From an uncultured Bacilli bacterium (GTDB lineage Bacteria > Bacillota_I > Bacilli_A > RF39 > UBA660): a stretch of 52,705 nt of DNA. The DNA is taken from assembly GCA_947630305.1 (NCBI GenBank), contig CANRHC010000003.1, positions 1 through 52,705 of the forward strand, read 5' to 3'. Positions 1 to 52,705 of the stretch are shown piece after piece (within the stretch, counting starts at the first letter, position 1; the number at the start of each line of letters is the position of its first letter). Below the pieces are notes generated by a model. It worked only from the letters and a program-made list of their open reading frames with translations. It made no database searches and was not told where the DNA came from. The position numbers and the translations under genes were made by a program.

Positions 1-191
1 AAATCTCCAATACTCTTATCTAAAGCTTGTGTAGCCTGTTGAAGATTTTTAGCCGCTTTTGGATCTAAACTTTTACTTAGTTCTAAACTATTTAAATTAG
101 CACTAAGTGTAGAGATAGCATTAGAAATATTTCTTAATTGAGGTGTAAAATTATCTGTTAACGAAATAGCAGTACTTAAATTATTAGCCAT
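1..191 (-). CDS. Tape measure protein, N-terminal fragment (runs off window start)
   Basis: ATG at 191 after RBS AGGTGG; open to base 1 (MANNLSTAISLTDNFTPQLRNI...); lies directly after the tail chaperone. Not in the ORF track. Confidence 0.8.
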   Translation of the reverse strand, partial: MANNLSTAISLTDNFTPQLRNISNAISTLSANLNSLELSKSLDPKAAKNLQQATQALDKSIGD

Positions 192-200
192 TTACCACCT

Positions 201-434
201 CTAGTTATTTTCTATCTTCTTATCTGCCTCTATCCTTTCTTCTTCTCTTTTATTAGCCCAATAGTTTAGATTAGCTATAAGATTACCTCTTGCTTCAGGA
301 GATAATTTATCCCAATCATCACTAGTCCAACCGAACCTATCACTCATTAATGATAGATAGAAAAACTCTTTATCAGCATATGAACAAGGTAACTTATTTG
401 TTACAGCATATTCATATGCTTTTATGCGTTTTTT
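201..434 (-). CDS. -1 frameshift extension of tail assembly chaperone (gpGT-like)
   Basis: Slippery heptamer A AAA AAC at 434-428 just before the stop; the -1 frame is open about 75 codons (KRIKAYEYAVTNKLPC...KIENN*) to TAG at 201-203. Confidence 0.75.
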   Translation of the reverse strand, partial: KKRIKAYEYAVTNKLPCSYADKEFFYLSLMSDRFGWTSDDWDKLSPEARGNLIANLNYWANKREEERIEADKKIENN

Positions 435-853
435 GTTTCAGTTTCTGATTCTTCAGATTTTTCTTCACTTGATTGAAACTCTTTATCAAAAGCTTTAATT
501 AAAGTAGCTTTTTCTTTCATGTTTAACATCTTATTTAAAAGATCAGTTGAGTTATGAGCCCCCCAAGAATCTTGAGTTTCTTTATCTTCTAAATCAGGTG
601 TTACAATTGATTTAGTTAATAATTCCATTTGAAGGCGTTTTTGGTTTACTTCACTACCAACTTTTCTTCTAGTTTGTGGATCAATAACAGGTTCAATACA
701 AGTATCACTAATTAAATCAGCTTCTTCAGAAGAAATAATTTTAAGAACAAAAGGTACTGGTTTACCTTTTTCATTTACAAAGTTATCAGAAACAAAAATT
801 TCAATTGGTTTTTCAGCTTTTTTATTTTGTTTTAGAAAAGGATTAGTTGACAT
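422..853 (-). CDS. Tail assembly chaperone, XkdN-like
   Basis: Between tube and tape measure; motifs VSDNF...PDLEDKETQDSWG; start moved to ATG 853 after RBS AAGGGGG. Confidence 0.8.
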   Translation of the reverse strand: MSTNPFLKQNKKAEKPIEIFVSDNFVNEKGKPVPFVLKIISSEEADLISDTCIEPVIDPQTRRKVGSEVNQKRLQMELLTKSIVTPDLEDKETQDSWGAHNSTDLLNKMLNMKEKATLIKAFDKEFQSSEEKSEESETETKNA

Positions 854-920
854 AATTTCCCCCTTATAAAAAATTAAGGGAGCTATAAGCTCCCTGTATT
901 TGAGAATAAAAAAAAGGCTG

Positions 921-1439
921 TTAAGCAGCACTAGCGGCCGCTTCAGCCATCATTAAACCGTCTATAACGTTATAAGAACTGATTACTTCAAATCCATCAT
1001 AAGTACCAGCGAAAGAAGTCTTTTTAATAGCGTCATCAACATCTTGACTAGATAAAGTAGCTTCATCAACGTTACAATCATAGTAATTAGTTATCTTCTT
1101 ACCTAATTCAGTAGTTGGATCCCATTCAATAACTGTTACATTGAAGTATTCATCTTTACCTTGACTTCTAAATTGTGCCTGAAGTTCAGTCCAAATATTA
1201 GTAATATCGTAACCTTCAATACTGAAAGTACCTTCAACACCAGTAGCTTTATGAAGTTTAGCCGCTGTTCCTAAAGCACCTACAGCTGTTTTATTCTTTT
1301 TATCTTTAAATTCTGATTTAGTAACATACATACCATTCTGTTTACTACCATCAGAAAAGTAGAAATAGATATAACCTAAAGCACCATTAGGTATATTTCT
1401 AGCGTCAATTAAAGGATCGCCTGTAATTGCAGTAGCCAT
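921..1439 (-). CDS. Tail tube protein, XkdM-like
   Basis: Follows sheath; motifs LGTAAKLHK-GVEGT, DPTTELG, DCNVD. Confidence 0.8.
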   Translation of the reverse strand: MATAITGDPLIDARNIPNGALGYIYFYFSDGSKQNGMYVTKSEFKDKKNKTAVGALGTAAKLHKATGVEGTFSIEGYDITNIWTELQAQFRSQGKDEYFNVTVIEWDPTTELGKKITNYYDCNVDEATLSSQDVDDAIKKTSFAGTYDGFEVISSYNVIDGLMMAEAAASAA

Positions 1440-1452
1440 ATTAATCTCCTTC

Positions 1453-3483
1453 TTACTGAATGAATATAGTCATATACATTTGTTCCATAGCGTTTACTGG
1501 TGTAATTAATACTTCAACTACAACAATACGCTTATCATATTGTTCAATAACAATACTTGCAGGATCAAAAGATTCAATAGCCCCTTTAGCTTCAAGTTCT
1601 TCCATATACATCTTAATATCGGTTCTTAAAGCCGCTCTACCAGCATCCGTATTTGGAATTCTTGAAGAATAATCATTATTAAACAGGGCCGCTATATCAT
1701 TACAACTTTGGTCCATAACTCTAACAGTTTGGTTTCTTGTCCAATCTTCACTCTGTCCTTCACCTAACTCTGTAAGAGTATTAATATCTAACCAAGTTTT
1801 AACGTGCTGTTTTCTATCTTTACCTCTAGCTAAATGAAAAGCGAAATAACCGTTATCTATCATGCTTTCTAAAGCTCTTTGAGTATAGTCAACATCAACA
1901 TCATAGTAACCAGTATATTCAACATTTCCACAACTATCCTGAACTTTACAACCAGCTTGAAGTCCAGCTACCCAATAGATAATACCGCCTTCTTGATTAG
2001 TATCATCTTTTAAAATATTAGGTACTTGAATAATACCGTGATAGTTAGCTGGTTCTTCAGTAGTAGGCATAACAGTAACAAATTTAATACCTAATGTATC
2101 TCTTAAGCGTTTAGTGTATTCAATAAACATCTGTTGTAGCGGTTCATTCTTTACAGGTAAAGCTAATACATGAAATACTTGAGGTTCTAATTTGTTTAAA
2201 GCTTCAGAATAATCAGCGTTAGTTACTTCACTATTTGTACCGCCAGTTAGAGGTAAACCAGCTGTTTCAGAAAGCTGTAAAGTTTTATCCCAAATAATAA
2301 AATCATTATCTTTGAGAAGTCCTATATTCTTTACTTTCTGTCTATCAACTTCAGCCCCATCTAAGAAGGTTTTAACAATATATAAAGCTGGTATTTCAGA
2401 ATCAAAAGTTTCAGCTTTAGCTGAAGAATATTTAGCTTTAGCTTGTGCTTCTTTATCTTCACCTTCAATAGCAACTGTATAAGTACAAGAATTAATTACC
2501 TGTACTTTATCTTTTGTTAAAACAGCTTCTACAGTCATTTCACCATTAGCTGGTGCGTCAGGGCTGTAAGTAATAACATGTTTATTTCCGTTATCAGATT
2601 CTTTATCTTCAAGTCTACCAGGTATAAATCCTAAAATTCCAACCTGTCCTTTTACTCTAACTGAAGGCTTATAACCTTCAGGAACGTTACTGAACTGAAC
2701 TGTAATAGTATTAGTACCAAATTCAAAAGTAGCTGAAGCTGTTTCTACAGCTGTTCCGCTTTTTTCAGTTCCTTTACTTAAAGCTACAGTTCTATGAGTT
2801 TCAGGATCTATTTCAACTGATATAGAACCAGTACTGATAAGAGAAGTTACTTGTCCTGTTTTAACACAAGCTTTAATTTCATAATCACCAGCTTCTACAT
2901 CACCTGGTATAGTGAAAGTAACTTTATTACCTTCTACAGTTTGTATAATAGATTTAACTTCAGCCCCATCTTTAACCATTGAAGCTACTAATTCATAATT
3001 ACTAGGAACATTACTGTAAGTAGCAGTAGCTGTATTTCCTGAAGCTGTAAATCTTACAGAAATTTTTGAAAGTTCATTTTCAACAATTCCTGAATCAGGA
3101 TCTGCTTCTATTGAAACTTCTAAATCATTACCACGAATACCAGGGTATTTTGCGGTACAAATACTATTAGTAGCTTTTTCACCTTTACCATTTAATCTAG
3201 CTACTACTAATTCATTAGCACCGCCTAAGAACATTTCTCTTATATTTCTAACTTCAGGATCACTGATGTTGTAACCGAAAGTGTATAAAGAGTTTTTAGT
3301 CCAATCCTCAGCTGAAAAAACTTTAACAGAATCATCAGCCCCCCAATTCATTTCTAAAGGAATAGCTAAAACGCCACGTTCAGAAATAGAAGCTACAGCT
3401 CTTTCTTTAGAAACAACATTAATCATTGAACCTAAACCTTTTCTTTCACCAACAGTAACCCATTTACCACCGATATAAGCCAT
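1453..3483 (-). CDS. Contractile tail sheath, XkdK-like, with a large internal insertion
   Basis: N-terminal GGKW, AKYPGIRGN, LTGGT, NQTVRVMD and C-terminal PVNAMEQMYMTI motifs. Confidence 0.9.
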   Translation of the reverse strand: MAYIGGKWVTVGERKGLGSMINVVSKERAVASISERGVLAIPLEMNWGADDSVKVFSAEDWTKNSLYTFGYNISDPEVRNIREMFLGGANELVVARLNGKGEKATNSICTAKYPGIRGNDLEVSIEADPDSGIVENELSKISVRFTASGNTATATYSNVPSNYELVASMVKDGAEVKSIIQTVEGNKVTFTIPGDVEAGDYEIKACVKTGQVTSLISTGSISVEIDPETHRTVALSKGTEKSGTAVETASATFEFGTNTITVQFSNVPEGYKPSVRVKGQVGILGFIPGRLEDKESDNGNKHVITYSPDAPANGEMTVEAVLTKDKVQVINSCTYTVAIEGEDKEAQAKAKYSSAKAETFDSEIPALYIVKTFLDGAEVDRQKVKNIGLLKDNDFIIWDKTLQLSETAGLPLTGGTNSEVTNADYSEALNKLEPQVFHVLALPVKNEPLQQMFIEYTKRLRDTLGIKFVTVMPTTEEPANYHGIIQVPNILKDDTNQEGGIIYWVAGLQAGCKVQDSCGNVEYTGYYDVDVDYTQRALESMIDNGYFAFHLARGKDRKQHVKTWLDINTLTELGEGQSEDWTRNQTVRVMDQSCNDIAALFNNDYSSRIPNTDAGRAALRTDIKMYMEELEAKGAIESFDPASIVIEQYDKRIVVVEVLITPVNAMEQMYMTIFIQ

Positions 3484-3684
3484 TTAAATCACCACCCTTT
3501 TTTTTAAATAATCGGATAAAGCTTTATCAGATTGATCTAAGGTATATCTTTGATCTTTCTTTAAAGCGGCTCTAATAGCCCAATTATGTTCTACATATCT
3601 TTTTGAATTAACTAAAGAATCATAAGAATAAGTAATTAAATCTTCAGTTATATTCTGTTTCTGTTGTTTAGTTTTCTTCTTCAT
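3484..3684 (-). CDS. Small tail-module protein
   Basis: Tightly packed ORF immediately before the sheath. Confidence 0.6.
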   Translation of the reverse strand: MKKKTKQQKQNITEDLITYSYDSLVNSKRYVEHNWAIRAALKKDQRYTLDQSDKALSDYLKKRVVI

Positions 3685-4117
3685 TCTTAAGTCCTACATT
3701 TTCATTCACTTCTTCCATTAAAGGCGGTTCTTCACCTTGTTGAATGATTTCTCTTTGAATGTTGAAAGTGAAAGAATAGCTTGAATCGTCAATAGGATGC
3801 GCTTGTCTATTTAGTGTTAGAACTGGTTTACCGTTTTCCAAATAGAGCCATTTTAGGCATAATAAAACCCTAGAAACAACTTCTTGTAACAGTTTGTTAT
3901 TCCTAGGGAGTAATAGTGTTATCGAAAACAAATAGTTTACTTCAACAATTTCTTTTTCAAATTCAATATACATCAAGTCCTTATTATCAACATTTACACA
4001 TTCAATAATAAAGCATGGTTCTTGAATATTTTGAGCAGGATTAGCTCTATAAACAGTAAAATCAGGAAAAGCTTCTTTCAACTTTCTTGATATAGCTTTT
4101 TTTAATCTATCAATCAT
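3668..4117 (-). CDS. Tail terminator/completion protein
   Basis: Position; motif AISRKLKEAFP...QNIQEPCFII; ATG 4117 overlaps the upstream gene end. Confidence 0.7.
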   Translation of the reverse strand: MIDRLKKAISRKLKEAFPDFTVYRANPAQNIQEPCFIIECVNVDNKDLMYIEFEKEIVEVNYLFSITLLLPRNNKLLQEVVSRVLLCLKWLYLENGKPVLTLNRQAHPIDDSSYSFTFNIQREIIQQGEEPPLMEEVNENVGLKNEEEN

Positions 4118-4514
4118 TGAATAAGTCCCCAAAATACTTTATTACAATTTCTGAAACTATTTGATCTTTTGTTTTATCTACATCTTCAATAGCTCTAGTT
4201 AACATAAATTTACCAGGAACCCATCCCCTATGATTTCTAGTTCTATGCCCATATTCAACATAAACTCCATAATCAGCGGAGTTATATACATTTCTCTTAT
4301 ACGTATTACCTCTTTTTGCAGTTACTGGTGAAGCTTTCCAACTTCTAGCTAAGTTTGAAGTATCTCTAGGTGTCTGTTTAACCGCTCTACTTAAAACATC
4401 AGCTGAAAGCTTATCTAAAGCTTTAAATACTACTTCTTGTTGAGTTTGTGAAGAAGCTTTCTTTAGTTTATTAGCGAATTCATCTAAACCTTTTGTGTCT
4501 ATTTTTATACTCAT
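4110..4514 (-). CDS. HK97 gp10-family neck protein
   Basis: TPRDTSNLARSW, YGVYVEYGHRT and WVPGKFML motifs. Confidence 0.85.
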   Translation of the reverse strand: MSIKIDTKGLDEFANKLKKASSQTQQEVVFKALDKLSADVLSRAVKQTPRDTSNLARSWKASPVTAKRGNTYKRNVYNSADYGVYVEYGHRTRNHRGWVPGKFMLTRAIEDVDKTKDQIVSEIVIKYFGDLFND

Positions 4515-4927
4515 TTTGAAATACCTTCATATATTTCATTTACAGCGTGTTCTTCATAAACTTCAAGCGGTATTGATTTTCTAAAATCGTTAATATGAGT
4601 TTTACCAGCCTGTTTATATTTATGAGTTTCACCGTTATAAGTAATTTCAAGAATAGCTCCTTCTTTAACATCAACATCTAAAGAAGTAATAACTCTAACA
4701 TTTTTTAAGGCTTGAGCTGGTTCATTTTTTGTAGCTGATTCTTTATCCTGATAAGAAAGTCTACAAGGAACATCAGTTTCAATAGGTATTAAATTAAAAT
4801 CGGTAATACCTGAATCTTCTTCAACTGGTTCATAACTGTAAATAGTCATTGAACCAGTATTTAATTTGTCAATCCATTTTCTACCAGCTCTAATATATTT
4901 ATCAGGAATAGGAACGCTTTTAATCAT
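4511..4927 (-). CDS. Head closure/head-tail adaptor
   Basis: Synteny; DVPCRLS motif. Confidence 0.65.
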   Translation of the reverse strand: MIKSVPIPDKYIRAGRKWIDKLNTGSMTIYSYEPVEEDSGITDFNLIPIETDVPCRLSYQDKESATKNEPAQALKNVRVITSLDVDVKEGAILEITYNGETHKYKQAGKTHINDFRKSIPLEVYEEHAVNEIYEGISK

Positions 4928-4935
4928 GTTAATCT

Positions 4936-5340
4936 CTATTTTGGTGTTACAGTTCTATATCTAATCAGAAATACCCTACTACCGTTTCTAAGATTGTTTA
5001 AGTTTTCTAGAATTAAGGCATCCCCTGATTTTTCATTAGTATTATCAAATTCAAAAGAAGTATCATCTTCAGTAATACCTGATATTAACGCTAGTGTTTC
5101 TATCCCTAAAGCTTCAGCCCCACCTAAAGTATATTTCTGATATAAGAACTCACCTACAATCATTCTGATTATTTGACTGTTCAACTGTTCAGGAATTTTA
5201 CTAATATTACAATAGGCTTTTACATAATCTATTCTTTCTTGAATAGCATATTCTATTAGGACTTCATCTTCATAATCATCAGCTTCATATTTATATAAAG
5301 CTTTTAATAATTTTTTTACTGAAGAAATATCTAACTTCAT
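4936..5340 (-). CDS. Head-tail connector (gp6/gp15-like)
   Basis: Follows capsid; VKAYCNISKIPEQL motif. Confidence 0.75.
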   Translation of the reverse strand: MKLDISSVKKLLKALYKYEADDYEDEVLIEYAIQERIDYVKAYCNISKIPEQLNSQIIRMIVGEFLYQKYTLGGAEALGIETLALISGITEDDTSFEFDNTNEKSGDALILENLNNLRNGSRVFLIRYRTVTPK

Positions 5341-5345
5341 TTTAC

Positions 5346-6413
5346 TTATCCTTTAGCGGCCTTATATAAATCTTCTATTGATTGAGAAGTATCAGTAAGA
5401 ACAATACTACAAGGAGCTTTAGGATAAACAACAGCAAAACGAGATATAGCTGTAAGAACAAATCTTACAGGTCTTGGTTCATAATTAGCTATAACAGCAA
5501 TACCGCCTTCATTCTGAAGAACAATACCGTCCTGTTGTGCTAAAGTTAATTCTTCAGCTGTATAACCAACTGGTGTAGCCCCTAACTTAATATTAGGTAT
5601 AACTATAATCTTGTCAGTTGGTAAGAATGGATGCTGAACCTTATTAATATCAGTCCAAAAATAATCATTACCCTGATTATCCTGAACCTTAATAACTTCC
5701 CATTTAAGGTATTTAGCAAAACCTGAAATAACTTCTTCTTCAGTTAATTCACTTCTAGCTTTAGCTTGTTCTACACCTAATACTGTAGCTCTAAACTTTT
5801 CATTCAAGCTAATTTTAGCTATCTGTTCATCAGTAAGTAGAATTCTAGCTAAACGCTTACCATATGTTTTACTAATTAATCTGTTGTAGTATCTGCCTTT
5901 TAGAATCAGATCATCTTTAGTAAGATCAATATCTTCACACTGTTCTTCAGGAATTTTATAATCCCACGGTGTAGGATGAAAGTTATTTTCATTAATATCT
6001 ACTTTACCAGTGAAAGCCATAGCTCTAACTCTTTCACGTGCGATATAGTGAGAATTAATAAGTCTTTCTTCCATCTTAAAGATTTCTTTAATTCCTTCTT
6101 GAATTTCAGCGTCAGTTGAAGCGGTTAATAGCTTTCTAATTTGTCCATCAGTTAACTGATATTCTAATTTGAATTCAACCATATCCATAATGGAGTGATC
6201 TACATCAGGAAATTCAGCAAGCGGTGAAATTGTATTATCAGGAACCGCTAAAGCTGTAGGATTATAATCAACATCATAATCAGTTACTTTAATGAATTCA
6301 GCTGAAGTTCTTTGTTCAGGAAAAAACTTTTCAAAAAAATTAAATTGAGTTTCATAATTATCTGAAAAGTCCATTGTTTGAGTTGAAGCGATCTTTTCAA
6401 AAATATTACTCAT
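5346..6413 (-). CDS. Major capsid protein (lambda gpE-like family)
   Basis: 355 aa after scaffold and decoration genes; RE..RAMAFTGKVDINEN, LGATPVGYTAEE. Confidence 0.8.
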   Translation of the reverse strand: MSNIFEKIASTQTMDFSDNYETQFNFFEKFFPEQRTSAEFIKVTDYDVDYNPTALAVPDNTISPLAEFPDVDHSIMDMVEFKLEYQLTDGQIRKLLTASTDAEIQEGIKEIFKMEERLINSHYIARERVRAMAFTGKVDINENNFHPTPWDYKIPEEQCEDIDLTKDDLILKGRYYNRLISKTYGKRLARILLTDEQIAKISLNEKFRATVLGVEQAKARSELTEEEVISGFAKYLKWEVIKVQDNQGNDYFWTDINKVQHPFLPTDKIIVIPNIKLGATPVGYTAEELTLAQQDGIVLQNEGGIAVIANYEPRPVRFVLTAISRFAVVYPKAPCSIVLTDTSQSIEDLYKAAKG

Positions 6414-6427
6414 AATTATCCTCCATC

Positions 6428-7042
6428 TTATTCAGCTTTTTGTGCGCCTAAATTTGAAACAGCAGTATCTTTATCTGAAGCACCTGTACCACCCTTAGTA
6501 ATTGGTAAAGGTTGTGATTCAAGTAGTGCGTCTAAAGCTTCACTAGCTGAAGTAGCACCAGTACCACCTTTAGATATATCTAGTTTTCCAGTAGCTTTAC
6601 TTAAATCGAAATTAACCGAACTAGAAGAACTAGAACTTGCTGAAGTAGCTGGTGTTCTAGAACCAACACATAAAATATGAGGTAATTTAGCTTCAATAGC
6701 TGATTTAAAAGAATCATCATATTCAACTCCTTCAGGATAAGGTAATTTATCAGCATAAATAACGCCTCTTCTCATTAAAGAACCGCCCTGAACACCATCA
6801 GTAACATTAACAGCTTCAGTTAAAATACCAACAGGATCAGCTGAAAACTCTAAACTTTCACCTTTAGTAAGAGTAATAGCTTTACCGTCTTTATCAAGAA
6901 AAGTACCTTCATGAACCCATTTTTCATTATCGCTATCAGGCTGAATACCTTCATCAGAAACAGTAATAGGTTCAGGAGAATCACAGCGTGAAATAAATAA
7001 TTTAGGGCCTTGTAAATAACCCTGGTGCTGTCTTAATCTCAT
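6428..7042 (-). CDS. Putative capsid decoration protein with C-terminal GGTGA-repeat extension
   Basis: Position between scaffold and capsid; GILTEAVNVTDG...GVIYADKLP; Ser linker then two KGGTGA motifs. Confidence 0.6.
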   Translation of the reverse strand: MRLRQHQGYLQGPKLFISRCDSPEPITVSDEGIQPDSDNEKWVHEGTFLDKDGKAITLTKGESLEFSADPVGILTEAVNVTDGVQGGSLMRRGVIYADKLPYPEGVEYDDSFKSAIEAKLPHILCVGSRTPATSASSSSSSSVNFDLSKATGKLDISKGGTGATSASEALDALLESQPLPITKGGTGASDKDTAVSNLGAQKAE

Positions 7043-7704
7043 TGGTTTACTCCTTTAATAGAAAAACTTTGATTTTCTTTTGATAGCATTTTGGCAAAAT
7101 CTGCGCCAGTACTATCCTTAACTTCAAAACGACTATTACCAACTCTAGGATTATATTTAGCTTGTTTATCTGAAGTAACTTCTTCTTTAGCTGAACTATC
7201 TTTAAATAGAAAAGCTTTATTCTTTTTCTGATTTTCAATAGCTTCATCAATTAATTTATAATCATCTTTAGATTTAATTTTTGTTTTGTCATAATCTAAA
7301 GCTAATTGACAAATATTAATATCTTGAGCCCCAGCTAAAGTAAGTTGTGTTTGTTCATATGCGCTAATTTCTTGATTGTGTAATTCTTCTCTTAAACCTG
7401 AAATAGTGCTTTCATATTCTTCTATCTGTTTAGCTACTTCTTCAGGATCTTTCATGTTTTTATTAAGGTTCTTGATTACTTTATTAGCTTCATCAAGTTC
7501 TTTTTCTTTAGCTTCAAGTTTTTTAGTTTCAGCTTCAGTTAACGCTTTTACACTACTAAGTTCTTCATGAAAAGAATCAAGAAGCTCCCCAGTTAATTCA
7601 TTTAATTGTTCTTTTTCAAGTTCTACATATTGTCCTAAAGTCTTTTTAATAGTTTCTCTGTTTAATGACAACCGAATACCTCCTTTAATACATTTTTTTG
7701 ACAT
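7039..7704 (-). CDS. Capsid scaffolding protein (likely TTG start at 7671)
   Basis: Charged coiled coil ending in AFLF...YNP; AAGGAGG precedes TTG at 7671. Confidence 0.75.
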   Translation of the reverse strand: MSKKCIKGGIRLSLNRETIKKTLGQYVELEKEQLNELTGELLDSFHEELSSVKALTEAETKKLEAKEKELDEANKVIKNLNKNMKDPEEVAKQIEEYESTISGLREELHNQEISAYEQTQLTLAGAQDINICQLALDYDKTKIKSKDDYKLIDEAIENQKKNKAFLFKDSSAKEEVTSDKQAKYNPRVGNSRFEVKDSTGADFAKMLSKENQSFSIKGVNQ

Positions 7705-7756
7705 GGTTTAATTCCACTTTTAAAGTTACCAGTTTAACGACTTAGCACGGTCAATT

Positions 7757-7803
7757 AAAAAAGCTGAAGAAACAGGAATAGAACCTGTTAAATTCTTCAG
7801 CTT
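7757..7803 (-). terminator. Intrinsic terminator
   Basis: AAGCTGAAGA...TCTTCAGCTT stem with inner AACAGG/CCTGTT, followed by a T tract on the minus strand. Confidence 0.65.
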
Positions 7804-8137
7804 ATTTATCGTATAAATTCTTTAGAATCCAAATAACTTGTCCCTCATTACAATCTTCTTCAATTACTTCTTTAGTTTTAAGCGATAAGAAGTTATAATC
7901 ACGAACAATTAATTCAGAAACAGTTATAGAATCTTTACCTTTATATTGAACAAAAGCGGCTTCATTATTTTTTGACTTAAACACCAGGTAAAACTTTTCA
8001 TCATTAACAGGTAAGACATAACCTAATTCCTGAACTCTATCTAAAAACTTATCACTGAAAGTATTCTTCAAGTTTTCCATAGGTTCTAAAACTGATTGTT
8101 GGTTTACCTTTATAGTCATAAGCCTTTTTAATTTCAA
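7802..8137 (-). CDS. Hypothetical protein (likely start 8080)
   Basis: ORF in the AT-rich insert of the head module. Confidence 0.5.
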   Translation of the reverse strand: MKLKRLMTIKVNQQSVLEPMENLKNTFSDKFLDRVQELGYVLPVNDEKFYLVFKSKNNEAAFVQYKGKDSITVSELIVRDYNFLSLKTKEVIEEDCNEGQVIWILKNLYDK

Positions 8138-8270
8138 TTACATTAGATATATCAGAAAGTTTTTCTTCAACCCAAATAAAACCTGATGAAGTTTCTTTTT
8201 TATATCTAATTGAAATATCTTTTAATTCATTATCTTTATAAACCGCTTTAAAATTTGTATCTTTATCCAT
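8052..8270 (-). CDS. Hypothetical protein
   Basis: ORF with RBS-like AAGGGG upstream. Confidence 0.5.
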   Translation of the reverse strand: MDKDTNFKAVYKDNELKDISIRYKKETSSGFIWVEEKLSDISNVIEIKKAYDYKGKPTISFRTYGKLEEYFQ

Positions 8271-8297
8271 AACTTAATTAACCCCTTGAGAAATAAT

Positions 8298-8326
8298 AAA
8301 AGCCTTTTATCATTTAAATAAAAGGC
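8298..8326 (-). terminator. Intrinsic terminator candidate
   Basis: GCCTTTTAT/ATAAAAGGC stem, then TTTT on the minus strand. Confidence 0.45.
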
Positions 8327-8465
8327 CTGATTAATTTATATGTAGTTTATTTGGTTCACGGATATTTAGATTTTCTAGCTAAATAACTTAAAATTATCTT
8401 TTCAAGTATTAATAAGAATTGAACAGAATGATTTTTATAATTGTGAATTCTTTTTATTTTCTTTT

Positions 8466-8672
8466 TCATCTTAGTTCAACCGAATCTACAGCTATTTCAA
8501 TATTTAATTTATAACCACTTCTAAAAGGATTATCGTTAGGTTGAGCTGAAAAATTCTGAATACAACCTTTTAAGTTACCTACAGTTTTTTCTGTTTTAAG
8601 ATCAAACAATTCAATATCAGCTATAGTATCATCATCAACAGCACTTAAATTATGAATTATTGCTTTAATCAT
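8466..8672 (-). CDS. Hypothetical protein
   Basis: ORF with AAGGTG RBS. Confidence 0.55.
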   Translation of the reverse strand: MIKAIIHNLSAVDDDTIADIELFDLKTEKTVGNLKGCIQNFSAQPNDNPFRSGYKLNIEIAVDSVELR

Positions 8673-8681
8673 TATTTCACC

Positions 8682-8945
8682 TTAATCTTTTAATTCTTTA
8701 TCAAATCCAAAAATTCTAAGAAAGTCATTATTTTTAATAAGCTTATCTATTTCTTCTTGTGTAAATAAACTTTTAATTAAATTAATTAATGTTTGAATTT
8801 GATCTTTTGTTAAAAAATTACTATTATCTGTTAAAAATGTAGTAGTATCTAAATTAAGATTAGTAGTAGAAACAATAGATTTTAATAATCTATCAATTAT
8901 AATTTTTAAGTTTTTAACATCTTTATCAGTTAAATTTAAATCCAT
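8682..8945 (-). CDS. Hypothetical protein
   Basis: Very AT-rich ORF with a G-run RBS. Confidence 0.55.
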   Translation of the reverse strand: MDLNLTDKDVKNLKIIIDRLLKSIVSTTNLNLDTTTFLTDNSNFLTKDQIQTLINLIKSLFTQEEIDKLIKNNDFLRIFGFDKELKD

Positions 8946-8980
8946 TAATTCCCCCCTTTTTATTTATTGAAAGTTAATTT

Positions 8981-10057
8981 TCAAGAAATAGTATTTTCTT
9001 CTAGAGTTCTACCAACCTGTTCATACCATTCTTCATAAGTCATATTTTCAGGAAATTCTACAGATTTACCATATTCATTCCTACCCGATCTAAAGCCTGG
9101 TTGATTATCCTGATTAATATAAGGTGCTTCAACACAGCGACAATTTGGATGCATTGGTATAGCATTAACACCAGGACGGCGTTCATCTAATCTAAATACT
9201 TTAGAATCTAATTTTCCACAGATAGAACAAACTTTAGTATTCAGTTCACTCAAGAACTGGTATCTTTCAACGCCTAATTGTCTGTAACAATCTGTTTGTG
9301 CTTTACCTTGAAAGAAAGCCGATTCAGTATAAATAACTCTCTTACATTCAGAAAGAGGACGTCCATAAATCTGTTGAAGCTCTCTAGTAGCTTTCTGATA
9401 GCCCGAACCCAACATGAACTGTTGTGATAGTAAATCAGTTAAATCACTAATAAAAGTAGTTTGATCTATCCATAAGTGCATAGAAAAAGTTAAACCATCT
9501 TTACTCCACGGTGAACGTATTACTGAATCTATTAAAGCCATATCAGGAATAGCAAAAGAAATATCCATATAACCAATACCTTTAAATATTTCAAAAGCGG
9601 TTCTACCGTATAATTCTTCATACATTTCACCTAAACCTTCATAGGTTACATTTTCAGCTATTCCATAGATAGAAGCTATTTCAGCTTTAAGTTCAGTTTC
9701 TAAAGCCGCAAGCCTTGTTATACGGTATTCTAAAGAAGCTCTTTCTAAATCTCTAGCTATATCAGCTGAATAGTGAACAGCATTTTCTTGTCCTAATCTA
9801 ATATATTCATCTAAAGACATTTTAAAATCTTTAAATTCAGCTTCAGATAAATATTTAGTAGCTTCAACCATTGTTATCTTATCGTTAACAGCATACCGTC
9901 TTATAAACCTATCTATCTTATTTTCTATACTAGCTCTAGCTCTATCAAACTGTTCTTCAACTACAGCTACATATTCATCAGCTTTCTTCTTCTTCACTTC
10001 TTCTAGAAGTCTGAAGCGTTGTTCCCAGTATTCCGCTTGATTGTTCTTGTCTACCAT
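8981..10057 (-). CDS. Minor head protein (SPP1 gp7/Mu gpF family)
   Basis: YWEQR start, RVIYTES, CSICGKLD, PMHPNCRC, MTYEEW. Confidence 0.9.
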   Translation of the reverse strand: MVDKNNQAEYWEQRFRLLEEVKKKKADEYVAVVEEQFDRARASIENKIDRFIRRYAVNDKITMVEATKYLSEAEFKDFKMSLDEYIRLGQENAVHYSADIARDLERASLEYRITRLAALETELKAEIASIYGIAENVTYEGLGEMYEELYGRTAFEIFKGIGYMDISFAIPDMALIDSVIRSPWSKDGLTFSMHLWIDQTTFISDLTDLLSQQFMLGSGYQKATRELQQIYGRPLSECKRVIYTESAFFQGKAQTDCYRQLGVERYQFLSELNTKVCSICGKLDSKVFRLDERRPGVNAIPMHPNCRCVEAPYINQDNQPGFRSGRNEYGKSVEFPENMTYEEWYEQVGRTLEENTIS

Positions 10058-11471
10058 TGTTATTAAAAGGATTCATGTTATCTATTAAATTCTGTTGAGC
10101 TTGAACTAAAGCTTCGTTTCTTCTTTCAAGCTTTTCTTTAGCTAATTTTTCAAGTTCATCATCTTCAGCCCACGGATGATTTTTAAGTAATGTATCTTGA
10201 GAAAGAATATTAACTGAATTAGCTACATTATTAATAAGTTCAGTATCATTATTTATTCTTGTTCTTTTCCAAGTTTGCTTAATTTCTTGTCCTCTAGGTA
10301 TTTCGTAATTTAAATATTTACAGATTGCTCTAACTAATCTATTAATACCTATTCTGAATTCATCTTCTAATTGACAAGCTTTTAATTCTAGAATGTTATA
10401 AGAATGTTTAATAGCTTCACCTGAAGCATTACCGATAGCTTCAGGAGAAGGATCTACTATACCGCCTAAATCTTGTATATCATCTTTATTAGTAGCCATA
10501 CTTAATTGTTTAGCGGCTATAGGCGGCTCAATGGAAAGTAACTTTAAATCTGATTTACCTGTTTCACCATCTAACGGATCACTAACCAAATTTACCAGTC
10601 TGTTCTTAGTTACATTATCCCAAAATTCTTTAGCGTCTTGTCCACCGTTATTACTAAGAACAAAAATTGTTTCATCACAATCCTGAATATCATCAGCTAA
10701 AGAACTTCTAGCTTCATCATAAGCGTCAATACTTTCTTTAACACCAACTAGATCACTTAAAGTCATTGAGTTATTTCTGAAGTAAATAAAAGGAACTTCT
10801 TCATAATCATGAACAATAAAGTTTTCTTCTTGGAATTCATTAGTATTAGCATTAAAAGAAATAGGCTGTAATTCTTCTTCTAGATCATTCAGTTCACCAG
10901 TAGCAGGGTATCTATAAAAAGAACATCTATCATCAGTCCATAATTCATATAGATTCCATCTTTGAGCTGTTTCAGGATCAATCCAGTTAGTAGCTCTTTT
11001 AATTGAATAGATTAGCTGTTCATCTAATAAACCGCCCCAACCAGCTATAACATCTTCAGAATGAGTTATAACACCGTATTTGAAGTTACCTTCTTCATCT
11101 ATCCAATATTGAATCCAGCCATCACCCCACATTGAAACTACATCACATAGTTTCTTAAGATTCTTCCCCCATTGTGAACCTAGGATTTCTTTTATTTGCT
11201 GGTTAATGTTTTCATCACCAACATCTATATCTACAGGAAAACCAAATATGTAAGAGCTTTTTTGCATTAACATATTCTTGAAGAAAGGGGAGGCTATTCT
11301 ATGATTAGCGGTTTTAAATATATCTGTTTTTCTACCGCCCCTTCTTTTTCTTAGAATATCGTTTTTACATTCAGCGTATCTTTCAGCTTTTCTACCCATC
11401 TTTACATATTTCTTATATGTAGTAGAGCTTTCAGCTTCATTAATTAATTTCTTAACTTGTTCTAATTCCAT
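9978..11471 (-). CDS. Portal protein (SPP1 family)
   Basis: VPFIYFRNN, SDL..VKESIDAYD, GNASGEAIK, LSQDTLL..HPW. Confidence 0.9.
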   Translation of the reverse strand: MELEQVKKLINEAESSTTYKKYVKMGRKAERYAECKNDILRKRRGGRKTDIFKTANHRIASPFFKNMLMQKSSYIFGFPVDIDVGDENINQQIKEILGSQWGKNLKKLCDVVSMWGDGWIQYWIDEEGNFKYGVITHSEDVIAGWGGLLDEQLIYSIKRATNWIDPETAQRWNLYELWTDDRCSFYRYPATGELNDLEEELQPISFNANTNEFQEENFIVHDYEEVPFIYFRNNSMTLSDLVGVKESIDAYDEARSSLADDIQDCDETIFVLSNNGGQDAKEFWDNVTKNRLVNLVSDPLDGETGKSDLKLLSIEPPIAAKQLSMATNKDDIQDLGGIVDPSPEAIGNASGEAIKHSYNILELKACQLEDEFRIGINRLVRAICKYLNYEIPRGQEIKQTWKRTRINNDTELINNVANSVNILSQDTLLKNHPWAEDDELEKLAKEKLERRNEALVQAQQNLIDNMNPFNNNGRQEQSSGILGTTLQTSRRSEEEES

Positions 11472-11482
11472 AATTATTAAAC

Positions 11483-13336
11483 CTATAAAGCATAAACCCC
11501 TGAACGTTTTCTTGTAAAGAAACGTTCTAAAGCGTATCTTAAAGCGGCTATACCGTCATCATCTATTGAAGGTAATAAACTAGTAATATTACCTTCTTTA
11601 TCTCTTTCATATTCATAGTTAATAGCTTGTTTATAAAACATTGGTGTCCTTTTAGGATCAACTACTATCTCTATTTGACTAGCAAGCCACTTAATACCAA
11701 ATTCAACTGAACCAGGTCCTTTTTTAGCTGGTAAAGCTCTTAGTTCTTGATCTTGTAAACTTCTAATACTTTTAGGTTCAGCACTATCACAAATAATAGG
11801 ATCTTTAGGTTTTATTCCATGTTTCTTTATTTCTTCAGCCAGCTTTTCATTAGGTAAATAAGATTTACATATTTCATCAAATACAATAACTCGCTGTTGT
11901 GCTACATCATATTGAGCCCTGATAAAGAAAGAAGGATGAACCCAACCAAAGTCCAGCCCATTAACGATATTATCAAAATGAGATATTTCTTCTTCAGTTA
12001 TTTCACGTGTTACTAAATTAGGTAATATATTACCGCCTGAACCATTAGCTTCACCTAAGTATTCATTCTTATAAGCTTCAGGATTAATTTCTTTTAAGTA
12101 TTCAGCTTCTTGAATAAAAGGTTCACCTAACCATTCTTTAGGAACGTCTAAGTAAGTAGAAAAGTAAACGTTCATACTTTCTTTAGGTTCCTGAACATAC
12201 AGATTAGCCCAATTGTTTTTAGATCGTGGGGGATTAAAAGATTTAAAAATAAAGAAGTCATCACCGCCACGAACTATAGATTGCTGAACTTTACGAACTG
12301 TTTCATCACCTCTTATTTGGTCTAATTCTTCGAACCATAAAATACCAACATAACCAAAAGTAGGTGTAAAACTCTTTACTGAAGTAGGATCTGAAAGTCC
12401 TGTAAAATATATTTTTTGTCCTGTAGATATTTTAGTTATCTCTAAAGGTTTAAAAGTATATTTATAATCTTGAGTTAAACCTAATTTATCAATAGCCCAT
12501 ATTAATTGATTAAATACTGTATCTCTTAAATCTTTATCAATTTGTCTACAAACTAAAGCGTGAAAGTCTTTATTCTGTTCTATCAGATTAATTATTTCTA
12601 AAGAAATAAAACTAGATTTAGTAGAACCACGCCCACCAGGTAATACAAATTCTCTATAGTTTCTTGATCTAACATCAAAATGTAACTTAGTAAATACTGG
12701 TGCTATTACATCAATAGGTAAACCTCTATAGTTTAAGTTACTTTTACCTTCTTCTAAATCTTTTTGTCTTTTTAACTCGAACGCTTTTAATTCATTATCT
12801 AGCTGTATCTGTTTTCTACGTTCATTAATTAAACTTAAATTTTCATAGTCTGAAACCATACCAGCTAAAGTACGACTTGAAAGAGCTTCAGCATTTAAAA
12901 TAACAGGATCATTAGGATCTAACTTACTTTGAGCTTGAATATAATTAGCAAAATGAATATCAATATTATTTGATAGATTTTCTATTTTATTCTGTTCTTG
13001 AACTATTTCTAAAATCTCATTAGTTTTAGGATTTAAAAACTTAGAATAAAGCCCATGTTTTAAAGCTCTTTTATTACCTGATTCAGCTGGTATTAAATTT
13101 TCTAAACTATTAGGACTTGAACCTATTTTTGAAACTTTTGAACCTTTACTTCTAGTTTTCTTTTTTGAACCTCTAGAAGTTTCAGTTTCATTTTTAATCC
13201 AATTATCTCTTCTTTTCCATGTTTTAAGTGTATTTAGCTTTACACCTAATTCTTCAGAAATATCTTTAAGGCTAAAGCCGTCCTGCTCAAAAAGCCGTCT
13301 AGCTTCAACCTTTTGAGCGTTAACTTTTTTAGCCAT
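11483..13336 (-). CDS. Terminase: small-subunit-like N-terminus fused to PBSX-family large subunit
   Basis: N-terminal HTH (ISEELGVKLNTLKTWKRRDNW) and GNKRALKHGLY; Walker A GGRGSTKSS, WFEE, SFNPP, GLDFGW, CDSAEPK. Confidence 0.9.
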   Translation of the reverse strand: MAKKVNAQKVEARRLFEQDGFSLKDISEELGVKLNTLKTWKRRDNWIKNETETSRGSKKKTRSKGSKVSKIGSSPNSLENLIPAESGNKRALKHGLYSKFLNPKTNEILEIVQEQNKIENLSNNIDIHFANYIQAQSKLDPNDPVILNAEALSSRTLAGMVSDYENLSLINERRKQIQLDNELKAFELKRQKDLEEGKSNLNYRGLPIDVIAPVFTKLHFDVRSRNYREFVLPGGRGSTKSSFISLEIINLIEQNKDFHALVCRQIDKDLRDTVFNQLIWAIDKLGLTQDYKYTFKPLEITKISTGQKIYFTGLSDPTSVKSFTPTFGYVGILWFEELDQIRGDETVRKVQQSIVRGGDDFFIFKSFNPPRSKNNWANLYVQEPKESMNVYFSTYLDVPKEWLGEPFIQEAEYLKEINPEAYKNEYLGEANGSGGNILPNLVTREITEEEISHFDNIVNGLDFGWVHPSFFIRAQYDVAQQRVIVFDEICKSYLPNEKLAEEIKKHGIKPKDPIICDSAEPKSIRSLQDQELRALPAKKGPGSVEFGIKWLASQIEIVVDPKRTPMFYKQAINYEYERDKEGNITSLLPSIDDDGIAALRYALERFFTRKRSGVYAL

Positions 13337-13340
13337 TAAC

Positions 13341-14198
13341 TTACCTCTTAATAAAAGCCATTACGTCTTTTCTATTTCTATTAGCTGTAGTACGGAGATT
13401 ACCTGTAAATTGAATAGTATAATTTAAACCTTGTAACCATTCTTCTACTTGTTCCTGATTGTGATTAAAAAAGATAAAATCACAATTCAGTTCTACAGCT
13501 TTATTAATTAGTTGTATTGTTTCTTCTTCAGTAAATTGTCCTTTATACTGTTTCTGATAAGTACCAATATAAGGCGGATCTAAAATTAATATATTTCTTG
13601 AACTTCTAATAGCTACTTCATATTTATTTAAAAAGTCTAACCAGTCTAAATTTTCTAACTGAATTTGTTCTAGAACTCTTAAATAATTACGCTGTTTATC
13701 AGTTGCTAAATATCTATCAAATTTTATAAAATCCTGAAGTTCTATTTTCTTACTACAACCTCTAGCTGAAAAAGTAAAATTACTACCAAAAGAAAAATAC
13801 CGCCAATATTTTTCAGGAACATATTCTGAAATAATATCTTGAAGTATCTTTTTATGTTCATCACTTAATATAGCTGATTCAGCTGGTTTTTTCGTTCCGT
13901 CTAATTCAAATTGAATAACCCCATACTTCTTGTTATAAGTAGTTCTTCTTAAACCTCTTTTTAAGCCTTCTTGAACTACTTTATCCTTTAAGTCTAAGTA
14001 TTCAGGATATAAATCGAAAAAGCGGTCATAATCATTTACAACCGCTTTCTTAACTAGTTTATCGTTAAACAAATTTACTGAAAGTACACAGGAACCGCCA
14101 AAAGGTTCAAACACTCCTTCATAACTGCCAGCCTGAACAATCTCTTTAACTTGTTTATAGCTGTATCGTTTACTACCAGGAAAAGGTATAGATAGCAT
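13341..14198 (-). CDS. DNA N6-adenine methyltransferase (Dam/D12 class), orphan
   Basis: PFPGSK, EPFGGS (motif I), VND, LDPPY (motif IV). Confidence 0.85.
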   Translation of the reverse strand: MLSIPFPGSKRYSYKQVKEIVQAGSYEGVFEPFGGSCVLSVNLFNDKLVKKAVVNDYDRFFDLYPEYLDLKDKVVQEGLKRGLRRTTYNKKYGVIQFELDGTKKPAESAILSDEHKKILQDIISEYVPEKYWRYFSFGSNFTFSARGCSKKIELQDFIKFDRYLATDKQRNYLRVLEQIQLENLDWLDFLNKYEVAIRSSRNILILDPPYIGTYQKQYKGQFTEEETIQLINKAVELNCDFIFFNHNQEQVEEWLQGLNYTIQFTGNLRTTANRNRKDVMAFIKR

Positions 14199-14323
14199 AA
14201 AATTCCTAACCAGTAAAACGATAAATTTCAACACACAAAAAAGATTCAGCACTTAAAAAGCCATACGTTTTTTTCAGGGGGAATAAGCTTTTTTATGTGC
14301 TGAAGTTTACCGTTTTGAGAAAT

Positions 14324-14349
14324 AAAAAAACCGCCCGTTTAAAGGCGGT
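14324..14349 (-). terminator. Intrinsic terminator
   Basis: ACCGCC/GGCGGT stem, then a T tract on the minus strand. Confidence 0.65.
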
Positions 14350-14465
14350 AAGATAATTTAATAAGAAAAACCCCTCAATAAAATTTATTACTTATAATAA
14401 ATTCCCCAAATATATTATAAGTGTTATTACAAGGACTTTTCTTATCTATTTTGGGCGGTTTAGAA

Positions 14466-14900
14466 CTATTTAGAACTATTTTGTTCTATCTTTAATTGTG
14501 ATATAGCTTTATCATGTAAATTTCTAGTATGAGTTTTACTGTAATTTAAAGTGCTCTGAATTTCTTTCCAACTGAATCCTTCTACATATCTTAAAGTTAG
14601 AACTCTAACCCCTAAACTACTATCAATATCTTCAATAGCTGTTGTAATTTCTTTTCTTATATTTTTAGCTGAAGCTGTAGCTTGAGTTGCTTCTTCAATC
14701 AGTTCTAAATGTTTAACAATACTCTTCTCATTATTATTACTAAAGCCAGGACTTTTTGGCATACCGTCTAACACTTTACAAGAAGGCGTATAAATTGAAC
14801 TTTGCCATTCTTCAGCTTGTCGCCATAAACTTTCAGCCTTAAACATAGCTTCACGGTATCGCCATAACCATTTTTTCTTAATTTCTAACTCCATGTTCAC
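14466..14900 (-). CDS. Late transcriptional activator (RinA/ArpU-like)
   Basis: KKWLWRY, DGMPKS, VLTLRYVEGFSWKEI..LNYS...H..AI; last gene before the packaging block. Confidence 0.8.
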   Translation of the reverse strand: MNMELEIKKKWLWRYREAMFKAESLWRQAEEWQSSIYTPSCKVLDGMPKSPGFSNNNEKSIVKHLELIEEATQATASAKNIRKEITTAIEDIDSSLGVRVLTLRYVEGFSWKEIQSTLNYSKTHTRNLHDKAISQLKIEQNSSK

Positions 14901-15135
14901 CTTCTAATGATTTTAGTAAAGTGTTAAGGTCTTTATTATAAGTTTCACTAAAATAGAGGGATTGAACATTATTTTGTTTTCTTCTTTTTATTTCAGCTAT
15001 TATTAGTTTTTCTTGAGTTTTTATTTTCTTGAGGGTAAATTTTCTATACTCATAAACTACTGAAAGTAATAAGCCTATACCACAAAATAGTGATATACCA
15101 CTTATAAAAAGTATAATTAAATCTAGGGTAAACAT
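14878..15135 (-). CDS. Small membrane protein
   Basis: Hydrophobic N-terminal helix. Confidence 0.55.
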   Translation of the reverse strand: MFTLDLIILFISGISLFCGIGLLLSVVYEYRKFTLKKIKTQEKLIIAEIKRRKQNNVQSLYFSETYNKDLNTLLKSLEGEHGVRN

Positions 15136-15137
15136 TT

Positions 15138-15650
15138 TTAAATCTCTTTCTTTAACCAGTTAACATTAACCACTAACTTATCTAAATCTTTTTCAGGATT
15201 CTCTTTATATTTATATCTCATTAAATATTTAATAATGTTGTAAATACAAGCTGATTCCCAGCTAGATAAATCTGAACCGTAAAACTGATAAATAGCACTA
15301 ATAATATCTTTTGCTTCAATACCATTACGGTTATAATAATTCTGTTTTTCTACTTCATTTACTGGTTCTTCGTTTCTTCTTTCAAGCTTTTCCCTAATTA
15401 ATTTTTCAATTTGGATTTCTTCAGCAAAATCTTTATAAGAATATCTATTCCAGTTATTTAAATCATCTAAAGTTTTAAATTCTTCTTCTTCTTTTTCTTT
15501 ATCGTACAATTTTTCCGCCTCGTACAATTTTTCCGCTCTATCTAATAGAATATTTTTACCTTCTATTATTTCTTTAATTTCTTCATCATGATTTATATCA
15601 TGATCTAAATCCCTACAGCGTTTAGCTTCTTCATATTCAGCCCAAGTCAT
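15138..15650 (-). CDS. DUF3310/SaV-like protein
   Basis: YY...GIEAKDII...NIIKYLMRYKYK...KDLDK motif. Confidence 0.75.
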   Translation of the reverse strand: MTWAEYEEAKRCRDLDHDINHDEEIKEIIEGKNILLDRAEKLYEAEKLYDKEKEEEEFKTLDDLNNWNRYSYKDFAEEIQIEKLIREKLERRNEEPVNEVEKQNYYNRNGIEAKDIISAIYQFYGSDLSSWESACIYNIIKYLMRYKYKENPEKDLDKLVVNVNWLKKEI

Positions 15651-15862
15651 TATTTAACCTCTTTTTGAAAGTTAACTTTCAATAATTGTTCTTTTTCTTC
15701 AGGTGTAAAGTTACAAACTTCTACATAAACAGGTGTTAAATAAACAGGATTACCAACTCGGCCTAACCATTTATTAGCCTGATTAATTGAAGTAAAATTC
15801 ATAGGAATTCTAAACTTATCTGTTACTAACCGTTTTAATGTTGTATTTCTTATAACTATCAT
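15650..15862 (-). CDS. Hypothetical protein
   Basis: Translationally coupled ORF. Confidence 0.55.
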   Translation of the reverse strand: MIVIRNTTLKRLVTDKFRIPMNFTSINQANKWLGRVGNPVYLTPVYVEVCNFTPEEKEQLLKVNFQKEVK

Positions 15863-16248
15863 TATTCCGAATATTCTTTTAATTCTTCAAATAAATCTAT
15901 TAACTGATTCATTAATTCTTTTCCTGATTTATCTAATATTCTAAAAGAGAATTCTATATAACCTTCAGCTTCTTCAGTCCAGCTTTCAAGAATAATACTT
16001 TTTAAAGCTTCAATATCTTTTTTTGTTAATTCAGTAAAGATAGTTACTTTACTTTTATCTGTATTTTCAACTTCTTCAATAAGCTGATTAATTGCTGTTT
16101 TTATTTCATTCTTTAACAGTTGAATTCTTACTAAATCATCAGGTGTTGTTTTATCCTGATTAATCAGTTTTCTAAATTCAGTAATAATAGTTTCAATATC
16201 ATTAGCGGATTTATTAAACCGCTGGTTATAAATTATGTTATTTTGCAT
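15862..16248 (-). CDS. Hypothetical protein
   Basis: Coupled ORF. Confidence 0.55.
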   Translation of the reverse strand: MQNNIIYNQRFNKSANDIETIITEFRKLINQDKTTPDDLVRIQLLKNEIKTAINQLIEEVENTDKSKVTIFTELTKKDIEALKSIILESWTEEAEGYIEFSFRILDKSGKELMNQLIDLFEELKEYSE

Positions 16249-16600
16249 TAGCTTTTCTTATTTCTTCTAATTTATCTAAGAAAACATCTTTATCAGCTCC
16301 TAAAACTTCAGCAAGTTTTAAAACAGTTTTCTTCTTAGGTATCACGTACTTATTTTCAATATTATAAATAGTTGAACGACTTACACTAGCCAAGCATGCC
16401 AGTTTAGCCATACTAAAGCCCTTTTCTTGTCTATAGTCCTGAACTAAATCCCATAAAGTAGGTTCAAGTTCAAGAACATCACCACATTTAGGACAAACTA
16501 GTTTGTATTTGCTTTCACGAACGTATTCAGTCCAATCAGTACAGTTGAAACAGAATATTCCTGAACCTCTATAAATATGAATTCTGTCATTTAACCACAT
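16238..16600 (-). CDS. Zn-ribbon + XRE HTH regulator
   Basis: CFNC...CPKC followed by RQEKGFSMAKLA...SRSTIYNIEN. Confidence 0.75.
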   Translation of the reverse strand: MWLNDRIHIYRGSGIFCFNCTDWTEYVRESKYKLVCPKCGDVLELEPTLWDLVQDYRQEKGFSMAKLACLASVSRSTIYNIENKYVIPKKKTVLKLAEVLGADKDVFLDKLEEIRKANAK

Positions 16601-16778
16601 TTTTTTGATCCTCTATTTGTTGCCAAATTTCTGAATAGTGTTTTCTAACACCTAAACTTTGATCTAGCTGGTTATTCTTTTCATAAAACTTAATTAAAGT
16701 CGAATAACCAACTTCTAACATAAATCTAAAGCGGTTAAATTTTTCTTCAGAATCAAACTCTAATATTATCTTCTTCAT
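16587..16778 (-). CDS. Hypothetical protein
   Basis: Packed ORF. Confidence 0.5.
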   Translation of the reverse strand: MKKIILEFDSEEKFNRFRFMLEVGYSTLIKFYEKNNQLDQSLGVRKHYSEIWQQIEDQKNVVK

Positions 16779-16781
16779 CTT

Positions 16782-17036
16782 CTAATCTATCCTATCACCA
16801 TAGCCTTCAAGAACGCCTGTAATTATAAGATCATCAGTTAAATTACCGTTTTCATCAGGTATATGTTTAACCCACTCACATCGCAAAACTTGAAACCATT
16901 TTTCACCATTTACTGAATAATAAATAGTTACTAAATAATCTTTTTCTTTATTTAAAGGTTTTCCCCATTTTGGTACAGCTTGAATATCAACGCTTTCAAC
17001 GTTTTTCCATTCACAGCCTTCTATAAAAACTTTCAT
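16782..17036 (-). CDS. Hypothetical protein
   Basis: Packed ORF. Confidence 0.55.
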   Translation of the reverse strand: MKVFIEGCEWKNVESVDIQAVPKWGKPLNKEKDYLVTIYYSVNGEKWFQVLRCEWVKHIPDENGNLTDDLIITGVLEGYGDRID

Positions 17037-17050
17037 TATTCTCTCTAAAT

Positions 17051-17275
17051 CTATGGTTGAAAAATTATTTTACTATCGTTAGAAATTTCTGAAGATTCCC
17101 ATTCTTCTTTTTCATTCATAAAATCAATAGTAAGTCTAACTCCGTTTACAATTCTGCCATCCCTGGTTATACCATCATTAATTATCATAGTTTTATAATT
17201 AGCTATTTGATAGCCTTCTTTATTAAGAAGTTTTATATCTTCAATTATTTCTTTCAGTTCACTATTACTTAGCAT
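17051..17275 (-). CDS. Hypothetical protein
   Basis: Overlaps the end of the SNF2 gene. Confidence 0.5.
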   Translation of the reverse strand: MLSNSELKEIIEDIKLLNKEGYQIANYKTMIINDGITRDGRIVNGVRLTIDFMNEKEEWESSEISNDSKIIFQP

Positions 17276-18632
17276 TTTCTTTTAATTCTTTTAATTTAGC
17301 TTCTAAAGCTTTCAGTAAAGAAGCCTGTTCTTTATCTTTACCTTCTAGAACATTCATAACATGATTATCAATTGTATTTTCAGCTATAATATGTTGAATT
17401 ATCACAGGTTCTTTTTGGCCTTGTCTGAATAATCTAGCATTAGCTTGTTGGTATTGTTCTAAATTCCAAGTAGGAGATATCCAAACTATAATGTGTCCGC
17501 CAGCCTGAAGGTTTAAACCATAACCGCTTGAAGCAGGATGAGCTAGTAAAAGTTTTATTCTTTTATCATTCCATGCTACAGCTGTTGCTTCATCTTTTAG
17601 TTCTACAGCTTCTTTAAATTCTTCTAAAATTCTTTCTTTTTCATGCTTGAAGCTGTAAAATACTAAAACTGGTTCATTACCAGCCGCTTCAATTATTTCT
17701 TTTAAAGCTTCAAGTTTACTATCATGAAGAACGTGATATTCACCAGTTTCATCATAAACACAGCCTGAAGCTATTTGTAAAAGTTTATTAGTAACAGCAG
17801 CGGCATTAACTGCGGTAATTTCACCTTCAGGGAGTTCTAATAACATATCCTTTTCCATATCCTGATATTGTTTTAGAACTTTATCATCTAACTTAATTAC
17901 AGTTTTCATATCAACTCTATCAGGTAAAGTTACATAATCACTAGAATCAATAGAAACACAAATATCTTTAATACTGTTTCTGATTCTTTTTTCAGCACCT
18001 TTTTTAAGTTTATAAGTGAAAACTGTATAAGCATTTCTTTTATCAGGTGTAAAATAGTTATTTCTGTAAGAAGTAACTGTTTTACCTAATCTCTTACCTT
18101 GATCTAAAAGGTATAACTGCGCCCATAAATCTATTAAACCGTTAGAAGCTGGTGTACCAGTTAAACCGTATAATCTGTTAATATGCGGTAATACCTGTTT
18201 TAACTTCTTAAAGCGTTTAGCTGAATGATTTTTAAAACTTGAAAGTTCATCTATTACAATACAATCCCATTTCCAGTTACTTTTAAAATTGTCTACTAAC
18301 CAACTTACATTTTCACGGTTGATTATATAAATATCAGCTTCAGCTTCTACAGCTTTCTTTCTCTTAGTTTGATTACCAAGAATTTTAGAAAACTTAAGGC
18401 TTTTTAAATGTTCCCATTTTAAAGCTTCAGCGGTCCAAGTAGTTTCAGCTACTTTTTTAGGTGCAATTACTAAAACTCTATTTACAGCATGCTTATAAAA
18501 GATCAATTCATTTAAAGCTGTAAGAGTAATTACAGTTTTACCTAAACCCATGTTTAGAAATAAACCTAAATGATCTTCATTGATAATTCTGTTAATACAA
18601 TATTTTTGATAAGGATGAGGTTTAAAAATCAT
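17265..18632 (-). CDS. SNF2-family helicase
   Basis: MGLGKT, IDELS, LTGTP, GLNLQ, QANARLFRQGQ; start at MIFKPHPYQ. Confidence 0.92.
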   Translation of the reverse strand: MIFKPHPYQKYCINRIINEDHLGLFLNMGLGKTVITLTALNELIFYKHAVNRVLVIAPKKVAETTWTAEALKWEHLKSLKFSKILGNQTKRKKAVEAEADIYIINRENVSWLVDNFKSNWKWDCIVIDELSSFKNHSAKRFKKLKQVLPHINRLYGLTGTPASNGLIDLWAQLYLLDQGKRLGKTVTSYRNNYFTPDKRNAYTVFTYKLKKGAEKRIRNSIKDICVSIDSSDYVTLPDRVDMKTVIKLDDKVLKQYQDMEKDMLLELPEGEITAVNAAAVTNKLLQIASGCVYDETGEYHVLHDSKLEALKEIIEAAGNEPVLVFYSFKHEKERILEEFKEAVELKDEATAVAWNDKRIKLLLAHPASSGYGLNLQAGGHIIVWISPTWNLEQYQQANARLFRQGQKEPVIIQHIIAENTIDNHVMNVLEGKDKEQASLLKALEAKLKELKENAK

Positions 18633-18639
18633 AAGAATT

Positions 18640-18819
18640 TTACAAATACTCAATTTTTAAATACTCAATAATATAATCCATTTCTTTAATATGATTTTTT
18701 AATATTTTTATTGTTTTAGGTTCTACATTCAATTGATAAGCTTGTTTTAATGTATTTATAGTTATTTTTCTAAAATCATTTAAAAACTGAATTATTTCAA
18801 TTACAATTTGAACATTCAT
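18640..18819 (-). CDS. Possible 59-aa hypothetical protein
   Basis: ORF read by hand (MNVQIVIEII...) that fills the gap; extremely AT-rich. Confidence 0.35.
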   Translation of the reverse strand: MNVQIVIEIIQFLNDFRKITINTLKQAYQLNVEPKTIKILKNHIKEMDYIIEYLKIEYL

Positions 18820-19021
18820 CTTCTTTAACCTCTAAAATTGTTTGGCTTATATCACGAACATTATCCATTAAAGCAAAATAAAATTTTTCAGCTTCTTCTT
18901 TTTCTTTATCATTATCATCAATATTCCTTAATAAACTTTTTGCAATTTTAGCAGCTTGTTTTTTCTCTTTTCTTAAATGGTTTAAATAAAAAATAACTTT
19001 ATCTTTTAATTCTTCAGTCAT
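18797..19021 (-). CDS. Hypothetical protein
   Basis: ORF. Confidence 0.5.
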   Translation of the reverse strand: MTEELKDKVIFYLNHLRKEKKQAAKIAKSLLRNIDDNDKEKEEAEKFYFALMDNVRDISQTILEVKEDECSNCN

Positions 19022-19028
19022 TTTTTCA

Positions 19029-19214
19029 CTATTTTTTCTTTTCTAGTTTTAAAATTTGTTTACTAACTTCTTCTAAACTATCAATTAAAGAAGCCCATTC
19101 ATCTAAAGAGTCTGAATCATCTAAATCATGAAAAAGGGGATAAATTCTAGTAACAGCTTGTAATTCTCTTCTTTTTTTCTTTAATTCTTTAAGTGATAAT
19201 TCTTCTTTATTCAT
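19029..19214 (-). CDS. Hypothetical protein
   Basis: ATGA-coupled ORF. Confidence 0.5.
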   Translation of the reverse strand: MNKEELSLKELKKKRRELQAVTRIYPLFHDLDDSDSLDEWASLIDSLEEVSKQILKLEKKK

Positions 19215-19546
19215 AATGTTGTTTTTCCTTCTAGATAAGTAAATTGTGGAAAATTACCAAAATCACCAACGTTAATATCACATAGAATACTTTGAATATC
19301 TAAAGGATCATTAAGTACATAACATTTACATCTTAAAGCGGTTAGCTTCTTTAATTCCTGTTTTTGTGTTTTTCTCAACTTACCTGTATGAGGTTTTTTA
19401 ATTTCTATAAAACCTATTTTATTTCCTGGTAAAATTACAATCCTGTCAGGTACCCCAACACACCCAGGACTTACAAACTTATAGGCTCTGCCACCTCTAT
19501 TTTTAACCGCCTGAACAAGCTTTTCTTCTAGTCTTTTTTCTGTCAT
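19211..19546 (-). CDS. VRR-NUC domain nuclease
   Basis: KFVSPG..GVPDRIV...FIEIK. Confidence 0.9.
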   Translation of the reverse strand: MTEKRLEEKLVQAVKNRGGRAYKFVSPGCVGVPDRIVILPGNKIGFIEIKKPHTGKLRKTQKQELKKLTALRCKCYVLNDPLDIQSILCDINVGDFGNFPQFTYLEGKTTL

Positions 19547-19567
19547 AACATACTTTTAAAAAGTAGC

Positions 19568-19873
19568 TGTCCACAAAATAAACATGTACACAATGGCTGT
19601 AACATTGAAGTGGAAATAATTATAAAGAAATTAAATATAGCCTTTTATTACCGTTTTTCTCTTGTTTTCTCTATTATTCTTTCTCTATATATTTCTTTTA
19701 TTTTTAATGTTGACTTTGTGGACAACTTTAACTTCTTTAGGTTTTATCAACGTTTTACCGTCAACAAACTAAAATTTTCTTGTGTACATTTTTGTTGTCA
19801 ATGTGGACATAAAACTTTTAAATTTATTGTGTACTTTGTGTACGTGTCCACAACTTAATTTAGTTTGTGGACA
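19568..19873. repeat. Iteron-like cluster, candidate replication origin
   Basis: About 12 copies of TGTGGAC/TGTGTAC/TGTTGAC in both orientations around an AT-rich tract, directly downstream of the primase/helicase. Confidence 0.65.
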
Positions 19874-22271
19874 TCAATTCATAGAATTCAGGTTCGATAT
19901 AGTAACCTCTAGCTCTACCATATTCATTACCAAAACGTATAGAATTTTTTGACTTTTTAAGCCCTGGTATTGAATCTAGAAGCCTATTAATATCACCAGC
20001 TGTCCTTCTATTCATTGAAGCTTTTGTATAGCCGAACAATTCACAATTTACTTCTGAAGCGCAAATTCTATCCCTTTTAACAAGTTCTTCATCTATTGCT
20101 TCAGGATTATCTAAGAACATTCTTCTAGCTTCAATTGACATTTCAGCCCAATTTTTGGGTACTTCTTGAAGAAGAAATTCAATAATCATATCTTTTCTAG
20201 GATCTTCTTCAAGACGGCTATCCTGTTCAACTTTAGCTATTTTTTCAGCTTCAGGAGATAGTCTTAGTTCTTGGCCTAATAGATAGAAACTATAAGCTTC
20301 AGCCCATATTTGATCCACTTCATTAGGTAAATCATCCCAAACACTTTTAGTTATTCTTTCAGGGTAACTTTGTACTGGTAAAAATCTTCTATTACCTGTT
20401 AAATCTCTTAAGAAAGTTGACTCATTAGTAGTACCAAAAAATATACATTGTCTTTTATGTGCTTCTTTTCTTCTAGCGTAAGGTGCTCTATATTCATCAA
20501 CCTGTTTAGAAAGAAACTGTTTTATAGCGTCCATTTCAGCTTTTCTAAAACCGTTTAATTCTCCTATTTCTATAATCAGGTTACCGTTTAGAAGTTCCAT
20601 AGCATCCTTACCAGTAAATTCTGTTAAACTGTCAGAAAACCAATCTTTACCTAAAGTAGCTAAGAAGGTTGATTTACCAATTCCTTGCGAACCAACAATA
20701 ATAGGCATATTGTCAAATTTAGTTCCTGGTTTATAGATTCTAGTAACAGCGGCTGTTAAGGCTATCTTCATTACCTCTCTTGTGTAAACATTATCTTCAG
20801 CCCCAAAATAATCTATTAAAAGTGTTTCTACTCTTGGTTTACCGTCCCACTCTAAACTTTCAAAATATTCTCTAACAGGATGAACCGATCTTTTTTGAAA
20901 GCTTAAATTTAGAGCGTCTAACATCTTTTGAAGTCCTGTTATTTTGTAATACTTTTCTAAGTACCAGCGTAAACCGCCATCATCAGTATCAGTCCAGCCA
21001 CGTGGACATTCTTCAATTTCATTAGTAACCCACGGTAATTTACCAGTAACTACTATCCAATCACTGAATATATCATTGTAGAATTCTTTTAAATTAGGAT
21101 CTGAATTCAGAATAAGAAGCATATTATCTATAGTTGATTCATTTTCACCTTTAGCGTTTTTAGAAAGCTTTTCTAAAATATCTTTTAAAGTTGTTTTATC
21201 TTCTTCAGTAATTTCTACAGGTTCTTGATTATCTTCTTCTACCAGTTCTATAAAGTCCTTAAAATCTTCTTCTAAAGTAAGTTTCTGAACTCTTTCATCT
21301 TGAGCCGCAAAAGAAGTCATTTCTTTAACACTTTGTTTAGTATCACCGTATTTGTGAATTCTAACTAAATCAAAAGCGTTACAAACATGCCCTGTATTAG
21401 CAGGATCTGTAGCATGGTGTGAATATAAGAATTTATCTTCATAAATTACAGCCCCACCAGCTGTAGAACCTTTTAAGTAGGTGTATCTATCTTCAGTAAC
21501 TGGTTCATAGATTGAAGGTAAAAAAGTAGCTATAGCTTCTTGAATTGTATATGCTTCACAAAATTTACCTATTATACCTTCTTTAGTAAGTGGATCTTGT
21601 TGAACCGATACATCACGCTGAATATTTTCTTCTTCATTAGGGAACCTATCCCATTCTGTTTGATCTCGCCAGTTATGATAATTTTGGTTTAAGAAAGCCA
21701 TACCGTCTAAAGGTTTAGCGTCAAACAAATTTCTTGAAGAAAAGAATTCATCAGCCATATCTGAACTAACTGAAGGGAAATACATTAATCTATTTGTTTC
21801 AACTGTTGTAGGATCAAAATAAGACATACCTAAATCAAAACAAACTTTTCTTGCTATTGGTTCATAAGCTTCAGGATTAATCGGCTCTTTAAAGGGTATT
21901 AATATCCTTATACGAGGAGCTTCATTAGTATGCTTCCTTGTTGTATAAGTTATGAACTCAATGTTACTTTGATTCAGCTTGTCTAAAAGCCCCTCAAGAT
22001 TAGCTGAATTCCCCAAATAATCGGCGTCTAGTGCTAGAAGGGAACGATTAATCACGTTCTCCTTCTTTCTAGAACCGTTTTTTAGTTCACCACCAACAAA
22101 ACCACCTACATCTTTAATATCATCCTGTTCATCCTTACTTAAAGAAAGATAAGTATTGAAAGTTTCACTAGTTACTATAGGATTACTAACTCTATCGAAT
22201 AATTCAGAAAAACTTAATTCTGTTTTTTTCCAATAATTTGTCCGCCTATTCCCCCCTATGCTAACTTTCAT
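19860..22271 (-). CDS. Primase-helicase, VirE/VapE family
   Basis: KDVGGFVGG, DAD, RLMYFPS; Walker A GSQGIGKST, YRAPY, DLTGNRRF. Confidence 0.92.
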   Translation of the reverse strand: MKVSIGGNRRTNYWKKTELSFSELFDRVSNPIVTSETFNTYLSLSKDEQDDIKDVGGFVGGELKNGSRKKENVINRSLLALDADYLGNSANLEGLLDKLNQSNIEFITYTTRKHTNEAPRIRILIPFKEPINPEAYEPIARKVCFDLGMSYFDPTTVETNRLMYFPSVSSDMADEFFSSRNLFDAKPLDGMAFLNQNYHNWRDQTEWDRFPNEEENIQRDVSVQQDPLTKEGIIGKFCEAYTIQEAIATFLPSIYEPVTEDRYTYLKGSTAGGAVIYEDKFLYSHHATDPANTGHVCNAFDLVRIHKYGDTKQSVKEMTSFAAQDERVQKLTLEEDFKDFIELVEEDNQEPVEITEEDKTTLKDILEKLSKNAKGENESTIDNMLLILNSDPNLKEFYNDIFSDWIVVTGKLPWVTNEIEECPRGWTDTDDGGLRWYLEKYYKITGLQKMLDALNLSFQKRSVHPVREYFESLEWDGKPRVETLLIDYFGAEDNVYTREVMKIALTAAVTRIYKPGTKFDNMPIIVGSQGIGKSTFLATLGKDWFSDSLTEFTGKDAMELLNGNLIIEIGELNGFRKAEMDAIKQFLSKQVDEYRAPYARRKEAHKRQCIFFGTTNESTFLRDLTGNRRFLPVQSYPERITKSVWDDLPNEVDQIWAEAYSFYLLGQELRLSPEAEKIAKVEQDSRLEEDPRKDMIIEFLLQEVPKNWAEMSIEARRMFLDNPEAIDEELVKRDRICASEVNCELFGYTKASMNRRTAGDINRLLDSIPGLKKSKNSIRFGNEYGRARGYYIEPEFYELMSTN

Positions 22272-22292
22272 ACAGTTATCCCTTCTTCAATG

Positions 22293-22856
22293 TTAGAAGT
22301 CGCAACGCTTTTCGTAAAATTCAGGATCAACTAAATTACTGTTACCTTCTGAAATATCTACTAGAGTTGTTTCAACATCTACTTTATTAAAATCTTTATT
22401 TCTTTTATCTTTAATAAACCATGCTTCTTTTAAGCCTTTACTGTCCTGATAGTGTCCGTTATAAATTTTTTCAGCTTCAGAATCAGCTTGTAAAAAAATT
22501 ATTTGGCATATTTCTTTAATTCTTCTTAATTCAAAAGCACTATCACCAAAATTAACCGCTAATAAGGTTAATTGTCCTTTATAACCAGCATCCACCCAGC
22601 CACCAACATCACCGATAGAAACACCACATCTAGCAAAAGAGCTTTTAGAAATTGTTTTAGCAACTACATTAGCTGGTAAATTAACTGTTTCTTTAGTAAC
22701 AATTAATTTAGATTCACCAGGCATTAATTCTAAATTTTTATCATCTTCAGCTAGACTTAAATCATAGCTGTTTGAAGATAAATTCTTTTCATTAAAAGGT
22801 GTTATCAGGTTTTTTTCTTCAACCAGTTTTTTTATTGTTTTATCGCTTAATACCAT
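22293..22856 (-). CDS. dcd: dCTP deaminase/dUTPase-family protein
   Basis: VLSD..I, NSYDL, KSSFARCG, WVDAGYKGQLTL, ICQIIF, YNGHYQ. Confidence 0.8.
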   Translation of the reverse strand: MVLSDKTIKKLVEEKNLITPFNEKNLSSNSYDLSLAEDDKNLELMPGESKLIVTKETVNLPANVVAKTISKSSFARCGVSIGDVGGWVDAGYKGQLTLLAVNFGDSAFELRRIKEICQIIFLQADSEAEKIYNGHYQDSKGLKEAWFIKDKRNKDFNKVDVETTLVDISEGNSNLVDPEFYEKRCDF

Positions 22857-23208
22857 CTAAAATCCCTTCTAGTGCTTCTTTTTGAATATATAGAAGTTGA
22901 TTATCTTTATATTCAAATATTTCTTTTTCCTGTTTTACAGCTTCTTCAAATTCATCTATACATTCAGTTGAATTTTTCCAATCACCAGTTAGAAGAACAG
23001 CCCCACATTTTTTAAATAGTTTTTGTTTCATCTTAAGGGCTTTTCTTAAATTCATAGTTTCTTGAATTCTTTTAAAAGGTCTAACCAAAGAAAAGCTACA
23101 TTTTTGTTCTTCTAATTCATTAACTATTCTTTCTTCATCAGCCTTATTTTCTTCAATGGTATTATCACCAGTTTTATAAGGATGAATTAAATAAGTTTTA
23201 GCTATCAT
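22840..23208 (-). CDS. DUF4406/DUF1937-like protein (nucleoside deoxyribosyltransferase fold)
   Basis: YLIHPY...CGAVLLTGDWKNSTECIDE pattern. Confidence 0.55.
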   Translation of the reverse strand: MIAKTYLIHPYKTGDNTIEENKADEERIVNELEEQKCSFSLVRPFKRIQETMNLRKALKMKQKLFKKCGAVLLTGDWKNSTECIDEFEEAVKQEKEIFEYKDNQLLYIQKEALEGILDGIKR

Positions 23209-23414
23209 TCTTCTCCGTTAATATATCTAATTTCATTAGCGAAATAACTATAGGCTTCTAGCAATTGTTCTATAGATTCTTTAAAATCATCAAGGCTACT
23301 TGGTCTTTCTTTTTCAAAATCTATATCAATACTTCGCCAGTCTATAAAAAGTTTTTGAAAGAGATTATCTATATCTCCGATTTCATCACAGTATTCTTGG
23401 TTCCATTCACTCAT
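23205..23414 (-). CDS. Hypothetical protein
   Basis: Coupled ORF. Confidence 0.5.
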   Translation of the reverse strand: MSEWNQEYCDEIGDIDNLFQKLFIDWRSIDIDFEKERPSSLDDFKESIEQLLEAYSYFANEIRYINGEE

Positions 23415-23664
23415 TAATTACTTTTGCTGGTACTTCTTCTAAGAAGTTCACCATTACCTTAAATTTTTCTTTTATATCTTCAGATAAACAAGAATTTACA
23501 TATTCAAGAACTTCTTGTTCACTTTCACCGTACATATCATATTTACAGCCAATAGGATTTTTACCTGAAAACATATAATTAGGTGGATAGCCACCAGCAT
23601 TACGACCTGTAAAATTCTTATCAAATATATAAACTCTAAATAATTTAGTAAATTCTTTCTTCAT
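23407..23664 (-). CDS. Hypothetical protein
   Basis: Coupled ORF. Confidence 0.5.
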   Translation of the reverse strand: MKKEFTKLFRVYIFDKNFTGRNAGGYPPNYMFSGKNPIGCKYDMYGESEQEVLEYVNSCLSEDIKEKFKVMVNFLEEVPAKVINE

Positions 23665-23867
23665 TACTGAATTGTTATATCTATTAAATTTTTAGGATTA
23701 CCATGATCTTTATTAATCCAGTCTGCATTCCAGCGTTCAAATTGTTCTTGAGCTATTTGTTTAGCTTCTTCTTCAGTATGTGCTATTACTGGTATAGTGT
23801 TAGTACATTCTGTAGTGTATCTACAAACAGCTCTAAAATATTTTGGTTTTTCTATATCGTTTTTCAT
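23664..23867 (-). CDS. Hypothetical protein
   Basis: Coupled ORF. Confidence 0.5.
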   Translation of the reverse strand: MKNDIEKPKYFRAVCRYTTECTNTIPVIAHTEEEAKQIAQEQFERWNADWINKDHGNPKNLIDITIQ

Positions 23868-23885
23868 TTAATTTCCTTTTGAAAG

Positions 23886-24425
23886 TTAATAATCAAATAA
23901 ACATTCACCATCTTCAGTAGGACAACTAAAACAACCGTTGTGTTTATCTTTACAAACTTTTATTTTCTTATCCCAATATCGTCTTTGATCTGCTAAACGT
24001 TTTTCTTCTTTATGCGCTTTTCGATAAGCTGATATTTCTTCTTGGTGTGAAAGATAATATTTCTTACTGTAATTTCTAGCGTACTCACAGCGTTTTTCTC
24101 TATGTTTGAGATAGTTTCTCCTGTTAGATTTTTTAACTTCTTCAGGATGATCTTTTCTCCATAGTCTTTGCCTTTTAGTGAGTTCTTGACGGTGTTTTTT
24201 ATTCCATTGTTTAACATGTTCAGCATGAGCTTTTTTTCTACATTTATCACTACAGTATTTAGCTCTACTTGAACTAGGATGAAATTTTTCACCACAAACT
24301 TCACACTTTATTAAACGTGAATTTTTTTCTTCTATAAAAGCTTTATAACATTCATCACAGCAAAACCGCCACCAGTAAAGATTAGTTTCGTATTCTTTAC
24401 CACACCAATCACATTTTCTAATCAT
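23886..24425 (-). CDS. Cys-rich basic Zn-finger protein
   Basis: Two CxxCG...(F/Y)CxxxC modules and a K/R-rich helix. Confidence 0.6.
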   Translation of the reverse strand: MIRKCDWCGKEYETNLYWWRFCCDECYKAFIEEKNSRLIKCEVCGEKFHPSSSRAKYCSDKCRKKAHAEHVKQWNKKHRQELTKRQRLWRKDHPEEVKKSNRRNYLKHREKRCEYARNYSKKYYLSHQEEISAYRKAHKEEKRLADQRRYWDKKIKVCKDKHNGCFSCPTEDGECLFDY

Positions 24426-24433
24426 TTTGATTA

Positions 24434-25300
24434 CTATCTTTTTATTTCTTCATCTTCTAAAGAAAACAGAATTTCATCAGAATCATTTATAACTACATTA
24501 GAATTTTTCAGTCTAATAACACCATCAGCTAAAGCAAAATCAATTAAATAAGGAATGTTCTTTAGCCAGTAATTTATTAAATTTCTCCATTCAGGTAATT
24601 TATGATGAATTCTTTGAGCTATAATTGTTAGAACTACTTCATAATTAGCGGACCATGTTCTTTTTTGGTTATAAGATTGCGGTAATAACTCATTAAGTAA
24701 ATACCAGTAATTCATATCTTTTGTTTTAAGGTATTTCTCTCTTAATATATTGAGTAACCCTAAAAAGTAGTATTCAAAATATTCATATAAATCAATAAAA
24801 CCATCATCTAGAACTAACCCATCAAAATCATAATCTGATGAAACAAACCAATTATTCTTTTCAGAATCTACAGAATTAATAAATTCTGTACTAAAATCTT
24901 CAAGCTTAAAAGGATATTTAGTTAAAGTGTGCATAGTACTTTCAGAATTAGCTGTAGTACCAACCTTGTAGGTATCAAGCTGTTTCCAAAAGTAAAGCGG
25001 AGCTGTTATATTCATAATTAGCGGTAATTGTCTTAAAAACTTTCTATGTGAAGGGCTATCACCACTAACTAGGTTATTGGCTAATTTTTCATCCTTTTCA
25101 CCTAAAATGAAACATTCAGTTTGTGGTGTACATTCTTTTCCACAGCCAAAACAATACCGAATTGAATTTTTATCAACTGTTTCACCCTTACAAATTTCAC
25201 TATCAGTCCTATCATAAGATTTAAAGGCGTTTCTCATACCGCCTATAACAACATTAAACTGTTCAGGTGAAGGTGTTTCCAAATTATCTATTTTTATCAT
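24434..25300 (-). CDS. ThyX-like (flavin-dependent thymidylate synthase-like) protein
   Basis: SHRKFLR, APLYFWKQLDTYKVG, NSESTMH, LLPQSY, QR.HHKLPEW, typical of phage ThyX-like proteins. Confidence 0.6.
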   Translation of the reverse strand: MIKIDNLETPSPEQFNVVIGGMRNAFKSYDRTDSEICKGETVDKNSIRYCFGCGKECTPQTECFILGEKDEKLANNLVSGDSPSHRKFLRQLPLIMNITAPLYFWKQLDTYKVGTTANSESTMHTLTKYPFKLEDFSTEFINSVDSEKNNWFVSSDYDFDGLVLDDGFIDLYEYFEYYFLGLLNILREKYLKTKDMNYWYLLNELLPQSYNQKRTWSANYEVVLTIIAQRIHHKLPEWRNLINYWLKNIPYLIDFALADGVIRLKNSNVVINDSDEILFSLEDEEIKR

Positions 25301-25304
25301 TCTT

Positions 25305-27293
25305 CTAATCTTTCATATAAAAATTGCTGGTAAAACCAGCGGCATTTAATGGTAAACCTTTAGCCCATTCTGTTTCTTCACACATAATTGAAATAGCCCT
25401 GTTTAGTTCTTCTTCAGCTATATCAGAATCGACTTCTAGAATAGCTTCATCATGAACGTGAAACTTTATAGTAAAACCAGCTTTATCAAGTCTTAATAAA
25501 GCTTCAGATAAACAATCTCTAGCAATAGCCTGAACTATGTTTTCTACCATTTTTCCACCGTACATATAGATTACTTCTACTTTGTGGCTTGTCTGATTTA
25601 ACCCTTCATATTCAAAAGAATCTCTACCAAAAGGATTAATTCCTAATTTTGCTTTAGGGTAATAGAGCTTTCTTCCTGAAGGTAAAGTTACAATTAAAGT
25701 ATTATTTTCAGCTTTAAAAGTTACTTTATTGTTAACTGTAATTTCAGTACCAGGTGTTTTAATAGCTTCAATAGAAGCTGTTTCACATTTATTCCATAAA
25801 CTAACTATCTGTTTACTTTTATCACGCCATTGTTTAACAATTTTAGGTCTATCATCTTCAGGAATAGCATTATTAAAATCCATACGTGCTATAGCATTAG
25901 CACCACCCTGATAGCCTAAAGCAAGTTCAGCTACTTTACCTTGAGCTCTTAAATTGTGTTCAGGAGCTTTTTTATCTAGAATTTTTTCAAGTGGTATATC
26001 AAACATTTGACTAGCTGAAACACAATAAATATCCTGATTGTTAATAAACGCCTGAATCCGCCAGTTTTCACCACTTAACCAAGCTATTACTCTAGCTTCA
26101 ATAGCTGAATAATCGGCTACAGCAAAAGTTTTACCAGGACTAGGTATAAATACAGTTCTTATTAATTGTGAAGCTATATCACTTAAGTTATCTCCGTAAA
26201 TAAGCTTTAGGCCTTCAAAATTTCTTGATTTAAGAAGTTCACGAGCGCAAGAAATAGAACTGATATAGTTTCTTGGTAAATTCTGAACTTGAACACCTCT
26301 ACCAGCCCATCTACCAGTTCTAGAACCGTAAAATTGAAGCATTCCTCTTATACGGTTATCATTACATACCATTCTGTTTAAGGACTTATATTTAGCTAAA
26401 CTGGTTTTATTAAATTCTTGTCTTAGCTGAAGAACCGCTACAGCTTCAGGTAAATTATTATCTTCACATTCTTTTATCAGTTCAGGTACAGTTTCTTTTC
26501 TAATACTTTTAACTTCATAGCCTAATTGACTAGAAAGCCATTTAGTTATTTGAACGTTGCTTTTAGGATTTTCAATTCCTGAAAGAATTGTTATTTCATT
26601 CTTTAATCTTTTTTTTTCTTCATTGTCTAAATCTAAAGCCGCTTGAACTAAATCAGTATCTATAAGAACGCCTGAACTCATTATTTTGTGATCTAACAAG
26701 AAAGCCTGTTTTTCTTTTTGTGGTATTTCAATGTTTTTTAACTTTTCTCTTATAGTGGCTTCTACAACTACGTCTTGTCTGTTGTATTCAATAAACTTAG
26801 CCCAAGCTTCAGGATCATCTTGAGGTTTAACTCTAGTTCTTTTATCTTTAGCTGTAGGTTTTCTAGGTTTACTGAATCTGTTTATTAATTGAGTTCCTGT
26901 TCTATCTTTTTGAGCTTCAACAGGTAAATCTAATAATTCAGCTGTAGTTTTCAGGCTTCCCCCATAACCAGCATAAGAACTAAGAAACATTGTGTCCTCC
27001 CATTGTTCAGCTGGTATAATCGGTTTATTAATAGATTGTAAATATCTGTTAATACATACCATTTCAAAAGAAGCGTTATATGCACTTTTTGTTACCTTAC
27101 TGTCATATAACGCTTCTAAGATATTTGGAGGTATTTTAGAGCCTGAAGCTAGATCAATAACTTCAACTGGTTGATTACCTAACTTATAAGCAAAAAGCAA
27201 AATTTCAAAATCATCACTTTCAGCATATTTATATAAACCTTCTTGTTTTAGATCAACGCTTGAAAAGGTTTCTATATCAATACTTAAGTTCAT
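25305..27293 (-). CDS. Family A DNA polymerase
   Basis: Exo DIET/YNASFE; RTGRWAG, DYSAIEAR, GKVAELALGY, HVHDE. Confidence 0.95.
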   Translation of the reverse strand: MNLSIDIETFSSVDLKQEGLYKYAESDDFEILLFAYKLGNQPVEVIDLASGSKIPPNILEALYDSKVTKSAYNASFEMVCINRYLQSINKPIIPAEQWEDTMFLSSYAGYGGSLKTTAELLDLPVEAQKDRTGTQLINRFSKPRKPTAKDKRTRVKPQDDPEAWAKFIEYNRQDVVVEATIREKLKNIEIPQKEKQAFLLDHKIMSSGVLIDTDLVQAALDLDNEEKKRLKNEITILSGIENPKSNVQITKWLSSQLGYEVKSIRKETVPELIKECEDNNLPEAVAVLQLRQEFNKTSLAKYKSLNRMVCNDNRIRGMLQFYGSRTGRWAGRGVQVQNLPRNYISSISCARELLKSRNFEGLKLIYGDNLSDIASQLIRTVFIPSPGKTFAVADYSAIEARVIAWLSGENWRIQAFINNQDIYCVSASQMFDIPLEKILDKKAPEHNLRAQGKVAELALGYQGGANAIARMDFNNAIPEDDRPKIVKQWRDKSKQIVSLWNKCETASIEAIKTPGTEITVNNKVTFKAENNTLIVTLPSGRKLYYPKAKLGINPFGRDSFEYEGLNQTSHKVEVIYMYGGKMVENIVQAIARDCLSEALLRLDKAGFTIKFHVHDEAILEVDSDIAEEELNRAISIMCEETEWAKGLPLNAAGFTSNFYMKD

Positions 27294-27302
27294 GGTTATT
27301 AA

Positions 27303-27926
27303 TTAAAAAGGAACATCTTCACCATCAAAATCACTTGAAGTTGGTGTAACAGGTTCACCAGTTAAAGGATCAATTTCAGGTTCATCAAACTCAATATTTG
27401 TAGTATCTACATCTTTAAAATCTTCTTCAGGAGTTGAAGCACCAGCTAAACTTTCACCGTCTTTAGTTTTCCAAACACTATTAAGATAAGTACCAATACC
27501 CTTTTTTCCATAGTCATAGGCTTTAAAGGTTACATTGATAAAACCATAATCACCGCTCTTTACTTCTTCAGGGCTTCCCTTGTGTCTATCTTCACCAACA
27601 ATAACGCCTGGTTGTCTGTTTTTATTGTTAGAATTTAAACACCAATGTCCTTCTTCTTCAGGTCTACCACTCTTATCACCATCATGAATAGTTACAGATA
27701 AATCTTCAGGCATAGTACCACCCCATAATTTTGATTTACCTTCTTCTTTAGCCCTGTTAATATCAGCTTGAATTTTTTCAACTAAAGCTTTATTTTCTTT
27801 TGGTATTAAAGCTCTTAAGCTATATTGCGGATCATTATTATTGAATTGTGTTTTTTCAAACACGTTAACAAAACTTAAACGTACAGGACCATAACTGTTT
27901 TTAATTCCTTGTAATTTATTAGGCAT
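27303..27926 (-). CDS. ssDNA-binding protein (DUF2815, gp2.5-like)
   Basis: VRLSF.NVFE, DGD, SGDYG, acidic tail ending VPF. Confidence 0.85.
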   Translation of the reverse strand: MPNKLQGIKNSYGPVRLSFVNVFEKTQFNNNDPQYSLRALIPKENKALVEKIQADINRAKEEGKSKLWGGTMPEDLSVTIHDGDKSGRPEEEGHWCLNSNNKNRQPGVIVGEDRHKGSPEEVKSGDYGFINVTFKAYDYGKKGIGTYLNSVWKTKDGESLAGASTPEEDFKDVDTTNIEFDEPEIDPLTGEPVTPTSSDFDGEDVPF

Positions 27927-27943
27927 TTCTATCTCCTTTATTT

Positions 27944-29089
27944 CTAGTTAAACTTAATTTCTTTAAAATCTTCTAAAGCCGTATTGAAGTTACCTAGAGC
28001 TTCTCTAGGATCTTCTTCAGGAACTAAAGTTGGTTTTCCAGGCGGTTTTTCAACATAATCTGAAAGAAGCTGATTAAATGTTTTTTTCCCCATTAGTGAT
28101 TCTATTTTTGCTAGTGATAGTGGCTTTTGTTCAAATAGAATTGAACGATCATACCCATTAGCTTGAGCCACTTCAAAAGCTTCTTCTTGATTAGTCCATC
28201 TTCTTGTACTTCTACCAGCAACCGCTTTATAACCAGGAAAACTTTCACCATCTAAAACATGAGCTAAAGCATAATCCATTAAATCTTTTAAATAACCATC
28301 TAATCCTGAAAGCTTTTTAATTCTTTGTGCTATTTCTTCATTACTTAGAAGGTTAGGATTTTCAGGTGTAAGATCAATATCATAGCGTTTACCGTATTCT
28401 CTACAGATTGTTTTAGCCCTACAAAATTTACACCAGCTACCTGATTTAATTTCTAAAGAGTTTTTAATAGCTTTATTAGCTTGTGGTTTTACAACATCTT
28501 CAAGCCACTTATATAGTTCAGCTTTTGTTGTATTCATTTGGCTGAAGTTATTCATTCTAGGTTGAACTATATGAATAGTAACTTCTTCTATGTTGTAAAT
28601 TAGCCCGTCAAGAAGTTTACAAGCCCCTAAAGCATAAATCTTTAATTGCGGATTATCTTGAGCTTCAACTGCAACATTTTTACCGTATTTAAGATCCACT
28701 ACATGTAAATGGTTATCTTCAACTACAATACAGTCCGCTATACCGCCAGTATCAGGAGCTATAAAACTTAAATCTAAATGAGTTTCTGTAAGAACCGTTG
28801 TTTCATTGGACCGTATTAAAGAACGAATATATTCAACATATTCATCCGTATAGTCCTCCATATCAGCGTTGTAATATTCTGAAGTAGTTACTTTATCTAC
28901 TTCTTTAGCTAATAATTCTTCTTGAAGTATTTGGTTTCTTATTTTTAACTCACCTAGTTTATGAGCTACAGTACCTTCAGCGGCGTAAATACTGGTTGTA
29001 TCAGGAAAATGTTCACTCATTTCAACCGAGGCGGGACAATTAATCCAGCGTTCAGCCGCTGAAGGTGCTAATCTACTATGTGTTGCCAT
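27944..29089 (-). CDS. Cas4-like/PD-(D/E)XK nuclease (DUF2800)
   Basis: HSRLAPSAAERWINCP, DLKYG, NPQLKIYALG, WCKFC....C. Confidence 0.88.
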   Translation of the reverse strand: MATHSRLAPSAAERWINCPASVEMSEHFPDTTSIYAAEGTVAHKLGELKIRNQILQEELLAKEVDKVTTSEYYNADMEDYTDEYVEYIRSLIRSNETTVLTETHLDLSFIAPDTGGIADCIVVEDNHLHVVDLKYGKNVAVEAQDNPQLKIYALGACKLLDGLIYNIEEVTIHIVQPRMNNFSQMNTTKAELYKWLEDVVKPQANKAIKNSLEIKSGSWCKFCRAKTICREYGKRYDIDLTPENPNLLSNEEIAQRIKKLSGLDGYLKDLMDYALAHVLDGESFPGYKAVAGRSTRRWTNQEEAFEVAQANGYDRSILFEQKPLSLAKIESLMGKKTFNQLLSDYVEKPPGKPTLVPEEDPREALGNFNTALEDFKEIKFN

Positions 29090-29618
29090 TTAAAACACCT
29101 TTAATTTTTTCTATAGCCGCTTCATAGTGGCTTTTATTTAGTTCAGGAACGCTTTTAGCCCCAAAACTATCAAGAATCTTAATTAACTCTTTAGATTTAC
29201 CACTATTAACTAAATCAGTAGCTAATTGGTGTAAATTATCTTCAAGATTAATAACAGGTTTTTTAGCTGGTTCAGGCGGTTTATCTAAATGAAGTTCTTC
29301 ATCAGCTGGTTGACTTGTTTCAGTTTCAGCTGGTTTAGAATTTGAATCAGTTTCTTCATTTAAAGCTTCTTGAACAATAGCCTGAACTTCAGGTAATTCA
29401 TCTTTATCACTTTCTAAAGCTACTTTAGTTTTAGTATCTTGAAGATTTTTATCATAGGTATCTATAGCTGAATCTAGGTTTTCACCATGATTAACAAGGT
29501 ATTCCACCACACCAAATTTTCTTTCAGCTTCTACCATTTCTTGAAAATTTGGTTCTCCTATCCTGTAACAGATAGAAGTTAATTCATCTAAAGAAGCGTT
29601 TTTTATGATTAAATCCAT
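29076..29618 (-). CDS. Hypothetical protein of the PolA replication module
   Basis: Position upstream of DUF2800; C-terminal IL..FGA..V.EL...Y motif. Confidence 0.6.
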   Translation of the reverse strand: MDLIIKNASLDELTSICYRIGEPNFQEMVEAERKFGVVEYLVNHGENLDSAIDTYDKNLQDTKTKVALESDKDELPEVQAIVQEALNEETDSNSKPAETETSQPADEELHLDKPPEPAKKPVINLEDNLHQLATDLVNSGKSKELIKILDSFGAKSVPELNKSHYEAAIEKIKGVLNGNT

Positions 29619-29641
29619 AATTACCTTTCACGTGATATAAT

Positions 29642-29815
29642 TCACTTAAAGAACTGTTTACCAGTTTCTTGTTCATAGCGTTTTTGAATTGATTTATCAG
29701 TTTTCATAACTTTCAGAATTCTAGAACTGATATCCCTAATAAATTGTTCAGGTATTAAATTAGGATCAATTACCGCTTCTTGAGCTTGAAACTGGTTTTC
29801 TTTTTTATTTTTCAT
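29642..29815 (-). CDS. 57-aa hypothetical early protein
   Basis: ORF read by hand, MKNKKENQFQ...KQFFK*; fills the gap and is below the track cutoff. Confidence 0.55.
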   Translation of the reverse strand: MKNKKENQFQAQEAVIDPNLIPEQFIRDISSRILKVMKTDKSIQKRYEQETGKQFFK

Positions 29816-30155
29816 CTTTATTTACTTTTATAATGATTCCAGCTAAAGCTTCTCCTAAATCTTTTAGAACTTCAGAAAGATCATCTTTAACTTCAATAGT
29901 TGGTTCAATATGAACTACTTTGTTATCTTTTAATTTATCTAAAAATTCTTCAGCTTTATTTTTGCTTTCACCATAGCTTTTTAATTCAATGATTGTTTCT
30001 TCTTCAACGCATTTTGAAAGTAAAGTATCAATAGCTATTACATAATCCTTAAGGTATTTTGGATTTACTTCAGTAATATTCTTGAGCAAATCTAAAATAG
30101 CCTGATGTAAAGCTTTCTGAATCTTTTCTGCTGTTTTTTCTAATGTAATTGGCAT
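29805..30155 (-). CDS. Hypothetical early protein
   Basis: AAGGAG RBS. Confidence 0.6.
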   Translation of the reverse strand: MPITLEKTAEKIQKALHQAILDLLKNITEVNPKYLKDYVIAIDTLLSKCVEEETIIELKSYGESKNKAEEFLDKLKDNKVVHIEPTIEVKDDLSEVLKDLGEALAGIIIKVNKDEK

Positions 30156-30211
30156 ATTTACTCCTTAAGACAATTTCTTGAAAATTAACTTTCAAATAAA
30201 CCTAAAATGTT

Positions 30212-30403
30212 TTATTCTAATAATACTAATGGACTGATTTTTACTACTTTACAGAATTTTTTATACTCATCTACATCCATTTTTCTATTACCATTAACTG
30301 TAGCGTTGAGTTTGGCATAATCTATTCCCATATCACGAGCTACAGCCGCCTGGTTAATATGATTAGCTTTTATAAATTCTGAAAGCTTTTCATGAAAATC
30401 CAT
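30212..30403 (-). CDS. Cro-like HTH repressor
   Basis: 63-aa HTH (INQAAVARDMGI...NGNRKM) divergent from cI. Confidence 0.8.
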   Translation of the reverse strand: MDFHEKLSEFIKANHINQAAVARDMGIDYAKLNATVNGNRKMDVDEYKKFCKVVKISPLVLLE

Positions 30404-30423
30404 TAACTATCCTCCTTCTCTCT

Positions 30424-30572
30424 AATTTGTGGTATCTGCAAATTATTTTAATATAATTTGCGTTTAACACAAATTTAGTATAACAAGTTAAATCAAACTT
30501 GTAAACATAAAATTGATATTTTCTCAAATTTTTTTAAAATTTTTTAAGTAAAATTTTAGATTTACTCAAATT
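30424..30572. promoter_or_regulatory. Lysis/lysogeny switch with four candidate operators AATTTG-N9-CAAATT
   Basis: Copies at 30424-30444 and 30455-30475 (exact), 30510-30530 and 30552-30572 (left half degenerate). Confidence 0.65.
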
Positions 30573-30606
30573 TGTTGTATAATAGGACGTAACTTGAAAG
30601 GAGTTT

Positions 30607-31329
30607 ATGATGGCTAGTAATTATGGTGAACGTCTTAAAATGTATCGAAAACACGCTAATTTAACTCAAAAAGAACTAGCTGAAAAACTAGGAATAGATC
30701 ATACAGCCATTTCAAATTGGGAACGAGATATTTATAAATATGATATAGAAATGTTAATACCTTTAAGCAACGCTTTAGGTGTATCTGTAACAGATTTATT
30801 AGGTTTTTATACTGATTATTCTTTAAGTCCTGATGAAGAACAATTAATTAAAATTTATAGAGCTTTAGAAGAAGCTGATAAAGAAACTTTAATGAAATTA
30901 GGCCAAGCTTTAAAGGTTTTAAAGAATTCAATTAAAACAACAACTGATAAAGTAAAAACTTTTATTTCTCATCCTGTTTTCCTTATGCCAGCTTCAGCTG
31001 GTACAGGCCAGTTTTTAGATTCTGATGAATATGAATTAATAGATTTTCCTGAAGATTCAGTTCCTAGAGATTCTAATTTTGCTGTTAGAGTATCAGGAAA
31101 TTCAATGGAACCTGATTATCCTGATAAAAGTATTGTTTTTATAAAACAGGTTAAAACACTTGAACCTGGTGAAGTTGGTATTTTTATTGTTAATAATGAA
31201 GGTTTTTTAAAGAAATTAGGAGATTCAAATAACTTAATATCTATTAATCCTAATTATAAAGATATTGAAATTAAACAGTTTGATGATTGTAGAATAGTAG
31301 GAAAAGTTGTAGGTACTTACAATGAATAA
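30607..31329 (+). CDS. CI-like repressor (HTH + S24 peptidase)
   Basis: LTQKELAEKLG..ISNWE; ASAG cleavage site, VSGNSM, FLKK. Confidence 0.93.
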   Translation: MMASNYGERLKMYRKHANLTQKELAEKLGIDHTAISNWERDIYKYDIEMLIPLSNALGVSVTDLLGFYTDYSLSPDEEQLIKIYRALEEADKETLMKLGQALKVLKNSIKTTTDKVKTFISHPVFLMPASAGTGQFLDSDEYELIDFPEDSVPRDSNFAVRVSGNSMEPDYPDKSIVFIKQVKTLEPGEVGIFIVNNEGFLKKLGDSNNLISINPNYKDIEIKQFDDCRIVGKVVGTYNE

Positions 31330-31831
31330 TACAAAAGAAGCAAAAGCTAAAATTAAAAGTTACAAAAAACAGAAATATCCTAATACTAAAGCTGTTTATA
31401 TGAGCGGTATTCCAAATTTTAAAGAAGGGAACGCTTTTTTTGTCTATCTTGATACAGATAATGAAGAATTAGAATTTATTAATTATGTAGAAGAAGCTTC
31501 TTTACCTTTAGAACGTATAAAAGAAGCTACTTCTATAACTGAAAAAGAAGTTGAAGAATATGAGAAAAATAGATTAGCTTCAGGTTTAGTTACTTCAGCT
31601 TTAATAGGTCCTGTTGGTGGTTTAATTGTTGGTTTAAATAAAAAGAAGAAAAAGAAAAATACTTATCATACTTTCTTAAGTATAATTTATGAAGATAAAG
31701 CTGGTGAAGAAAATACTTTAGTTTTTAGAACACCTTCAGCTAGTAATACTAGCTTGTATTTCAATAAGTTCTTGAACAGTCTTAAACCGTATCTACCAGC
31801 TATAGAAGCACCAGCAAAAGTAGAATTATAG
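31322..31831 (+). CDS. Immunity-region membrane-associated protein
   Basis: Gly-rich hydrophobic segment (LIGPVGGLIVG) followed by poly-K; lies between cI and integrase. Confidence 0.55.
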   Translation: MNNTKEAKAKIKSYKKQKYPNTKAVYMSGIPNFKEGNAFFVYLDTDNEELEFINYVEEASLPLERIKEATSITEKEVEEYEKNRLASGLVTSALIGPVGGLIVGLNKKKKKKNTYHTFLSIIYEDKAGEENTLVFRTPSASNTSLYFNKFLNSLKPYLPAIEAPAKVEL

Positions 31832-31842
31832 AGAAATAGTAA

Positions 31843-31865
31843 AGTCCGCCTTGAGCGGACTCTTT
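31843..31865 (+). terminator. Hairpin upstream of integrase
   Basis: AGTCCGC/GCGGACT stem, then CTTT. Confidence 0.4.
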
Positions 31866-31873
31866 AAATTAAT

Positions 31874-33406
31874 ATGAATTGTGTTATCTATGCTAGATAT
31901 TCTAGCGAAAAACAGAACGAAAAATCAATAGAAGATCAAATAAAAGCTTGTGAAATTTTCGCTGAAGAAAATGGTTTTACTGTTATTAATACTTATATTG
32001 ATAAAGCTAAAAGCGGCAAAACCGATCACCGCCCTGGTTTTCAAACTATGATTGAAGATTCAAAAAAGAAACAATTTAAATTTGTTCTATGTTGGAAATT
32101 TGACCGTATTAGTAGGAATACCAGGGATTATTATTACTATGAAAAGATTTTATTTGATAATGGTGTAAACATTGTTTCAATTAATGAACGTATAGATGAT
32201 CCTCAAGCCGCCCCTATTATTAAGGCTGTTAATATTGGAATGGCTGAAAGTTTTAACGTTACTTTAGCTATTAATGTTAATAGAGGTATGCGAGCGAACG
32301 CTCAAAAATGTAAATCTAATGGTTCTTTACCTATTGGCTACCAGTCTGATAAAGAAGGTATTATAAGTTTAGATTCTAAAGTAGCCCCATATATTGAAGA
32401 AGCTTTTAAATTATTTCTTAGTGGTTATTCTTATACAGATATAGCTAATTACTTTAATGATGAAGGTATTAGAACTAAAAAAGGCGGTTTATTTAATGGT
32501 AATGGTATTAAAAGAATTTTAGGTAATTCTAGATATACTGGTATTTATCAATATCAGGATATAGTTATTGATGGTGGTATGCCTTCTATAGTAGATAAAG
32601 AAACTTTTTTAGAAGTTCAGGATAAAATGAAAAATTATACACGCCCCCATAATAATAAAGATAAACAAGAAAGATATTATTTAAGAAATAAACTATTTTG
32701 CTACAACTGTAACCAGCCAATGAAAATTAGTTGTGGTACTTCTAAAAATGGTGAAATTTATAGATATTATAAATGTGGCTGTCAATCTGTTAGAAAAGAT
32801 TATATAGAACCGCTGGTAATTCAGTTAACTAAAAAATATATTCTTACTGAAGAAACTATTGAAAAGATAGCGGATTATATAATGAATTTACAGAAAGAAT
32901 TAAAGAAGAACGCTAAAGAAGTTTCTTTAGCAAAAGAAATAAAAGAGATTGATAAAAAGATTGATAATGTTTGTGATTTATTCATGAATGGTTTAGATAG
33001 TCCAGCTCTAAGAGAAAAACTAGAAAAACTTGAGAATGATAAGAAACAGTTAGAAATAAAATTAGCTTTAGAAAAAACTTATAATAAAGATATTTCTAGA
33101 GATAGTTTAATTTGGTATCTGAATCAGTTTAAAGACATGAAAGAAGGAGATAAAGAACTTGAAGAAAAGCTTATCAATGATTTAGTAATGTATGTTTATC
33201 TTCAAGAGGATAAAATTTGGATTCAATATAAATATGCGGAGAAAAATAAAGACACTCAAGCCCTTAGTTTAAAAGAACTTGAGTGTTCGATGAATTCACA
33301 ATTGGTGAACCTAATGAGTGTTCACTCGAACCTCTCAATAAGCAACGATAGAAATTATATAATATTAAAGGTATCTCTGCAAGTAAAAAATACAAAATAT
33401 TTATAA
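31874..33406 (+). CDS. Large serine recombinase (integrase)
   Basis: YARYSS catalytic Ser, DRISR, recombinase domain, CYNC...YYKC Zn ribbon, coiled coil. Confidence 0.95.
   Translation: MNCVIYARYSSEKQNEKSIEDQIKACEIFAEENGFTVINTYIDKAKSGKTDHRPGFQTMIEDSKKKQFKFVLCWKFDRISRNTRDYYYYEKILFDNGVNIVSINERIDDPQAAPIIKAVNIGMAESFNVTLAINVNRGMRANAQKCKSNGSLPIGYQSDKEGIISLDSKVAPYIEEAFKLFLSGYSYTDIANYFNDEGIRTKKGGLFNGNGIKRILGNSRYTGIYQYQDIVIDGGMPSIVDKETFLEVQDKMKNYTRPHNNKDKQERYYLRNKLFCYNCNQPMKISCGTSKNGEIYRYYKCGCQSVRKDYIEPLVIQLTKKYILTEETIEKIADYIMNLQKELKKNAKEVSLAKEIKEIDKKIDNVCDLFMNGLDSPALREKLEKLENDKKQLEIKLALEKTYNKDISRDSLIWYLNQFKDMKEGDKELEEKLINDLVMYVYLQEDKIWIQYKYAEKNKDTQALSLKELECSMNSQLVNLMSVHSNLSISNDRNYIILKVSLQVKNTKYL
33281..33334. 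other. Candidate attP inside the integrase 3' end
   Basis: Imperfect ~50-bp inverted repeat GAGTGTTCGATGAA...TTCACTCGAACCTC centred on TGGTGAACC. Confidence 0.5.
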
Positions 33407-33421
33407 TTTTTTTATTACTAC

Positions 33422-33450
33422 TTTACTAAACTATTGTTTAATAGTAAAAT
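33422..33450 (+). promoter_or_regulatory. Promoter of the HTH gene with one operator
   Basis: TTTACT-17-TAAAAT containing TACTAAACTATTGTTTAATA. Confidence 0.6.
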
Positions 33451-33468
33451 ATATTTGAGGTGATTAAA

Positions 33469-33660
33469 ATGACAAATTTACAAAAAATTAGAGAAAAAAG
33501 AGATATAAGTAAATATAGATTATCCCAGCTTTCAGGTTTATCTCAAACTTACATAGGGAGAATAGAAAACGGTTCTACCAGTATAGAGAATGTTACTCTA
33601 AAGAATATTCGATTATTAGCAAAAGCTTTAAATGTTGATTATACTGAACTTTTAGATTAA
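33469..33660 (+). CDS. XRE-family HTH regulator (Aca-like position)
   Basis: LQKIREKRDISKYRLSQLSGLSQTYIGRIENG; ATG 33469 after GAGGTG. Confidence 0.85.
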   Translation: MTNLQKIREKRDISKYRLSQLSGLSQTYIGRIENGSTSIENVTLKNIRLLAKALNVDYTELLD

Positions 33661-33689
33661 AGATCAGTATAATTTTTTTTTTGGAATAA

Positions 33690-33731
33690 TACTAAACTAT
33701 ATTTGACTACTAAAATATATTTTAGTATAAT
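33690..33731 (+). promoter_or_regulatory. Consensus sigmaA promoter P1 with tandem operators
   Basis: TTGACT(33703)-17-TATAAT(33726); perfect palindrome TACTAAAATATATTTTAGTA at 33708-33727. Confidence 0.85.
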
Positions 33732-33760
33732 ATTTATATAAATTAATTGAGGTGATTTAA

Positions 33761-33970
33761 ATGAAAGATATACTAATTTATGAAACATTTAGAAAAGCTT
33801 ATAGTACAAAAGATATTAAACATACTATGAAGGTTGGTGAATTAATAGAATATTTACAGGACTTTGAACATGATACACCAATTTATTTAAGTTTTGACGC
33901 TGGTTATACTTTTGGTTCAGTTGATAAAACAGAATTTGAACTTGTAGATAAAAACGATGAAAATTATTAA
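33761..33970 (+). CDS. Small acidic hypothetical protein
   Basis: Own promoter and GAGGTG RBS. Confidence 0.75.
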   Translation: MKDILIYETFRKAYSTKDIKHTMKVGELIEYLQDFEHDTPIYLSFDAGYTFGSVDKTEFELVDKNDENY

Positions 33971-33985
33971 ATTTTTTTAAAATAA

Positions 33986-34027
33986 TACTAATTTATAGTT
34001 GACTACTAAATTATATTTTAGTATAAT
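33986..34027 (+). promoter_or_regulatory. Consensus sigmaA promoter P2 with tandem operators
   Basis: TTGACT(33999)-17-TATAAT(34022); TACTAAATTATATTTTAGTA. Confidence 0.85.
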
Positions 34028-34056
34028 ATCTATAGAAGTTAAGAAAGAGGAAAAAA

Positions 34057-34443
34057 ATGAAAACTTATAAAGTTATAGCAAAAAATAAAGAAACAGGAAA
34101 AAGAGAATTAGTAAAAGTTGAAGCTCATACCAAAAAAGAAGCTAATATTAAAATTAGAATAATGGGCTACAGTTTTTCTGAAAGAAAGCTAAAAGAAGAA
34201 AAATTATTTAATTGGATAATAGATAAAATGGATGACGCTTATACTAATGAAGAAGAAAGAGCATTATATAGATTTAATAAAATTCCAAAAACTGAAGAAG
34301 AATATAAAAACTTATTTAGAAAATATACAAAAAGAGAAATCGAAATTAAAGTAGATAGACATTTTAAATATAAACAGAAAAAAGAAGAAGAAAGAGAATA
34401 TAGAGAAAATTTAAAAAGATTCGGAATTGAACCAATATTTTAA
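34057..34443 (+). CDS. Basic, charged hypothetical protein
   Basis: Own promoter and RBS. Confidence 0.7.
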   Translation: MKTYKVIAKNKETGKRELVKVEAHTKKEANIKIRIMGYSFSERKLKEEKLFNWIIDKMDDAYTNEEERALYRFNKIPKTEEEYKNLFRKYTKREIEIKVDRHFKYKQKKEEEREYRENLKRFGIEPIF

Positions 34444-34455
34444 AATTTTTTTAAA

Positions 34456-34501
34456 ATTATACTAAACTATTGTTGACTAATAAACAATAGTTTAGTATAA
34501 T
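34456..34501 (+). promoter_or_regulatory. Consensus sigmaA promoter P3 with tandem operators
   Basis: TTGACT(34473)-17-TATAAT(34496) within a 19-bp perfect inverted repeat. Confidence 0.85.
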
Positions 34502-34531
34502 ATCTATAGAAGTTAAGAAAGAGGTGAAAAC

Positions 34532-35332
34532 ATGAAATACACATACGGAATGAGATTAAGAGGATTTTCAATCGGTTGCCAGCCTAAAAAGGGCTTTTTA
34601 GAAAGAAAGGATGATAAAGAAGGTAAATATCACGATCTTATTGTTTATGATAGAAAATTAACTGATGAAGAAGTTAAAAGATATGATTTAGATTTAATAG
34701 AAAGTGAAGAAGAAATGAAAGAAACAAAAGCTACAGTAATACCAATGATAAAACAACTTGAAAGTTTATTTTCAAAACTAAATGATAAATTCTTTGAAGG
34801 AAAACTTGAAACACCAGTTATTACAATAGCCCCTGATACATGTAGAGCATATGGCTGGTTTACTACTTTTAGAGCTTGGAAAGAAACAGATAATAAAGAA
34901 TCTGAAGGTTACTATGAAATTAATGTAACTTGTGATTACTTAAATAGAACACCAGTTGAAATTGCTACTACATTACTTCATGAAATGGTTCATCTATATT
35001 GTGAAATGAATGGTATTAAAGATACATCAAGAAGTGGTAATTATCATAACAAGAATTACAAGAAAGCCGCTGAAGATCATGGCTTAATTGTTACTAAAGT
35101 TGAAAAAAGCGGATTCAGCCAAACTGAACCAACAACTGAAACCGCTGAATACCTTGATTCTTTAAATCTTAAGTTTGATCTATATCGACCAACTCCTGAA
35201 AAAGAACAGGTTATTAAAAAGTCTAGTACAAGAAAGTATGTTTGTCCACATTGTGGTTCAATTATTAGAGCCACTAAACCAGTTAGAGTTATTTGTGCTG
35301 ATTGTGGTGTTGAATTTGAAGAAGTTGTTTAA
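34532..35332 (+). CDS. DarA_C-like domain fused to SprT-like Zn metalloprotease
   Basis: N-terminal YGMRLRGFSIGCQP...YDRKL; TLLHEMVH, YHNK, C-terminal CPHC...CADC. Confidence 0.75.
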   Translation: MKYTYGMRLRGFSIGCQPKKGFLERKDDKEGKYHDLIVYDRKLTDEEVKRYDLDLIESEEEMKETKATVIPMIKQLESLFSKLNDKFFEGKLETPVITIAPDTCRAYGWFTTFRAWKETDNKESEGYYEINVTCDYLNRTPVEIATTLLHEMVHLYCEMNGIKDTSRSGNYHNKNYKKAAEDHGLIVTKVEKSGFSQTEPTTETAEYLDSLNLKFDLYRPTPEKEQVIKKSSTRKYVCPHCGSIIRATKPVRVICADCGVEFEEVV

Positions 35333-35373
35333 ATCTTAAATAGCTTCTTTACTTTCTTCTTATTATATATAGT

Positions 35374-35403
35374 AAAGGAGCTGTCTAAACAGCTCCATTT
35401 TTT
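35374..35403. terminator. Bidirectional terminator between convergent genes
   Basis: GGAGCTGT/ACAGCTCC stem flanked by A and T tracts. Confidence 0.7.
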
Positions 35404-38195
35404 TAACTACATCCAGTAGTACTACCACAATCTAAACAGGTTTTACAAACACCAGTTTTAACCATGTTAGAACTACCACAACTAGGACAAGTTTCACCAT
35501 ATAACCTAGTTGGTTCTTCATCAATTTCTATAGCAGGTTTATTATTTAAAGGTTTTTCAGTTTGTGGCTTTACCTGTACATAATTATAGTTACCACATTC
35601 TATATCAATTACTTTACTAACTAAATCAGCTATTGAATCAGCAAATTTAATATTAGGGTGTCTACTTACAATTCCTGCTGGTTCAAATTTGTGTCCTCTT
35701 AACATTTTAGATATTTCTTCAGGATTAATACCAAATTGAAGCATATAAGAAATAGCTTTAGAAAGAGCTGATAAAAGTCCTTTAATGGTTGTACCTTCTT
35801 TATCAGTTGAGATAAAGAGTTCAGCTAATTCTCCATTATCATAATAACCAACAGTTATATATAAATTCAGGTTTTCTATTGTTACAGCATGAGTTCTACT
35901 ATTTCTAATTGGGCTAGGTTTAATTCTAGTAGGTAAGGTTCTTTCTTCTTTTTCTTCTTCAAGTTCTTCAGATTCTTTAGATTCTTTAGATTCTTCAATT
36001 TTTGTATTTAATGGTTGAGAAGCCTTACAACCATCCCTGTAAACTGTAATAGCTTTAACACCTGAATTATAGGCTAGATCATTAATGTTCATTATATCTT
36101 GAACAGTAGCTGAATTTGGTAAGTTTATAGTTTTACTAACAGCCCCTGATATTAATGGAGTAACAGCCGCTACCATCTTAACATGAGCTTCAGGACTTAT
36201 TTCATTAGCTGTTTGAAGTACTTTCTGAAGATTTTCACCAATATTAGGACAACCTTGATAAGTTCCATGTTTTTCAAAATAATCGTTTATTTGATCTTTA
36301 CAAGCATGATAAACACCGTTAGAAACAGAAATAAGATATTCTTCAGCTAAAGGATTAGCTATTACCATTGTAGAACCATCAGAACAATTTTTATAAATTC
36401 TATGTGAAAAGAATGGTTCTATTGAAGTAGCCCCACAATCCATAGCAAAAGAAATAGTTCCTGTTGGTGCTATACAACTTACTTGAGCATTCCTGAAACC
36501 GTTCTTTTTACCACTATTAAAAGCTTTACGCCAAATTTCTTGAAGTGCTTCAGCTAGATTAGCTGGTACTAAATCTAAATTAACTTTTTCAGGTTCTATA
36601 TTTAAAAAACCATTATTAACATAATCATCTGTATAAGCACCAGCCACAATACAATGATTAAATATTACATTTAACATTGAAGAACTGTTTTCTTTATATT
36701 TTTCAAAAGTTCCTATTTCTTTAGCCATTAAAGAAGAAACATAATAAGAGTAACCAGTCATAATACCAGTTAAAGTAGCTGCTAAAGCTCTAGCTTCATC
36801 ACTATCATAAGCTAAACCTTGAGCTAAGAATAAAGAAGCATAATTAGTTAAACCTAATCCTGTTGGTCTATATAAGTATGATCTTTCAGCTACAGCTTTA
36901 GTAGGATATTGACCCCAAAAGATTGAAGCTTCAAGAACCAGCTGAATTAAACCTATTATATGAAGAAAAGCTTCAATATCAAAAGAACCATCTTCATTAA
37001 GAAATTTTAAAAGGTTAATACTAGCTAAATTACAAGCGGTATTATCAAGAAAAACAAACTCTGAACAAGGATTAGAAGCTCTTATTACATCTTCATTCAA
37101 ACAGGTATTCCAGGCGTTTATAGTATCTGAAAATTGCAAGCCAGGATCCGCACAATTCCAAGCGGCTTTATTGATCTTTTCCCATAAATCATAAGCTTTT
37201 ACAGTTTTATTTACTTTAGAATCAGTTATACCGTATAAAACATAATCAGCTTCAGGATCATTCTTCTTAGTCATAAAATTTCTATCAACTCTAACTGAAT
37301 TGTTTGAATTTTGACCTGAAACTGTTTTATAGGCTTCTCCGTTCATGCTGGTATCATAACCAGCTTTACCTAAAGCTCTAACTTTATCTTCTTCTTTAGC
37401 TTTCCAATCAATAAAAGCTTCTATTTCAGGATGATTACTATCTAGAATAACCATTTTAGCGGCCCTTCTAGTAGTACCACCTGATTTAATAGCACCAGCG
37501 TTTCTATCTAACCCATATAGAAAAGACATAACACCGCTAGATTTACCGCCTGAACTTAAGCTTTCACCATCAGCCCTTATATTTGAAAAGTTTGTACCAA
37601 CGCCTGAACCACCTTTAAATAGTTTAGTTTCAATAGCGTAATGATCTGAAATAGATTCAGTTCCTAATAATTGATCTTTAATAGGAATGATAAAACAGGC
37701 TGAACTTTGACTTCTAGAATATCTATCTTTTGATCTTACAACCTTTTTTTCTTCAGGATCATAATAATAAGTATAATCATGATCCGCTTCTATACCATAT
37801 TTATTTAAACCAGTATTAAACCATTGAGGACTATTAGGAGCCCATATTTGGCTGATTATTGTATAAGCTAATTCATCATAAACAATAGAAGCTTCTTCAT
37901 CAGAATTTATTAAACCTTCTTCTTTTAGAGCTTCAACCCAAAACCAACACATTCTATCTACTACTTGTTTTAAAGAAGTTTCAGGAATAGCTCTAAAGAA
38001 ATATTTACTAGCTATAATATTACAAGCGTTTTCAGAATAAAAATCAGGAAATTCAGCCCCTTTAATCTGATATATTACTTCACCAGTTTTATAATTGTGA
38101 AGGGTAATATCTTTTTTAACCCAGTTGAATAGCTCAAAAACTGATTGATTGTCTTTAAGCTTTTTTGTATAGTGTCTTTTTATTATCTTTTTCAT
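35403..38195 (-). CDS. nrdJ: Class II (B12-dependent) ribonucleotide reductase
   Basis: PNSPQWFNTG, SACFI, GGTTRRAAKM, SNPCSE, APTGTIS, VYRDG, C-terminal CPSC/CLDCG..GCS. Confidence 0.93.
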   Translation of the reverse strand: MKKIIKRHYTKKLKDNQSVFELFNWVKKDITLHNYKTGEVIYQIKGAEFPDFYSENACNIIASKYFFRAIPETSLKQVVDRMCWFWVEALKEEGLINSDEEASIVYDELAYTIISQIWAPNSPQWFNTGLNKYGIEADHDYTYYYDPEEKKVVRSKDRYSRSQSSACFIIPIKDQLLGTESISDHYAIETKLFKGGSGVGTNFSNIRADGESLSSGGKSSGVMSFLYGLDRNAGAIKSGGTTRRAAKMVILDSNHPEIEAFIDWKAKEEDKVRALGKAGYDTSMNGEAYKTVSGQNSNNSVRVDRNFMTKKNDPEADYVLYGITDSKVNKTVKAYDLWEKINKAAWNCADPGLQFSDTINAWNTCLNEDVIRASNPCSEFVFLDNTACNLASINLLKFLNEDGSFDIEAFLHIIGLIQLVLEASIFWGQYPTKAVAERSYLYRPTGLGLTNYASLFLAQGLAYDSDEARALAATLTGIMTGYSYYVSSLMAKEIGTFEKYKENSSSMLNVIFNHCIVAGAYTDDYVNNGFLNIEPEKVNLDLVPANLAEALQEIWRKAFNSGKKNGFRNAQVSCIAPTGTISFAMDCGATSIEPFFSHRIYKNCSDGSTMVIANPLAEEYLISVSNGVYHACKDQINDYFEKHGTYQGCPNIGENLQKVLQTANEISPEAHVKMVAAVTPLISGAVSKTINLPNSATVQDIMNINDLAYNSGVKAITVYRDGCKASQPLNTKIEESKESKESEELEEEKEERTLPTRIKPSPIRNSRTHAVTIENLNLYITVGYYDNGELAELFISTDKEGTTIKGLLSALSKAISYMLQFGINPEEISKMLRGHKFEPAGIVSRHPNIKFADSIADLVSKVIDIECGNYNYVQVKPQTEKPLNNKPAIEIDEEPTRLYGETCPSCGSSNMVKTGVCKTCLDCGSTTGCS

Positions 38196-38197
38196 AA

Positions 38198-39550
38198 TTA
38201 ATTCATTACCAAATCCGCAGGATAAAGCTGAACGTGAACAAATAAATTAGAGTAATATTTGAGTGTACCTAAACCTACTTGTTGAGCACAATAAGCTATT
38301 TCATCTACCATAGCTCTAGACATACCAGGCGTATAAAGATCACAAGCATCCCCACTTAAATGAAGGCTATCAGGAACACCGCCATCTCTAGCATTTTGTA
38401 TAGGACATCTAAAGCCTGAAGTAATAACAAGTGGCATATCATGGCCCGCTCTTTGACTAAGTAAGTTTCTTAATTGTTGAACCTTAACTTTCAATTCAGA
38501 TTTAACATCTCCACCGCATCCACATTCACATTTAAATTCATCTTCAGTAAAGTTAACTAAAGTAGTTTCTGAAGAAGGCTGAACTTCAGTATTGAATAAT
38601 TTTGAATAAGTTTGTTCACCAACTATACCATCAACTTCTAAACCGTTTTTAGATTGAAAGTCCATAACGCTACCCATAGTACCAGCACCAGCCACACCAT
38701 CAATATCACAAGGAGAACCGACTTCACATAATCTTGTTTGATAAGCTCTTAATTGCTGTTCAGCATATGCTTGAGTAACAGGACCCCAAATACCATCCAC
38801 AGTAATGTTATAAGCTCTTTGAGCGTTAATTAAACATTCTTTAGTTTCAGGACCCCAAATACCATCTATTTCAGGCGCACCATAATTACAAATAGTTAAA
38901 AAATATTGAATATTATCAACTTCCCAATTAAAACCGCTGTTAGTAACTGTATTTTCAGGTTTAGGTGTTCCTGGTACTTGAGCTTCAACAGGAGTTGAAG
39001 AAGTTTCACCAATAGCTGTATAACTTTCACCAGCTACATCAAGAAGTCCATAAGCTATAGCATGCCCAAATAGTTTAGTATTATTTCTGATTAAATCATT
39101 ATCAGCTTTAATAGAACCTATTTCCATAATTAAAGAAGGCATATCAGTAGCTCTAACTTCATAATCATCCCTACATAAATTACCCCTATCATTTAAACCT
39201 GGTATTCTTAATTTCATAGAAGCTCTTACAGCTTCAGCCATAGCTAAACCAGCTTCACTAATATAAATAGGGTAAATTCCTGAAGGTGCTTGATCCCAAT
39301 CTAAATGAATAGAAATATAATGAGAACAGCCATTATTATTAGCTGTATCAACACATTTAACTATATTCATATTATTATCAGGATAATCAGTTAAATAGCT
39401 TTTTCCATTAGCATTAAACACTTCTAGAATACCAGCTACAACTTCTTTAGCTAAAGCGGCTTCAGTATAACCATTCCATGTACAACCAGTATCCCAAGAA
39501 CCATCTTGTGAAACACCATGCCCAATAGCTATATAAGGTTTAAAACTCAT
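38198..39550 (-). CDS. Endolysin: amidase_3 + peptidoglycan-binding repeats + M15 peptidase
   Basis: GHG...E, SIH, MEIG; DGIWGP/DGIVG repeats; CECGC, TSGFRC..N...GG...SLHL.G.A.D, FVHV. Confidence 0.9.
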   Translation of the reverse strand: MSFKPYIAIGHGVSQDGSWDTGCTWNGYTEAALAKEVVAGILEVFNANGKSYLTDYPDNNMNIVKCVDTANNNGCSHYISIHLDWDQAPSGIYPIYISEAGLAMAEAVRASMKLRIPGLNDRGNLCRDDYEVRATDMPSLIMEIGSIKADNDLIRNNTKLFGHAIAYGLLDVAGESYTAIGETSSTPVEAQVPGTPKPENTVTNSGFNWEVDNIQYFLTICNYGAPEIDGIWGPETKECLINAQRAYNITVDGIWGPVTQAYAEQQLRAYQTRLCEVGSPCDIDGVAGAGTMGSVMDFQSKNGLEVDGIVGEQTYSKLFNTEVQPSSETTLVNFTEDEFKCECGCGGDVKSELKVKVQQLRNLLSQRAGHDMPLVITSGFRCPIQNARDGGVPDSLHLSGDACDLYTPGMSRAMVDEIAYCAQQVGLGTLKYYSNLFVHVQLYPADLVMN

Positions 39551-39568
39551 TATTATCTCCCCAAATAA

Positions 39569-39610
39569 TAAAAAAGTAGGGAACGTTCTAGAACCGTTTA
39601 TTCCCTACTT
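39569..39610 (-). terminator. Terminator-like hairpin directly upstream of endolysin
   Basis: AAGTAGGGAA/TTCCCTACTT 10-bp stem followed by a T tract on the minus strand. Confidence 0.6.
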
Positions 39611-39706
39611 GAACTCAAGCCTGGTAAACTTAAGGTTTTATAAGCAACCGTTCGCTTGAGGTTTATACAGATAAAATTGTTTAATCTTTAACTTGTTATA
39701 GGATCT

Positions 39707-40009
39707 TTAATTTGAATCGGAGCTATTTACTAAATTGTTAACTTCTTGTTGCGTTATAGTACCAGCTTTTAAACCATTTAATACTGGTTGAGTAATTTGA
39801 GCGTCTTGAGTCCAATTGTTGTTTCTCCACCAGCCCCAAATTTCACCAATTATAGTAGCTATACCACTTACAACAAGTGTTATTGTTTCGTCCCCTATTT
39901 CTAAATTTGGTAAACCTCTTAAGGTAAGAAAAGCATTAATACATCCTACTAAAGTAACTAGTAAAGGTGCTATAGCGTTTATTTTTGCTATTATTTCCTG
40001 TTTATTCAT
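39707..40009 (-). CDS. Holin (SPP1-family-like)
   Basis: Two TM segments, WGWWRNNNWT motif. Confidence 0.85.
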   Translation of the reverse strand: MNKQEIIAKINAIAPLLVTLVGCINAFLTLRGLPNLEIGDETITLVVSGIATIIGEIWGWWRNNNWTQDAQITQPVLNGLKAGTITQQEVNNLVNSSDSN

Positions 40010-40313
40010 CTTTATTACCCCCATTATTAATTGTTATATTTTTATAATTACTTAGTTTAATTAAAGCTTCTTGGTGTTGGTCTAATCTCTTTTCATGATC
40101 GTTTAAAGTTTCTTTAACTTCTTTTTCCATTTTTTCTATATACTTGTTTAAGTTATCTATTGCTAAAGTACATTTAACTAGATTTTCATTAAACTGGTAA
40201 TAGATATTATTTTGTTTTTCTAAATGTTCGCTAAAGTATTTAAACAAAACAAATATAGCTGTTAAACCTACAACTATGCCACCAATCAGCTCAAATTGAC
40301 TTAAAGAATCCAT
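40002..40313 (-). CDS. Holin-like/BhlA-type membrane protein
   Basis: N-terminal TM plus coiled coil (HEKRL); lies upstream of the holin. Confidence 0.6.
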   Translation of the reverse strand: MDSLSQFELIGGIVVGLTAIFVLFKYFSEHLEKQNNIYYQFNENLVKCTLAIDNLNKYIEKMEKEVKETLNDHEKRLDQHQEALIKLSNYKNITINNGGNKDE

Positions 40314-40325
40314 AAAATTCACCAT

Positions 40326-40351
40326 AAAAAAAGGCCTCAATTAAGAGGCCT
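40326..40351 (-). terminator. Intrinsic terminator before the lysis genes
   Basis: AGGCCTC/GAGGCCT stem, then a T tract. Confidence 0.65.
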
Positions 40352-40506
40352 AATAGCATTTTTTAAAGTAGCTTCAAAATAAAGAAATAAGAAAAAATTT
40401 CTAAATAAAGAAACTATTTCAAGGGAAGAAATTTCAGTAATTGCATTATATTACAATTTAATAATTAATACAATAGCAATAATTAACTTTTTTAGTATAA
40501 TTTCTT

Positions 40507-40635
40507 TTATTCTTGTGTTAATTCTTCTAATTCTAGATCAATAAGAACTTGTCTAACTTGTTCTTTAATTCTAGTAGGTACATCAGAAAAGTTCTTTTTA
40601 CCATTTACAATTAAAGTAGCATAAATTATTGCCAT
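40507..40635 (-). CDS. CD1375/XkdX-like small protein
   Basis: MAIIYATLIVNGKKNFSDVPTRIKEQV; start 40635 after GGAGG. Confidence 0.75.
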   Translation of the reverse strand: MAIIYATLIVNGKKNFSDVPTRIKEQVRQVLIDLELEELTQE

Positions 40636-40636
40636 G

Positions 40637-40747
40637 TTATCCCTCCATTTCTTCAAGTAATTTTTCAACTTTTGAACGAATCTTTTCAGGAACTTCATCA
40701 ATTGTTTTTAAACCTCTTTTTATCAGATTAAAATATACCTGTTCCAT
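40637..40747 (-). CDS. Second CD1375-like small protein (36 aa)
   Basis: Read by hand: MEQVYFNLIKRGLKTIDEVPEKIRSKVEKLLEEMEG; TAATG coupling to the upstream gene. Confidence 0.7.
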   Translation of the reverse strand: MEQVYFNLIKRGLKTIDEVPEKIRSKVEKLLEEMEG

Positions 40748-41001
40748 TACATTTCCCCTATCTGCAATTCATATAAATCTACAAGCCCTAGCATTAGAGC
40801 GTCATTAGTTTCTTTCTGAATAAGAGCTTGTTCAGCTAGAAATAAAGATACAGGTATCCAGCGTTCTTGATATTTCCAACCGCCTTCTTCTCTTTCTTCA
40901 AAATCTTTACGTTCTATTACAAATCCATTTTCTAAAGGTTCAATAGAATTTGGCTTATGGTCTAAACAAAATTGTTCCTGCCATTGTGTTCTATCACCCA
41001 T
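40747..41001 (-). CDS. Tail-fibre-associated small protein
   Basis: GGAGG RBS; C-terminal LMLGLVDLYE typical of genes preceding CD1375-like genes. Confidence 0.6.
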   Translation of the reverse strand: MGDRTQWQEQFCLDHKPNSIEPLENGFVIERKDFEEREEGGWKYQERWIPVSLFLAEQALIQKETNDALMLGLVDLYELQIGEM

Positions 41002-41033
41002 ATTTCCTCCATAAAAAAAAGACATGAATTTAA

Positions 41034-42182
41034 TCACGTCTTATTAATTTCTTCACTAATAAAAGTATTTAAAACATCATCTAGTTGTTGCTGTTTCTTT
41101 AAATGTGCTTTATATCTATCACTTGAAGAAATTATTTGTCTTAGCCTTTTTCTGTTTACTAAAGGTTTAATATATTTTAAAAAGTAATTATAGGTATCGC
41201 TCTTTCTTAGAAATTCTAAATAACACATCATTGATCTAGCGTCATAACCTGTTATCTTTTTACCAGCTTTAAGTTTTTTATCTAAATGAAGTGCTTTTCT
41301 TCTAGCACGTCTTAAAATAGATTTTCTTAAAGTGGTTTTATTTCTGTAAAATCTGAAGCCTAAAAAATCTATATCTCTACCGTTCTTATCATTCTTATCA
41401 ACAAATCTAAATATCTGCCAGTTTTCCTTAAGCCTTAATTTAAGTTTGTTATTTAAGTATTCTTCTATTCTATCTTTAATTTTATGTAGTTTTCTTTTAT
41501 TAGGACAAAGAATAACTATATCATCCATATATCTAATATAATGATCTACTTTTAATTCTTGTCTAACAAAATTATCAAATTCCTGCATAAAATAATTAGA
41601 AAACCATTGAGAACAGTAAACACCTTTAGGGAGTCCTGGTTGATAAGTATCAAGTAATTGTTGTATCAAACTTAAATATTTTTGATCGTTAATAATATGC
41701 TGAAGTTTAAACATTAATAAAGAATGATCTATAGAATCATAGAACTTCTTTATATCAGCTTTAAAAACATAAAATCTTTTATTACCATAAGATTTTATCC
41801 ATTTTTCTAAAGCTTTTTTACCTGTTATACAACCTCTACCAGGAATAGAGCCACAAACAAAATCATCAATAGATTTAAGTACAATCGGTTTAAATTCAAT
41901 CATAATCATGTGATGAACTATTTGATCGTAAATAAATTTAGGTTTAGTTATTGTTCTAACCTTTTTATCTGAACCTTCATTAATCACACTAATAGAATAA
42001 GGTTTAAACTGATATTCACCAGTAAGTAAAAGATTTCTAAGTTTCTTCTTATGATAATCCCAATTCTGATAAATCCGTTTAACGTAGGATCTATTCTTTT
42101 TACCTTTACTAGCGCCTTCTAAAGCTAGATCCATTACCTCATCAGTTAACATATCTTCAAACAGATTGTTATATGATTTCAT
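41034..42182 (-). CDS. DGR reverse transcriptase
   Basis: KADIKKFYDSI, GLPKGVYCSQ (DGR-type GxxxSQ), YIRYMDD, IDFLG; 382 aa with no maturase or endonuclease extension. Confidence 0.95.
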   Translation of the reverse strand: MKSYNNLFEDMLTDEVMDLALEGASKGKKNRSYVKRIYQNWDYHKKKLRNLLLTGEYQFKPYSISVINEGSDKKVRTITKPKFIYDQIVHHMIMIEFKPIVLKSIDDFVCGSIPGRGCITGKKALEKWIKSYGNKRFYVFKADIKKFYDSIDHSLLMFKLQHIINDQKYLSLIQQLLDTYQPGLPKGVYCSQWFSNYFMQEFDNFVRQELKVDHYIRYMDDIVILCPNKRKLHKIKDRIEEYLNNKLKLRLKENWQIFRFVDKNDKNGRDIDFLGFRFYRNKTTLRKSILRRARRKALHLDKKLKAGKKITGYDARSMMCYLEFLRKSDTYNYFLKYIKPLVNRKRLRQIISSSDRYKAHLKKQQQLDDVLNTFISEEINKT

Positions 42183-42442
42183 TTATTTCTTATCGTCTGT
42201 AGGGCGTTCCGAAAAAGTATCGTACTAGCCCTACCCTACAGCGACATTATTTTTAGCAAGGGCTAGGGATTATAATTCACATTAACAATTTAAAGACGTA
42301 TCTAAGTCTGTAGGAATTGACGATAATTAAGACGGGCACAGCACGAGCCACGGAAATTGTTGTTGTTGTTGCCGTTGTTGTTGTTGTTGAACCACGAGGA
42401 CGCAAGCCCTCACAAGAGCGTGAAATATAACCCGAAAAACTA
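42183..42442 (-). ncRNA. Predicted structured DGR template RNA
   Basis: TATAAT at 42454-42449; inverted repeats bracket TR; interleaved stems in the spacer. Ends approximate. Confidence 0.55.
42329..42411 (-). repeat. DGR template repeat (TR), 83 nt
   Basis: GAGGGCTTGCGTCCTCGTGGTTC-(AAC)5-GGC-(AAC)4-AAT-TTCCGTGGCTCGTGCTGTGCCCGTCTT. Confidence 0.95.
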
Positions 42443-42480
42443 ATATCTATTATATAAAATTCAAATTAACAGTTCTAGAA

Positions 42481-42524
42481 TCGGGGGATAAATCCCCCGA
42501 ACCCCCAATCGGTGCTTACGCACC
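42481..42524. promoter_or_regulatory. Hairpins downstream of VR (target-recognition cruciform candidates)
   Basis: TCGGGGGA-TAAA-TCCCCCGA at 42481-42500 and GGTGC-TTAC-GCACC at 42511-42524. Confidence 0.7.
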
Positions 42525-44759
42525 TGTAGGTGGCTCAAAAGAAAGACGGGCACAGCACGAGCCACGGAAATCGCCGCCGTAGTAGTAGTAGAACCACGAG
42601 GACGCAAGCCCTCTTAAACCGCCCCTTCTAACACCTATATGTGTGCCTGATACATATTTCGAAAATTCAATTGGATCACATTCATAAGTACTAGAAGTAG
42701 CACCTATTTCTGAAGGTACTCTACCATAATTATTATCTAAAACTGATGTTTTTATATTTCCTGTTTTAGTAACAAAAGTAGATTGATTAGTATAACCACT
42801 AGTAGTACCTTGTCCATTAGCCGCAATTGTAGCATATGGTCTTTGAGTTTTTACATATAAAGTACCAGTAGCTGTATCATCATTTTTTGAAGTAACTAAA
42901 GTTCCGTCCATCATTTCAGCAAGCGGTTTAGAACGGTCTGAAAAATAATCTTCAATGTGCATAAATTTTACACATCCTGAAGTAGTATCTACAGCTATAG
43001 GTCCTGATTCAGCAAATAATCCTGTTTTTAGACTAGGTAAAGTACCTTCCGAGCCATAATTTACTTCACCGGCTCCTTGTCTACCTTTTCCTAAAACAGA
43101 ACAGTTTTCAGTTTTAAATATGATATTAAAAATCATATCTAACACCTGATATAAAGCCCATGTTGCTAAACCATAGTTTTCACCATTTTTAAGAGCTGTA
43201 TTTCTAATATCGAATGAACTTGATCTTGTTGAAGCAGGGAACATTACATTTTGTCCTGAAATACTTCTTAATTTAGTACCATCATTTGAACCTAAGAACA
43301 TAGCGATAAACTGGTTTTCTAATTCAGCACCTTCAGAATTGGTAAAGCCTAAAGGAACATAGCCATCTTTAGGACTATCTGTAATACTCATATATTCATA
43401 AGTACTATCACTCCAAAATCTAGTGTACATTTTTTCAACGCATACCATAGCGTTACCATCATAAGAAGTTTGGCCTATATCAGAATAATCACCATCAAGT
43501 TTTTTAGCATAGTTATAAGGATCTAGTAAATAATCAATAGTACCATTAGTTTTAAGCATAACAGGATAGATTTTTTCAAAGAAGAAAGTATCTAACCAAT
43601 CTCCGTAATTAACAGTTGAGCCTTCAACGCTTCCTGGTGTCATTCCTGTAGCGTCATCCTGATATTCAACACGTTCTGTAGGATCTTCAGTATTCTTGTT
43701 AATTCTAATGGTATAAACACCACCTATACTAAATCTAGCGTTATAACTCTTAGCTTCAGAAACATTTACTTTAACTGTTTTTTCAGGAAAATCATCACAG
43801 GTTAAAGTCCATTCACCCAGTTCACTTACTAAGAAAGTACAAGTTCTATTAGTAACAGTTTGTTCTAAAGTAGTATTATCTAATGTACATTTAAGAACTT
43901 TTCCATCTATTTTAGAATCAGTCTTAACTATAATCATAGGAATACCGCTTGAGCTTTCATCTATCTTAATTTCAGTAGAATAAGAAGTAGCTGAATCAAC
44001 ACTAACTGTTTGACTAATATAAGAATTGCCTTCTACCCCAATTGTCCATGTACCAGTTTTATGTACATTAAACTTAACATTAGTAGATAAAGCTTTTTCT
44101 TTATAAGTAGTACCTTCTTGTTTACAGGTTATAGTTGAACCTACTAAAGCACTAGGTAAACTTACTCTAATAGTTGCTGTAAATTCATAGAATTCAGCAA
44201 GCGTAATTAATGGATTTTCTACTTCAATAGTTAAAACTAAAGCGTCTAAATTGTTTTTAACAGTATAAGAACCGCCATCAGGAATAACTATATCTGCTAT
44301 ACCATTTTCTACAACAGCTGAATATTCTTGTGAATCAGCCTTATTAGTAGCTGTAAATGTTTTTCCTTCATATTTTGAATCACAAGTAACTCTAATTACA
44401 AGTGAAGCTGAACCAGTTCCATTTTCTTCTATCTCAGAAACTTGTTCTTTTAAATTTGAAATATCACTTTTATTAGTTTCAATATTTTGTGTGTTTGTAC
44501 TTACACTACTTTTTAAATTTGTTATATCAGTTGTGTTAGTACCTACACTAGATTCTAAATTTGTAACGTTACTCTCAATTGCTGATATTGAATCCTTAAT
44601 CCCCTTTACGGTGGTACTATCACCACCGTAAAGAGTTGTAGCGTCTTTTTGTGTTAAGAATTCTGATTGCAAAAGAGTATGTATTTCAGGAATATCTTCT
44701 TTTGTTAAAAAAGGATTTTCTTTTGATGATTCCCAATCATAAATTTTAGCCATATTCAC
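42516..44759 (-). CDS. DGR target: tail fibre/receptor-binding protein
   Basis: Last gene of the fibre block; coiled coil, about three beta-rich repeats, C-terminal RRGG...ARL (CLec-like) segment containing VR; likely ATG at 44753. Confidence 0.85.
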   Translation of the reverse strand: MNMAKIYDWESSKENPFLTKEDIPEIHTLLQSEFLTQKDATTLYGGDSTTVKGIKDSISAIESNVTNLESSVGTNTTDITNLKSSVSTNTQNIETNKSDISNLKEQVSEIEENGTGSASLVIRVTCDSKYEGKTFTATNKADSQEYSAVVENGIADIVIPDGGSYTVKNNLDALVLTIEVENPLITLAEFYEFTATIRVSLPSALVGSTITCKQEGTTYKEKALSTNVKFNVHKTGTWTIGVEGNSYISQTVSVDSATSYSTEIKIDESSSGIPMIIVKTDSKIDGKVLKCTLDNTTLEQTVTNRTCTFLVSELGEWTLTCDDFPEKTVKVNVSEAKSYNARFSIGGVYTIRINKNTEDPTERVEYQDDATGMTPGSVEGSTVNYGDWLDTFFFEKIYPVMLKTNGTIDYLLDPYNYAKKLDGDYSDIGQTSYDGNAMVCVEKMYTRFWSDSTYEYMSITDSPKDGYVPLGFTNSEGAELENQFIAMFLGSNDGTKLRSISGQNVMFPASTRSSSFDIRNTALKNGENYGLATWALYQVLDMIFNIIFKTENCSVLGKGRQGAGEVNYGSEGTLPSLKTGLFAESGPIAVDTTSGCVKFMHIEDYFSDRSKPLAEMMDGTLVTSKNDDTATGTLYVKTQRPYATIAANGQGTTSGYTNQSTFVTKTGNIKTSVLDNNYGRVPSEIGATSSTYECDPIEFSKYVSGTHIGVRRGGLRGLASSWFYYYYGGDFRGSCCARLSFEPPTGA
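42543..42613 (-). repeat. DGR variable repeat (VR), 71 nt
   Basis: Same two arms as TR around TAC TAC TAC TAC GGC GGC GAT. Confidence 0.95.
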
Positions 44760-44786
44760 CCCTTTGCATGTAGCTAAACTTAAAAT

Positions 44787-45383
44787 CTATTGAGTTAGAC
44801 CCTGTTGATAAGCTTCCTGAATATCTTGAGCTGTTGCTACTTGAATATCAGATTCTTTAATATAACCTTCTAAACTTATATGAGTTTGTGTATCATAGAA
44901 ACCATTTTCATCACATCCTTGAGTTCCTTCACCTAGGAAAATATAAACGTGGTTACTATCATCACTAATAATATAGCCTTGTCCTTTAGCAGCTGTATCT
45001 TTAAGAGTTGCTAAATCTTCTTTTGTTTTTACAGGATCATCAGCTAATTTCCACATATCTTGAGCTTTTTCACCTAGTTCAGTTAAAGTTCCTTCAAGTT
45101 CAGTAACTTTTGAAGCTTTAGCGTAAGTTGTATCAGCTACACTAGATTGAAGATATTTATCATCAGCATCACTTGTTTTCATATAATCAGAAAGTAGTGG
45201 ATTAACCTTTTCTGATAATTCTGAATCTTGAACAGCACCATCAACTTTAGCTTTATCAGCTGAAGTATAATCATTACTTGATAAAGCTTTACCTTCTTCT
45301 TTCTTAACAAAGGCTTTTTCAGTTTCCTTTGCTATTTCAGTAACATCATTTAGTTCGACAAATTTTTTGCCTTCTAAAGCCAT
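44787..45383 (-). CDS. Tail fibre-associated structural protein
   Basis: VKKEEGKALSSNDYT motif common in phage fibre proteins. Confidence 0.6.
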   Translation of the reverse strand: MALEGKKFVELNDVTEIAKETEKAFVKKEEGKALSSNDYTSADKAKVDGAVQDSELSEKVNPLLSDYMKTSDADDKYLQSSVADTTYAKASKVTELEGTLTELGEKAQDMWKLADDPVKTKEDLATLKDTAAKGQGYIISDDSNHVYIFLGEGTQGCDENGFYDTQTHISLEGYIKESDIQVATAQDIQEAYQQGLTQ

Positions 45384-45433
45384 AATAAAAACACTCCTTT
45401 AAAAAATTTTTATTAAAAAAGGACTTAACAGAA

Positions 45434-46057
45434 TTAACTGCTAAGTCCTTGTTTAAACGCATTTATAACTTCTTCAGTAGTAGCTACTTCATAATCAGGA
45501 TCATCATCACCACCGCCACTACCGCTCCAAGAAATACCCATAGCTTCTTGAATATCTTCTTCATCACATTCATATAGCGTTCTTTTATTGAATTCATCAT
45601 TGATAGTATCAAGAACAAATTCAGTTGTAGCAACTGTTATATTAGGATTAATTTGAACCCTAATAATATCAGCATGATCTACAGCTATATGAAAGTTGAT
45701 TAGCATATCATTATAATGATCGCTTTCACCTGTTAAAGCTGTTTTTGGTGTTTCTTCAATCGTTGCTATAGCTACTAAATCATCTTCTTCATTTAGAATT
45801 CCTATTTCTCGAACCATGAAGCCACCAACATCAGCTGGTATATGAGCTTGAAAAATTCCTTGTGTTTCATTAGTAGCGGTGTAATTTTCAATAGCTCCTC
45901 GCCATCTTTCATTCCTTAATTGTTCCTGATTAGCTGTAGGAACATATTCTGAACCACCACCATCACCAACTGCAATTTGCGTCCAATTACATTGTTGGTG
46001 TAAAAAAGAAGCTGTAGCTATATCACTTAGCCCAGCTTGAGTAATTAATGATCCCAT
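45434..46057 (-). CDS. Tail collar fibre protein (DUF3751-like)
   Basis: ITQAG, AVGDGGG, IPADVGGFMVREIG, ATTEFV. Confidence 0.85.
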   Translation of the reverse strand: MGSLITQAGLSDIATASFLHQQCNWTQIAVGDGGGSEYVPTANQEQLRNERWRGAIENYTATNETQGIFQAHIPADVGGFMVREIGILNEEDDLVAIATIEETPKTALTGESDHYNDMLINFHIAVDHADIIRVQINPNITVATTEFVLDTINDEFNKRTLYECDEEDIQEAMGISWSGSGGGDDDPDYEVATTEEVINAFKQGLSS

Positions 46058-46076
46058 TTTCTATTTTGAACCTCTT

Positions 46077-46694
46077 TTACTTCTTTATAGGTTTAATATT
46101 AATTTTATTACCTATAACAATTCCACTAGCTGTATATGTTTCACCTTCAGGATCTAAGTCATGTTCTATAACTGGTAAAATAGTTATTTGTAAACCCATT
46201 CCCATAACAGTACAAGAATAAGCGGTTACTCGGCTTGTGATAAGCTGGTGAATAACTAATAAAATATTCATAGGAACTATTTCTCTTAATAATTCAACAA
46301 GAATATCAAGTTTAGTATTATTAGCTTCAGCTAAAGAAATAGTAAGTATTAAATCTTCAACCGTTAAGGTAAAACCGTCATAACCTAAAATACCCCCTAG
46401 TATTCTTCTTAATTGAATTTCAGAATAAGGGAGTTTAGCATTTAATTTAGCGATTACTCTATATCGGCGTTCTTCTAATGTATCTCTATGAGCTGGTGTA
46501 ATATTTAACAGCTCTTCAAATTTTGCTATTCCTTCTTCATTAGCTTCTTTTGGATATACATTTTTATTCCATTGATCTATATATTCATGAAGCTTTACAA
46601 ATTCAGGATCAATAGCCGCCGCTATTTCTTCATATTCTACATACTCTTTGAGAATATCATCCATCCAATCAAGAATACTAGGTATTTTACTCAT
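46077..46694 (-). CDS. Baseplate wedge protein (DUF2313/XkdU-like)
   Basis: GIAKFEELLNI...TLEERR, REIVPMN. Confidence 0.8.
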   Translation of the reverse strand: MSKIPSILDWMDDILKEYVEYEEIAAAIDPEFVKLHEYIDQWNKNVYPKEANEEGIAKFEELLNITPAHRDTLEERRYRVIAKLNAKLPYSEIQLRRILGGILGYDGFTLTVEDLILTISLAEANNTKLDILVELLREIVPMNILLVIHQLITSRVTAYSCTVMGMGLQITILPVIEHDLDPEGETYTASGIVIGNKINIKPIKK

Positions 46695-47820
46695 TTATCG
46701 CTTCCTTAAATACTGGTATTTCATCAAACTTAAGATTTATATCTTCATTAGAACCGTTAATTGATATTGAACCCTGAACATAATCATGAATACCAGGTAT
46801 ATTAAATAAAATACTACCGATTTTATTTATTTGAATTGAAATAAAGCGTTCATCATAATTCTTTTGAATTGATTCCTGATAATTGTTTGTATCACCCCAA
46901 GTTTTTATTAAATCAGTAAAATAGTTCTTAAACTGTTCTTCAACTTCATCTTTAACATCCCTATAAGAATAATCAGGATCAAAATCAAGTTGAAAGTTAA
47001 TTTTCAAGTCTATTCCTTTAGCACTTCTAACTAAAGTATCGTGGCCTATCGGAACAATACCAGTACCACAATTATCAATTTCAGGCGGTTCAGTTATATC
47101 TAAAGGCCTTAGAGTTTCTTGAACCTGTTCTACCAGTTCTTCACTAGCAACCCCAAAATTTGAATCAACTATAATTACATCAACACTCCCCTCACCTCTA
47201 GGACAACGGATAATTTTACAATCACCAACACCAGCTATAGCGTTAACTTCTTCAATATAATCTAAAGCATTACCGCCAAAAGCTTCACCAGCAATTGATT
47301 GAATAACACGTTTTCTAAATGTTTCAGTTTCTTCAACTTCTTCACCTGGTATTAAAAGAGCTGTAATATTAGCCGATCTAAAACCTTGTAAAGAAAAAAC
47401 TGGTAACAATTGGCCGAAAGTACGATTACCAATTGTACCAGCTTCTTCACATCTTAAGTTATATTTAACATTGTTTATCTTTTCTATAACAGTATAGAAT
47501 ATTTGATTGTAGGTAAATCTAGAACCTATTTCTATTTCAATACCTTCATCACAAATAAAATCAGCCTGAACTATAGCATAAGTAGCTGAATAAGGAACAA
47601 GGTTATAGGTATCAGCATGTTTTATTAAATGTTCTCTATCAGCTGTTGTTATAAAGGCGTTTTTAATAGTTTCTTCTAAGTCTTTATAAACAACTTCAAA
47701 TTCATTAGCGGCCGCCGCTAATGATTCCCATAATAAAGAACCTTCAGATTTATCAACATCATTTCTAGCTTTATTCATCATTTCTTCTAGAATGGTTAAA
47801 TAATCTTTATCTTCAAACAT
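46687..47820 (-). CDS. Baseplate J-like protein (XkdT)
   Basis: DKSEGS, CEEAGTIGN, FGGNALDY, GIVPIGH. Confidence 0.9.
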   Translation of the reverse strand: MFEDKDYLTILEEMMNKARNDVDKSEGSLLWESLAAAANEFEVVYKDLEETIKNAFITTADREHLIKHADTYNLVPYSATYAIVQADFICDEGIEIEIGSRFTYNQIFYTVIEKINNVKYNLRCEEAGTIGNRTFGQLLPVFSLQGFRSANITALLIPGEEVEETETFRKRVIQSIAGEAFGGNALDYIEEVNAIAGVGDCKIIRCPRGEGSVDVIIVDSNFGVASEELVEQVQETLRPLDITEPPEIDNCGTGIVPIGHDTLVRSAKGIDLKINFQLDFDPDYSYRDVKDEVEEQFKNYFTDLIKTWGDTNNYQESIQKNYDERFISIQINKIGSILFNIPGIHDYVQGSISINGSNEDINLKFDEIPVFKEAINE

Positions 47821-48235
47821 TTACCTGTCCCTCATAAGTAAATTCACCAAAACAAGAAGTTATTAAACAAGAAAATTTTAATATTCTGTTATGGTTTAAT
47901 TTTTCAAATTCAAAATCAGTAACGTTCAAGATTCTTTCATCCCAAGCTAAAGCATTTTTAATAGTATCAGGTAATTTAGCTTTTACTAAATCTGTATCCA
48001 TACCGAAAAACTTTTGAGCTTCAACACCAAAACCATTGGTATGAATAAAGCTACTTTTATTTTCAATATTTAAATGAATAAATACAGCCTGTTTTACAGC
48101 TTCTAGATCATCTATTAATTCACTGGTTACTCTTTTTTTGTCTTTATCTAATTTCCAAGTTTTAGAGGTTCTAATTTTTAAAGATAAATCTTCAGGATCA
48201 ATAAAACTAGCATTCCTTAAAGTTTCAGATAGCAT
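47813..48235 (-). CDS. Baseplate protein (DUF2634/XkdS, gp25-like)
   Basis: LEAVKQAV, AL.WDERI..V.DF. Confidence 0.8.
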   Translation of the reverse strand: MLSETLRNASFIDPEDLSLKIRTSKTWKLDKDKKRVTSELIDDLEAVKQAVFIHLNIENKSSFIHTNGFGVEAQKFFGMDTDLVKAKLPDTIKNALAWDERILNVTDFEFEKLNHNRILKFSCLITSCFGEFTYEGQVNV

Positions 48236-48534
48236 TATAACCTCCCTAAAACTAAGTACTTTTGTCCGCCTGGTTTTTGTAAAACTATAACTCTATCACC
48301 TGTTTTTAATGAATTGTCTATAGTTATTTGTCCTGAAACAGCCCCTGAAACATTAACAGTATAACTTTTTAATGATTCAGGAATAATACATAAACTTTCA
48401 GGAATAGGCCCTTGTGAATTATCTAATTGAATAGTTGTAGGTGAAGCCATAGTAGCAAAATAATAATTTGTAGGACGGGTACTACCAGTATATTGACTAA
48501 TTAATTTTTTTAATTTATTACCTGTATTACTCAT
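48235..48534 (-). CDS. Baseplate spike-like protein (DUF2577/XkdR)
   Basis: LKTGDRVIVL...GGQKYLVL. Confidence 0.8.
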   Translation of the reverse strand: MSNTGNKLKKLISQYTGSTRPTNYYFATMASPTTIQLDNSQGPIPESLCIIPESLKSYTVNVSGAVSGQITIDNSLKTGDRVIVLQKPGGQKYLVLGRL

Positions 48535-49583
48535 TCAGGAAAACTCCAATCAGGTGATCTATTATCCCAATCGTTAACCATTTTAATTAAGCTACAAGTT
48601 AAATCCATATCATGATAGCCAGCTTTAAAATGGTGTTTAACAGATTCTACTTTAAACCAACCCCTTATATATTCCATATTATCTTCACTATAAAAATCAG
48701 CTCTAATAGGTGTACCACCTCTAACAGTAATATCACCTTGACAACCTGTAACTGATAAACTTATTGAAGTTAAATCAATTTCATCTAGTAAATTTTGAGC
48801 TATAACAGTAGGATTTTCACCTTCTTGAACATTAACATTCTTATTTATTGTGCCAAAAATACTTTCTAAACCTTCATTTTTAACAATAGTATATTTCTTT
48901 TCAGCGTCCCCTTCATTACTCTTATTGACTTCTTCAACAGCTGTAACTTGAGTATAAATATCAGTATTATCTTCATCATAGCCATAGCCTGTTATATAAC
49001 CGCCTGAAGCTATAATATGAGATTCTTCAGCAAGCCATTTTTGCGAGTGAAAACATAAATTTCCACAGTCATCCCATAAATAAAAATATTTATTAGCATT
49101 TTGAGCTGTTAACTCTATAGCTTTATGAATAATATCTAGCCAAGTTGTTTCTTCAACTCTTACTGGTATCTGATATTCAGAATCCATTAAATGAGGGGGA
49201 TCAACCATAGCTAAATTATTTGCTTTAGCTACATAACTTACTACTTCAGTAGCTGTTTTATTTTCATATACGTAAGTTGTTTCAGATTTATTTAAAATGT
49301 GAATTTGATCGTATGCAGTTACTGAACACCACGGTCCTTCTTTATGAGTTTTTCTAATTTGTCCTAAAAACTGATTGTGTCCCCCATCTAGAACAAATTT
49401 AATTACATCCCCTCTTTCAGCTGTTATTTCATCTCGGTAAATATCACAAGTAAGAACTGAAGCTACATTAGGCTCTCTAGTAATATCCACGCTTTCTTTT
49501 ACAGCACAGTCATACCAAACACCAGTTGTGTGTTTCATAAGTTTAACTTTAATATCTTGTGAACCTATTGGATTTAAAGCCAT
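48531..49583 (-). CDS. Baseplate hub (XkdQ/YqbQ-like)
   Basis: VTAYDQ...L, YENKTA, YLWDDCG, V.SVKHHF. Confidence 0.8.
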   Translation of the reverse strand: MALNPIGSQDIKVKLMKHTTGVWYDCAVKESVDITREPNVASVLTCDIYRDEITAERGDVIKFVLDGGHNQFLGQIRKTHKEGPWCSVTAYDQIHILNKSETTYVYENKTATEVVSYVAKANNLAMVDPPHLMDSEYQIPVRVEETTWLDIIHKAIELTAQNANKYFYLWDDCGNLCFHSQKWLAEESHIIASGGYITGYGYDEDNTDIYTQVTAVEEVNKSNEGDAEKKYTIVKNEGLESIFGTINKNVNVQEGENPTVIAQNLLDEIDLTSISLSVTGCQGDITVRGGTPIRADFYSEDNMEYIRGWFKVESVKHHFKAGYHDMDLTCSLIKMVNDWDNRSPDWSFPE

Positions 49584-49598
49584 TTTGTAGCCCCCTAA

Positions 49599-50231
49599 CT
49601 AAGTTGTAGTACCATTTTGCAAGCTTTCCCACTCTTTACGGCGTGAAGCTAAATGTTCAGCTCTTTCTAAATCTTCAGCTGTAGCTGTACCAACAGCCTG
49701 TTGAACAGCCCCTTTTATTTCAGCACTCCATCCTGTCGCTTCACCAGCTACTAGTAAATGGTGTCTTTCTGATGAAGGTGAATAAGGTAATTCCTGATTC
49801 TTTTGAGGATGATATTCAACAAAAGTAACTGAAAAAGTATAATCATTTAAATCATCATAATCTTCTATATATGAATAATCTTGAAGTAAAACAGTAACAC
49901 AAGTAGAAGGCTGTCCATGAGTTCTAATAATAGTTAAACCTATGGGCTCTCTATCTTCTTTAATCTGCCATACTAAATCCGTATAATATCTAATTCCTTT
50001 TAAAGCGTCTTTAAAAGTAAAAGGATAAGCTTCTTTAGTAATAGAAAATTCAAATTTAAAAGTTTGAGCCCCATCTAATTGTGCTATTGTGAATGGTCTA
50101 CCATTAACAAGTTTTTCTTCTATTGTATTATCAGCATTACTGATAGTTATACTAGCAGGAGTTTGAGGGAGTAGAATATCTTCATCCTTAACTGTTAAAT
50201 ACACTTTATAAATATCTGATATAACGTTCAT
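49599..50231 (-). CDS. Tail tube initiator (XkdP-like, no obvious LysM)
   Basis: LLPQTPASI start; position after the tape measure. Confidence 0.65.
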   Translation of the reverse strand: MNVISDIYKVYLTVKDEDILLPQTPASITISNADNTIEEKLVNGRPFTIAQLDGAQTFKFEFSITKEAYPFTFKDALKGIRYYTDLVWQIKEDREPIGLTIIRTHGQPSTCVTVLLQDYSYIEDYDDLNDYTFSVTFVEYHPQKNQELPYSPSSERHHLLVAGEATGWSAEIKGAVQQAVGTATAEDLERAEHLASRRKEWESLQNGTTT

Positions 50232-50236
50232 CTATT

Positions 50237-52705
50237 CTACCCCACAGAAATTCCTTGCGGATCGTTGTATAAAATATCATCAATAACTTCACCCAACATA
50301 TTGCTGAATTTATCAATAGTGAAGTCTAAATCATCATTGTTATTAATTGTTCCTATCTCTACAGTTACATTAACAGGTGTGTTATTTATTACACCGCCTG
50401 TATTAACTCTATTAGTAGCTGTAGAACTTCTACCATCTATTAAGGCTCTAGATTCTTGGTTAGTAAATACTCTTTCACCACCATTAAACGCTACTAATTC
50501 AGCTCCGCTTTCACCTACCCATCTAACACCAGGTGTAGCTGAATAAGTACCTGTAGCATAACCGTACCAACCCCCTAAACGAGGATTAACAACATTGGCT
50601 ACAGAACCATATCGCTGGATCATATAATTTAACCCAGCGTAAATATTTGCAAGCGGATCGTAAATATTATTGCTTAAACTTGGATTTCTATAAGCGTTAA
50701 AGGTTGAACCGATTGTCTGTAATAAACCCCTGCTAGGATCGCCCATAGCGGCATTTGAATCCCAATCATTAATAGCATTAGGATTACCACCTGATTCATT
50801 TTCTATAGCGTATAAAACACCAGTAAGTAAACTAGCTGGTTGTCCTAACATAGCTAAAGCCTGAAGAACAACACTAGTCCATTGAGCAACGCCAGCTGAA
50901 GGATTATAAGCTATATTTCCTAAAGAGCTGTAAACACCAAGCCCTTTAGCCATGTTATAGGCATTTTGAATAGCTGAAACAATAGAAGCACCAGCTGATA
51001 TACTAGCCCCTTCAATATAAGGTTGAGGATCTATTCTGTTACCATTTTGGTGCATTTCAAAGTGTAAGTGAGGTCCTGTTGAATTACCTGTAGAACCTAC
51101 TAAACCTATTTGTGCGCCTTTTGGTACACTTTGTCCTACTTGAGCTAGTACTTGCGACATATGCCCGTAAGTAATATCAATACCATTACCTGAATCTATA
51201 ACAACAGCATTACCATAACCGCCATACCAACCAGCAGTAGTAACACTACCACCTAAAGCGGCCGCTATTGGTGTTCCTGTTGGTGCGGCTAAGTCAACAC
51301 CACCATGATTAGTAGAACCTATACCGCCTGGTGATTCTCTAGGACCGAACCATGAAGTTTGAGTTCCTAAAGTACCAATTAACGGATAAGTAATTTGTTG
51401 ATCTTGAGCACCACCGCCAGCTTGTTGAATTATTTCAGGATTTCTATTGTAGGCGTCAATAACTTTTAAAGTATCATCATCTAGATAAGCTACCAGTTCT
51501 TCAGGTCTAAACCGTCCTTCAGAAAAAGCGTTAACCATATCAGTTAAGATATTTTTAGCAAATTCAACAAGTTGTGAATCTGATAGCCCTTGAATGAAAC
51601 CTTCACCAGTCATTTGTCCATACCAGTAAGTTTCATCAGAAGGTGAATGAATACCTAAACCAGTTATAAAAGCCTGTTTAACAGCTTGAACTAGAGCATT
51701 AGTAGCATTAACAGCCCCCGCTCTTTGCGAGTTAATACCGTCAATGAAAGAAAGCATAGCGTTATTAGCACTATTCCTGAATATACCAGGCATAGTATTA
51801 ATAACAGCTGAAACATCAGTTACTAACCGTTGTGTAGCTGTTCTAGCACTAATAGCTAAAGCGTTTAGAATTAAAATTGTTTCAGTTGCTAAAGTACTCC
51901 AGGCGGTCAAATAAGCTAATGAAAGTTCACTAACTAAACCTAGAATATTAGCGTTCATAACTTCAACGCCAGCTATAACTAAACCAGCCATTGTTAAAAC
52001 TACTTGAACAGCGGCGTTTTGTAATTCAGTTAAAAGAATGATTGATTGATCTCTAAGAGTATTTAAGATAGCTTGGAATGTAGGAATTAAAGCTAATAGA
52101 GCTATACTAGTTTGCCCTACTAATTGTTGTATCTGAACAACAATTAGAGCTTGAAGCTGAATAAAATAAGCTTGTGCTACAGGAATAACACCAGCTAAAG
52201 AAGCACCCATTAACGCTGGTAATTGGCTGATATTAAAATTAATACCAGCTACCATATTAGCTGAATCTTGAATAACAATACTAGACATAGTAGTAAACAT
52301 TGTTATTCCTTGAGCTACAATAGCTGTATTACTATCTATAACTACTTGAAGAATATTGTTATAACCAGCTTGAACTTCAGCTTGTAATTGTGTTAATTGA
52401 GTTCTAGTAGCTTCTATTTGAGCGGTATAATCTACAATTTGTGTATCTTCTTCTTGACTACCACCACTAAAAATACCTGTTAACCAATTCCAAGCGTCAG
52501 TAGCCCATTGTTGAATACCGTCCCAAACAGCCCTTAATCCATCCCAAAAGCCTTGTAGTAGATTAGAACCAATTTCAGAAAAAACAGTAGAAGGTGAAGC
52601 TATACCAAATATGCTTTTAACACTATCAATAATCCAGCCAAAATTATCATTAAACCAGGTTACAATATTATTCCAAAAAGCCCCTAAACCAGCTAGAAAG
52701 CCTGA
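50237..52705 (-). CDS. Tape measure protein, C-terminal part, with M23 peptidase and lytic transglycosylase domains (5'-truncated)
   Basis: Frame open from 52705 (SGFLAGLGAFW...); Trp-periodic repeats, GIHSPS, HGGVDL/HLHFE, ESGGNPNAINDWDSN...GLLQ. Confidence 0.9.
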   Translation of the reverse strand, partial: SGFLAGLGAFWNNIVTWFNDNFGWIIDSVKSIFGIASPSTVFSEIGSNLLQGFWDGLRAVWDGIQQWATDAWNWLTGIFSGGSQEEDTQIVDYTAQIEATRTQLTQLQAEVQAGYNNILQVVIDSNTAIVAQGITMFTTMSSIVIQDSANMVAGINFNISQLPALMGASLAGVIPVAQAYFIQLQALIVVQIQQLVGQTSIALLALIPTFQAILNTLRDQSIILLTELQNAAVQVVLTMAGLVIAGVEVMNANILGLVSELSLAYLTAWSTLATETILILNALAISARTATQRLVTDVSAVINTMPGIFRNSANNAMLSFIDGINSQRAGAVNATNALVQAVKQAFITGLGIHSPSDETYWYGQMTGEGFIQGLSDSQLVEFAKNILTDMVNAFSEGRFRPEELVAYLDDDTLKVIDAYNRNPEIIQQAGGGAQDQQITYPLIGTLGTQTSWFGPRESPGGIGSTNHGGVDLAAPTGTPIAAALGGSVTTAGWYGGYGNAVVIDSGNGIDITYGHMSQVLAQVGQSVPKGAQIGLVGSTGNSTGPHLHFEMHQNGNRIDPQPYIEGASISAGASIVSAIQNAYNMAKGLGVYSSLGNIAYNPSAGVAQWTSVVLQALAMLGQPASLLTGVLYAIENESGGNPNAINDWDSNAAMGDPSRGLLQTIGSTFNAYRNPSLSNNIYDPLANIYAGLNYMIQRYGSVANVVNPRLGGWYGYATGTYSATPGVRWVGESGAELVAFNGGERVFTNQESRALIDGRSSTATNRVNTGGVINNTPVNVTVEIGTINNNDDLDFTIDKFSNMLGEVIDDILYNDPQGISVG

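What the first reader, a model, noticed from the sequence alone, without database searches (positions are those of the whole stretch)
33422..35332. HTH-controlled array of promoter-gene cassettes: candidate anti-defence regulon
Seen: a 63-aa HTH gene is followed by three genes, each with its own TTGACT-17-TATAAT promoter. Each promoter is overlaid by two tandem 20-bp sites of consensus TACTAAA-N6-TTTAGTA, and the HTH promoter carries one such site. P2 and P3 share the identical leader TTTAGTATAATATCTATAGAAGTTAAGAAAGAGG. The motif differs from the cI/cro operators. Established: Acr-Aca loci use strong promoters shut off by a small HTH at inverted repeats. Inference: a burst-then-repress anti-defence island independent of CI, whose repeated promoter units might also allow cassette gain or loss by recombination. 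The 69-aa acidic and 128-aa basic proteins are candidate new inhibitors.
Basis: partly seen in the sequence, partly recalled or inferred. Interest (0 to 1): 0.75.

Follow-up and report, generated by a model that had tools for sequence, protein, structure and literature searches.

The report
Repressor-controlled promoter cassettes in a gut phage
A temperate phage from rabbit gut carries, next to its integrase, a small DNA-binding regulator followed by three genes that each sit behind a copy of the same very strong, palindrome-wrapped promoter; it looks like a switchable, swappable set of early "establishment" or counter-restriction genes, a kind of arrangement already described in other mobile elements.

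Summary
A 63-aa XRE-type HTH gene (33469-33660) is followed by three genes. Each gene sits behind a copy of a 97-nt unit made of an A/T tract, TTGACT-17-TATAAT and a leader. These are 3 of only 6 promoter matches of 11/12 or better in the 52.7-kb window. The TACTAAA-N6-TTTAGTA motif is confined to this locus. New points: each promoter lies inside a 19-pair palindrome, and the HTH's own upstream region is a degenerate copy of the unit. The HTH is most like R-M controller (C) proteins. Gene 3 is a DarA_C + SprT/Spartan-like Zn-protease fusion. The gene 2 domain is found fused to DarA_C elsewhere. In another rabbit-gut sample a contig of a ~90% identical relative skips 772 nt, which is both small cassettes, with the junction in the T-run of units 1 and 3. 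Best reading (0.45): a PeSL-like array of promoter-operator cassettes, shut off by the HTH, that expresses early establishment or counter-restriction genes. HTH binding, timing of expression and defence inhibition are all untested. No known anti-defence protein is matched apart from the domain-level DarA_C match of gene 3. One Aca regulator acting on several anti-defence operons is already in print (2026). This scan has also noted repeated promoter-operator cassettes on other DNA. Verdict: a new variant of a known kind, of moderate interest.

The parts
31874..33406 (+). Large serine integrase; context: last gene of the cI-orf169-int lysogeny block, directly upstream of the locus
   Evidence: Pfam Resolvase 4.2e-28 + Recombinase 1.3e-18; phrog_95 integrase 3.5e-98
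33402..33468 (+). P0: degenerate fourth copy of the promoter unit upstream of the HTH gene. Holds one palindromic site at 33424-33443 and a weak promoter TTTACT-17-TAAAAT at 33422-33450 (9/12)
   Evidence: Repeat family D2, 4 copies; alignment A1 shows a 26-nt gap that removes the -10 and leader; site with 1 mismatch; promoter scan; no hairpin signal, z 0.02
33469..33660 (+). 63-aa XRE-type HTH, candidate repressor of P0-P3
   Evidence: HTH_3 7.1e-13; PADLOC R-M Control_protein 4.1e-12; PDB C.AhdI 1e-5 and C.BclI 1.5e-5
33664..33760 (+). Unit 1 (P1): A/T tract, -35 at 33703-33708, -10 at 33726-33731, sites 33690-33709 and 33708-33727, long palindrome 33686-33731, SD
   Evidence: hairpin -11.9 kcal/mol, z -3.5
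33761..33970 (+). g69: 69-aa acidic protein (pI 4.55, GC 25%), unknown function
   Evidence: phrog_3939, unknown function, 1.2e-7; only 2 relatives in the 5.8-billion-protein set; a 50% identical relative sits in an early operon of MT836011; structure model poor, pLDDT 48
33960..34056 (+). Unit 2 (P2): -35 at 33999-34004, -10 at 34022-34027, sites 33986-34005 (3 mismatches) and 34004-34023 (0 mismatches), palindrome 33982-34027
   Evidence: hairpin -11.4 kcal/mol, z -1.7
34057..34443 (+). g128: 128-aa basic protein (pI 9.59, GC 22%); new small domain family that occurs fused to DarA_C elsewhere
   Evidence: No Pfam, PHROG, NCBIfam or PADLOC family; 15 proteins at E<=1e-3, itself included, in the exhaustive search; P0008 and the L093 protein are DarA_C + g128-like fusions; model pLDDT 97 without a convincing fold match
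34434..34530 (+). Unit 3 (P3): -35 at 34473-34478, -10 at 34496-34501, sites 34460-34479 and 34478-34497, perfect 19-pair palindrome 34456-34501
   Evidence: hairpin -22.4 kcal/mol, z -7.1; pair counts
34532..35332 (+). g266: DarA_C domain (residues 1-53) + SprT/Spartan-like Zn metalloprotease (76-183, HEMVH) + C-terminal zinc ribbon
   Evidence: Pfam DarA_C 2.6e-12, SprT-like 3.9e-8; NCBIfam anti_RE_DarA 1.1e-7, domain-level only; PDB Spartan 6mdw E 0.029; phrog_6361 8e-32
35377..35396 (.). Two-way intrinsic terminator shared with the convergent ribonucleotide reductase gene; the only terminator-like site downstream of P1-P3
   Evidence: 8 pairs, 5 G-C, T-run on both strands

Best explanation
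The locus is an array of three portable promoter-operator cassettes governed by a small repressor. It is placed at the end of the lysogeny block of a temperate myophage.

Anatomy (shown): each cassette has an A/T-rich UP-like tract and a near-consensus sigma-70-type promoter. The -35 lies in the loop and the -10 at the foot of a 19-pair palindrome. The palindrome holds four TACTAAA/TTTAGTA-type half-sites. A short leader with SD and one gene follow.

Mechanism (inferred): when the DNA enters a cell without the regulator, host RNA polymerase fires P1-P3 at once. No terminator separates the cassettes, so the transcripts are nested and all end at 35377-35396. The DarA_C-SprT protease gene therefore gets the sum of the three promoters. 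The 63-aa XRE/C-protein-like HTH is made from a weak, degenerate copy of the same unit, or by read-through from the integrase gene. It binds as dimers to the two adjacent dyads that cover the -35 and the spacer/-10. This shuts the three promoters and its own, and keeps them silent in the lysogen.

Payload (inferred from domains only): early establishment or counter-restriction proteins. They are a Spartan/ArdC-type Zn-protease led by a DarA_C domain, a second small domain that elsewhere is fused to DarA_C, and a small acidic protein.

Turnover: because the units are repeats, homologous exchange between them removes or adds cassettes, as PeSLs do in T4-type phages. One such difference is seen in a relative.
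For: Anatomy. The motif at up to 2 mismatches occurs 8 times in the window and 6 of these are in the locus. It is absent from the cI/cro gap. The HTH's own upstream region carries a site.

Regulator: the HTH is closest to R-M controller proteins (PADLOC 4.1e-12; C.AhdI and C.BclI). These bind two adjacent operator sites, and the second dimer represses (abstracts of PMC1885659 and PMC2504287 in the listing). Aca proteins bind promoter-proximal sequences with two inverted repeats (PMC7104187, passages). They are predicted, and for Aca14 shown, to control several neighbouring anti-defence operons (PMC13551039, passages).

Payload: DarA_C + SprT. ArdC's protease domain is Spartan-like and ArdC is needed early in the recipient against hsdRMS (PMC7213743, abstract and passages). 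The g128 domain is fused to a 49-63% identical DarA_C domain in P0008 and L093. L093, a rabbit-gut MAG, has the same position after a serine integrase (E 1.2e-53). It also has three repeated promoter-like units of its own and an LPD1/HExxH polyvalent-type protein. A g69 relative lies in an early operon.

Turnover: run X5 (another sample and study) has a contig joining 33673 to 34446. It skips 772 nt, with 7 shared letters in the T-run of units 1 and 3. Depth falls to 2.2 in 33842-34175 against 60-105 in the flanks. PeSL anatomy and shuffling: PMC2839356, abstract and section 13.
Against: There is no binding, expression or phenotype data. No RNA run holds the stretch.

The 'operators' are also the two arms of one hairpin. 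91% of cells pair, against 30-50% when the partner is slid, and two pairs change on both sides. With 3 sequences, 52 of 500 shuffles reach this. A structural role could therefore explain the symmetry without the HTH. The upstream site's right half is simply the -35.

The L093 relative has repeated units with another motif (CCCTGTACA) and no HTH next to them. So a dedicated HTH is not a fixed part of this kind of array.

Most DarA_C-like genes in IMG/VR are stand-alone (47 of 66 ORFs are 100 aa or shorter). Most have no strong promoter of their own.

No known anti-defence protein is matched by g69 or g128. DarA_C has no known biochemical activity (PMC5512222, passages).

The X5 joint rests on one contig with a 56-nt side, and what lies between is 'not known'.

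Low GC (22-25% against 30.8%) and the place beside the integrase also fit morons.
Confidence: 0.45

Rival explanations
1. Prophage 'morons'. The three genes are lysogen-expressed accessory genes (superinfection exclusion, host fitness or defence) with their own promoters beside the integrase. The HTH only tunes them or answers to a signal.
For: Position next to the integrase and convergent with the lytic genes. Own promoters and a terminator. GC of g69 and g128 is 22-25% against 30.8% for the window. Content varies between relatives.
Against: Near-consensus promoters with UP-like tracts, fully overlaid by dyads and next to a repressor-type HTH, point to tight shut-off rather than steady expression. 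No PADLOC defence family is hit by g69, g128 or g266. The domain links are to DarA, SprT and polyvalent-protein families of invading elements. A g69 relative sits in an early lytic operon.
Confidence: 0.2
2. The palindromes are chiefly structural, of the PeSL type. They are stem-loops that attenuate read-through, stabilise or process the nested mRNAs, and serve as recombination points. The HTH is a neighbour with another task, such as control of integrase or excision, or a second immunity function.
For: A 19-pair stem in all three units: -11.4 to -22.4 kcal/mol, z -1.7 to -7.1. Two pairs with compensatory changes. The anatomy matches the PeSL description: stop codon in an AT-rich tract, sigma-70 promoter, stem-loop between or over the boxes, SD (PMC2839356, section 13). 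L093 has repeat units without an HTH.
Against: The stems are A/T-rich and no U-run follows them, so they are not called as terminators. The degenerate P0 copy keeps one dyad exactly between a -35 and a -10 although it has lost the hairpin (z 0.02). That fits a protein site better than a stem. The covariation is not significant with 3 sequences (52 of 500 shuffles).
Confidence: 0.17
3. A regulator-protease pair. The SprT-like protease (g266) cleaves the small HTH or another repressor, as ImmA does ImmR or IrrE does DdrO. The locus would then be an induction or anti-repression switch.
For: An HTH and an HExxH metalloprotease lie in one block beside the integrase. ArdC, Spartan and IrrE are structurally related (PMC7213743, passages).
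Against: No Peptidase_M78/ImmA match. Two unrelated genes and three promoters lie between the HTH and the protease. CI has its own S24 self-cleavage domain (5.4e-21). The DarA_C lead domain is shared with non-protease partners.
Confidence: 0.06
4. A C-protein-type timing switch for a toxic module (remnant of an R-M or abortive-infection cassette), in which the HTH first activates and then represses.
For: The best family matches of the HTH are R-M controller proteins. There are two adjacent dyads, as in OL/OR (abstracts).
Against: No endonuclease or methyltransferase in the locus; the only methyltransferase-like ORF is at 13344-14252. The promoters are already near consensus, so activation is not needed. 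Both dyads overlap core promoter elements.
Confidence: 0.05

Closest known systems
Acr-Aca operons, including Aca proteins that control several neighbouring anti-defence operons (PMC13551039, 2026; PMC7104187)
   Same: Small HTH repressor. Strong promoters overlaid by two inverted repeats. A site at the regulator's own gene. Small, poorly conserved payload genes. Polyvalent-protein (LPD) domains are reported among Aca-regulated genes.
   Different: The HTH is upstream with its own weak promoter, not the last gene of the operon. There is one promoter copy per gene. No known Acr. Not shown to belong to any numbered Aca family (no Aca library on hand). The HTH is closest to R-M controller proteins.
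PeSLs (promoter-early stem-loops) of T4-type phages RB49 and phi1 (Arbiol et al. 2010, PMC2839356)
   Same: Repeated regulatory cassettes. Stop codon in an AT-rich tract, consensus sigma-70 promoter, stem-loop between or over the -35/-10 boxes, SD, and one small gene that is often an ORFan. Recombination between units adds or removes genes.
   Different: Here the phage is a temperate phage of a low-GC gut host and has only three units. The stems are A/T-rich without G/C tracts or terminator features. The stem arms carry a dyad motif shared with the promoter region of an adjacent repressor gene.
CUP-controlled regulon of IncN plasmids (ArdK; Delver and Belogurov 1997, as cited in PMC6289460)
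   Same: One small repressor binds conserved upstream sequences in front of several establishment or antirestriction genes and of its own gene.
   Different: Plasmid leading region of enterobacteria. Unrelated regulator and sites. ardA/ardB payload.
R-M controller (C) proteins such as C.AhdI, C.BclI and C.Esp1396I
   Same: Closest sequence relatives of the HTH. Small dimers that bind two adjacent dyad operators at a promoter; the second dimer represses.
   Different: No R-M genes here. The operator motif differs from the sites described for those proteins (not compared base by base). An activating step is unlikely, as the promoters are already near consensus.
ArdC of plasmid R388 and polyvalent proteins (PMC7213743; Iyer et al. 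2017, PMC5512222)
   Same: A lead domain followed by a Spartan/SprT-like Zn-metalloprotease, made early in the newly entered cell. DarA and MPTase domains belong to the polyvalent-protein repertoire.
   Different: The lead domain is DarA_C, not ArdC-N. The protein is small and is expressed from a promoter rather than carried in with the DNA. Function untested.

Membership tests
Acr-Aca locus | Contains a gene homologous to a validated anti-CRISPR or anti-defence protein | tested here: inconclusive
   No such match in Pfam, PHROGs, NCBIfam or PADLOC for g69 and g128. g266 matches DarA_C/DarA at domain level only. No dbAPIS, AntiDefenseFinder or Acr library was on hand.
Acr-Aca locus | Regulator belongs to a described Aca family | not testable with these tools
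   Only generic HTH_3/XRE matches. No Aca HMMs are held.
Acr-Aca locus | aca lies downstream of the acr gene(s) in the same operon | tested here: not met
   The HTH gene (33469-33660) precedes the three genes and has its own upstream unit.
Acr-Aca locus | Inverted repeats overlapping the -35/-10 of a strong promoter | tested here: met
PeSL (promoter-early stem-loop) | Consensus sigma-70 promoter with an AT-rich upstream tract, repeated before small genes | tested here: met
   Three units, 11/12 promoters, T/A tracts
PeSL (promoter-early stem-loop) | Stable stem-loop between or over the promoter boxes | tested here: met
   -11.4 to -22.4 kcal/mol; z -3.5, -1.7 and -7.1; 91% of cells paired
PeSL (promoter-early stem-loop) | Stem-loop acts as terminator or attenuator | not testable with these tools
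   Not called as an intrinsic terminator and no U-run follows. Needs a reporter assay.
PeSL (promoter-early stem-loop) | Gene gain or loss between units in close relatives | tested here: inconclusive
   One contig joint 33673->34446 in run X5, with a depth dip. Side of 56 nt; the letters between are not known.
R-M controller (C) protein system | Small XRE HTH related to C proteins | tested here: met
   PADLOC Control_protein 4.1e-12; C.AhdI 1e-5, C.BclI 1.5e-5
R-M controller (C) protein system | Linked restriction endonuclease and methyltransferase genes | tested here: not met
   Neighbours are the integrase, g69, g128 and g266. The only methyltransferase-like ORF is about 20 kb away.
Pfam DarA_C (PF18789) | Score above the gathering cut-off | tested here: met
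   47.5 bits against 27, residues 1-53
Pfam SprT-like (PF10263) | Score above the gathering cut-off and an HExxH motif | tested here: met
   33.5 bits against 25.6, residues 76-183; HEMVH read in the translation
ArdC | N-terminal ArdC-N ssDNA-binding domain | tested here: not met
   The Pfam scan of g266 lists DarA_C, SprT-like, Zn_ribbon_SprT and Peptidase_M91 only.
ImmR/ImmA-type regulator-protease pair | Peptidase_M78 (ImmA/IrrE) protease next to the repressor | tested here: not met
   No M78 match for g266. Two genes lie between.

The most novel reading that the evidence does not exclude
The palindrome-wrapped promoter is both the operator of a dedicated repressor and the recombination site of an integrase-free, integron-like cassette system. 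Through it, temperate gut phages would swap early counter-defence genes. DarA_C would be a common adaptor domain that brings different effector domains (a Spartan-like protease, the new g128 domain, LPD-type domains) to one host target such as a restriction complex.
Probability: 0.12. Interest if true: 0.75.

Novelty: new variant of a known kind. Interest (0 to 1): 0.45.

Why it matters
If the reading holds, the locus gives three things. First, a compact and experimentally tractable repressor/operator pair from an uncultured gut phage. Second, three candidate early establishment or counter-restriction proteins. One of them (g128) is a confidently folded domain with no known relatives of known function, and it is linked by gene fusion to DarA_C. 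Third, a natural example outside T4-type phages of repeated promoter units acting as break points for gene exchange. It would also support using shared regulatory sequences to find anti-defence genes, as was done for archaeal viruses (PMC11065993, abstract) and for Aca motifs (PMC13551039).

Tried and rejected
Close relatives with the same promoter: none found.
- The double-site pattern gave 0 matches in viral, genome and metagenome contigs.
- Integrase and g266 gave no IMG/VR relative.
- The HTH gave 6 loci of 32-47% identity with other contexts.
- g266 was found in 1 of 53 genomes of the family of G001, and that one is L093 itself.

The single-site pattern gave 20 loci. Eighteen are S. aureus prophage ends, with TTGACTAATAAACATTTGTTTAGTATAAT after the lysin terminator and a small HTH about 350 nt downstream (17.9 bits only). 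Two are a cI/cro-like switch of another phage. I read these as convergent, not related.

The leader TATAAT-N3/4-TATAGAAGTTAAGAAA is not specific to this phage. It occurs in 4 viral and 16 metagenome contigs behind other strong promoters and before unrelated genes. So the shared leader of window P2/P3 and L093 unit 3 is weak evidence of common descent.

Proteins and folds:
- The g69 model was too poor to search (pLDDT 48).
- The Protein Atlas could not read these sequences.
- Complex prediction (HTH dimer) was not available.

Other checks:
- No RNA holder is listed among the sequencing runs.
- Rfam found nothing in 33000-35600 below E 0.28.
- No whole genome is held for the window.
- The location of attP and the prophage ends was not determined.
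Full report
WHAT THE WINDOW IS. PHROG scans of 63 ORFs and of the local genes show a circularly permuted temperate myophage genome. The window is 52,705 nt long and has 30.8% GC.
- On the minus strand a cro-like gene (30215-30403) leads into replication genes, then terminase, portal, head, sheath and tail genes. These wrap round the window ends.
- They are followed by a reverse transcriptase beside a tail protein, then holin, endolysin and a 930-aa ribonucleotide reductase (35403-38195).
- The only plus-strand block is cI with an S24 domain (30607-31329), orf169, a large serine integrase (31874-33406), the HTH and the three genes of the finding. It ends at a two-way terminator at 35377-35396.
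- No whole genome is held for the window.
- The stretch is held by rabbit-gut and gut metagenome runs of three studies, none of them RNA.

THE OBSERVATION. It is confirmed.
- The HTH gene (ATG 33469, 63 aa, HTH_3 E 7.1e-13) is followed by genes of 69, 128 and 266 aa.
- The repeat finder gives three direct copies of a 97-nt unit at 33664-33760, 33960-34056 and 34434-34530, 72-87% identical to the reference.
- Each unit has TTGACT-17-TATAAT. These are the three best of 37 promoter-like sites in 29.5-36.5 kb. The total number of sites there is not above chance (40.1 +/- 6.6 in shuffles).
- They are 3 of only 6 sites of 11/12 or better on both strands of the whole window. The other three lie inside ORFs.
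- TACTAAA-N6-TTTAGTA at up to 2 mismatches occurs 8 times against 2.2 +/- 1.5 in shuffles (0 of 100 shuffles reach 8). Six of the 8 are at 33424-34497. The upstream site of P2 needs 3 mismatches.
- P2 and P3 share an identical 34-nt -10/leader stretch.
- The cI/cro gap holds CAAATTTG-type repeats instead.

(a) The two 'tandem sites' of each promoter are the arms of one long palindrome.
- It has 19 pairs around the loop GACTA(C/A)TA. Part of the -35 lies in the loop and the -10 at the foot of the stem.
- As RNA the units fold at -11.9 (z -3.5), -11.4 (z -1.7) and -22.4 kcal/mol (z -7.1).
- On the three-row alignment, 91% of cells pair, against 30-50% when the partner is slid by 1-3 columns. Two pairs change on both sides. 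With three sequences, 52 of 500 shuffles do as well, so covariation is only suggestive.

(b) The right half of each upstream site is simply the -35 hexamer.

(c) The region upstream of the HTH gene is a fourth, degenerate copy of the unit (repeat family D2).
- It has lost 26 nt holding the -10 and leader (alignment A1).
- It has no hairpin signal (z 0.02).
- It keeps one dyad, exactly between a weak TTTACT-17-TAAAAT promoter (9/12).

(d) Each unit starts with a T/A tract that looks like an UP element. That name is recalled and was not tested.

(e) No terminator-like site separates the cassettes. Transcripts from P1, P2 and P3 should therefore be nested and end together.

THE PROTEINS.
- HTH: a generic XRE-type protein. 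Its best specific matches are controller (C) proteins of restriction-modification systems: PADLOC Control_protein 4.1e-12, and C.AhdI 1e-5 and C.BclI 1.5e-5 among 4 PDB sequences at E<=1e-3.
- g266: DarA_C (residues 1-53, 47.5 bits, cut-off 27) + SprT-like (76-183, 33.5 bits, cut-off 25.6, HEMVH) + a zinc ribbon. It also hits NCBIfam anti_RE_DarA at domain level (1.1e-7, far below that model's cut-off) and human Spartan weakly (E 0.029). Of the 120 best relatives listed from 538, 12 carry both Pfam domains and 108 carry SprT-like only. The latter are about 205 aa, for example 'SprT-like domain-containing protein' of Eubacterium hominis. The fusion is thus a rare variant of a common gut-Firmicute protein.
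- g128: no family in four libraries, and only itself in the word-indexed search. The exhaustive search found 15 proteins at E<=1e-3, itself included. One of them, P0008 (306 aa), has a DarA_C domain at 1-54 (1.8e-9). That domain is 49% identical to the g266 N-terminus in the BLASTP segment and 63% over 60 aligned residues. P0008 also has a g128-like domain at 191-278 (35% identity, E 3e-15). The two neighbouring genes of the window therefore share a domain partnership. The g128 model is confident (pLDDT 97) but has no convincing fold match.
- g69: matches only phrog_3939, of unknown function. It has two relatives in 5.8 billion proteins and one phage record, MT836011. There the 50% identical gene is the third gene of an early plus-strand operon next to a cro/cI-like pair and a serine recombinase. 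Its model is unusable (pLDDT 48).

RELATIVES.
No collection holds the double-site promoter.

The most useful relative is L093, a contig of a rabbit-gut Eubacteriaceae MAG.
- It has a serine integrase (E 1.2e-53 to the window's), then five small unknown genes.
- Next come a 340-aa DarA_C + g128-like fusion and a 407-aa LPD1 protein with HEWGH (LPD1 2.1e-15). A convergent lysin-like gene follows.
- It has its own three copies of a 56-nt upstream unit at 1623, 3136 and 3912. These carry a different motif (CC(C/A)TGTACA), and no HTH lies beside them.
- So the position after the integrase, the repeated promoter-like units and the polyvalent-type domains recur. The regulator and operator do not.

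DarA_C-like domains are common in IMG/VR: 64 loci. 47 of 66 matching ORFs are 100 aa or shorter. Most lie inside operons without a strong promoter of their own.

Laying contigs of four runs from other samples on 29.5-39.5 kb gave the following.
- In X5 (another study, a relative about 90% identical, depth about 80), one contig at depth 58.7 joins 33673 to 34446. It skips 772 nt, which is exactly g69 and g128 with units 1/2. The junction is in the T-run of units 1 and 3, with 7 shared letters.
- Depth is 2.2 in 33842-34175 against 60-105 in the flanks. The side is 56 nt and 'between' is not known, so a replacement cannot be ruled out.
- X7 has contigs in which the P1 core (33706-33768) is flanked by other DNA and followed by another SD and start.
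- X6 (depth 2.6) joins 33419 to 34069 with 22 other letters between.
- These hints point to variable content. They come from short metagenome contigs and are weak.

MECHANISM. Shown: the anatomy, the restriction of the motif to this locus, the family matches, the fusion link and one structural difference in a relative. Everything below is inferred.
- P1-P3 are strong host-type promoters that fire on entry.
- The HTH is made from the weak P0 or by read-through from the integrase gene. It binds as dimers to the two adjacent dyads over the -35 and the spacer/-10, and to the single dyad in P0.
- This gives a burst and then shut-off, and silence in the lysogen. C proteins repress in this way through a second, adjacent dimer (abstracts of PMC1885659 and PMC2504287). 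Aca proteins do so through two promoter-proximal inverted repeats (PMC7104187, passages).
- The repeated units can act as cross-over points, as shown for PeSLs. Their description matches these units closely: stop codon in an AT-rich tract, sigma-70 promoter, stem-loop between or over the boxes, SD, ORFan (PMC2839356, abstract and section 13).

The main uncertainty is whether the symmetry serves a protein, a stem, or both. The dyad kept in the hairpin-less P0 favours a protein site. The compensatory changes and the HTH-less array of L093 favour a stem.

COMPARISON AND NOVELTY.
- One regulator acting on several neighbouring anti-defence operons is in print. Aca proteins are predicted to do so and Aca14 is shown to repress two operons. 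LPD/polyvalent domains are noted among Aca-regulated genes (PMC13551039, 2026, abstract and passages).
- Conserved upstream sequences bound by ArdK in front of ardB, ardK and repA are known for IncN plasmids (PMC6289460, passages citing Delver and Belogurov 1997).
- Regulatory-sequence-guided discovery of anti-defence genes is published for archaeal viruses (PMC11065993, abstract).
- This scan has itself noted repeated promoter-operator cassettes on other DNA and a promoter-per-gene array in another phage of the same data set. I did not check those notes.
- New here: the combination of a PeSL-like palindromic promoter with a C-protein-like repressor in a temperate gut phage; the particular operator; the g128 domain family; and its fusion link to DarA_C.
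- I did not search the literature for the g128 or g69 families by name, as they have none.

VERDICT. This is a new variant of a known kind, interest 0.45. Confidence in the full best explanation is 0.45. By my own split, with no tool behind it: about 0.9 that the units are real repeated strong promoters, about 0.55 that the HTH is their repressor, and about 0.35 that the payload is counter-defence.

Noticed in passing
window 41037-42182 (-) and 42519-44759 (-): A reverse transcriptase (phrog_1423, 9.5e-96) lies next to a 747-aa tail protein, with a 330-nt gap between them. This is a likely diversity-generating retroelement aimed at the tail fibre. Template and variable repeats were not looked for.
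   Followed up: no
window 34057-34443 and proteins P0005-P0018: g128 founds a small, unnamed domain family. There are 15 proteins at E<=1e-3, g128 itself included. The AlphaFold model is very confident (pLDDT 97) and there is no convincing match in PDB or BFVD.
   Followed up: partly
L093 1623-1678, 3136-3191, 3912-3967: The related rabbit-gut MAG prophage has its own three-copy 56-nt upstream unit with a CC(C/A)TGTACA motif (a palindrome, CCCTGTACATTCACAGGG, in copy 2). The units lie before groups of small unknown genes after the integrase. No regulator was identified.
   Followed up: partly
L095-L114 (4 viral, 16 metagenome contigs): The 16-nt leader TATAGAAGTTAAGAAA, placed 3-4 nt after a consensus TATAAT, recurs behind strong TTGAC(A/T)-type promoters in many unrelated contigs and before unrelated genes. 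It may be a favoured start region of strong promoters in low-GC anaerobes.
   Followed up: partly
L001-L006, L009-L020 (S. aureus prophage right ends, e.g. StauST398-5): After the lysin terminator there is a promoter, TTGACTAATAAACATTTGTTTAGTATAAT, that is 26 of 29 identical to P3 of the window. It has a dyad in the spacer and a 66-aa HTH about 350 nt downstream. The genes are annotated as hypothetical. It looks like a convergent autoregulated accessory operon.
   Followed up: partly
window 31322-31831 (+): orf169 overlaps the cI stop codon. It matches only PHROGs of unknown function (phrog_17658, 2e-14). By eye it has a hydrophobic stretch followed by a lysine run. It is a candidate lysogen-expressed membrane protein.
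   Followed up: no
window 11486-13336 (-): The 617-aa terminase ORF matches small-subunit PHROGs at its N-terminus (phrog_509, residues 5-136) and large-subunit PHROGs over the rest. This may be a fused small+large terminase.
   Followed up: no
window 35403-38195 (-): The 930-aa ribonucleotide reductase ends in two CxxC pairs (read in the translation). It is convergent with the cassette array and shares the terminator at 35377-35396.
   Followed up: no

Follow-up and report, generated by a model that had tools for sequence, protein, structure and literature searches.

A compact phage-encoded diversity-generating element with a four-codon length difference between template and variable repeats at an AAC repeat

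Among the closest described systems is the DGR of Bordetella phage BPP-1 (Mtd, bRT, Avd, TR, IMH and hairpin), in which the reverse transcriptase (RT) adjoins the TR, an adenine-to-N VR ends a tail or receptor-binding gene, and a GC-rich inverted repeat follows the VR. The locus described here shares these three features. Both elements also have a structured RNA between TR and RT, although it is of the RT-10 type in BPP-1 and of the RT-18 type here. The two further differ in that no Avd was found among the ORFs beside our cassette, its TR and VR are of unequal length, and its 83-nt TR holds one adenine run, in contrast to the scattered AAC codons of BPP-1.

Length differences between TR and VR at AAC repeats have been discussed in print since 2018. 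In the accessible text of the survey by Wu et al. (2018, PMC5758913), tandem AAC repeats are described as common in TRs, unequal lengths of TR and VR are recorded for 25 of 372 DGRs (differing by multiples of 3 in 14 of them), and 74% of TR/VR indels adjoin AAC, for which RT slippage on AAC repeats was proposed. The same text relates nearly all in-frame cases to Lineage 4, described as the least phage-associated. Literature searches on DGRs with CDR3 or length variation found nothing beyond this survey and a reconstitution study (PMC12875486). Our case is thus a rather extreme member of a known group rather than a new phenomenon.

Gut-phage DGRs from IMG/VR (L001-L080) have targets of the same family as ours, with central domains 28-33% identical to it, cultured relatives in Butyrivibrio and Faecalibacterium phages, RTs 34-44% identical to ours, and the same target-VR-TR-RT order. 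Unlike the TR studied here, theirs are 110-121 nt long with scattered AAC/AAT codons, and their VRs encode about 39 residues of the usual CLec type, whereas ours is restricted to one loop. The predicted C-terminal domain of our target has the same fold as TaqVP of Thermus aquaticus (PDB 5vf4); TaqVP is cellular, whereas our target is a tail protein of a phage and carries additional N-terminal sequence.

The window, by which we mean the whole analysed stretch of 52,705 nucleotides, carries a DGR cassette in rabbit-gut phage DNA, with all parts on the minus strand:

41034-42182, minus strand: DGR reverse transcriptase, 382 aa (Pfam RVT_1, PHROG 1423, YMDD at residue 218)
42186-42265, minus strand: Rfam RT-18-type structured RNA between TR and RT (RF03021)
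42329-42411, minus strand: TR, 83 nt, a 23-nt arm, then (AAC)5 GGC (AAC)4 AAT, then a 27-nt arm
42389-42411, minus strand: TR 5' arm, GAGGGCTTGCGTCCTCGTGGTTC, 23 nt
42356-42388, minus strand: TR adenine tract, 33 nt, 11 codons, with 20 of the TR's 21 A
42329-42355, minus strand: TR 3' arm, TTCCGTGGCTCGTGCTGTGCCCGTCTT, 27 nt
42481-42500, minus strand: GC-rich inverted repeat, TCGGGGGA-TTTA-TCCCCCGA, 8-bp stem and 4-nt loop, from the DNA fold
42543-42613, minus strand: VR, 71 nt, the arms of the TR around (TAC)4 GGC GGC GAT
42591-42613 (23 nt) and 42543-42569 (27 nt), minus strand: VR arms, the same as those of the TR
42570-42590, minus strand: VR tract, 21 nt, 7 codons for YYYYGGD, target residues 724-730
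42516-44759, minus strand: target gene, tail protein, 747 aa from GTG (PHROG 5302)

The RT matches Pfam RVT_1 (8.1e-18) and the PHROG 1423 reverse transcriptase (9.5e-96), and scores below cut-off for all NCBIfam group II, Drt and retron models. It contains GVYCSQ, an instance of GxxxSQ, which we take to be a hallmark motif of DGRs. Its best match among solved structures is 8ub7_A, a 328-aa 'Reverse transcriptase' (2.7e-23) that presumably belongs to the Bordetella bRT complex; a literature search for 8UB7 found no paper. RTs encoded in 68 of the 83 relatives' loci share 31-44% identity with ours. Of the IMG/VR loci, 65 have A-biased TR/VR pairs, and in these the RT comes after the TR.

The RNA between TR and RT matches RF03021 (RT-18) over the full model (1-84) at 63.3 bits, above the gathering score of 41.3. 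The family also matches 11 of the 15 relatives' loci scanned (14 of the 15 from IMG/VR), with lower scores than at our locus in every case, and the match lies between TR and RT in all ten relatives in which both were located (in L047 the RT start was not located). We presume that RT-18-type RNA is the spacer part of the DGR RNA; a literature search for RT-18 with DGR terms found no paper. The hairpin lies 42 nt past the end of TR/VR identity, and the DNA fold of 42440-42545 has -16.4 kcal/mol (z -4.04), with none of 200 shuffles as stable. A GC-rich inverted repeat downstream of the VR is reported for 34% of curated DGRs in the accessible text of PMC5758913. Neither a sigma-70-like promoter nor a T-run terminator was found between 42100 and 42700. 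Reading the locus as a DGR, as had been done from the bare sequence, is borne out by the RT, the adenine-specific TR/VR pair, the structured RNA between TR and RT, and the hairpin after the VR.

Over their 50 nt, the arms of TR and VR show no difference. The window contains two copies of each arm and no more, and arm matches arose in 0 of 100 shuffles. The 83-nt TR has 21 adenines, 20 in the tract and one in the 5' arm. The sequence-only reading had described identical arms of 23 and 27 nt with a single A, a TR of 11 codons between them facing a VR of 7, and 20 of 21 adenines in a triplet repeat, all of which our counts confirm. It had also aligned the two with one in-frame 12-nt gap, leaving seven substitutions at TR adenines. 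MAFFT and blastn agree on this alignment, and all 7 substitutions do fall at adenines (by chance, P = 0.0068 over the 21 aligned tract positions and 1.3e-6 over all 71 aligned positions). The alignment is one of several, however: four of the 11 TR codons can be removed in frame in 330 ways, of which 105 leave changes at A sites only and 21 reach the minimum of seven changes, a single gap being found in one of these 21. How many indel events there were, and where, thus depends on the alignment chosen. The 27-nt 3' arm has no A and is common to TR and VR, which diverge after it; this GC-rich shared segment corresponds to the IMH / IMH* of DGRs and is a putative IMH.

We considered whether the length difference might be an artefact of metagenome assembly, in which TR and VR from co-existing strains were merged into one consensus or the repeat count is wrong. 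The window is a metagenome contig with about 4-5x word depth in rabbit-gut runs, related DGRs about 90% alike are present in the same samples, and the 90% cluster of the RT has 6 members on several contigs. Parts of the window are contained in 11 runs (Logan contigs), and in the Logan contigs of four runs the error-free ones listed for X1 span 41000-42137 and 42992-44676. The VR bins of X1 show no depth, the repeat at 42352-42400 was skipped in the mapping, and the contigs of the four runs do not cover the VR. Against an artefact, a typical read is longer than either the complete TR (83 nt) or the complete VR (71 nt), and a pure repeat of at most 15 nt would be too short to collapse; there is also no mismatch in the arms, and the 3' end is anchored by the final codon, AAT/GAT. 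We regard this explanation as quite improbable.

The target protein may start at the GTG (747 aa) or at the database-called ATG at 44753 (745 aa), and matches the PHROG 5302 tail protein (4.1e-40). Its AF2 model (pLDDT 83.7, pTM 0.90) suggests a TaqVP-like variable-protein fold for the C-terminal domain, from about residue 345. The match to TaqVP (5vf4) spans model residues 50-399 (Foldseek 1e-6; VIA Z 18.6, rmsd 3.9 A, 261 residues aligned, 14% identity). The next structures, at Z 5.9-8.3, are PvdO, PorK/PorN and EgtB, which presumably share a related FGE-like fold. The VR thus sits, as is usual for DGRs, at the 3' end of a gene with a predicted CLec-type variable-protein fold. In the protein it reads ...GLASSWF-YYYYGGD-FRGSCCARLSFEPPTGA*, and it ends 8 codons before the stop.

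The VR tract falls inside model residues 379-389, where pLDDT is below 50, the lowest-confidence stretch of an otherwise confident TaqVP-like model. This agrees with the earlier proposal, to be checked by modelling the target C-terminus, that a single exposed loop makes up the variable segment. With 20 of the 21 adenines gathered in one AAC/AAT run, rewriting would be confined to one hairpin loop, between W-F and F-R-G, and mutagenesis of these codons would never give this loop a stop codon. We conclude that the locus is a genuine, compact, phage-encoded DGR whose target is one hairpin loop modelled with low confidence.

The motif SSWF-loop-FRGSC was matched by 5 of 209 collected proteins, two of them identical. 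This clade has four known members, with loops of 7, 8, 8 and 12 residues (YYYYGGD, FNIYGLTY, YCHPHNYV and GSYIGGIYDANS, respectively), and two phages with RTs 86% identical carry loops of 7 and 8 residues. The scaffold therefore tolerates 7 to 12 residues, as expected from the suggestion of a length-variable loop. In the model of P0005, which has a 12-residue loop, the low-confidence stretch covers residues 382-401. None of the 35 clade loop residues needs a non-NNY codon (P = 0.002 against a 16.2% background of such residues). Loop position 5 is G in three of the four members (P0001, P0004 and P0005). An antibody CDR-H3 offers an analogy, as one Tyr/Gly/Asp-rich loop on a fixed scaffold whose length differs between relatives, with no shared mechanism or ancestry.

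No further SSWF-loop-FRGSC members came from searches with P0004 or from 1.84 billion protein representatives. No DNA of close relatives was found by megablast against phages, by target and RT searches of viral contigs, by the 3' arm as a DNA pattern in viral contigs, or by the C-terminal 70 residues against viral and genome contigs. The five closest targets retrieved only three distant loci from metagenome contigs (22-29% identity) and no close relative from genome contigs, while none of the 11 records from tblastn against phages reached 60% identity. Shorter protein fragments covering the C-terminus were not found either, and small ORFs over the TR are absent from the protein collection searched. 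A search of viral contigs for the pattern (AAC)4 GGC (AAC)3 returned four loci, all Asn/Gly-rich coding repeats without an RT.

Could the element be inactive, with TR and VR drifting apart and the gap a sign of decay? Avd gave no family match among the ORFs beside the cassette, and the ORF that follows the RT encodes an acidic product of 96 aa (pI 4.45). This lack of an Avd speaks against an active DGR and for decay, as do the decayed cassettes of two relatives (L062 and L063), which retain a cut TR and an RT remnant, and the E, M and Q in the equivalent segment of P0007. However, the RT frame is open and keeps its YMDD, the RT-18 score exceeds those of the 11 matching relatives, the arms are 100% identical, all seven differences fall at adenines and the gap is in frame. 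Moreover, avd is present in 74% of curated DGRs and missing from 26%, according to the accessible text of PMC5758913. Decay is a very remote explanation in our judgement, and the DGR is probably active.

We tentatively favour, with slightly less than even confidence, an intact and probably active DGR whose mismatch is an instance of the known in-frame indels at AAC repeats, most likely through loss of register by the RT or the cDNA. Following the mechanism of the family, a transcript with the 83-nt TR and the RT-18-type RNA would be reverse-transcribed by the adjacent RT, template adenines would be copied at random, and the cDNA would take the place of the VR that ends the tail-protein gene. 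Register on the AAC repeat would have been lost by the RT, or by the cDNA during integration, leaving a VR 12 nt shorter; loop length would then change occasionally, together with sequence. We infer the activity of the element, the dependence of the length change on the RT and its frequency from this scheme. In the reconstituted BPP-1 DGR, the most frequent outcomes at AAC are Tyr (14%), Ser (12%) and Asp (10%), as given in the accessible text of PMC12875486, and this spectrum fits a Tyr/Gly/Asp loop. At 14% each, however, four Tyr in a row by independent adenine mutagenesis have a probability of about 4e-4, and the VR reads (TAC)4 and (GGC)2.

These two runs of identical codons are themselves prone to slippage, which lends weight to a different origin of the mismatch. 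The DGR would be real, and the length difference would have arisen independently of the RT, by gain in the (AAC)n of the TR or loss in the (TAC)n/(GGC)n of the VR. Replication slippage or recombination since the last retrohoming would be the cause, and one more faithful round of homing would give the VR the length of the TR. The clade norm suggested by the G at loop position 5 is four variable codons ahead of a fixed GGC. There are five such codons in the TR studied here, an observation that favours a change in the TR over one in the cDNA. Distant relatives vary in length between lineages (110-121 nt) while TR and VR match within each locus, and TR and VR may simply co-vary in length within our clade as well. 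Among the A-biased pairs of these relatives, 64 of 65 are gap-free and the sole indel inside the mutagenised part is in L067, a low frequency that also tells against slippage by the RT. In the E. coli reconstitution, an 18-nt TR insertion was copied into the VR by retrohoming, as far as the accessible text of PMC12875486 goes. Since retrohoming transfers TR length differences to the VR, the present VR is not a faithful-length copy of the present TR.

Several observations weigh on the other side. In repeats of 4-5 units, a four-codon difference made by DNA slips needs several single-unit steps or one unusually large one, whereas repeated loss of register could occur within a single cDNA made on the 11-codon repeat. 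The arms would have stayed 50/50 identical meanwhile, without homing resetting the VR, and DNA slippage alone does not readily account for the indels that many DGRs show at short AAC runs. We therefore hold an RT-independent origin to be possible though rather doubtful, and keep to loss of register by the RT or cDNA as the preferred reading.

The case resembles the in-frame DGRs of Wu et al. (2018, PMC5758913) in that, within the accessible text, those also differ by multiples of 3 (12 nt here, inside the AAC run) in or adjoining the AAC repeats of the TR. It differs from them in lying in a phage tail gene, whereas they are mostly Lineage 4-related, and this phage context argues against a Lineage 4-related RT at our locus. 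Their mutagenic range is given in that text as 30-100 bp; here the whole 33-nt mutagenic part is repeat, at the low end of the range. A closer precedent may be present in their Figure 4D or supplementary alignments.

With blastn settings of the survey type (word 8, gap open 6, extend 2), our pair was reported only as perfect repeats of 29 and 23 nt, and myDGR requires a 60-bp ungapped seed. Compact gapped elements are for these reasons probably under-counted. A more far-reaching reading takes the AAC microsatellite as an evolved design by which, in this clade, each homing often changes both the length and the sequence of the loop, so that a phage tail protein would sample the two together in the manner of a CDR3, in compact, gapped cassettes that standard DGR finders miss; we consider this unlikely.

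If RT slippage on AAC runs regularly alters loop length, estimates of DGR diversity that count adenines only would be too low, and length would be a second axis of variation in phage receptor binding. The cassette, whose 83-nt TR has all but one of its 21 adenines in a single repeat and addresses one loop, would be a clean natural test bed for this idea.

The template repeat (TR) and variable repeat (VR) of this diversity-generating retroelement (DGR) begin with the same 23 nt (5' arm) and end with the same 27 nt (3' arm), identical at every position. Neither arm occurs anywhere else in the window, and 100 shuffles yielded no arm matches. The tract of codons between the arms reads (AAC)5 GGC (AAC)4 AAT in the TR, where it holds 20 of the 21 adenines, and (TAC)4 GGC GGC GAT in the VR; the target, a tail protein, ends ...GLASSWF-YYYYGGD-FRGSCCARLSFEPPTGA. 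Two aligners placed a single 12-nt gap, leaving seven substitutions, all seven at TR adenines (probability 0.0068 for the tract, 1.3e-6 with the arms included). Alignment thus bore out in each point the anatomy described in the sequence-only reading, namely the arms, the tracts, the 12-nt gap and the adenine-only substitutions. The pair is compatible with various numbers and places of indel events: four of the 11 TR codons can be removed in frame in 330 ways, 105 of which leave changes at adenine sites only, and 21 reach the minimum of seven changes, just one of them with a single gap.

On the minus strand, the cassette runs 5' to 3' from the target ORF, with the VR inside its end, through a hairpin, the TR and a structured RNA to the reverse transcriptase (RT):

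Features of the cassette
42516-44759, minus strand: target ORF, 747 aa (745 aa from the database start, the ATG at 44753)
42543-42613, minus strand: VR, ending eight codons before the target's stop
42481-42500, minus strand: GC-rich hairpin after the VR, 8-bp stem and 4-nt loop
42329-42411, minus strand: TR, sharing both arms with the VR
42186-42265, minus strand: structured RNA, Rfam RT-18, between TR and RT
41034-42182, minus strand: reverse transcriptase, 382 aa, YMDD at residue 218

The RT matches Pfam RVT_1 (8.1e-18) and PHROG family 1423 (reverse transcriptase; 9.5e-96), and five other members share its 90% cluster. Among solved structures it is closest (2.7e-23) to 8ub7, a 328-aa chain named 'Reverse transcriptase', which is probably the Bordetella phage enzyme. 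None of the NCBIfam models for group II intron, Drt or retron RTs reached its cut-off. The GC-rich hairpin greatly exceeds shuffled sequences in stability (z -4.04), has no T-run, and fits the inverted repeat downstream of the IMH (the GC-rich segment after the mutagenised part), which Wu et al. 2018 (PMC5758913) give for 34% of curated DGRs. Just before it, a second small hairpin, GGTGC-GTAA-GCACC (42511-42524, minus strand), encloses the target's TAA stop. G+C per 100 nt is ~0.21-0.43 around the cassette, and 0.45 and 0.56 in the 100-nt windows with the TR and VR. We found no protein resembling the accessory protein Avd among the ORFs neighbouring the cassette; 26% of curated DGRs lack Avd, according to the same study.

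The structured RNA scores 63.3 bits against RT-18 (gathering score 41.3). In a scan of 15 loci of relatives, of which 14 came from IMG/VR and one from a metagenome, RT-18 also matched 11, namely L037 (6508-6586), L038 (6473-6565), L074 (6436-6518) and eight more, and it lies between TR and RT in all ten loci in which both were located. Weinberg et al. 2017 tied RT-10 alone to a DGR and only speculated on the other RT motifs. RT-18 appears to be the spacer RNA in a gut-phage DGR group. Loose contig ends from the sequencing runs gather at 42205 and 42238, inside the RT-18 element, and may mark a conserved core common to other DGRs.

Genes for a tail-collar fibre, baseplate wedge, SPP1-type holin and endolysin surround the cassette, which, from this gene content, we place in the tail-to-lysis part of a phage. 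After the DGR, region 35403-40024 (minus strand) encodes a ribonucleotide reductase large subunit (930 aa), an endolysin (450 aa) and the SPP1-type holin; the window contains no tRNA genes. The target's cultured relatives, in Butyrivibrio and Faecalibacterium phages, are distant, and the window's sequence occurs in sequencing runs of rabbit-gut or gut metagenomes, which belong to three studies. The target's N-terminal part contains coiled-coil-like near-repeats of ~33 nt (TNLESSVGTNT / TNLKSSVSTNT; 44490-44564, minus strand).

The predicted structure of the target's C-terminal 403 residues (pLDDT 83.7, pTM 0.90) has one strong structural match, the DGR variable protein TaqVP (Foldseek E 1e-6; VIA Z 18.6, rmsd 3.9 A over 261 aligned residues, next entries Z <=8.3). 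The variable codons map to model residues 379-389, one of three stretches with pLDDT <50, where DSSP assigns a short hairpin. The variable segment is therefore a single exposed loop carried by a fixed scaffold, as the sequence-only reading had guessed. We conclude that this is a genuine DGR of compact form, directed at one loop; that it is decaying is very improbable.

Three word-indexed protein searches and a full HMMER scan of 1.84 billion representatives yielded 209 stored proteins, among which the SSWF-loop-FRGSC ending occurs only in the window's target (P0001/P0003) and three homologues. By these searches the compact form is rare.

Loops of proteins with the SSWF-loop-FRGSC ending (protein; loop; residues; identity to the window)
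P0001 (window); YYYYGGD; 7
P0004, closest homologue; FNIYGLTY; 8; 88% (C-terminal part)
P0005; GSYIGGIYDANS; 12; 59%
P0006; YCHPHNYV; 8; 58%

All 35 loop residues in these four clade members can be encoded by NNY codons (P = 0.002 against background), as would be expected of an AAC/AAT run under adenine mutagenesis; in P0007, the relative that follows, the corresponding segment includes E, M and Q. The P0005 model (pLDDT 80.5) keeps the scaffold and has a longer low-confidence stretch (residues 382-401). Loops of 7-12 residues are tolerated by the scaffold, which says nothing on whether the DGR makes length changes. P0004 (993 aa) also carries a PF12571 tail-collar domain, which in the window is a separate gene (45434-46057), two ORFs upstream of the target.

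The contig and phage collections scanned contained DNA of distant relatives only and none of close ones. Of 127 target relatives found in IMG/VR (identity 28-33%), 80 were kept, and a self-comparison script detected adenine-biased TR/VR pairs in 65 of these loci, which include many near-identical lineages, so that the counts are not rates. Sixty-four of the pairs are ungapped, mostly 110-121 nt long, with shorter ones in L062 and L063 (71 nt) and L075 (76 nt). The single pair with an indel in the mutagenised part, in L067, combines a canonical 118-nt TR (6292-6409) with a VR (6034-6148) lacking 3 nt that adjoin GCG AAC. Among the other 15 loci, four have TR/VR-like repeats of weaker adenine bias, one with a 3-nt gap beyond the mutagenised part; self-comparison revealed no TR/VR-like pair in the remaining 11, some of which have unrelated repeats. 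TR and VR lengths vary between lineages and match inside each locus. The relatives' RTs share 34-44% identity with the window's and gene order is the same; with the shared RT-18, this makes the cassette either a compact derivative or a cousin of a DGR group that is widespread in gut phages. L062 and L063 (~6295-6555) contain a decayed DGR, in which the 71-nt TR-VR match, still differing at seven adenines, is followed by an RT remnant (query residues 290-356 only). Many IMG/VR RTs match the window's partly, at the N-terminal (1-178) or C-terminal (148/173-356) portion (for example L032 7165-7818 and L024 6539-7072), and that of L002 has a long insertion (432 aligned columns for 356 residues); these genes may carry an insert or frameshift.

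Since faithful homing copies TR length, the VR as it stands does not reproduce the current TR faithfully in length; PMC12875486, which reports a DGR (BPP-1) reconstituted in E. coli, describes an 18-nt difference passed from TR to VR. The mismatch may well, if tentatively, be attributed to RT-linked slippage. The slippage proposed in print for AAC repeats is a precedent, four codons is much to change by DNA slippage where the repeats have just 4-5 units, and the arms have remained identical. It is somewhat unlikely that an RT-independent change of the repeats at the DNA level made the mismatch. This explanation draws on the G that three of the four clade members have as their fifth loop residue, suggesting that four variable codons normally precede the fixed GGC where the window's TR has five, and on a VR of identical codons, (TAC)4 and (GGC)2. 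Tyr, Ser and Asp are the commonest AAC outcomes in PMC12875486; four consecutive Tyr by independent mutagenesis would have a probability of ~4e-4 (14% each), barring strong Tyr selection. An assembly or strain-mixing artefact is improbable. Logan contigs from the runs (depth ~4-5x), mapped with the TR repeat skipped, do not cover the VR.

The mismatch noted in the sequence-only reading is confirmed, and slippage as a source of length change, inferred there, is a hypothesis already published by Wu et al. 2018. In that study (PMC5758913), TR and VR lengths differ in 25 of 372 DGRs, by multiples of 3 in 14; 74% of indels adjoin AAC, and the likely cause given is that the RT slips on its template at AAC repeats, a model stated again in PMC12875486. 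The mutagenised part of TRs spans ~30-100 bp there, and in-frame indels are almost confined to Lineage 4-related DGRs, described as least phage-associated. Particular to this case, the element is in a phage, its whole mutagenic part is repeat, and the mismatch is large (4 of 11 codons). It is a case of a known class, and this cassette is a rather extreme one. Because blastn (word size 8, gap open 6, gap extend 2) shows the pair only as separate perfect repeats, one of 29 nt and one of 23 nt, and myDGR needs a 60-bp ungapped seed, we infer that compact gapped cassettes of this sort are probably under-counted by DGR surveys.
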